In this document: in pieces, positions 1 to 64,000 of the stretch
Layout: each line of letters begins with the position of its first letter
How positions within the stretch are numbered: position 1 is the first letter of the stretch
Assembly (NCBI RefSeq): GCF_001194135.2
Contig: NC_068992.1
Span: 23,310,820-23,374,819, forward strand
DNA length: 64,000 nt
Direction of reading: 5' to 3'
Source: Octopus bimaculoides
Lineage: Eukaryota
Program-made: the position numbers and the translations under genes
The notes under the pieces: model-generated
The model's input: the letters and a program-made list of their open reading frames with translations, nothing else
The model's database searches: none
What the model was told of the DNA's origin: nothing

Positions 1-26
1 ATATATATATATATATATATATATAA

Positions 27-232
27 TTGACCGTTGACTGAACACTATTCAATTTTTTTTCTCCGTATTTTTTTCTCCGTGTTTTTCTCCTTGTCTCCGT
101 ATTCTTTCTGTTGAAGAGCGTAGCTCGAAACGTCAAAGACTTTCCGTATTCCTGAGCGTCATACTAATACATCCTTTTGTTATTTACACCACCTGTCCTC
201 GTCTGTTGTTGTTTTTTCGTACATTCTCCCAT
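27..232 (+). mobile_element. Penelope-type pseudo-LTR / retrozyme-like non-autonomous element
   Basis: Shares GAAGAGC.TAG(G)CTCGAAACGTCAAAGACTTT and the downstream TTCCTGAG...ACTAA block with 24690-24960. Has a pyrimidine-rich body with TTTTTCTCCGT repeats, lies between microsatellites and carries a hammerhead-like fold. Confidence 0.55.
103..139 (+). ncRNA. Minimal type I hammerhead ribozyme motif, variant core CUGUUGA
   Basis: Stem I TCTTT(103-107)/AAAGA(135-139); core CTGTTGA(108-114)+A; stem II GAGC/GCTC; GAAAC; palindromic ACGT stem III; GUC cleavage triplet (C134). Confidence 0.6.
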
Positions 233-853
233 ATATATATATATACACATATACATGCATATACACATATACATGCATATACACATATACACATAGATAC
301 ATATACTTGTGCTTAGCGGTTCGTATTAATGCGTTATGTATATTATATTTGGAGAAAATTGCATACAAATGAGTTTGATATAGTATAGTGTGACTATCTC
401 TAATTACCGTGTTTTATTTTTCTCTTTGAGTTTAACCGTCTATTGAATGTTGAGAATATCAATTGCCTGATATATGTAAATATGTATTCGATCAAAGGAA
501 GTGAAATTTGAATTCAATATATAGGCTTTTGAAGAAATTAAATTTTCAATTTTTCATTTTATATTTCTCTAGCCTTCCATCATAAACTTTTCGGATACGG
601 TTCTAGTAGCTTTAGTTTTCAACCTGCATTTTGTGACCTAATAAAATAGTTTTATTTATGTAGCGTATATAAGCTATTTGTTTGAGCACTATGCGTAAAA
701 ATTCGATAGATTGCAATGGTTCTAATTCAAACAAAGTTACTTACTAAACCCCAGTTTCAGAAAAATCTATAAAATTGATTTGAAAATATGAAATGAATAG
801 TCACCCAGTAAAATATTACCGCGCGTAGGTCTACGTATGGGGTTTCGATATGT

Positions 854-1965
854 GCTTTTCCGTGTATCGGCAGAGGCAAATGTCGTTTTTAAAGAAGTAA
901 ATTGACACCCAAATGTTGCTGCGTGTATAATGACTTACCGTACTAAGTACACTTGAAGCTGCTCGACGCATAGTAATAAATAATCATTAAGCAACGTATG
1001 ATGCCTGATGTTATGGAAGTAATTTAACCCAGAGCAGATTACATAAGGAGGAATATATTATATAATTTGAGCAGAGTTGCGTAGTGTAAGTGCGCTAGGC
1101 CCATAACCCATATATGTACATGGGTAGGTACAAAACATGATATGCAACAGAAGCTTATGCAGTGTCAAGGATTTACCAACTAAGCGGGTTCACCACAAAG
1201 CAAGTGTCGTAGCGGAAGGAACAGGATATTTCGCTTAGTGTAGAGGATATCTTCAGGATACAAACCTTTTCCAATTTCCATGGAACTGGAAGATATAGAG
1301 TTGAAGTTGACAGCTGTACGAACTTCGCGTTGGAATATTAATAAAAGAGACTGTCTATTACCTCATACAATTTGATTTTTCAGTTTCGGTATTATATAAA
1401 GTATTATGCTTGTTGTGATGTACTCAAATATTATTACACATTGCAGTTATTATATTTGTTTGTCTGCAAGAACTTGTTGCTGTATGTTTGTCACCTGATA
1501 AGAGTCTAAATGTGTGACTGTTGAATCTTTTCTGTCTTCAAGTAAGAATGGATCTTCTAGTGAAAATTCTCCGTACCCAGATCTATTTGCTGGGTAGAAA
1601 ATCAATCCTTTCCTCTGTGTGAGGGATTTAATATCAATTCTTTATCCAAGAAACACACTGGCGTACGATTTATTAGATAGCTACATTCAGTAGACTTCAT
1701 GTGACCGCTCAACTTGCTAGAAATAACGACCAGTATCCTCTTGCATTACAAGCTAGCTTTTTTGGAAATAGATCGATATATTTGAGTATTTATATATTTC
1801 ACAGGTCTCAACAGAAGTCTTCAATATTTAGGATTAGCAATATTTTATGATAGGTGTCCTAGGTAAGGGGTATTCTGGGTGAAACAAATATCAAGATCAA
1901 CTATATATTTGATAGTCATACACATTTATCTTTCTAAAATACTTTTATATATGAACAAAGTCGGT
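854..1965 (-). mobile_element. Heavily decayed Helitron/PIF1-like helicase remnant
   Basis: Minus-strand motifs in the expected order across frameshifts: TLFIYKSIL (~KTFLYKTLL, 1935-1964), *GN-RQSL (~GGDFRQTL, 1346-1364), EIGKG (~LxIGxG, 1264-1278), LN..SIT-SG..HTL (~LNSLTPSGLPPH, ~999-1028), QFTSLKTTFA...KS (~QFPLKLAFAMTINKS, 854-904). Spacing is imperfect. Confidence 0.4.
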
Positions 1966-3832
1966 GTCACAATAGATTTGTACGTAACTATAAGTTCTGT
2001 AGAATTCCTTTTCTGAAACTGCTCGTTCCTAATAATATGTAACGTTAATATGGCCGAACGATTAATTTACTGGATATTCTCCCCATAGATCGGAATTTAT
2101 AATTACTGATGGAATACCTTTGTGCTTCTGTTCAACATTAGGTATATTTAAGTCGTTACCATGAATACGATATCATATGGGATTGATGCATACGATACAC
2201 ATAAGTTTAATTCAAGTATGATTTATCTCCCATCTGCATGAAAACGGAACTAAGGACTATGAATCAAACGCTAAAAGCCCTGTAAATAATAATTAACTAG
2301 TGATGGTGCTGAACATTGACGGTAGCAAACAGTAAAGGCACTATTATTAATGCTATTAAATACCAGGCATATCTCTCTATTCATTCTGTGTACAGCAGAT
2401 AACGGGGGAAATGAATAGTATAGAAATATTAAATACTGCGAAATAGTCAAACAAACGAGTCTATTGAGGATTTAATAAATCTTTAATGTCAATGAATATG
2501 CAAATATTTTGAAGCAATAGATTTTGACTTTCCATAAGTGAACAATTTTGAATTTTGTATTGCGACTTCATGAATCATAATCAATAGCTTCGCTGCATAC
2601 CTTGTACTGTATCTATTTCCATATTTAAGTTGGTATTAATTCCTATGCTATACAAATGCCGAAATGACGGTGCATTAGACAAAATCACACATGGTATTTA
2701 GTTTCATTTATATATATTTAATGAAGTCGAAGATAACGCGTTTCATATCAGTTCTTTCATTTATATTCAATAAAGTAGGTACCATTGCTATTCCCACATC
2801 AATCCAGTTTATTATATTGAATCGTGTCAGGGTTATTGACATAAATCATTCCATTGCCCCATTTTTAATTGTACACTAAAGAAAATGCGCTTGCTCCTTC
2901 AACATACAATCTAAACCTATTTATGATTAGCGTATATAGGATTACATTTATAGCTCATATATTCCTTGGATGACTATGATATAGAAAGAATAGTGGTCGA
3001 TTTATTAAGCGTGCAGATGGCCGACTTAAACATTTCGGAAGGTGTATTTAATAGTGCATCGGTAAAAACTACCTCTAGTGAACTTAAAGAGATTCGGTTT
3101 TTGATTATGAGTTATGAGTTTGGTGAAGATATTTAGAATTCACTGTTCGATATCACAGAGTCGTAACTTGATAATTTAATGACACATAGGAAGTTAGAAA
3201 AATAAACACTATTGTGAAATACTGGGTCTTGTGATGGGTTTCCCAGAGATACTTCAATAGCGCATAGAATACAATTTTGGGACGGGCTGACGCCATTCGG
3301 GGAGAATGATTTGTCTCTGTCATTTAACACCTTGGAATGCGGATATCAATAAGCATAGGTGTGTGATAGGAAATAATGCCCCAGTTAGAAGGTTTTTAAT
3401 TTGGCAACGTGTGTGTTTCGGTTCAATGAATGTCATTCACAAACGTAAACGTTTGGAGAGCTGTATGGTTTTGGCAAAAAAGAGCAAACAAAAAAAAAAC
3501 GACCTACGTCAACAAGATGCAGCGGAGAGGGATCGAAAGAGACATATTGTTGCGAAGCAGAATTCTGAAATACACGAGATCGTGAACTATAGTTTCAAAT
3601 AGCGCAAGCGCAGCAGTGGGGGTAATAATATTAACATTCACACACCAATCACATCTGTGTATTCGATGTGTTTTATACCCCAATATCTTGAAATATTCTT
3701 GCACATTTTTCAAGTAACTCGGCTGTGCGTGTGTGTAAACGTACATACATATATTTATGCACATTTATATATACATATGTGTATATGTTCATATAAATAT
3801 ACATGCATACACAGACACACACACATACACAC

Positions 3833-3863
<31 letters not shown>

Positions 3864-4954
3864 AACACACACATACGAGGAGATGCTGAAAAGTCTCTGG
3901 AGTTAAAGGTATCGCGAAAGATTTTTCATGGGACGGAGAAAAACTGAAGGACCGCTGAAGTGTGTCAATCTCAGAGGGATATATATTGAATAAAATCTTA
4001 ATTAGCCAATCCTCCCGTATTTTGTTTCTCCCAAACCAGGAATGCTTCAGCAAGCCCTCGTATCAGCTAAGGAACACAGCTAAGGAACACAAAAACCTGT
4101 CTTATATTTCCTTATAAGGACTCCTAAATAATGACGTCTCCCTGAAATTATGTTGCTAAAAACTATCATCTGTTATGCACACATCAAATGAGATTGTTTT
4201 TAATGTGAATAGTGAAATTTGCTATCATATTTGCCAAGAAGAATCTGATCATTTCACTATACGATATTATATTTTTTAATGCCGTCAACTGCGCAAAAAC
4301 GTAGTCTGAAAATAGGAAATTTTCATCAGGAGAACTAAATTGTAATTTCTCAAAAATGTTCATTTAATTATTTTATTTGTTTTCCTTGATCGATTTCTAT
4401 TCTCGGTATTTCTCCGTTAGATCTTGTGATAAAGGTACTCAAAAAGAAATTTACTTGCAAAGCGAAATTCGCAAAACGGGCGTCCATCAAAAAGACGCAT
4501 GGGCATACACCATACATGCATGAAATCATACATGTATACATACAGAGACATACACACACTCACATATAAGTGTGTTTGTGTATGTGTCTGTATATATATA
4601 TATATATATATATGTAAATACACGTATACATATAAACACACATATATATCTATATATATATATATACATACATGCATACATATATATGTATACCTATATA
4701 CACACACACATACATGCATGTATACAAAGCGACCATCGGTCACTGATTTGCAACAAGCAACGAGCAAAATAGCAGGCTATCGCTCTGCTGGCCGGGTGAT
4801 ATCGACTGAGGAGAAGTCAACGAGAACAAAACTCAGCCAGTCTCGTGATTTTGTTGTCTACTAAAGGATGGTAAGCTTTCGCTCGACCTGCTAGAAATAT
4901 ATAGGGAGCAGCGGTACATCGATAACCAGCTGGCAGAAGATTTTCCAGGAGTTA

Positions 4955-5076
<122 letters not shown>

Positions 5077-5475
5077 AGAAAAGCACACACAGAGACATAT
5101 ACATTGACAGTAGAATTAGAAATTGAAACACCTTACAACAGTATTATATATTTGAAAAAGGAATGTAAATTGCTTCTCCTGATACCGTTTCTATCGTAGA
5201 AAGATTATCACAAAAGTCATTTCTATTAATTTTTGAAATAAGCGTATTCTCACACATATATGCATGCTTATATATACAAAATTAAGAGTTAAAATCTAAT
5301 AATGCTGTAAGAAGTGCGCAATATATATACATTTATAACCGCCCTATGAGAGTGTCTGGGATCACTAGACTTGTTTCGCCTATCAGTCGTAGCCTCGTTA
5401 GTAGTGACTACTCAAACGCTCGATGTTTTGGTGAAATGTGACTGTCAGATATATATATATATATATATATATATA

Positions 5476-6183
5476 NNNNNNNNNNNNNNNNNNNNNNNNN
5501 NNNNNNNNNNNNNNNNNNNNNNNNNNNNNNNNNNNNNNNNNNNNNNNNNNNNNNNNNNNNNNNNNNNNNNNNNNNNNNNNNNNNNNNNNNNNNNNNNNNN
5601 NNNNNNNNNNNNNNNNNNNNNNNNNNNNNNNNNNNNNNNNNNNNNNNNNNNNNNNNNNNNNNNNNNNNNNNNNNNNNNNNNNNNNNNNNNNNNNNNNNNN
5701 NNNNNNNNNNNNNNNNNNNNNNNNNNNNNNNNNNNNNNNNNNNNNNNNNNNNNNNNNNNNNNNNNNNNNNNNNNNNNNNNNNNNNNNNNNNNNNNNNNNN
5801 NNNNNNNNNNNNNNNNNNNNNNNNNNNNNNNNNNNNNNNNNNNNNNNNNNNNNNNNNNNNNNNNNNNNNNNNNNNNNNNNNNNNNNNNNNNNNNNNNNNN
5901 NNNNNNNNNNNNNNNNNNNNNNNNNNNNNNNNNNNNNNNNNNNNNNNNNNNNNNNNNNNNNNNNNNNNNNNNNNNNNNNNNNNNNNNNNNNNNNNNNNNN
6001 NNNNNNNNNNNNNNNNNNNNNNNNNNNNNNNNNNNNNNNNNNNNNNNNNNNNNNNNNNNNNNNNNNNNNNNNNNNNNNNNNNNNNNNNNNNNNNNNNNNN
6101 NNNNNNNNNNNNNNNNNNNNNNNNNNNNNNNNNNNNNNNNNNNNNNNNNNNNNNNNNNNNNNNNNNNNNNNNNNNNNNNNNNN
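5476..6183. other. Assembly gap (N run) between microsatellites
   Basis: Continuous N, flanked by (TA)n and (TG)n. Confidence 0.99.
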
Positions 6184-6242
<59 letters not shown>

Positions 6243-7009
6243 TGATTTATATATTAGAGGAAATATTCTCCAAACTGAACTTGAAATATAGTAGCAGTGA
6301 CTGGATCAAATAAACAGTTCATTATGCATAACAAAGAGTTCATCGAGTTCTTGTTAATTTTTAAATATTATTTATGAAACCGTGTCTTCTCTTGTAATTT
6401 AGTCTGTGTAGATTATTTCTCTATTGCCATGAGAGATTTAAATGTCTCCACAGTATCTAAATATTTCATTCTTGGTGATATTAGAAACGGAAATTATAGA
6501 GAGCTTGATTATATGGTTAACATATTCAATTTCGTTATCTGACATCCTATACTTGTGTGTTTGTTCCCCCCTTAGTGTTCTTCTATAAAAGCAACGATTC
6601 AATATCATCTGCTTTATTAATATTCAACTCAAATGGTTCTGCAGTTATTCTAAAACGTACACCATATATAATATTAAACATGCAAGATTTCATGCGTTGT
6701 ACAATGTTTCAATTTCTACAACGACGTGAACGTTATATTTATACACTGTAAATTGTTCTGCATTCGAATTATAGAAAATCGCAACATATTATTTCAGCAT
6801 CTGTCTATGAAACTAATGTAATGCAATTATAGCTAGTTATGCGTCTGCAAACTTTTCCGGTAATTAGCCGGCCATTATGTGTGGTGAACAGTGCAGTGTA
6901 CTAGATATATTCTTTTAATGACAATTCTCCCGTTGGACACACCGTTGGCCTTCATTCTGATACCAAAAAAAAAAAAAAACAAGCATTGAATTCCGATAAT
7001 ATACTACTT

Positions 7010-8081
<1,072 letters not shown>

Positions 8082-8084
8082 GAA

Positions 8085-8432
8085 AATGGAAATAATACAT
8101 TTCTAAATCTCTCAGAGAGATTTATACACCAGCAGCACGATAAAGTGATAGTAAGTTGTCAATTTAATGTGACAGTCCCATGAAAGACAAGAATGTTACT
8201 GTTATTTAGCTCTGGGAATCAAAGATTTTTGTTTGACTTGACACATTTCCTTGACTTTATATTTTCAAAGTGGTGACAAGCACCCGTGAAAATAGTTTCT
8301 GGATCTTGGCTCGTTGGGTGGAGGTGCTTGTCTCCACTTCGAAAACAGGAAACTGTTTCCTAGGGCTAAATAACAGTAGCATTTACCCTTTCATGGGTCT
8401 GTCACATTACATTGGCAACATACTAACACTTT
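8085..8432 (-). mobile_element. Fold-back element, copy 1
   Basis: Outer arms 8142-8218 and 8357-8432 are inverted. Inner inverted pair TTTTCAAAGTGGTGACAAGCACC/GGTGCTTGTCTCCACTTCGAAAA. Perfect 8-bp stem-loop TAAATCTC-TCAGA-GAGATTTA at 8104-8124. Homologous to 37482-37794. Confidence 0.8.
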
Positions 8433-9004
8433 ATTAGTATTATTATAAGTAGTAGTATTAATAGTAGTAGTGTTGTTGCTGTTGTTGTTGTTATCATTTT
8501 TGAATGAGAGAGCAGCGTATGCCATCAAAGTAACACTATGGCAAAATATACGAAGCCCAATCTGTCCATCGTTACTACCCATCTGAGACGGGTACACCAG
8601 GCACATGCATGACAATCATATGTGCGCGACATGATGATTGTATATTAAAATAAACAGCGCATGACCTTGCAGGTGGGGCCCAGTTAGAATTTTCTGGTTT
8701 AGTAGCTTATCCCGCTCAAAAGATCCCTGAATAACAGTTGTTTAAGGATGATGAAAAAAACTCCCATGTTTCCAGAGTTGTATTATTCGAACCTCAAAGA
8801 ATTCCTCTCAACACATGACTATAATGCTCACCCACCACTTCTGCTCGTGATCAGAGATGCACATATCATCAGCCACCAAGGGACATCCTCAACTGGTTAA
8901 GGTTAAGTAACTAACAAGCAAATCAGTGGTATTGAGTACAATATTTGCTGTAATCCATCTTTTATACCAAGACAAGACATGTACAGAACACTTACGACCA
9001 GACC

Positions 9005-9870
9005 CAATTAGAGCCATTTCTACTATCTGCGATATATTATAGAGAGCTCTGGGACCAGAGCTGGCTTCGATGGTGCTCTGATCAATTTGAATCTATCGAA
9101 AGCATTCGATAGGGTCGACCATCGATACTTGGAAGCCGTCCTGAAAGCAGGACCTATTTGTTCCTCTCTTGAGCGCAATTAGAGTTTTAAAAATACAGAC
9201 CCATTTTCAGAGCCTGGATCGCTGCAATGCACAGCAAAATATGTTCAGTGGTCAAAGGAACCGTTTGTCATCGCACCCTTGGTCCGTCAGGGCTGCTCGC
9301 CGTAGCTTCGTCTGCACGTGTTGACACTCGAGCTACTGTTGCGGACGTTGGAACAGCTAAGGAGCATCCTTCTGGGACACAGAAGTGCAGTGTCAACATA
9401 CCCACACAATGTTACCGTCGTGATGTTGGAAGCCTCCGAAGTCGAGACGGTCAGCACCATTCTCAAAGCATCTGATTCGGTTGCAGGGGCTAAAATCAAC
9501 GCCAACATATCGGTGGGTTTGCAGTTGGGCTCCAAGAGAGACAGGTCGATGCCATGGGATGGCGTCGTCGGACGCTAGACCGACAGACCAGCCATACTGC
9601 TCGGGGTCTGGTTTGGTACCGACCTCCAGGTTGATAAGAACTGGGATGAGGTGGCAAACAGAGGGTTCAGTCTTACCCAGAAACTGGTCATGGGGAAGCT
9701 GTCTTAGAAAGGTCGGGCAGAGTTGGTGAATGCCTACATCGCTTCCGTTATTATTAATCACCTGACCGTCATGCCTAGTCCCGATTACTGCCTGGCCAGG
9801 TTGGAGCGTATCTTATTTAAATTATTGTTGAAGGAACGCGTTCCAATGGTCAGTCGATCAGTCTGTTTCG
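9005..9870 (+). mobile_element. L1/Tx1-clade LINE reverse transcriptase fragment (decayed, internally deleted)
   Basis: Translates to LRYIIE..GALINLNLSKAFDRVDHRYLEAVLKA, VRQGCSP*L..VLTLE, STYPHNVTV (decayed YADD), GAKIN..SVGLQLG, GVWFGTDLQVDKNW, KLS*KGRAELVNAYIASVI. Confidence 0.85.
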
Positions 9871-12029
9871 CCTTGGATTCAGCTATGTACTTCTTGGATT
9901 CATCAAAATCTTCAGTGTTAAACTTCTCATACCAAATATGTACGATCTTTTTGTCTTTACGCAAGCTTTCTATTATTCAAAGAAACAAATTTTACAATGT
10001 ATAAGTTATTTATTAAATAGATTCCGTAATGGAGAAAGAGCCTGTTAATGTATAGTAAATTATTATTTGAAAGTCTATAGAAGAGAATATCTTAAAGTAA
10101 TTAAATATATCTTAAATTAATTAAATATATATTCAGAAAAATATTGAAATTGATAATGTCTGGGAAATTAATCAAAAAAATACTATATGTAAAATACTTG
10201 TGCTATAAATATATTCGCTGAATATATTATATCATATCATGTTCAATTTACATTACTATGAATTTTTTAATGTCTGAATAGCTATCTATACAAATACACA
10301 TACGCACATATATACATGCTTGTATAGTGATTTCAAATTTTGGTTTGAGGCAAGCAATTAGGGGATAAGTCGCTTACATCAATCCCAGTACTCAACACAG
10401 ACAGACAGAAAGATAGACACACACACATACACATGTATAAACATATGTATGCATAGCGTATATATATATATATATANNNNNNNNNNNNNNNNNNNNNNNN
10501 NNNNNNNNNNNNNNNNNNNNNNNNNNNNNNNNNNNNNNNNNNNNNNNNNNNNNNNNNNNNNNNNNNNNNNNNNNNNNNNNNNNNNNNNNNNNNNNNNNNN
10601 NNNNNNNNNNNNNNNNNNNNNNNNNNNNNNNNNNNNNNNNNNNNNNNTATATATATATATATATATATACGTATATATATATATATATATGTGTGTGTTT
10701 TTGTGTAGGTAGGAGTAATTCAACGCTACTGTTGCTAGACACGCTTTATGCATAAATGGGTGCGTTCGAATGGACGGGGGCGGGTGTAGAAAGATTGATA
10801 TATGTGTACATATCTAAGGAGATATATATGTACTTAAGAAGGCATGTAGAAAATAGCATAGGCAAACATGTAAAGGATAGGATTAGAACAACAAAACGCC
10901 TGAAAGCCCGTACAAAAGTATACACAACATACAAACATATAAGTTAATATGTCTGATTCTATTTACACCAACACACATCCACACAAACGTACGGACAGAT
11001 GTGTACATATATGCAAGTATAAATACACACACACGCATGGGGATAGAACACACAACCAGCCATACACTCACACACACACCACACCACGTAGAGGCACACA
11101 GAGATATATATTCATAGGCGTACATACATGTGCAGGCAGAGACATATTTCATGCACACACACACATGCGCACCCAGATATGCACATACATGGACGTAGGT
11201 ATACACACAAACACACACACATACGCACACCCTCACACAGAGAGACACACACTTTCATATATACATATGCACGCAGATACACACACAGCCACACATGCGC
11301 GCACACATGCTAGCAACCAAGCTACTCTGTTCTCTCCTCCCTTCTACTACTGCAAATAACTCGCACTCACACGACTGTTGGAACACACGCACACACACAC
11401 ACACACACATACACACACACACAAATACACACACACACATTCTCACACACGCATATACACTTACATACTCACGCAGGTAATCACACACGAACTCAAGCGC
11501 ACTCAGAAGCTGGTGCACACACCTACGCTATTCTCCCCTCCCCTCCCCTTCCCACAAGAATGCAATACACCCCAAAACCCACATCCTAAGCACACCCAAC
11601 TCTTTAATCGCACCCTCTAACAAAAACCCATAAATCTATAGGAGACATAAGACGGAAATAAAACGATAAATACGTAACACTAAAGCATGAAGGAGCTCGC
11701 GGATGGCTAGTACACACAAACACCAACAAACACACAAGTAGTCACACGGGCATACACACACCACCGCGCGCACATTCACGCACACTCGCGCTAGTGCATA
11801 CAATCCTTTTCATTATTCTCACCCTTAACCGGTATTGTAGTCTAGATACACCTACGAACGTACACACAAGCATACATACATATATAAATACGTTGGATTG
11901 GGTCACAGAGAGAGGAACGTAGCCTTCGAAGCCACTTGAGAGATCACGAGTCATCGAAATGGTTGCAAGCGGCAACGAAGTATTGAGTCATCCCATAAAT
12001 AATGCCCATTTGAAAATACCACATGCACT

Positions 12030-12360
12030 AATGAGAACTGCATGGTATGTAAGATTACATCCCAGAGCATTAACTGTATAACTAAAAACGTACTCTATGG
12101 CATAATATGCATAGAGGCGGCTTGGTACAAGAGCATGACATACATTAGTGACACATTTAGAAGCATTGGAAAGACAATAAAGGAAAATTTGAGACAGTAT
12201 GACGACAAAAGAAAAACAGTCCTCCATGCCTTACAGACATGTCAAGGACCAGCATGGAAGCACATTGGGTCAACCTGACATCCGCATGTTACCCAAGTAA
12301 CCGAAGGACCCAATACTCAGACAAATACAGGAGTACATCTTCATAACTGAAACATCCTCG
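12030..12360 (+). mobile_element. Penelope-like element GIY-YIG endonuclease fragment
   Basis: ORF 12042-12278 SINCITKNVLYGIIC..SMTYISDTFRSIGKTIKENLR matches the PLE pattern C.(S/T).NV.Y.I.C...YIG.T.R.L..R..EH. Downstream LRQIQEYIFI fits the domain end. Confidence 0.7.
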
Positions 12361-13270
12361 GTAGGGGATACACATAGAAGGTAGTGATACCTCAATGCCC
12401 ACAGTTTATATATAAGCGGGTAGATTTGTTAGTGGGTTACTAAGTAGGCGAATAAATATCGTTGCTATTACGCAAAAGTGTCGTAAATCTAAAACGTTGC
12501 TTTATCAGAAAACGAAAAAGATATTTTCACCATTCCATTTCTTTTTGCATTAGCAAAACCTTTGTACTACACTTGGACAATTTTCATATCTTGACATCTG
12601 AAGCAGCTGGAGATACGATAGTTTGACCAAAAGAACCGGTTATTGCGAGCATAAAGAAATATAGAAAGCAAAACACATTTGACCAAATTTGGACATAATA
12701 CGGATTAACATAATACCAACGATATATATAGGTAAGTAAATGGATATGTAGGTAAACAAATAGATAAGTAGATAGATAGGTACATAGGTTATACGGACAG
12801 AGAAGCATAAACTCACAGATACACATAGAAACACCCAAACACTCACAAACGCATTAATACGCAGAATAGATTGCAAATTTACATACACGCATACATATAA
12901 ATACATACACACATACACATACATACAGGCATACTTACATATGTTTATACACATGGACACTGACGCACGCACATGCACATAAACAAAAAGAACGCAGCTC
13001 CAATAACGGACAGAGTCAATAGCTATTGAAGTTCCAAAAAGCAACGAAATATTTGGAAAAAAATAAAAAATAAAATGAATGTAAATTGAACCGGTGTGAG
13101 TGTTACTTAATGAAGCATTGAAACAGAATGAGTATCCACAAACACAACAAAATATGCTTCAACACACCAATTCACATAAAGAATCTTGCAAGCCAAATGC
13201 AAAAACAAAATATACATATATATATATGTTCATAAATACACAGACGCACACACACTAACACACACACACC

Positions 13271-13316
<46 letters not shown>

Positions 13317-13454
13317 TGCACACACACTCACACACACATGCATATATGAACACAATTGCATTCAATAATGTGAATGAGACCTCAAAATATGCAAAACGTG
13401 GATAAATATTATTTGTTTGCATGTTTGCTCTCCTTTGTTTAAAATTGTTTCAGT

Positions 13455-13625
13455 CGTTAGACTCCAACCATGCTGGGGCACCGTCTTGAAGATTCTTTTT
13501 TTTTTGTGTCGAATGAAACAAACCGCAGTACAAATCTTTGTTTAGCCTGGTACCTATTCTATTAATTTCTTTGGTCGAACCACTAAATTACCAGGACGTA
13601 AACACACCGTCACCGGTTTTAAAAC
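13455..13625 (-). mobile_element. SINE 3' module (family B)
   Basis: CCATGCTGGGGCACCG...GCCTGGTACCTATTCT...GTAAACACACC is the reverse complement of the module at 21400-21605. Confidence 0.65.
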
Positions 13626-14639
13626 ACACATACATATATTATATATACATACATATATATAAAATATATATATGTATGTGTATGTATGTATGTGTGTGCA
13701 TGTGTGTGTACAACATGTAATACTCACCTGCATGAGAATGCTACATTAGATACCTTTTTCGTCTGTAATATGCAGTTTAATATGAACGAGAAACGGCTGT
13801 TTATTCAGAAGCATTTTAATTGTAATTAGAAGCCTCAGACGTTGATAACCTAAAATCTTATTGAGACAAAATTTCGCATAAATATGTCCTTTCATTTTCG
13901 TCTGGATCTATTCTGATATTTGTTAAACATGGTGAGATTTCTGGGCGTCTTCTCGTGTGTTACAGCTCCCTATAGACATCATAGTTTATTGAATATTGTC
14001 TACGTTTCACAATACTTCATAAAATAGTATTCTTTTTCTATGTCTCTATAATGTATATTCATCTATTTGTCAATTTAAATTATTCGAATTGCTTAACTTC
14101 TCATGATTACGCTCTTCAGGAAGATCGCAGATTCAATTTCATGCTACAATACTTCTCTAGGCCATACGTGTGTGCGTGTGTGCGTTATTAATGGTCATTT
14201 TAACCCTAAAGTGAAAGAAGGTCAATAAAGCGTAACCCCAATTAATTTTGGTTGATTGATATTAGGTATTTATATCCCATCCCCCTTACGGAAATAATTT
14301 TCCAATTAATAAAAAAAAAAAAGTTTTCGCGTCTTAACCCGACGCAGTGATACTGACATATATTTATATTATATTAAAGATAGATGAAATCATACAAAGA
14401 AATCGTAGCGCACGATTGAATGAGGTACAATGAGGGAGAGAGATTAAGAAAAAGAAAGGGAGAGAGGTAGAGAAGTGGGGAGAGAGAGTGAAACACTGTA
14501 TAAAAGTACATTAATATTTCCACATAAACACGCCGGGACACACTAGCACATGCAGAAAGCCATACACATATATTAGTTTGAAAAGACTGCCCTATCGCAT
14601 TTCAAGATCGGAAAGAAACAACAGTTTCTTTGGTTTTAA

Positions 14640-15110
14640 TTGATATATTTAATCAAGATATAATATTTTGCCATATATTTGATAGCAACATTTCATTTGT
14701 TTGGTAAATTATTGATCCTTAAGGCGTCAAATTCTTCTCTCTTTGAAGGAGAGAAACACTTAATATCATTTTTAATCTCTTCAAAATTAATAGCCCGTTT
14801 GTCCTCTAAGAAATAGCTCAAAGATATGACAAGATGTTAGTCACATGGAACAGGGTCAGACGTGTAAGGACGATGAGCGAAAACATACGTAGTTAATGCA
14901 GTGACCTTCTGCGTGACTTGTCTAACATGTAATATTGAATGATCATGTAAGAGTAATATTATTTTAGGAATGACCAATAATGAGCCTCTTTTCTGAAAAT
15001 AGAGGAACACTTCAAGTTGAGGACAATAAGTTCCCGCTCTTAATGCCTCATTTTGGTTTAAGATTTCGTGATAGTAAGCTCCATTCATACCCTGGTGTTC
15101 CGTTATAAGA
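14640..15110 (-). mobile_element. mariner transposase C-terminal fragment (pseudogene)
   Basis: ILLLHDHSILHV (~LLHDNARPHV), FAHRPYTSDPVPCD* (~LPHPPYSPDLAPCDY), HLVISLSYFLEDK..NFEEIK...SKREEF..LRINNLPNK* (~GI..LPERW). Confidence 0.85.
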
Positions 15111-17397
15111 AAACCATTATATATAAAAAGACAAACAAAGATTATACTAACAATTGGTAAGTAGCTTGTATTGCAACCATATAGACCTGGAATTTAAAAA
15201 ATATGACCTATGTTTAGAAGAATTTTATCATATTTTTACATCTAAGGGAAATGTAAGAAATTCTAGACAGGAACAGGTTTCAGATGCTTGCACGTGACTA
15301 AGTTCACTTTCGCTCAGTATAAATGAATAATAAACATTTAAACAACGGAATGTTTTCAAATGACGGAATATAAATGATTATCCAATCAAAATTTGAGTTG
15401 AAAATAGTTCGCGTCTAACTTAACGAACAACTCTACATCATACAACGCAGAGTAGATAAACAAAAAAAAAACTTTAAGCAGTTAACTCGAAGGATATTAA
15501 GGAAAGACCCTGAAGAAACTGCACCAATATTATAGTAGGGTTGCAATTGCAACGGTTACTAACCAGTGCAGTTGAAACATGTGTAGGTCTATGTAAAGTT
15601 GTATGTATATAGGAGTGGCTGTGTGTGTGTAGGCGCAGGAGTGGCTGTGAAAGAGAATAAAGAATGAACAGTTTCAGCCGATCAGTATTTAAGTATAAAT
15701 ATATACATATTTATATATTAAAAGATCAAACCTACACAGTGTACAAACGACAGAGAAAATTAACAAACTCGTTTCTTTTCTGCATTAAGAACTCCGTATG
15801 GAGATCCCTAGGTGCAATTAGGATGTTCTTTGTAAGTGCACCCAAGAAATTGCTTCTCTTAATTCTACCTGAATCACAAATTCAACCCAGCTATTCTGTA
15901 TCTGTCTATTAAACCCACGATGACTTCCACACCTACACAAATGTATATCAACCGAATTATAAATCAAGCATGCTACCATGTTATATTTACCTCCAGAATC
16001 TCCTGGAAAACCCAACCGCACACTGCCCCATACTTACCCTGAAACCTATATAAAATATCACGTGTAAGCCGCTGATTCCATTACAATCACACTTTCGCTA
16101 AAAGAAAACCCCAACAAAACATTCTCACAATTATTGCAAGTAAAAAGCCCTTGTAAAACTACAGAACTGTCAAAGATGTATGCATTAATTTTGGTTATAA
16201 CATAATGTTTGTGTGAGAAGTAGAAGTTTTCAGAAGAAGAAATCAATGAACGAACTCGTACATTACAAGTACAACCTGTTAGCAGAACAGTAAATATATA
16301 TAGGAGTTTTCTCAGTTTAAAAATTCCTTGTTATCTTCGTTCAATTGATGTTTGTGTCTTTCTTAGAAATCACATTCTTCTTAAGTGGAAGGCTTCAAAT
16401 AATAAAAGAGGAAAAAAGCGTACATAAATCCGTGCATTATCATATCAATCATGCTGGATTTCAATTATTCAACACAAAACAAACGCGAATGTAACGCAGC
16501 TTCAGCTATGGCAGTATTACTGATAATATATATATACATATATNNNNNNNNNNNNNNNNNNNNNNNNNNNNNNNNNNNNNNNNNNNNNNNNNNNNNNNNN
16601 NNNNNNNNNNNNNNNNNNNNNNNNNNNNNNNNNNNNNNNNNNNNNNNNNNNNNNNNNNNNNNNNNNNNNNNNNNNNNNNNNNNNNNNNNNNNNNNNNNNN
16701 NNNNNNNNATATAAGGAATTAAAAAAATAAAGTCGATGCTAATACATATTTCGCATTTAAATTTCCAAAATCAAAAGCACACTTTTTTAACGTGCATATA
16801 CAATATTTAAGTAAAACAAGGAATTAAAAATGCTATACATTGTGCTTATATTACACGTAAAACACCATTTACTATCCTAATATATTTAAGCATTAGATGT
16901 ACGCTAACGAATACAAATTACATAGTTTTAGTTTAATGGAAGAGCAGCTCAAAATATATTAGTAGAATAATTGAATTATGTTACTGAATAATATACATTT
17001 GATATATTTAATTTTTGAATGTCGTTTGTTGTTAAACTAAGTTTGTATCTCAATCTTTAAAGTTTTAATGACTTCGAATCCTTCAATATCGTAGCACTGT
17101 ATATTAATGTTTATAAAGACATTAAGCAGTGTAAATTATTCGTGTTCACCTAAGGAATTTTATTACGAAATGCATGTTAGAACTGACGTATATTGATTCA
17201 TAATACTTTATCTCTTGTCTTGCTTTCTGGTACGTATTTTTTTAAAAGTTCATCTTGAGTTCTTCCCTCTTTTTCGGCGTATATATAAATATCTGTGCCT
17301 TCCACCGCGCGCGCATCACTCGAAGATATGTACAGACATCCATGCATCACATGCATAAATATATATATATATACATATACATACATATATATGTATG

Positions 17398-17441
<44 letters not shown>

Positions 17442-18934
17442 TGCATACATCATAAGCATCTATTTTTGTGTAGTGGTATTTTACTAACGGTTTTGATTTT
17501 CAATAAGACAATACAGACAAGGCCTCCCGGTTTATAATATGCAATGCTTGAACAAATACCTAACCTAATTTTCTGCATACTTAATGAAGAAGACATAATA
17601 CAGGTCTGCTACTATATTTCTAGAAAGAGAATAATTTCTGAAATTCGATTTATGTAGTTTGGGATCTTATTACGTTCAATGTTTGTAACATGCCAGGTTA
17701 TTTATATTGCAGAAATCATGTGGTTTATTTCATTGAATGTAAGACAGTTATTAATTTTAATATTGGAATTTGATCTATAGAATGATTCTACCTTTAGTGA
17801 ATACATTGAAATGTCTTAAAGGATATTTCAAGAGATGTAGGCGGACATGCAAAGTTACATAAGTATTATTTCATAGATTATAGTAACTGAACCCATCAAT
17901 ATGATATAACAGACGAGAAAATCATAATCTCAAGTGAAATATTTCGGCATTGTGCTATATCTCATATATCATATTCAACGTCTATTTTCCTACTTTCTCA
18001 ACGATTAACGCTCTGAGTTTTCAAAAGCCAGATACATGGATGTTATTCTTCCTATGAAATGCAGCAGATATGTCGTACACTACAGCTGTACACAAGCTCA
18101 CAACAGCAATACAATTCTATAGCGTAGCAGGCATCTAAAACCATTTGAACTTATTCGCCCGTATTTCTGTTCTATTTATATAAAACGTTTTGGAGAAAAA
18201 ACTTCAATTTCAAATCAAACCGCTTCGTTGTTGACATTTTGTTAGCCTTTTTAACTTTCTCTGATAGATTTCTATTTATATGACAAACATTTTCAACAGG
18301 TTGACATGTCTAATTTTGCAGTATAAACAGTTGCAGGAATTTTCATGTTATCAATTCCTATAAGGCCATTTTTTAATGATAAAAACAAATATTAAGAGCT
18401 CACTCTTTTATTCCATGGGCAACGATGAAAACCTGATACTTATAATTACACATTTAAGAACGAAAAACATAGGAAATGATGCTGAAGAACTTGGTAAATT
18501 AACAATCTGGTGTGTTTATTTTAATAGTCTACCAATATATACAGTACGTTTCTCTGCCCTAGGTGTCAGGAAAACATTCGGCAAGAAATGGAAACTGAAA
18601 TGAAGGAAGATGCTAATGAAAAAAAAAAAAAAAAAAAAAAAAAANNNNNNNNNNATTTTAAAGCAAACATAATTTTCTTATGGTTTCTTAAACATTCACT
18701 TGAACAAAACTGTACAAATCCAAATATATGGTACCCTAGGCATAACACCTACATGAACTTCTAACTTGTTGTCTCTTGAGGTCTCTGGGTGAGACTTGGA
18801 TCCAACTTGTACAAATGCAAAACAAAAGTCAAACATAAAATAATAATAATAATAATAACAACAACAACAATGTCAACAACAAAAACAATAATAAAACAAT
18901 AATAAAATAATACGCCTTCATTTACGGTATCCCG

Positions 18935-19300
18935 CACCCTAAGAACTGATATGAACACCATCCAGAGCCAGTCACTGAGGGAGGGAATGTTTCTAGCCCA
19001 GGGGATTAAAGAATACATACAGACAGGCAAATAAATTCTAAGAGACCATCGTCATCAACGACGTAAAACAAATAAAAATGTGCCTTTTAATTGACCTGCG
19101 AGTAGCTACTGATAGAAAAAGCTGAGTAAACAGCTCAGTAAATGTGTTTGAGATGGAGATATCGAGGACATGGCAATTAAAAACCACAACCAACTCTGTT
19201 GTTGTAGGTGCCAATGGGATGACCAACAAAGGTACTTACAAACTTTTTGACCAGATCCTTGGGAAACCAATAATCTGTGCAACTCAAAAAATTGTATTGA
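18935..19300 (+). mobile_element. R4/Dong-like LINE REL endonuclease fragment
   Basis: YEHHPEPVTEGGNV..IHTDRQINSKRP/..IVIND.K..MCLLIDLRVATD..EMEISRTWQLKT..VVVGANG..KG..ILGKP..TQKIVL. The segment 18655-18850 ending in a TAA tail is probably a 3'UTR of a related copy. Confidence 0.8.
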
Positions 19301-19589
19301 AGTGTTGAACAAAATGACAGGAGAATTTGATCATATTTACACAAAACTGTTTGATCCTTCTTTTTGTTTTCCTTTTTATTTTTTCATGTTTCCTCTTTTT
19401 TTCTTTTTTTTTCACCCGTTATACGCTTAAAAATCGAAGACTGACGATGTCTGTCAAGGTGGGAACGCAGGTTGCTCTCGTTCAAATTATTGAATTTGAA
19501 TTTCTTTGATTTTGAATTTCAATATATCACTTTTCATTTTAAACTCGACAAAAACAGGCAAGCTGCCGAGATATTGTTCAAACCAAAAT

Positions 19590-19810
19590 GCGGGGAGCTG
19601 GCAGAAACGTTAGCACGCCGGGTAAAATGCTCAGTGGTATTTCGTAGGTCTTCACATTTTGAGTTCAAATTCCTCCGAGGTCGACTTTGCCTTTCATTCT
19701 TTCGGGGTCGATAAATTAAGTACCAGTTGCTTAGTTGGGTCGATATAATTGACCGGCCCCCACTCCTTCAAAATTTCGGGCCTTGTGCCTAGAGTAGAAA
19801 AGAATTTTCT
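19590..19810 (+). mobile_element. tRNA-derived SINE (family C)
   Basis: A-box-like GCTGGCAGAAACGTTAG and B-box GAGTTCAAATTCC. Reverse copies at 38170-38312 and 44865-45025, and a 3' part at 10335-10400. Confidence 0.7.
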
Positions 19811-19900
19811 TCAAACCAATAAAATACGTATTGCAATCGTATTGTTTATTTACATTTCTGAGGAGTTACATCAGCCCTTTAAAAATATTATTGTTATTAC

Positions 19901-19975
<75 letters not shown>

Positions 19976-21194
19976 CATCTCGTGGATGTAGTGGTAGCGT
20001 TGGTTGTAGAAGGTTTAGTAGCCGCAACAATATCTTCACCAAAATTGCTGATATCACCAGCAATATTATCTTTATATCACTCCCTGATTGCATGACTGTA
20101 GATTATGTGTCTCATATGCTAAATTTGTAGGATTCTAAAAAGAAAATAAGGCAAATTGGTTAACCTCACAAATAGAACATTTTGCAGTTATATAGTAACT
20201 AGAAAACCAGTCCAATAAGTAAACTAGACAAAACAATATGCTTAATTGGCGGCTATCTAATCAGCAATTCCATTAGAGCTATATTTACATGCAGAGAGAT
20301 ACAATTGGATTAAATGTAATCTCTATGGCTTACTTTAGTTTGATATCTACTGGATCACAATTGTACTTCTGTGCAATGTAGACGAAAAAGAAAAAATATA
20401 TATATATCCATATGGTTCTCGCGTTAGATTTATTTTACGGTAACATATACTGCAATACGTTCTGTGTATTTTTTGTCTCGATATGTAACCGCGTGTGTAA
20501 TACTCTCCTTCACTCCCTTTCTTACTCGCTTTTTGTACAAGTATGTATGTATGTATGTATGTATGTATGTATGTATGTATGTATATATATATATATATAT
20601 ATATACGTGTATGTATTTATATACATATATGCACACTCATACGCGCTCACTCACGAACATGCACTTCATTTCTCTCTCACTCTATTTGTCAATGTATCTA
20701 TCAATCCATATGTCTATTTATTTATTTATCTACATGTATGTTTGTATGCGTATATATGTGTGCGTGCGCATGCATGCATTTATGTATGTAAATATATTGT
20801 ATGTGACTCATAGTCTGACAATCCTTAAGTCAGAAAAAATAGGCACGCATATATTTGTGACTAAAATGAGTATACAATTGAAACTATACAACATTATATA
20901 TCGTATGGTAGTAATTTCCGACCATACGAGTAATTTTCGCACCGGATATTAAATAAGTAGGTGGTTATCTTATACACATTTCGAGTTTAACATTTTCTCA
21001 TCACCTTCCTGAGACAATCATCGATCATTTTATAAAACGTGGAAGTTGGTCAGATATTCTAAAGCAAACTGAACTGAAGTTAGAACCAGCTAAGACAGTG
21101 TTAGAAACAGCATTTGAATGTGTGGACTAGATGTACACTTCTTATATCTCAACTGAAAATTCTCTGATTATGCTTACGTCCATTAACAATGTGA

Positions 21195-21352
21195 GAGAGT
21201 GGCTGTGTTGTAAGTAGCTTGCTTACCAACCACATGTTTCTGGGTTCAGTCACACTGTGTGGCACCTTGGGCTAGTGACTTCTACTATAGCCTCGGGCCG
21301 ACCAAAGCCTTGTGAGTGGATTTAGTAGACAGAAACTGAAAGAAGCCCGCCG

Positions 21353-21389
<37 letters not shown>

Positions 21390-21605
21390 ATGTATGTGTG
21401 TTTGTGTGTCTGTGTTTGCCCCCCCCCCGCCATCGCTTGACAACCGATGCTGGTGTGTTTGCGTCCCCGTAACTGAGTGGTTCGGGAAAATAGACCAATA
21501 GCGTAAGTACTAGGCTTCCAAGGAATAAGTCCTGGGGTCAGTTTCCTCGACTAAAGGCGGTGCTCCAGCATGGCCGCAGTCAAATGACTGAAACAAGTAA
21601 AAGAC
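21195..21605 (+). mobile_element. Composite SINE (family B): tRNA-like head, (TA)n spacer, 3' module
   Basis: Head GAGTGGCTGTG..GTAAGTAGCTTGCTTACCAACCACATG..GGGTTCAGTC recurs at 35360 and 54140. The 3' module recurs at 13455, 32440, 32698 and 52520. Confidence 0.8.
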
Positions 21606-21763
21606 TAAAGACAGTCAGAGTATACCCAAATTTGAAACGTACCATCTCTGTGAATATAAGCAAACTATTCCTAAAAATTTCTTTTAAATATTTCTCATGT
21701 AGTACTTTAAGAATGGAAAAGATATATTTATTATATTATAGATTTTAGAGCAATGATTACTTG

Positions 21764-22295
21764 CCAACATAATGTGGCAGCTCTGGTAAGAAGGATTGTT
21801 ACAGTCACTTAGCCCCAGGAAACATCGTCTCTAACTGGCTATACGACACACTATCTGTGTCCTTATAGTTTCGAACAAGGGAGTTTATCGTCCCCACTCA
21901 AACCAAAGCAATATCTGCGTACCAGTGGTTTTCTGGTTTATTTTACTTCATCAGCACAGAATAACTGCTTGGTTAGAGATGGCGCCGCTAAATTCTTGTT
22001 CGAAATATATACTTTTCAGAGTGACACACAGCCGTGCAATTTATTTTGTGCTGATGGAAATAACCCAGAAACCGTTGGTACGCAGATATTGCTTAGGGCT
22101 GAGCGAGAACACTAAATTCCCTTGTTCGAAAATATAAGGATGCAGATAGTGTATTGTATAGCCAGCTGGGGGACGATGTTTGCTAGGGCTAAATAACAGT
22201 CGTCCTAATCAGGACTGCCTCATTATGTTGGGAAATAATCTTAACTCTAGAGTACTGTTTCTAAACGCGTTTCGTTCAGAGATTTAGAAATAATA
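21764..22295 (+). mobile_element. Fold-back element, copy 2
   Basis: Inverted arms about 21764-21968 and 22036-22231. Outer arm CCAACATAATG.GGCAG...ACTGTTATTTAGCCCTAG is shared with copy 1. AGAGATTTAGAAAT follows about 47 nt after the right arm. Confidence 0.8.
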
Positions 22296-22869
22296 TGTTT
22301 CTATCTATTATAGAGTTTCATCGCTTTTATTTAGCTACGTATTTTCACAAAGAAAAAGACTTACCACTAAAATAATATTGGAAACGCCAAATATTTCAAA
22401 TACATTTCCAAAACTGTAATGGACTGTGTTCCAACATGTATTCTGCCGGCGAATACTCTTGAATTTTCTTGTAAACAGAATTTTATAGATATGACTAAGC
22501 TGTAGATTTTATGCACCATTATGTAGGCAGAAATGGTAGGATTTGAGGAAGTAGTTATAAAATAATTTCTAATCCAGTTGGTCACCATTGGAAGTTAACT
22601 GATATAATCTAAAATCTCAGCAGTTTAGAAGCAAATTTAAATATCAATGAATCTACAAACTATAAAGCGTTGAATGTGAGGTCTTACCTACCGGAAAGAA
22701 CAAGTCGTAAATCATACATAAATGAGACAATAGCAGTTCAAAGTTTACACTTATAAATTTGAACGGAATTAAGGAATTTTTGTTTAAGCTACGAAACACT
22801 AGAAAAGTATAGCAAGGAAGAAGAATATCAAGATGTATTCCATACCATGTGTGTGTGTGTGTATGTGTA

Positions 22870-22911
<42 letters not shown>

Positions 22912-23699
22912 AGTGTGTTTGAGTGTGTTTGAGTGTGTATGTGTGTCTACTGGTAAAATCTTGTTGAATGACAGTTATTGTATTGCCATATGTGATGCAC
23001 TTAGCAATGATACATACGGATATTACGTGTGATCAGCATATTCCACATTCAATCATCTCTAGAGCATACATACATAAAGATATCATCATATGCAGTAGAT
23101 AAAACCCGGAAATAGGAAAACCGTTTATCCATATTAATTCGTACTATTTCTCGAGGCATGTAGGGCAAAATAGAATCTAAAGATTTACACATATAAAGTG
23201 ATACTGGTAAAATGTTTCTATTTTCTTTATTAATTCAATTTCAGTTCATGATCTGTATATCATAAATATGAATATATGACTACATGACTGTAAGTGCATA
23301 AATAGACACACATACACAGAGAAACACATGTACACACCGGGTATATATATATAAATTTAGATTCAAAGTGAATATCGTACTTAAGTTTAGGCATCAGAAT
23401 TTAGTATGGTATTATCCAAGCAATTCCAAAAAATAAGGTGGTCAAAAATCAAAATAAGCAACAAGAATATTCAAGGTTACTGCAGTATGATCGTTTCATG
23501 CGACTCCATTTATTTAAGCAATGCGAGCATTACATTAAATGTAAAATGCAGAGCAATCTTCAGGTGCACAAAAATACAGAAATGTTATTGAAATTTCATT
23601 TCAGTAGAAGGATAAATTACTGTTGTAACTACATTTAAACAATACAAGTGGGAAGGAAGAATATTAAAAAAAAATATTTAGATTTAGCCAAATCAAACA

Positions 23700-24081
23700 G
23701 GCTAGTATCTGTTTCGGAGCCTACCTCTTTATGGCATCAATGCGCACCGGCCCCACTCACTAATATCAGGTCCCGCTTGCTAGATCAACTGGTCATCAAA
23801 TAAAGCTCAATATTTCTCTAGCCATCGCTCATCGTCTTTTTTTTAACCAAATCCAGTGGCTAGCCTTTTCCACTGTAGTTTGGTATTTACCTTACGATGA
23901 GTTAGGCCTAACGTTAACAGCAGTCGTCTCACACTGTGTCCAACAAACCATCTACATCCAACTTCGATTGGAAAATGCTCCACTTCTCAGCCTAGGCCTT
24001 CACATTCCTCGGGAAGGTTTACATAACGTTCAATCTTTCGAGCCCGATTCATGAGGAATCGTTAACTCGACTAGATTCACG
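23700..24081 (-). mobile_element. Hero/R2-group (REL) non-LTR retrotransposon 3' end
   Basis: VNLVELTIPHE, ECEGLG*EVEHFPIEVGCRWFVGHSVRRLLLTLGL, VEKASHWIWLKKDDERWLEKY* (stop 23807-23809). ELTVPWE / IEVGCRGF / AS.WIW are typical Hero-type motifs. Confidence 0.85.
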
Positions 24082-24139
<58 letters not shown>

Positions 24140-24689
24140 TCTCTTTCTCTCTCTCTCTTTCTCTCTCTCTNNNNNNNNNNNNNNNNNNNNNNNNNNNNNN
24201 NNNNNNNNNNNNNNNNNNNNNNNNNNNNNNNNNNNNNNNNNNNNTATATATATATATATATATATATATAAATTTATATATGAGTATCAAAGATATACAT
24301 ATGTCAATTCATTACGGCCGTTTCAAGCGGATACATTTAATTGAATAAGGAAAAGATTACATCAATTTGAAAGATCCCGTACGCGTCAGATGACCGCATA
24401 AACTTCAAACATAAAGGCTAAACCATTTCTTTTAACAAAATTGCATCAGTAATGGGAACCATAATATGTACATTGTTTCCTTTTGTTATATATGCGGAGG
24501 AATCTGCAATACTTGAAACGCCCATCACTCCACAAAATGTAACCATTCACATATACACAGACAAGCCGACATAATTTTAAGCTTGTACTCACATACGTTC
24601 ATACCCATTCACCCCATTCGCACATACAGGCACACACACATACACATACCCTTATCACATACACACACGCGCATGCGTACTCTAGTTCG

Positions 24690-24960
24690 ACTGGGTCACC
24701 GTTATTATAACTCTTTCACTCAGCCTCTTTCTTCTGGACCTTTCGTCATGTTGAACCGTTAATCCGTACACATTTGCCGTCTCTCCTTTTCGTATAGTTC
24801 CCTCTTCGTTTTTTCCCCTCTTAATCTTTTCTCTTGAAGAGCATAGGCTCGAAACGTCAAAGACTTTTCCATTCTTCCTGAGTGTGAAACTAACACACCT
24901 ACTTGCAGTTCCTTCTCCTGCCTTCGTCTTTTGTTTTCTGTAAATTTGAACAACATATAA
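24690..24960 (+). mobile_element. Penelope-type pseudo-LTR / retrozyme-like element, second copy
   Basis: Homologous to 27-232 around the hammerhead-like motif; followed by (TA)n. Confidence 0.55.
24827..24863 (+). ncRNA. Minimal hammerhead-like motif, variant core CUCUUGA
   Basis: TTTT-CTCTTGA-A-GAGC-ATAG-GCTC-GAAAC-GT-C-AAAGA. Stem II is intact, ACGT palindrome present, GUC site at C24858. Confidence 0.5.
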
Positions 24961-25024
24961 ACATATATTTAAACATACATATACATATATCTTTGTGTGT
25001 ATGCGTGGGCGTATGCATATATGT

Positions 25025-25069
<45 letters not shown>

Positions 25070-25137
25070 NNNNNNNNNNNNNNNNNNNNNNNNNNNNNNN
25101 NNNNNNNNNNNNNNNNNNNNNNNNNNNNNNNNNNNNN

Positions 25138-25194
<57 letters not shown>

Positions 25195-26149
25195 GAAAGA
25201 GCGATAGAGAAAGGGAGAGCAATAGAGAGCGAAAAAGAGAGAGATATGAATACATGTGTGTATGAAATATGCTGTTATAGCAATGAAATATTAACAAGGG
25301 TCATCTTTTTTTAAGACAATAAAAGTGTCGAGCTTCAGACGAATGCAATTTAATGAGGAAATCTAAAGTATGTAAACCTATAGTTAATACCATTGCAATA
25401 ACTATTCTGTTACACATCTCCAATTTGATATCTCCATGGCCAGCCGCACCTTTAATGCGTTGCCTGTAGTTAGTTGTATTGTTATTGTGTTAATGGATGT
25501 CACATACTTTTGTCTATTGGTTATACAATGAAATTGCAATTACTGTCGATTTAGAGGCTGCACTCTGCATTGATATGACGATATCAGTAATTTTCTGTAA
25601 TCTTACACAACATTAATCGCGAGAGTGTGTATGTTCCAACGCATGCAATTATGTGTACATTCGTGCCTGGAAATAAGTATACATCTGTATGTAATAATTC
25701 CTGAGTGATCTGTATGTGGTTCACTTAGATGCAAATGTGCTGAGACAGTTTTTTAGGAGATGCATCAAAAATGTTTAGTTAAATACAAAGTTAATATTCG
25801 GAAGATATCAAATAAACTCTGAATTTCCGCCAGAAATTTTCAATGAAAATCAAAGCATCTCTTCTATCTCTCTTTGTTCTTTTATCTCTCAGACAATCAT
25901 CTGCATTAACACTGAAAACGGTATAATCATCGTAGACCGATAACCGTAAAACAGTAAAAAAAAAGGGGGAAAGAGAATGAATTGATCGAAGCTAAAATTG
26001 TTAAAACGCGGACGTTAAGTAGCATATTTACAACATCATTTGATATGTAACGATAATAGAGACGGAGTAGTTTACTTCTCCAGATTCCATTACTGCTATT
26101 TGTTTACTGTTTTATTGCTTAACGAACTAACAAATCACTTTCGTTCCTT

Positions 26150-28440
26150 CCAGATTGGATGCAACGCGTACCATTTAAATAAAGGGTCAATGAAATAGAG
26201 TAAGCTTAAACCCAGATCTAAGATGGTGGGTCCTCGTGCTTGTAAGGCTTTTCGTATTATGCTTCTAATTCCAAAAAAATTGTTGCCTTGTGTGGTTGGG
26301 AACGCACAATGAGTTCTGTAGCGAAATCAATGAAAAGGGCTATAGGCAGTAGGAAGATGTGATAAGCAGAGGTAGGATGTCCCTCTAAATTAACTTTCTA
26401 GGAATGAGACTAACACGTAATAATAGAGTCCTGGGTATGTTGTATAATAAACTACAGAACGAGGACTGTTGGATCCTATCTGATCCATTTGTGATCTAAG
26501 ATTAAACTACAGATGCGGCAAAAAAGAAAGGATTGTCCTTGGAGGAAATATGAAGGTTCTATTTGAGTGCCGCCCATATTTAAGGGGAATGCTAAGCGAC
26601 GATCTTTCCTTCATAAAGATAGGGCTTCAATGTTGTTTGATGTGCAAGAAACAAAATTGACACGGTTCCACTGAGAGTGCCCTCATGGTCCCTGCATGCG
26701 GTATCGACGCGTTTTTGGTATGCGGTTTCAAAGCTACTAGCAGATGATGGATTGTGAGATAAATTTAGAGAATTATACAAAATCGTGCCGTTTGCATAAA
26801 CTCGGGAGCTGTTGCTTGCGATGGTGGCTAATTCATTAATGTAAGGGAAGGAATATAGTGGGAACAACACCTAAAGCTGAACAACAGGTTTAAATGATAA
26901 TGACGCTGAAAAATATATGAGACATTTGAAAACTAAAGGTGGATTGATTTGATTGGAGATTTGCTAGTCAGGTTCTGTTGCAATATCACGTGGGCAACAG
27001 CATTTCTTGAGTGACAGAAGTGTATCACTAGTGGATCTAGCTCAACGGAAGATTTGCTGGTGTCAATTCAAACAGATATTGAAAGTGTTAGAAAACGATG
27101 TTGTTGATGTTGGTTTACATTACGTTAGAGCTGTCAGAGTTGATGGCTTTTCGCCAATTGTTGTTTGGGTCGGTGTGGATGAAATTCCTTTAAATGGGGC
27201 ATAATGCGTGTGTAACTTCGTAGAAAATAGAAATATCACAACAAGTTCTGGGACGCAGCGTTTGAGTGTAATAGAAGGAATATTATCACGTCCAGTGTTC
27301 TCGATTACTTGTAACAGCTAGAAATGTTTTCAAATTTGGTGTAGATGTATGTGATGTGAGGAACATGATGGTATTGAGTAGATTAGATTGAAGCAAATTG
27401 GACAAAGCTGTGTAGTATGAAGTTGAGTGAAAAGTAGAGAGCAAAGACAGAAGCTTTTTCCAGAGGTACATCGCTAGCAAAGTAATCATCTCTTAGACGG
27501 ATCAAATGATGCCATAAAAGTGTTGGACATCCTTTTAGTAAAGGACAAATGGAACGACTGCAATCTGGCAGATGAGATTTCTCAAGGGCAGTTTGATAAA
27601 ATAAAAACTGCAGTTCTTGCGCACAGCATAGTGATCTTACAAAATTTGAGTTGCTGGATGGAAAACGACCCAGGTGTTAGAAGTGAGTGAGATTTTCCAT
27701 TGAACACCATCTTTTCGTCTCCTACTGAGAATAGTTGCTGCAAAACTACATGAAAACCACATGTGAATCTTCGGTTATTGTGTGTAGAATGCGAAAGGAC
27801 ACGTCGAAAATGATGGTTTTGGTTACCCCAGAAGCCAGCTTTTCATACTGATTCCTAGCAACAGACATTCTGTCATGGACAAGTGACGTAAAACTGATGG
27901 AGCTCCGACTTCTCGGATGACTTGAAGTGCGATAGGTTCCATTGAGAAGAGTAATGATTTGTATGTGATTAAGTGTTAAGCAATCACACTGATACACTGG
28001 CCAGATGACTTTTTTAAAGTAACAGTGTTTGGAGAGTCTTTGTTCCGCTTCGGAACCTGAAACACAGATGAAACTTTTGTTTCCAAAGCTGATAAATAAA
28101 AGTATTTGGCTGCTGCACTGGCTAAATGAATATGGGTTGAGTGGTGAGGGCCATCAGTATTAAAGTGGATCGGAATATACTGAAGAGGATTTCTTCAGAT
28201 AACCGAGTGGTTAAATACGATTTCTAAATCTAGAGGCAGCGTACTCAACAAGATACTGCTTATTTTAGGAGTTCGGAGACTGACAGAAGGATCAAACACA
28301 TTTGAGGATATAAGAGGTAGAGACTGATTTAAAACCAGAGAAGCTTAGAGAAATGAAGTTTACAGAGGCGGACACGGTTTTGTAGGGGTTGTTTTCAGAA
28401 ATGTGTTTATTGAGTTCATTCTAGACAGTGGAAAATGGTT
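26150..28440 (-). mobile_element. Decayed CR1/L2-group LINE ORF2 (linker plus RT)
   Basis: Ordered motifs: PKIHMWFSCSFAATI, TGRDNIPSITLKRCVPEL (~GPDGIP..LK.CAPEL), DPNN.W..AINS..NVM*T.INN, LN*HQQIFR*ARSTSD, DIATEPD (~DISKAFD), VQL*VLFPLYSFPYINEL (~PQGSVL.P.LF..YINDL), VYANGTILY (~YADD). Confidence 0.85.
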
Positions 28441-29979
28441 GTAGATAGAAATTGAGGTTGTGTGTGTGTGTATTTATACGCATCGAAACAAATGGACAAT
28501 CAGCCCATACAAGTTTTGAGAAAATTACTACAGAATGTTTTCCCTAAGAAATACATTATAGTTATACAATTGTTTAATTTTATTAATATTACATTTTCCT
28601 TTCACGTTCAGAAACAAACAAACAAAAAATAAATATTTTATATAAATCAAAGTAAAAATACAATGAAATATTAAGACGGTATCTTCTGTTTTAAATAGAA
28701 TATTTGCCAGAAATATACGTTTTACTTGGCATAAAATATTGACGTTCAATGACATTTGTGCAAGTTTGTTGCTATTTATGTTTTATAGCCACAAGTTTAA
28801 TAGTATTTTCTGTTGTTGTTTGTATTGATTTTGATTAAGAAATCTAAAATGGATTTTTTTTTGTGGAAATAATGTTTACTGCTCTTTATAATAGCTTAAT
28901 GTCAGATAATTTCAGTTGAATTCTTCATTAAAAGATGTGGTTACAAATATATTTCCTGACATCTGATGTTTCTGTCACGAAAGTAAGTTACCACAATATT
29001 TATGTGATTTATTTGGCAGACTACTAAATGAGATATGTGCTTGCAAAATAATTTTATTGATAGTGAATTTGTTGCTAAAAAGACGTAGATTCCTCAAATA
29101 CACAAAACTGGCAGTATTATAATTGTTAACCTCATTTTACAATATGTTAAACAATGTTTTTAGGAATATTATGCTTGATTTCATTATAATTTATATATGT
29201 GGCTTTTAAGAATTTATCATACAAAATCTATATTGGTAAAAAAAGGAAAATAACGAAACGCTCAAACAGTCACAAGCATAAGTTAAAATTTGATTATTTA
29301 TATTAGACTTTTCATGTTTATCGAATTCATGTCATAGAACATAAATGACGAGTGACATAATGGGTTCGTTAGCTGAAAATCGTATGTCTCTCCTGGAATG
29401 ATGTTAGAATCTTGAATCCAGGAAAAAAACATTTTTATAAGAAAAACATGCCTGATTTAAAATTTTGAATATAAAAGAAAATATTGTTGCATCCGGAACA
29501 TATGGCGTATTGGGTCAGCTTCCAGCTTTGCAACAATGCTAGGTGTCATACACCTAGCTGTAGGCTTCATTGTATTTATATTGAGATCTTAGCACTCAAT
29601 AAAGTTATAAATTATATCAGAAATGTCATAATAATTGACGTGAAGCACTTTAACAAGTCAGCCCACACACTGGACATTAATTACAAATGATGTAGTAGAT
29701 AAGGATTTCTACAATGATTTAGATTTTGTCGTAGCAAATGTATGACAGCACTATTGAATGAAAGTTGATTTCAAGATATTTCATTTCTGAATGCTTTCGG
29801 ATCTATAAAATAGTGATATAAATATAAGTATCAGAACAACGAATTTCTTTCTACTAAATGAATTGTGGATCAACATAGTGTTAGTGTACTTGAAATAGTA
29901 ACTGTGAATTGAACTAGGTTCATGGGTATCGGACCTGAATTACGCTGATTCAATAGCATAAATTTAAAGTAATGCACCA

Positions 29980-30058
29980 TTGTATTCTTAAGATATTGTC
30001 ACCAACAGAGATATTTGTATTCTTAAGATATTGTCATCAACAGAGATATTTGTATGTA
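29980..30058. repeat. 35-bp tandem duplication
   Basis: TTGTATTCTTAAGATATTGTCA(C/T)CAACAGAGATAT twice, plus a partial third unit. Confidence 0.9.
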
Positions 30059-30068
30059 AGTGTACATG

Positions 30069-30114
<46 letters not shown>

Positions 30115-31070
30115 NNNNNNNNNNNNNNNNNNNNNNNNNNNNNNNNNNNNNNNNNNNNNNNNNNNNNNNNNNNNNNNNNNNNNNNNNNNNNNNNNNNNNN
30201 NNNNNNNNNNNNNNNNNNNNNNNNNNNNNNNNNNNNNNNNNNNNNNNNNNNNNNNNNNNNNNNNNNNNNNNNNNNNNNNNNNNNNNNNNNNNNNNNNNNN
30301 NNNNNNNNNNNNNNNNNNNNNNNNNNNNNNNNNNNNNNNNNNNNNNNNNNNNNNNNNNNNNNNNNNNNNNNNNNNNNNNNNNNNNNNNNNNNNNNNNNNN
30401 NNNNNNNNNNNNNNNNNNNNNNNNNNNNNNNNNNNNNNNNNNNNNNNNNNNNNNNNNNNNNNNNNNNNNNNNNNNNNNNNNNNNNNNNNNNNNNNNNNNN
30501 NNNNNNNNNNNNNNNNNNNNNNNNNNNNNNNNNNNNNNNNNNNNNNNNNNNNNNNNNNNNNNNNNNNNNNNNNNNNNNNNNNNNNNNNNNNNNNNNNNNN
30601 NNNNNNNNNNNNNNNNNNNNNNNNNNNNNNNNNNNNNNNNNNNNNNNNNNNNNNNNNNNNNNNNNNNNNNNNNNNNNNNNNNNNNNNNNNNNNNNNNNNN
30701 NNNNNNNNNNNNNNNNNNNNNNNNNNNNNNNNNNNNNNNNNNNNNNNNNNNNNNNNNNNNNNNNNNNNNNNNNNNNNNNNNNNNNNNNNNNNNNNNNNNN
30801 NNNNNNNNNNNNNNNNNNNNNNNNNNNNNNNNNNNNNNNNNNNNNNNNNNNNNNNNNNNNNNNNNNNNNNNNNNNNNNNNNNNNNNNNNNNNNNNNNNNN
30901 NNNNNNNNNNNNNNNNNNNNNNNNNNNNNNNNNNNNNNNNNNNNNNNNNNNNNNNNNNNNNNNNNNNNNNNNNNNNNNNNNNNNNNNNNNNNNNNNNNNN
31001 NNNNNNNNNNNNNNNNNNNNNNNNNNNNNNNNNNNNNNNNNNNNNNNNNNNNNNNNNNNNNNNNNNNNNN
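30115..31070. other. Assembly gap (N run)
   Basis: Continuous N after (TA)n. Confidence 0.99.
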
Positions 31071-31332
31071 NAAATTTATCAGAATATTTGGGCTGAAGAT
31101 TGGAATAGTGAAATTTTCATTCACTTAACCATGAAACGATTCGTACCCAATTAACTAAGGGCTTGTTTTGTTTGTGCTTTTCCCTCCGGTTTTTTGTTCT
31201 ATGTGTGCCATAAATATCGCCATCCGTTTTAGAGAAAAATTTGTAGTTTGGAATCAGTAGTTCTTTGACTGCTATTTCTAAATTTTCAGTATGTTGGAGA
31301 AGCAACTCAATTGCTAATCTCTTATATTTATG

Positions 31333-31371
<39 letters not shown>

Positions 31372-31479
31372 AGCGAGAGCGTTTGAAGTCGTGTACATAT
31401 ATTGTATATTGAGAAAAAGGAGGCAGTCAAAATTTTGGATAATTCTTTATTAACGCGTTCGTTCGTTTATAAAACTCGT

Positions 31480-31709
31480 GAATATATAGTAATTTGTGAG
31501 CGGAATGAGCTTCAATCACTAGCTAGTGAGTAACACACGCTGAGGACGGGTAACCGCCCACAGACTCGAACATAGGAGGTTATCACTCCCATCTCTAGCC
31601 TTACGTGATACACACGGATTCGAGTCTGTGGGTGGTTACCCGTCCTCAGCGTGCATTACTCACTAGCTAGTGACTGAAGTTCATTCAACTCACAAACTAC
31701 TATATATTC
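31480..31709. repeat. 91-bp inverted repeat with 48-bp spacer
   Basis: Arms 31480-31570 and 31619-31709, 83/91 complementary with no indels. Confidence 0.95.
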
Positions 31710-31983
31710 TTCTAGCGACTCACTGTCGCGGTCACGTAGAACAGAAAGAATGTTTTAATAAATCTCGGAGCGAGATATAAACTGTAGCAATACGGAACCG
31801 TAACATATTTTCCGGCTAAGTAAGGCGTCCTATACAGGACTGTGCTATATACTGCTTAGCATACCGTACATATGTGGAGTGTATATTCATATATACACAC
31901 AAATATGTTAATATGTATATAAAAAGAGGAGAGAGCACGGAAGAGAGAAAGAGAGAGAGAGAGAGAGGGGGAGAGGGAGATAG

Positions 31984-32037
<54 letters not shown>

Positions 32038-32439
32038 GTGCTTTCAGAAAGACTGACTAAATCAAAGTTGACATCTGTAGATGTAATTAAACTTATCCAG
32101 CCTGACCACATCGAATGAATACAATTGAAAAGAAGCTTCGTTTTCTCTGTCTTTCCTCCTCTTTCTTTTCTTTTCACTTTCTCATCCTTCTTTTTTCTTT
32201 GTTTCTTACCATCTTTTTTTTAAAAAAAACTGACAGCTTGAAATGCCATTACGATTTAACCTCACGTGAAAAAAATCTATTAACCACAGACCTTTCCCTT
32301 TCTTTCTCATTTTCTTTCTTTTTCTCCCTTCTTTTTTCTGTCTTCCTCTCTTTCTGACCTTACTTTCTTCCTCTTCCCTCTTCCTCGTCCCTCTTCCTCT
32401 TCTTTTCTCTTTCCCATCTTTCACCTGTTTCAGTCATAA

Positions 32440-32608
32440 GACTACGGCCATGCTGGTGCACCTCCTTCGATTTTTAGTCGAATGAAATCGAGCCCAGTAC
32501 TCATCCTTTTCCTAAACCTCGTACTTATTCTATCGGTATGTTTTGCTGAACCGCCATGCTGCGGGCACGGTTGTCAAGCAGTGATGGAAGACAAACACAG
32601 ACACAAAG

Positions 32609-32680
<72 letters not shown>

Positions 32681-32900
32681 ACACACGCACATACTGAGAC
32701 TACGGCCATGCTGGTGCACCTCCTTCGATTTTTAGTAGAATGAAATCGAGCCCAGTACTCATCCTTTTCCTAAGCCTGGTACTTCTTCTATCGGTATGTT
32801 TTGCTGAACTGCTAGTGTTGCGAGGACGGTTGTCAATCAGTGATGGCAGACAAACACGGACACAAAGGCACACACACACACACACACACACATACATACA
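32440..32900 (-). mobile_element. Tandem pair of SINE family B 3' modules (period 258 bp)
   Basis: GACTACGGCCATGCTGGTGCACCTCCTTCGATTTTTAGT starts at 32440 and again at 32698; each copy ends in (CA)n. Confidence 0.85.
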
Positions 32901-33251
32901 TGAGAAGAAATAATACGAGTGATAAAATGGCTTTATAGCGGTTTTTGGTTGCTATTTTTAACATTTTGTAAACCCCCTAGTTATAATTGTGACTTGTTCA
33001 TAATTATAAACGTTTATCTTCTTTGTATGTTATGATAATATTTTCGGCCATTGAAATTTTCATTAATAATCTTAATTATTTATAATATACCCTCCGTAAT
33101 GTTTTATTATATTACTTTCTAATTATTTAATTATTCCCAACTCATATCCGATGATTTTGTCTATGCTCGAATTTAGCGGTCTTTCCACATAAACACTGTG
33201 CATAGCATTTGAATTCAAAACTTTCTTTTTTCTATGGGTATCTACTTTATC

Positions 33252-33630
33252 GTGGAGGTGAAATGGCTCACTGGTTAGGGTAGCGGACTTGCGGTCATAG
33301 GATCACGGTTTCGATTCCCAGACCGGGCGTTGTGAGTGTTTATTGAGCGAAAACACCTAAAGCTCCACGAGGCTCCGGCAGGGGATGGTGGCGAACTCTG
33401 CTGTACTCTTCCACAACAACTTTCCCTCACCCTTACTTCCTGTTTCTGCTGTACCTGTAATTCAAAGGGCCAGCCTTGTCACTCTGTGTCACGCTGAATA
33501 TCCCCGAGAACTACGTTAAGAGTACACGTGTGTGTGGAGTGCTCAGCCACTTGCACGTTAATTTCACGAGGAGGCTGTTCCGTTGATCGGATTAACTAGA
33601 ACCCTCGTCGTCGTAAGCGACGGAATGCCA
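33252..33630 (+). mobile_element. Full-length tRNA-derived SINE (family A)
   Basis: A box TGGCTCACTGGTTAGG and B box GGTTTCGATTCC. Colinear with a second copy at 48366-48742. Confidence 0.9.
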
Positions 33631-33846
33631 TCAATCTACTTTATCAGGATTTTAACTCACGTGGATCTACGCAGGATTGCACCTAAAGACTTGTGCTCTT
33701 GTTTCTATAACTTGAGACAGCTGAACTATGAACTTTTATGCTACTTTTTCTTCTTTCTTTCCCTCTCCTTCTTCTTGTACTCCCTTCCTGTATGTCATGA
33801 TCACTTTAATATATGCCATTCTCATTTTCCATATGTTCTCCTATAT

Positions 33847-33902
33847 GTCTCTGATGATGGGATATCCAATACTCGGGGATATTCCAGAAACAGGTGTGAG
33901 AC
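33847..33902 (+). ncRNA. Hammerhead ribozyme motif, canonical core, probably inactivated cleavage site
   Basis: Stem I GTCT/AGAC; CTGATGA (33851-33857); 10-bp stem II TGGGATATCC/GGATATTCCA; GAAAC; stem III AC-AGGT-GT; triplet GUG. Confidence 0.7.
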
Positions 33903-34681
33903 TTTGAATGTTTGGGATGTTTACCTCGCCTTAACGTTTGTTGTACTCTTTAACAATTATACACACATTCACAAACATATATAATGTTGGCTTTTGCTAC
34001 ATTGGCAGAGCTCCCGCCTGGTCGCCGCTATCTGTTGTGCGCAGTCAAACAACTCGACCCATCATCTCCACCTTCAGTTCGTGAATAGTATACAACCTTG
34101 CACACTCTTTCAGTCTGTCCTCGGACGTCAGACGATGTCTCCGAACCTTGCCGGGTCCATGATCTGGGCTGCAGAGTAAAAGTTATCGTACTGCATTTGG
34201 TGCTTCTTCGTCCCCGTACAATTATCGTATTCTGTTCACTTCCCACCACTTCTTGTATGCTGCAAAATTTGGGAAACCGACCTTATGAGCCTATGACTTG
34301 GAAAAAATAAAAAAAACTTGGTACTTATTTTTGTGTAGATACTTATTTTTCTGTACGAGGATTTGTAAATTTGTGTATATGTGTTTATGTATGTGTACAT
34401 TATTCATATACACGTATATGTATTTCAAATTTTGAAGAATACCTGTGAAATTGCATTGCCACATAACGAGTATATATTGTATATTAACTTGATACGCCTC
34501 AATTTAACGTGAAATGATAGATTCAAATACTAAAGTATTAATTCTAGGAAGAGTTAACACAGCGTTGATATTTGAACATAGAATCGTACTAATTGAAATC
34601 ATAAATCACACATTAAAATGACAAGCAGCGGAAATGATGACGTTACATTCGCATAAATTCAACCAGTCCCTATTCCAGTAG

Positions 34682-34999
34682 TTGAGCTATTCACAATTGA
34701 GGGAATTTAGCAGAGATTTAGCAAATGTAGAAGATATCATCAGTGCTGAATTTAAGGGTTTTGAAATTTTTATTTTGCATAGAGCGAAAGCTCTGTCTAC
34801 TGTTGTTAAACATTTCGAAGCAGTCACTAAAATAGAGAACAATTTTATGATCGCAAACAAGGAGAAAACGAACACTGGAAAGATAATGATATACATTGTT
34901 GATTTAAGCAATTTCTTGCGAAAAACTGCCGAAATAGGTGGTGAGACAGCTGGATATAGCTTAGATTTGAAAAATATTGAAGAGAAAATAAATAGCTGA
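34682..34999 (+). CDS. Unassigned 105-codon open frame, possible terminal exon
   Basis: Non-repetitive frame LSYSQLREFSRDLANVEDII...EEKINS* directly after a tandem CAG/TAG acceptor-like site. No recognisable domain; could be a chance ORF. Confidence 0.2.
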   Translation: MSYSQLREFSRDLANVEDIISAEFKGFEIFILHRAKALSTVVKHFEAVTKIENNFMIANKEKTNTGKIMIYIVDLSNFLRKTAEIGGETAGYSLDLKNIEEKINS

Positions 35000-35359
35000 A
35001 AAGTATTGTATGTACATGAGATATATACTTATGACTTGGTTCAGGTTAGAAATTCCTTTTGCTAGCATTAAAACTTTCAGAAGTACTTATACCAGGAGCA
35101 ACATGTGTGCATATGAGAGAGAGAGAATGCGTTGTTGATAAAATTGTTGATTGAACTCTTCATAATAGTAATGCTATATTTCGCATTCATTAACCTTTAA
35201 ACTTCCATCTTTATCACCCTTTTACGATCCGTAGGTTCACGGTCATGTTTCTTATATTTTAATTTTGCTTTCTACGTAGCCAAACTGTGCACGCGGTCAG
35301 GCGGCTAAATAAAAACTTACTTTCGCCATTAAATGATCCGCAGTATTGGACTTTGTAAT

Positions 35360-35487
35360 ATATGTGTGTTGCAAGAAGCTTACTTCCTAACCACATGGTT
35401 CCGGGTTCAGTCCCACTGCGTGGCACCTTGGGCAAGTGTCTTCTACTATAACCCCGAGACGACCAAAGTTTTGTTAGTAGTAACCCG

Positions 35488-35490
<3 letters not shown>
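35360..35490 (+). mobile_element. SINE family B head, partial
   Basis: GCTTACTTCCTAACCACATGGTTCCGGGTTCAGTCCCACTGCGTGGCACCTTGGGCAAGTG matches 21195-21355. Confidence 0.8.
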
Positions 35491-35526
<36 letters not shown>

Positions 35527-37439
35527 TATATCAATAAATGTGAATACATAACATAATACAGAACACTACTAACCTTTCAATTAATACCACCAACCCCCCC
35601 CATACATCCCATACACCATTCACATTGCAGATCTATATCTACTCTCATTACACCAAATCAAGAACTACTTACCTCCCTTACACATAATCCTTTTACTCAG
35701 GGACTAGTGGACCTGACAACGTTCAGTAATCGGTGTGTATTCACTGCAATGGTTAGTAATTTTACGAAACCGGTATGCTTTTGAATCTCTTTAACTATTC
35801 ACAATAATGACTCTTCTTACTTTTATTCCAACCTCAGTTCATCTAATTGTATATATATATCTATCGTTACTTTTCATAAAAAAAGCCTTTATTTTCTTGA
35901 TTTCAGATGTGCATTTTCGCTTATTTTTCTTCTTACTTTCCCCTTACATTTCCACGTGTAGTTTCTATTTTCTCTTTGTGACATATTTATATTATATATA
36001 TATACATATAGTGCAAGACTGATGCTTTCCCAGTTGAGCTTCTACTAGCATTTATTTATGGATATTACAAACATCAAAAAACTAATGCCTGAAAACTACG
36101 AGCTTTCAGTTATTCTGTACAAATACACAATATTTCAAACAGCATCATTCCACAGACGCGATATATGACCGAGATAAGTTCGCGAGAAAAACATTTATAT
36201 TTTAGAGTTTGAACAGAAATGTAGTATAAACTAACAACATGAAGGTTGTCAGAGAATGAAAAAGAATTAATATATTTTGTTATAAGCTAATTCAAACGAG
36301 ATATGAAGTGGTGTTCTTCTCATTAACCTATTTTTTCTGAGCAACACAAGTGAATATTTCAGATAAATATAGAAAATATTCAAAATCTTGAAAAAGAGAT
36401 ATTCGTAGGTTTGAAAGATTGGAAAAGTAATTAAACATGTATTTCGGAAGAATAAAAAAGGTGCTGCCAATAATATAAATAAAACAACAATCTTTATATT
36501 CCTTAGAGAAACGAAAGTGCAAATCAATGCATAAAATACATATTACTTCAATATCAGCAGACTGAAAAAAAAAAAAAAAAGAAATCTTCCTCTCACCTAA
36601 GGCGAGTGTGTTTCAAAACGTTTTCAAAAAGTAACGTGTACTAATAATGCAACTGAATAATGTTTGAAAACCATCCGAGAGGCATCGGATTGCATGCAAC
36701 AGTCTCTTTGTCAATGAAAATTACAAAAGCAAAATTTTGTATTTATCAAATATGAAACAGCCACAATAGTTTGTAACATCTGAAGAAAGAAATACGTTAT
36801 ATTTATTTAAATAAAAGTATATAAAATTTCGCTCTGAAACAGAATTCATCATATATGGCCACGGGTGCACTTACATAGACAAATACACAGAGATACACAA
36901 ACAAACACAAACATACACACACATAAGTATATGTGTGTGAATGTTTACTAATTTCATCAATGTACACTAAGAAAGGGCAGAAACGATGGTGTAAATAATG
37001 GTCCTATTCCCCCAAAAATACTTATACGTCTCTGTAGAGAAAACCTTTTGTCTGTTTTACTATCATGAGCCTGTTCGCCGAGTAAGTTTTAGTTGAGTCC
37101 TTCAAATTATGACGGTGCTTTTCAGCGCTTGCGACATAAAATACACTTTGGATTCCAGTAATATGAGGCACCACTGAATAGCAGTTATACTCATCTTCAA
37201 ACCCGGAAACAATCATAAAAACTAAAATATTATAGATACAAACTCCTTTACCACAGTGTCGGCAATCGAGAGAGAAACGATGTGCAGCGTAAAGTATCAC
37301 TTCTAAGCAGAAAACTAGAATCCAAAATTATGTTGTCAGACAAGGAATAAACATTGATAGACAAAAAGGAGAAATATACTCAGAGCACAGGCTTCCTATG
37401 GCGAAGAGTTGTAACCGAACGAAAGTGATACAAACTGGC

Positions 37440-38040
37440 ACACCATCGGTTCTGCATACTTGTGAAATTAACGTACAAGTGTAGAATAATACATTTCTAA
37501 ATCTCTCAGAGAAATTTATGCAGTAGTGATACGATGAAGTAGTTGTATGCGGTTAACTTAATGTGACAGTCCCCTGAAAGGAATAATACTACTCCTGGTT
37601 AGACCTAAGAAGCTGCGCCGCTTCCTGTCGGCCTTGATACATTTCCTGTGTCCTTATCTCCCCCACCATTGTAAACAAGGACACAGGAAATGTGTCGAGG
37701 CCGGCAGGAAGCGGTGCAGCTTCCTAGGTCTAATCAACATTAGTATTATTCCCTTCAGGGGACTGTCACATTAAGTTGACAGCATACAACTACTTTAACG
37801 TACAGGTGGCTGAGTACTCTATAGACACGCGTTCCCTTAACGTAGTTCTCAGGGAGATTGAGCCTGATACAGAATGTGACAAGGCTGACCCTTTGAAATA
37901 CAGGTACAACTCAGTTTTGCCAGCTGGGAGGCCTGGAGCAACGAGAAGTAAAGTGTCTTACTGAAGAATACAACCCACTGCCAGCAATTTAACTCAAAAC
38001 CTTATGATAGGGAGTAGAATAGCCCTAAACACTAAGCCAT
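37440..38040 (-). mobile_element. tRNA-derived SINE sharing the family A core, split by a fold-back insertion
   Basis: Core GTACCTGTATTTCAAAGGGTCAGCCTTGTCAC...GAGAACTACGTTAAG at 37795-37925. The SINE tail (GTTAATTTCAC...ACCGATGGTGTGCC) resumes at 37438-37481. Confidence 0.8.
37482..37794 (-). mobile_element. Fold-back element, copy 3, with 14-bp target-site duplication
   Basis: Arms 37537-37655 and 37677-37795 (107/119 complementary, 21-nt loop). Flanks TTAACGTACAAGTG (37468-37481) and TTAACGTACAGGTG (37795-37808). Confidence 0.9.
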
Positions 38041-38122
38041 TTGTTTTCACCAAAGGTATTCTATATGTAATACGAAAAACACGAATACCACTACAGCCAA
38101 AAAGGGTTTTACATATTATAAG

Positions 38123-38169
<47 letters not shown>

Positions 38170-38172
<3 letters not shown>

Positions 38173-38312
38173 TTTCAAATCTTGGCACAAGGACAGTAGT
38201 TTCGGGGCAGGGGGTAAGTTGATTACGGTGGTGCTTTAACTCAGAACGTAAAGGTGGAATTTCGCTAAGAGTTTTATCCGGCGCATTAATGATTCTGCCT
38301 GTTTGCCACCTT
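38170..38312 (-). mobile_element. SINE family C, internally deleted reverse copy
   Basis: Reverse complement aligns to 19590-19810 (GGCAGAATC.TTA..GCGCCGG...GTTCTGAGTT...CCTTGTGCC). Confidence 0.65.
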
Positions 38313-39229
38313 AATGATCGCAAAAGATAATGTTACAAATATCACATCAGGCACAAAAAAGTATATAAGAATGAAAAGGGGGAAAGTTTGATCAGTAATT
38401 CGAACAAAATAGTAAGTGAAAACGTCCAAATCACACAATATATTTAGAAGTGCACATTCGATAATGGAAACTGAATATTTTATTTGTTAACAATAGATTT
38501 ATTTTTCCATGAATTTAAATCGTTGATCATAGTATTTTCATTTGTGTTATTGTCTTCAGTTAGATATCAACTAAATTATACAAGGCCGTATAATTAAAGA
38601 TCATGGAGAAATACATTAATAACTAGTAGCTTGAATAATAAATATAGTTTATAGTATATCGGAATATTGTAAAAGTCTAAAAAGATAAAATATTTAAAGA
38701 AACTTACATTCTAAATACATTTTTGAAAAAAGAAGGTATCACACAAGCATTATATATAGAAATAAGTTAATACCCGTATTATGCAGTGTGAACTATTAAG
38801 TGCCTTGGACTCTAATATTTTCTTCCTGAGAAAATGTTAGATATTACAAAATCGAGCTGAACAAATCAGTTAGTTTGTCTTGAAATATTGTTCATCGTTG
38901 AACGTAACGAAAACTTCAATATTAGTTAGGAAATAGCAAGGAATATTGGCAAATAATATATTACGATATCAATAGGATATTAGATAGGACATAAATAAGA
39001 GAGTTTCCGATGAGCAGAAAAAAGATTCCGAAATAGAATGTGAATCATTGTTACAAAAGTAATAAACAGTATAGAAATTTAGCCAGCTGTCAGCTTTAAG
39101 TAAATACCTGATAATTATGAAATACAAGCACTTCACCTAAATAATTTTAAAATGCACTTAAAATACACTTACAGAGTCATAATTAGGCAACCAGCTAGTC
39201 TAGCGGTTATCAGAATCGTCTGTCGCCTG

Positions 39230-52640: not shown

Positions 52641-54139
52641 GGGTACTGTTTTTATAAATGTATGAAAATCACTTGATGGCATCGGAAAATGATTAACCGA
52701 AGATTCTTATGCTTCCTGAGTCATTAATCCTGCTAACGAAACTGGAGTCCCAAAATTAGAATAGTTTTGCCTGAAGGTATTAGTGTACGGTTTTTGCGAT
52801 GCTATTTTAATTTTCCAAAGTGGAATGTAATCTGAATTGTCACAAAAGGACGTTCGAGAGAACTGGATAAAATTTATTCCTTGAATGTAACTTGTTTACG
52901 AAGACTGAAGTAGAAGAATGAAAGAACAGAAAGAGAAAGAAAAAGAAGAAATAAAAATCAGTTTGGAAAGGAAATAGAAGTTTGTTGAAGACAAGAGAAT
53001 ACATGCATCAGTGAAAAAGGAGAAACAGAACGAAGGTATAAAATAAGAGCAGTTGGAGATTCAAAAGCGAGGGAAGTGATATGAAAGGAAATAAAAGAAC
53101 GGAATAGAAATTATGGAATGAAAATTTAGAGAAAGCGAGAGGGAGAGAGAGAAAGAGACAGAGACAGCGCGAGAGAGAGGAGAGAAAGTGAGAGAGAGAT
53201 TTACAAGTATCGTAATAGTAATTGTAACAGAAAAGAAAATAGGAAACCGGGGGCAAAGATGCATGAGAGAATCTGGATGAAAGGAAAATAGGAATAATAG
53301 CTGCTTGCCAGGAAGCGAAAAAGCGCTGAAAGCGTATTTCTTTGATCTGGCAACTAAACAATGAGCACACATGGCTATGTCTGAATTACTTTTGCTAATG
53401 TACGTTATTGGCACGAAGAAAGGTTTGTTTTAAACATCGTAATGCTGCGCTGTATTTCAATGTTATATTCACAATGGCTTAAAATATATTTATTGCTTAG
53501 ACTGGAAGTTTGTCGGTTTTATAATAAAATGTAACATTTATGCTCTCATCATTTAAAAAATGTTTTCCGTTTATCATAGTTATCACATTCATTATGATCA
53601 TAGGAGTACATAAGATGCATATTATAAACAGTATTGTGACTTGATATTAGCCATTTGTATTTGTTCTGTTTTTATCTACATTCACTCTACATATGTAAGC
53701 GAATATCCATATTTACACTTAATGGCTATTAATCTTGAAGAAGAGGAATTGAAGTCAAACGACACAAGTATATATCAATATAATCTTTTCATGCATACAA
53801 TATGTAATATAACAATTAAATCGCAAACCTTAGCTTCAAAAAATTTTGTTGTTGAAACAACAGCTCCGTGGTACAATAAGTTATGCTTTCCCTAATAAGG
53901 TGCATGCGTTACTATAATTCTACAATTACTTTTATCGTCGCCTAACAGCATATATTCATATTTGAAAAACACACATTAAATATTTGAGAATGGATGAATA
54001 TAGGGAGTTCAGAAATACGATACGTAACTACATCGTTCAGGTTTTGACAACATTTCTTGACCGCGGGGTAAAATATTTTCTTCCATTTTCAATATCATTT
54101 TTATTTGAGGAGGTCATAGATGGAAGTTCATATTTTAAG

Positions 54140-54438
54140 TTTATAGTAGATGTGCAGCTGTGGCAAGAAGCTTGCTTCCCAATCACCGTGTCCAGGGTTC
54201 AGTCTCACAGCTTGAGAGCTTGAAGAAGTGTATTCGACTGTAACCTCGGACCGACCAAAGCTTTTTGAATGCACTTGGTAAAAGATAACTGAAAGAAGCC
54301 CGTCGTATACTTATAATGTGTGTATGTGTATGTCTTAGTCTTTGTATTTATGTTTGTCATCAACTACACCTTGACAACCGGTGTTGGTGTGTTTATATTC
54401 CTTTAACTTAGAGGTTCGGCATAAGTAACCTAGAAAAT
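54140..54438 (+). mobile_element. SINE family B, runs into gap
   Basis: Head plus GACCGACCAAAGC...AACTGAAAGAAGCCCGTCGTATA plus CTTGACAACCG..GTTGGTGTGTTTA, as in 21195-21605. Confidence 0.8.
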
Positions 54439-55276
54439 NNNNNNNNNNNNNNNNNNNNNNNNNNNNNNNNNNNNNNNNNNNNNNNNNNNNNNNNNNNNNN
54501 NNNNNNNNNNNNNNNNNNNNNNNNNNNNNNNNNNNNNNNNNNNNNNNNNNNNNNNNNNNNNNNNNNNNNNNNNNNNNNNNNNNNNNNNNNNTATATATAT
54601 ATATATATATATATTTAAATGAGCACGCACACACACACACACACGTAAATATATATATTTACATACACACACATATATATTTATATATATATACGAGTGT
54701 ATATGTGTGTGCGTGTGTGCATATGTATGTGTTTATCAGGGAATAATGTTAGTGTTTAGCCTAGTAAAAAGCACGAGTAGGATAGTCTTTTAGTTACACG
54801 TATAAATATAAGTATCCGGGTGGTAGCGTGATCAGAAATATGCTTCCTACAACATGATTCCGAGTCCGCTCCCATTGCGTGTCACCTTGGGAAACACACA
54901 TATCAAAAAATTAAAACATGCCTAATAACATGATGTGAACCTCATCCCCAAAATTTGAAGTGAATACTTTTACGACATGATTCTTGTGATTATTATCAAG
55001 GCACTGAAGTTGAAATTTCACCTAGGAATGCTTTGTCTTTCTTCTTTCCATGTTCGATGAAGTACATGTTTCATCACCGGGATGAATGTAATGGAAGAGC
55101 CCAGTTCTCCAAATTTAGGACTTTGTACCTTTAATAGGGAAGATTATTTCTACACCCTTATAGTTACTGTATAATAAAACAAGATTCCATTTCATCGTAA
55201 ATCGTTAACATGTCTTATGCTCTTCCATTTTTCTCTTGATTAGGTAAGATCTAACCTTACAACCCTAACCTTCGTT

Positions 55277-55570
55277 ATGGCGTGTAATATAATATTTTCA
55301 ACAGTTATAGTATCGTATTAGGTAATACAGAAGACTCACATAAGTATACCCCAATTCCAGCTGCGCATATGCAAGGAAAATGCTTTTAGTGCATTAAAGA
55401 TTATGGGTGGGGTAAATTCCCATAATGGATTCCAGAGTGGCTGCTTGAACCACTTTTTTATAAAAAAAAGCAAGTGCGATGTGTATACCATGCAAAAGGG
55501 TACAATGTGTTTGTTGTACAAACAACGATATAAGATATCTATAGAAATATCTATAGAAACTGTTATTTAA
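55277..55570 (+). pseudogene. Candidate secreted PAN/Apple-like protein frame with one in-frame TAG
   Basis: MACNIIFSTVIVSY*VIQK...RICKEN...SGCLNHFFIKKSKCDVYTMQKGTMCLLYK...VI*. Hydrophobic N-terminus; Cys spacing C-x23-C-x3-[F]-x6-C-x2-Y-x7-C-x-L. Confidence 0.25.
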
Positions 55571-56307
55571 ATAGCTATATGCCGTCCTATGTTTTATTAT
55601 GTTATGTTATTGTCTCTATACTTTATGCAGACGTGGTAAAAATCTTTTTTTTTACAAACATATACTTGCAAAAGGATGAAGTTTTTCTCGGGTAATGTGT
55701 TTGACATATATCTTAATAAACAATCGCTTACCTGGCATATGTTTAATCTCTGCGCATATTTGTCGTCAGAGACACTTTTGTTGTCATATCATAAAAATCT
55801 TGGTGATGCCTTTGTTGGTGTGTTAATGTGCTTCAACTGGCAATTTAAGTAGATCCGGTAGTAGATTTTATATTATACTGCATAATATATAATATAATTT
55901 TTAGATGAAAGTAAGAGTTGATATTATATGATTACATAAATATTCTTATAGCAAACTTTACTAGTTCAGCAGCTAAAACATCCGCATTAAGTAATTATGG
56001 AATCGTGATTAAAGCCTTTATAGAATGAAATAAACTATTTCGAGAATTCGTTATTATTTTATAGATTTACTGTTTATTAAACTCTTTCCATCGAAAGTTC
56101 AAAGTTTCAAACTTCTAAATGGAAGCTATAACAGTGACTATACGACAATACAGAATAATAAGTAGGCTGGGATCTAAATATTATCTCAACGTTTTCGATA
56201 TATTTTGATACTTAACAAGATCTCGTCTCACCGTAATGGCTGAAGTAAGCACAATAAGAAATACACATACACTGATTCACTAACACATCCACACACTGGT
56301 TCGTCTG

Positions 56308-56384
<77 letters not shown>
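56308..56384. repeat. (TATC)n microsatellite
   Basis: Perfect tetranucleotide run. Confidence 0.95.
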
Positions 56385-56385
<1 letters not shown>

Positions 56386-56973
56386 CTCTGTTTCTGTGTA
56401 CATACTCTGCCCCTTCTCTCTCATACACACACACACACATATGTGTATGTATGCGTAGAGGTGCCTGGCTTTGTGGTTAAAACAAACGGTTGTAAATATT
56501 AACGTAAGAATGTACCTTCGATTTCTAGACCGAGATATGTGTTGTGCGCTTGGGCAAAGCATTTCATTCCACGTTCCTCCAGCGAAATCCTGCGACTGAC
56601 CGGTGTCTCATTCAGGGGAAATATATACACCACAGAACCCGGAGAAACTTGTTAATAAGCCTATGGTTCGGAAAGGATTTTAGGTCCTATATATATATAT
56701 ATATNNNNNNNNNNNNNNNNNNNNNNNNNNNNNNNNNNNNNNNNNNNNNNNNNNNNNNNNNNNNNNNNNNNNNNNNNNNNNNNNNNNNNNNNNNNNNNNN
56801 NNNNNNNNNNNNNNNNNNNNNNNNNNNNNNNNNNNNNNNNNNNNNNNNNNNNNNNNNNNNNNNNNNNNNNNNNNNNNNNNNNNNNNNNNNNNNNNNNNNN
56901 NNNNNNNNNNNNNNNNNNNNNNNNNNNNNNNNNNNNNNNNNNNNNNNNNNNNNNNNNNNNNNNNNNNNNNNNN

Positions 56974-57020
<47 letters not shown>

Positions 57021-57432
57021 GATAGATATATAGATAGATAGATAGATACATGTGTTTGTGTTTGTGTGTGCGTGTGCGAGCGCGCGTGTTGAGAGTCTGT
57101 TAGGTCTGTATATGCCTGTGTATCTGTGTTTCTGCTTGTCACATCCATCACACTACTTGACACCAAGTATTGAGTTGTTTTTTTTCCTAAATTTAAGAAT
57201 GCAGAGAATCGACTTACTCTTTTAGTCCCCTCAACCAAATATTTATGACTTGATGTACGTTGAAGCACTAGTTGTGAGACTGTAGAGCTAAATATTTTAG
57301 CTTTTGTTTCTTAATCTCAAATTCAAGTCTTTCAAATGTAATATGCATTTCATTCAATCGAAGTAGACGAAATAAATACCAGTAATATACTGAATTCCAC
57401 TAATACACCTCTCTATACAACCTATTGCTTTC

Positions 57433-57787
57433 TCATTTCAATAATTGCTTAGAAATCAATACTAACTGCAGTTGTAACCTGAAATTTGATGTCATTCGAA
57501 CAATTTTCTTTATTATGTTCCCGATCATCTTCTGACTTATTCCATCACTAGTTTCAATACAACCACGTGGTTCTTGACTATCTTTAACAGAAGCCACACT
57601 ACTGTAAGCATTTGCGTAAGTCCTCAATCTGATTAAATTTCGAATGTATTGCCCCAGAAGCCTTAAGCACGTTCCCTACTTTTCCAGATATATAAACATT
57701 TAAATTGTGTAGCCATAAAAGATTATAGTAAAAAAATTTGCAACATCCGTTGTGAACCGAATAATTGATAGCAATATTAGAACACAT
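57433..57787 (-). mobile_element. Decayed Helitron/PIF1-like helicase fragment (motifs I-III)
   Basis: Two overlapping track ORFs joined by a frameshift give NGCCKFFYYNLL (~GSGKTFLYNTLL), ASGAIHSKFN (~GG.TAHSRFK), IETSDGISQKM (~IIWDEISM) and VLISKQLL (~GGDFRQLL), in order. Confidence 0.55.
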
Positions 57788-58217
57788 TATCTAATCCTTT
57801 CAGTCGAAATCAATGAAATTAGATTAATTATTAAATGAATATGTTGATCTAATTTGTCTCCTGTGAGTGACAATTCCTGTACTCGATACCCTTGTAAATC
57901 CTCATCGAAATTATACAGTTCGATTAGGAAATGCTATGGAAGTATTCTGTTGTGGAATTTGAAATATAAGTAAATATTTTATCTCTTAATGACAATGTAC
58001 ACGTTATACTCACACTAACTCACTGAGCTTTGAACCTCAATCATTACAACATATTACAAAAACGGAAAATATTTTTGTGAGTTTTGAAAGTTTTTATATT
58101 TTTGGCAAGTGGATAATCATTCGAAAGTCGAAAAAGTGTTCAGTTTTAAGAATTCCATCAATTATCCATCTATACAAATTTGATCATCATCCCAAATGGA
58201 TATATTAAAAAAAAAAA

Positions 58218-59345
58218 GTCCATTTCGCCGAATTTGTATCAAATTTGTATCAACTGATCAACTGCCTAAATTCGTTGAACTTACTACCGGGTTAACAAGA
58301 TCCACTTTTACATTTAGCAAAATTCCACCAAACACCTAGTTTTGTTGAACTGTCTACTGAGGTAAATTCGGTCAACTGTCCAACTGGATAAATGCAATAC
58401 ACTTTTCATTTAAGGAACTTTCATCAAATGTTGAACTGGATAAATTCAATCAATTTTTCCATTTTGGCAAGTTCGCACAAATGTCTATATAGGCAAATGC
58501 GATCACTTGTCCACATGGTTAAATCGATCATCAGCTTATTTAGCCAAATTCAACCAACTAATCATCTCAATAAATTGGATCAACTCCTTAAATAATTAAA
58601 CCCGTTCAAGACACCAGGCAGATTGATTCTTTGAACTGTCCGCCTAGATGAACTTGAACTCCTGTTTAAATTCGATGAACTGCCCATTTACATAAATCCT
58701 ATCAACTGTCTGTTTATCATTCTTTGATCAAAAGGTCTATTTAACCGAGATCGATCAGCTTTCAACCTGCTAAAATGCGATCAACTGTCATTTTAGCCAA
58801 ATTCTATCAACTGTCTATTTTTGCAAATTCCTTCAGCTGTCCACCTACTTAAAGTCGATCATCTGTCTATTTTGGCGTATTCGATCAATTATAAATTCAA
58901 TTAACTGTTCACATGAATGAATTCTATATACTGTTCATTGTGCTATATTCGATCAACTGCTCATCGTGCTAAATATTCTCAACTGCCCATTAAAAGAAAT
59001 CCAATCAACTGTTCATTGAGCTCAAGTGGGTCAACTGTCATTTTAACCAAATTCGATCAACTTCTCCACCTGACTATATACTATCATCTGTCCACTTTGT
59101 AGTATTTATTGAACTGTTCATTTAACCAAATTCTATCAACTGCCCATTTACCAAAATTAGATCAACGATGTACCAGACTGAAGTAAATCAACTCTGCAAC
59201 TGTCTAAATTCGAAGTGTTGCCCACCTGGCTAAATTCAACAGTACATTTAACCAAATTGGACCATCTATCAACATGATCAAATGCGATCAGTTGTACATT
59301 CAATCAAATTTACACGACTTTCCGCAAAATCAAATTCGTTTAATT
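58218..59345. repeat. Degenerate 26-bp tandem array (minisatellite)
   Basis: Consensus about AAATTCGATCAACTGTCCATTTAGCC. Unit starts at 58773, 58799, 58825 and 58851 give a period of 26; roughly 40 units. Confidence 0.9.
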
Positions 59346-61132
59346 GTCTAATAAGCCAAAGTGTCTAATAAAGCCAAACTACGCACTTGGCCATATCCGA
59401 TTAAAAGTCCGCACAAGTCTATCATAAAAAGAAACGCTATGTCAGAATCCGTTTGAATCCCGGTTGTTCATTTTGTTGCATGAAAACTCTCGTAATCTTG
59501 GCATGTACGAAGAATATTATAAACTATTTGGAAGAATTAGATATACATTGTCCCTTGAAGGTCAACACAATCTTTCCTATATTATATAACAATATCATGT
59601 GGCAACAAGCCTTATTTTTATAAGAAAATTTCTCAGACAGAAACAAAGTAGAATTTCAAGAGTGTGGGAAGGTCATTGATGAGGTCACGAATAACAACGA
59701 AACGATTCTAACAGAAAACTAACAACCGGATGATTGCTCAATCTAGATATTAAACAAACAATTGTATAGAGTTAATTGGTAAAATAAAGAAATGGCATTG
59801 AAGCAGTGCGTGTGATTATTTTAACTTTTATTAGCACCCGTAGACATAACCTCTTTACTAGGAGTTGTGACGTAATTTAATTAAAATAATTACTACTGTA
59901 TCTTGATATCACGAACTGCACTAATTTTTAATATGAAATACATTCCAATATTTAAAAGTATTATAATACGGTTTATTGAGTGTATTAATTGTACTGAAAC
60001 TAAGAACAATAATTACAATATTTTATAATATTTATTTGTAATAAAAAGTAATTTTTGCAATAAATATGTTAGTAATAAATATTAACAACTTTAATTAAAC
60101 TAGCTTTAATAGACAAAAGGTTATTTATAAATTCCACCATAAAATATTTTCTTTTTAGATATTAAAGAGAATCTGGAAAAAGTAAAACACCACATTACAA
60201 AATATCAATAAATTCATATTTATTCTTAATTTTCATTTATTATATTACTCATTATTAGCGCCTAAATTGAGATGCTTGTGATAATGTTTAAACAACGATA
60301 AATTCCTAAATTATGTTATACATAGTTTATCGTGCTTGTGCCAATACATTTTAGAAATGATCTTGAATTAAATATACTTTAAACATTAATTCAATTAATT
60401 GTGTTTAAATTATACCCATGTAAATTATACCTAGTACTGTAAATATTGTTAAATGTCTTTTGATGATTCATAGGGCGTCTATAAAATTACTTCTCTCTTT
60501 ACATAATGTACCTAATAAGTTTTAGTATTTCTAATTCATTCTATGCTAATTCTTCTAGATTCTATTTATTGCACTTAAACCACAAACATATATCAGACTG
60601 AACTATCACATAACTACACCTTATTGTGGAGTATGATACTATTTATCACTTTTATAACTTTCTTTTCTTATATCATTCACATTTTGAATGAATATGTAGT
60701 ACGGGGCACATACATATACATACCTTTGTCTTTCAACGCACATAGTAGAAAGGTACGAGCTGGTGATGGAGTCTTGACAGGTTTCATAACACACACTATG
60801 TCTCCAAGAAATATTTAGGCTTTCAGGACGTGGCCTCTTCAATTTACAAATCAGGACGATATAACAAGAGAGATCGAATTGGATAAACAGTGTAGTTGGA
60901 TTCATGACGGTCGATGTATTATACCCCCCCCCCTATTTGATACCTATAATATTGTACCTGAAGATAATGGATTATATATTATAATTTATGTATGAACACA
61001 TCAATAGAATTCTCCAGAAACAACTGCCGTAAAATGTTAACCTGATTTTTTTTTGTTTGTATGTATATATAAATACACACACGCGCGCGCACACACACAT
61101 ATATTTACATATATATATATATATATATATAT

Positions 61133-61398
61133 CGCGTGATCACATGACCAGCCAGACTATCAGATGTTGTTACTTATTGCTGGTCACAATGCACTTTACA
61201 ATGTTTTAGACTTCAAATAACGCCATCCCGCTGGCTAGGCGAGCAGGCCTATACTCCCCCTTGATCGAAAGAGGACTGGAGCTAAGTGAAAGGTAGTGTT
61301 TTGCTCAAGAACACAGCGCGCCACCCAGTCTGGGAATGGAACTTACGATCGCTAGATCGTGAGTACAACAGCCTTACCACTAAGCCACGTGCCTTCAC
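61133..61398 (-). mobile_element. tRNA-derived SINE
   Basis: Reverse begins GTGAAGGCACGTGGCTTAGTGGTAAGG...GTAAGTTCCATTCC...GTGTTCTTGAGCAAAACACT; same head family as 47960-48080. Confidence 0.7.
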
Positions 61399-62869
61399 GC
61401 ACACATGCATAGTCACACATATTTGTACAACCCCTGAACCATTGGCTTAATTCGTTGCAGGAACTGCTGAGTTGAACCACACTACTTCCTATTCGAAATG
61501 AACCTTGTTACAACACTTGATGTCCAGCTATCGAATCATATTTCGGTAATAATACATATGTCATTAGATCATACTTCTTCACACTTTCATATGTCGCGGC
61601 TCTCTCTGACCTATAATATTAATAGAATTAATTAGAAATAGATTCGATTAATATCTACACCCAATGTCATCATTGTCATGTATTTTATAAAGTTTCAATT
61701 ATATCTAAATTATATAACCAGCTAGACTGTAGCAGTCATAAAATCTTACTTAAATCTTAATTATACGTATATTAGTGGGTAATAACGTTGTAATAATATT
61801 ATTGCGATATTTTATTTTATATCAAATTTGTTAAATTCTGCATAACCAGCACTCTTCATATGATACTAAAGCAAATTATAAAATAGAGGTGAGTTGTATC
61901 TCAGATATACAGACAATCAATAAAATATAATTATATAATTGCCAGTCATTTCATATATACGTAGCATCAATATTTTCGTTTGAAATATATCAGTATATTA
62001 CATTTTGTTTCATTAAATATATTTATTTCTTTTTATCTCAACGCATAATTTTTCTCCTTTCATATATGATTTCGAATGTTTTAACCAGTTTCAAACGATG
62101 CTCGTTTCTTTCAAAATTGCAATAGAATGATACAAACCATAACGTAACAGAAAAGTTTGTTTCTGCAGACAGTTGTGAAATTTTATTCTGTATTCAGCAT
62201 CTTAAAGTTATAACTGTCGAAGCGTCGGCAAACCAAGCACCCGCATCCATATCCGGTATCTTCATAGCATTCACTTTGTCATGAATACATCATCAATCAA
62301 AACCAGACATGACAAAATACAATCTAGGGTGTACACAAGATTGACATCTCATCTGATAGTTTGCTAGTATGAATCATGCTCAAGAAAAACTAAAGAAATA
62401 AACGTAAACAGAAGACCGACTAAATATGGTCGCTTACTGTATTTGTAGCAATCGATTACTTTGATATCTGCATAAGGTTATATTCTCTAAATTAAATTTA
62501 AAAGATGTATCATTCGTAAATCTAAATTTCTAAGAGGAACACATAATAGGATTTTACTATCGATTCTTGAAATATATTCAATTAGTGGAAAGATAAATTA
62601 AGACAAATATCATTCAGGTGTTATATATATTTGAAATAGATAAGAAAAAAAGTGGATAGTGCAAGTTTAAGTATTATTTGCTTTTATTGTTAAATTACAA
62701 ACACACAAACACCCCCCCCCCACACACACACACATATACACACATACACACACACACACATATATACACACACACACACAAATACTTCTAGACGTGCAAG
62801 TATATTTGAATGCGTTTGTCTACGTGTATGTGAGTGGAGTGTGATCCAACAGCAAAGCGAAAAATACTT

Positions 62870-62908
<39 letters not shown>

Positions 62909-62989
62909 TTTACATATATAGATATATATGTGTGTGTGTGTATACGGAGGGAGAAAGAGGGGTATAGAGAGAGAAAGAGAGAGAGAGAA

Positions 62990-63020
<31 letters not shown>

Positions 63021-63298
63021 AAGAGAGAGAGAGGGAGAGATCAATTCATAGATAGGGAGATAGATGTAGAAGCAGATAGATTGACAAAGACTTAGATTTT
63101 GGAGAAGTACTTGTCTGGGAATATCTGAAAGCATTTATAGTAAGTCTTCCTACACACTGGTCTCATTCTACGAGTATAGTATATGAAAGAGTAAATATAT
63201 GTGGTATCATAAAGATGTTCTCGAACAGCGTTTACGCATATCATTCACAAAGAACAAGATATTTATTCACTTGATCGGTAACAACACACACATACATA

Positions 63299-64000
63299 CG
63301 AGATGGTATGAAAGTTTTTCAGGACCAGTTCTGTAGCGTGCCAACAGATGACAGCATAAGGTTGCGTGGGCAATGAAAGCTAGCAGTGAACTTCGTGAGG
63401 CAGTGTGCCGAGTGACGTTGCTGCGTTTACTGAACAAGTTGTGAAATTTGTGTGTTTGTGATCACGTGTATGGTGTACTGTGCGATTTTTCATGGATGGG
63501 AACAGAGCCAACGTGAAATTTTAGGTTAACTTTGGGTAGTCTGCTACAGAGACATTCAGCATGCTTTGGAAAGCTTACAGCGACGATGCAATGAGTCGCA
63601 CGTAATGTTTCGAGTGGCACTGGCTATTCAAAAGTGGAAGGACTTCCTTAGAAGTCAACGAACGGTTTGGAAAACCTACCACGAGCGTCACACCCGGAAA
63701 CGTGGTATTGTACTTCGGGTATTCAACCCCCACAGCCAAACCATCAATCGAGAGTTGTGCTGCCACGCTTCCAAGCATTTGAGAGAGGACATTCGGTGAA
63801 AGAGACGAATCTTTTAAGCACAACGACTTGAATTCTTCACCGATCTCTCCTCACTCCTGGGTTTATCGCCAAAAAAAAAAAAAACGACATATTAACGTTT
63901 CCGCAACCGCCATATCCACCAAATTTAGCACCTGAAGATTTTCATCTCATCTCGAAGAAGATTGTATAGCCCAAGGATCACCATTTTCGTACCGTTGTCG
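63299..64000 (+). mobile_element. Internally deleted mariner element, runs off window end
   Basis: TA+CGAGATGGTATGAAAGTTTTTCAGGAC TIR-like start. NRANVKF/..SATETFSMLWKAYSDDAMSRT*CFEW..FKSGRTSLE.NER.GKP.TS joined directly to GIV..F.P..QTINRE, then PQPPYPPNLAPEDF. Confidence 0.85.

Follow-up and report, generated by a model that had tools for sequence, protein, structure and literature searches.

We found that three loci in the analysed stretch of Octopus bimaculoides DNA (64,000 nt, hereafter the window) each carry a long inverted repeat that ends on one side in a short unpaired tail. Our tentative reading, to which we assign a probability of about 0.45, is that these loci are Penelope-like insertions in which two copies of one non-coding template were laid down head-to-head in each event. 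Since the layout is that of the published Penelope-like insertion signature, the family most likely represents either the 3' portion of a Penelope-like element or some non-autonomous element exploiting one. It was considered that the element probably belongs to a known kind and not to a new class. The window itself is eukaryotic non-coding DNA with many microsatellites and is broken by N gaps; long clean open reading frames, tRNA genes and above-threshold Rfam families are all absent from it. Its SINEs appear similar to octopus SINEs.

The first locus (copy A) is a 313-bp insert at 37482-37794 that splits a tRNA-derived SINE, and the earlier note had correctly recognized a unit of this length interrupting a SINE. 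The inverted repeat of copy A spans 37530-37655 and 37677-37802, is 89% complementary and leaves 21 nt between its arms. When trimmed to the insert, the arms cover 37538-37655 and 37677-37794, with 118 nt each, and a gapped alignment paired 110 of 125 aligned positions. The long hairpin with a 21-nt loop that had been described was thereby recovered, and its RNA fold was predicted at -197.6 kcal/mol (z = -22.8 compared to shuffles). Read on the minus strand, the insert ends 3' in a one-sided terminus (37482-37537, minus strand) of 56 nt without a pairing partner, against about 55 nt estimated from the sequence beforehand. This tail holds the motif GAGATTTAGAAAT and a stem-loop at 37498-37518 with a 3-nt loop and a stem of 9 bp, comprising 8 Watson-Crick pairs and one wobble or mismatch. 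It is attached to the direct (sense) arm at 37538-37655, which is followed by the loop at 37656-37676 and by the tail-less inverted (antisense) arm at 37677-37794, all on the minus strand; the outer end of the inverted arm reads ACT at the junction. In the arm alignment, compared with copy C, the loop of copy A appears to continue the template of the direct arm, and for this reason it would not be filler.

We then considered the target site of copy A. The insert is bounded by a 14-bp target-site duplication (left copy TTAACGTACAAGTG at 37468-37481, right copy TTAACGTACAGGTG at 37795-37808, unstranded), with both flanks carrying TTAACGTACA(A/G)GTG. The two copies are identical at 13 of 14 positions, and none of 1000 shuffled flanks gave an equally good match. 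Two uninterrupted relatives of the central domain of the host SINE serve as paralogous empty sites (33548-33561 on the minus strand, and 48654-48667); both read GAAATTAACGTGCAAGTGGCTGAGC and contain the 14-mer once each, so that the 14-bp duplication claimed for this insert holds with the backing of both sites. The host SINE is a minus-strand copy whose 5' part occupies 37809-38050, with the remaining 3' part to the left of 37468 and a tRNA-like head with A-box-like and B-box-like segments near 38043-37985.

The uninterrupted SINEs are located at 33252-33633 and 48366-48740. A central domain of approximately 140 nt is common to the host (37809-37940) and to these two (33450-33561 and 48574-48667), with differing heads and tails. 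As the host SINE shares only this domain with the other two, it belongs to a different SINE family; heads and tails that differ around a shared domain are what a SINE superfamily with a conserved core shows. In the tRNA-derived SINE at 33252-33633, which also carries a 3' stem-loop (CGTCG-TAAG-CGACG), the 12-bp target duplication ATCTACTTTATC is perfect. This indicates that target-primed insertion yields duplications of such length in this genome. The duplications of 13-14 bp in the hairpin family therefore fit target-primed reverse transcription better than a terminal-inverted-repeat (TIR) or rolling-circle transposon. Retrotransposition, as the earlier note had proposed, is supported by the asymmetric ends together with these duplications, which stand beside the 12-bp duplication of a genuine tRNA-SINE. 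Like the hairpin family, the tRNA-derived SINEs of the window (such as 33252-33633) are short and non-coding, have duplications of 12-14 bp and carry a near-terminal 3' stem-loop. The hairpin family differs from them by lacking a tRNA, 7SL or 5S head, by its unrelated 3' sequence, and by a body that is duplicated in inverted orientation.

A combination of BLAST and profile search recovered exactly three copies in the window, and the family is thus described here from these three, each of which comes from a diverged subfamily. Copy B (approximately 8082-8430, minus strand, 349 bp) has a 60-nt tail with a perfect 9-bp stem-loop, and its arms are 85% paired where aligned. Copy C (21747-22305, plus strand, 559 bp) consists of a hairpin at 21747-22242, with arms 79% paired, and of a 63-nt tail at 22243-22305 in which the stem-loop is gone and CAGAGATTTAGAAAT is retained. 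Copy B has the same orientation as copy A, and copy C the opposite one. Both had been noted near 8.1 and 21.8 kb as sharing their outer arms and terminus with copy A, and this proved to be the case. The duplication of copy B is unreadable, as the copy sits within an (ATT)n repeat. Copy C has its own 13-bp target duplication (left TATTATAGATTTT at 21734-21746, right TATTATAGAGTTT at 22306-22318, unstranded), with 12 of 13 positions identical, a match equalled by 8 of 1000 shuffles. Examination of the other copies for duplications, which the earlier note had suggested, therefore yielded a second example, again with asymmetric ends.

The boundaries of copies A and C are at most 2-3 nt apart in the alignment. 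With the tail placed 3', each of the three copies starts with AG at the same template position, and their 3' ends fall 11, 14 or 17 nt past the invariant GAGATTTAGAAAT. By our reading of the alignment, one end would be precise and the tailed end would shift by a few bases. The outer end of the inverted arm lies at one template site in all three copies, 56-63 nt short of the other end. It was noted that the tail is the most conserved part of the family, with copies A and B matching at 35 of the last 36 nt compared to approximately 75% in the arms, and that 13 tail nucleotides are invariant across copies A, B and C. In copies A and B, the stem-loop lies 17-22 nt from the 3' end. No monomeric copy turned up when the window was searched with a profile of the template. 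One weak tail-like profile match (31744-31798; E = 0.065) extends over flanking sequence of another hairpin and probably arose by chance.

Through the comparison of the six arms, oriented from outside to inside, we found that all are collinear on one template. The arms differ in length, with about 120 nt in copy A, 145 nt in copy B and 250 nt in copy C. The hairpin tip falls at template positions of approximately 125-150, 130-165 and 255-280, respectively. As in copy A, the loop of copy B seems from the alignment to continue the template of one arm and would not represent filler. Over the outer 80 nt, arm identity within a copy was 0.90, 0.83 and 0.72 for copies A, B and C, and identity between copies was 0.54-0.75. 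The arms group by copy, each being nearer to its own partner than to the arms of other copies. In 30 of 109 predicted consensus pairs, both sides had changed with pairing kept. The arm mismatches were balanced between G:U and A:C (5:6, 5:4 and 17:13), with no bias toward one RNA strand, and on this ground selection on RNA pairing and an ADAR footprint were both rejected. Such a balance would fit neutral decay of the inserted DNA. Provided that each insertion began with identical arms, arm divergence ranks copy A as the youngest and copy C as the oldest; our own rough estimates on the Octopus scale of PMC13282606 place the insertions at approximately 18 million years (A), 20-35 million years (B) and 35-50 million years (C).

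Under the Penelope-like reading, the template would comprise at least 280 nt followed by a 3' tail of approximately 60 nt. A staggered cut of 13-14 bp in the target would give rise to the duplication, and both 3' ends of the break would prime cDNA on the same kind of RNA. One cDNA would start near the RNA's 3' end and the other about 60 nt upstream, with both meeting mid-way. The direct copy would retain the tail with the conserved GAGATTTAGAAAT motif and the stem-loop, and the inverted copy would be tail-less as a result of starting at the second fixed site, 56-63 nt upstream. Both cDNA copies would stop at variable inner points, which would account for the unequal arm lengths of the three copies and for a loop that continues one arm. 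Three points of this scheme are inferred: that the intermediate was RNA, that both ends of the cut served as primers, and which enzyme was at work. The fold-back RNA that the earlier note had invoked becomes dispensable in this scheme, given arms that are collinear, have variable inner ends, group by copy and show no strand bias.

Penelope-like insertions have been described with an inverted copy, a tail at one end and two start sites, and their signature includes variable 5' truncation, a head-to-head inverted copy, target duplications and a preference for microsatellites (PMC8557442, PMC3846280, PMC11167929). Penelope-like elements have also been reported as abundant in Octopus (PMC13282606, PMC8557442). 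Here, an inverted copy lies head-to-head with a direct copy in 3 of 3 cases, as in Penelope-like insertions with an inverted pseudo-LTR, among them Pen2a_Av of Adineta vaga, Naiad and Poseidon PAc of Anolis, which have variable 5' truncation. The short extension at one end, the two discrete 3' end points, the target duplications and the microsatellite targets are also shared. Duplications were found in copy A (14 bp) and copy C (13 bp), longer than the 8-10 bp in the rotifer. The one-sided tail measures 56, 60 and 63 nt, which exceeds the published 30-40 bp. Copy B lies in a microsatellite, as Penelope-like targeting has it. The tips differ in the three copies as 5' truncation would have them, and central deletions of a palindrome would look alike. 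Non-autonomous relatives of Penelope-like elements are known (MRC1).

Several observations weigh against the Penelope-like reading. All three copies are inverted dimers, whereas the literature describes these as occurring "often", and a built-in hairpin predicts 3 of 3 more naturally. Variable tips would equally result if a long palindrome lost parts of its centre, and the copies number only three. The tail is over-long, and no linked enzyme relic, hammerhead or pseudo-LTR accompanies the copies in the window. Specifically, a motif search found no coding relic of a reverse transcriptase or GIY-YIG domain in the window, and Pfam gave no signal in the long open reading frames of the window or in those of copy C. 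Rfam scans to E = 10 detected no hammerhead ribozyme and no other established RNA motif in copies A-C; the hammerhead occurs only in canonical Penelope-like clades and is absent in Naiad and Chlamys. The matches returned for copies A-C were generic and sub-threshold, mostly to hairpins of miRNA precursors. A partial tandem arrangement of the pseudo-LTR type was absent from the copies, the longest direct repeat being a 16-nt pair in copy C with 75% identity. By eye, the loop of copy C holds a 45-nt echo of an arm segment.

We assessed a number of other explanations for the same loci. In a non-autonomous fold-back RNA retroposon, a LINE would recognise the 3' stem-loop tail and the hairpin would be inherited from master copies. 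Such an element would account for the presence of hairpins in all three copies, for duplications of 13-14 bp that match the 12-bp duplication of the SINE, and for a conserved 3' terminus with its stem-loop 17-22 nt from the end, yet the tip differs from copy to copy along a collinear template, and no strand bias indicates selection on RNA pairing. ARAGORN and Rfam found no Pol III head (tRNA, 7SL, 5S or U) in the family, as had been claimed from the sequence beforehand, and the missing promoter counts against this explanation unless the element is co-transcribed, in which case a Pol III head would be unnecessary. An A-rich or simple-repeat tail is also missing from the family, none of the LINE 3' ends in the window matched the tail in a profile search, and a near-perfect duplex of 120-250 bp would be hard to reverse-transcribe. 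On balance, we regard the fold-back retroposon as possible and doubtful. A dedicated retroelement family that builds fresh, perfect, tailed hairpins, whether by both-end priming or by snap-back, or else a HINE with long duplications, is in our view unlikely. L1-type twin priming was rejected, as it inverts sequence without duplicating it.

A rolling-circle origin was also considered, with the family as a non-autonomous Helentron / Helitron2-type element (HINE, like DINE-1) that has overgrown inverted repeats. HINEs and DINE-1 have the same asymmetric ends, with a 5' inverted repeat whose partner lies approximately 55-60 nt from the 3' end and is followed by a palindrome, and they are likewise non-coding and abundant in invertebrates. 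In the hairpin family, the 5' inverted repeat begins at the 5' end with its partner 56-63 nt from the 3' end (published 38-60), and 17-22 nt separate the 9-bp palindrome from the 3' end (8-35 in published HINEs; PMC4067079). The HINE end geometry calls for subterminal inverted repeats that begin 2-4 nt in from the 5' end and for a palindrome of 5-10 bp; copies A and B fit it, and copy C has lost the palindrome. HINEs target TT, leave no duplication, show terminal T-runs and have inverted repeats of only 12-15 bp. In the hairpin family, significant duplications of 13-14 bp occur in two copies and the palindrome takes up the entire body, with a variable tip, an arrangement that has not been described for HINEs. 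The defining mark of Helentrons and HINEs, a TT target without duplication, was not observed: the junctions read TTAA/AG, TTTT/AG, CTA/CA and ATC/TA (slash at the boundary), with no TT target, and no terminal T-runs are present. The 3' end also shifts by a few bases. Helitrons are active in Octopus (PMC13282606), and those of Chlamydomonas can carry variable duplications (PMC10288648). A HINE is in our view a distinctly improbable source of the loci. A fold-back DNA transposon or MITE, with a transposase cutting at a 13-14 bp stagger and with shorter hairpins arising from central deletions, appeared very unlikely. Its appeal lies in the precise 5' end and in arms that are long inverted repeats co-varying between copies. 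Long palindromes are prone to central deletions, which would account for the variable tips. However, the last 56-63 nt at the 3' end have no inverted counterpart, meaning that the true ends bear no terminal inverted repeats, and this 3' end is imprecise. To our knowledge, no eukaryotic cut-and-paste superfamily makes duplications of 13-14 bp. These duplications and the unpaired 3' terminus together exclude a classical TIR transposon or MITE. The TTAA target of piggyBac or Kolobok was rejected because the duplication is 14 bp.

We also searched for relatives of the family outside the window. The six-frame open reading frames of copies A-C and a Tc1-like relic frame gave 0 matches in the protein database, and a pool of window frames with a cephalopod rhodopsin likewise gave 0, in a collection that seems to return nothing for this taxon. 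Two window frames looked up by exact sequence had no record. A metagenome scan with a word from the arms returned 24 loci, each a chance match of only about 20 nt, such as a termite satellite. This tandem repeat of approximately 110-120 bp from a termite-gut metagenome shares GGGACTGTCACATTAAG with the arms, and it was rejected as a relative since the match of only about 20-24 nt was judged to be chance. When genome and viral collections were scanned with one word from the tail and one from a SINE, a single 18-nt chance match was all that appeared.

If the Penelope-like reading is true, the locus of copy A would be a clean, small example of the creation of a self-folding hairpin in a single step. 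Any such locus, once within a transcribed region, would fold into long double-stranded RNA, and the window holds four hairpins of this kind in 61 kb. In the lizard, Penelope is reportedly the sole LINE-like repeat that is heavily edited. For the octopus genome, near-perfect double-stranded RNA loci are reported at exceptional density, along with very high levels of hyper-editing (PMC5625713). Self-folding repeats such as the palindromic Harbinger MITE of Xenopus tropicalis are heavily A-to-I edited; like the hairpin family, this MITE folds by itself into a tight double-stranded RNA without a neighbouring inverted copy (PMC5625713). Unlike the family described here, it belongs to the TIR transposons, and its ends are symmetric and its duplication short and of fixed length. 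Linking a defined insertion mechanism to the supply of double-stranded RNA would be useful and not surprising. Were a dedicated family to be the true explanation, a class of retroelement would be systematically seeding self-folding double-stranded RNA loci in a cephalopod with extreme ADAR editing. For annotators, such insertions may be misfiled as MITEs, as miRNA-like hairpins or as new families.

Additional repeats were encountered elsewhere in the window. Most of the large N gaps (5476-6183, 30115-31071, 50669-50874, 56705-56973 and others) have microsatellites, dinucleotide or otherwise, on their flanks. Simple repeats are where the assembly breaks, and some of the inverted or direct repeats reported there are artefacts. 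Four decayed transposon-like open reading frames were identified by eye at 47077-47460 (minus strand), 14840-15193 (minus), 44087-44269 (minus) and 19126-19305 (plus). Two of them are Tc1/mariner-like and two are retroelement-like (NRPDIIVWD motif), with none reaching the Pfam threshold. A further inverted repeat at 51341-52208 has approximately 200 nt per arm and 463 nt between the arms, and by eye it encloses a mariner-like frame (...EDLGMRRGSAKFMPRL...). It was rejected as a member of the hairpin family, as this putative mariner-like relic has no sequence match to copies A-C; it is probably an internally deleted mariner-like element.

A second hairpin, unrelated in sequence to the studied family, was noted in the region 31480-31767. 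Its arms (31480-31570 and 31619-31709) are 91% complementary and enclose a 48-nt loop. A small stem-loop (GCGAC-TCACT-GTCGC) lies in a possible one-sided extension of 48 nt. The putative 10-bp duplication of this hairpin (ATAAAACTCG and ATAAATCTCG) was equalled by 21 of 1000 shuffles. The layout of this hairpin resembles that of the studied family and hints at a general insertion mechanism; given this hairpin, a dedicated family, if there is one, would possibly be one of several.
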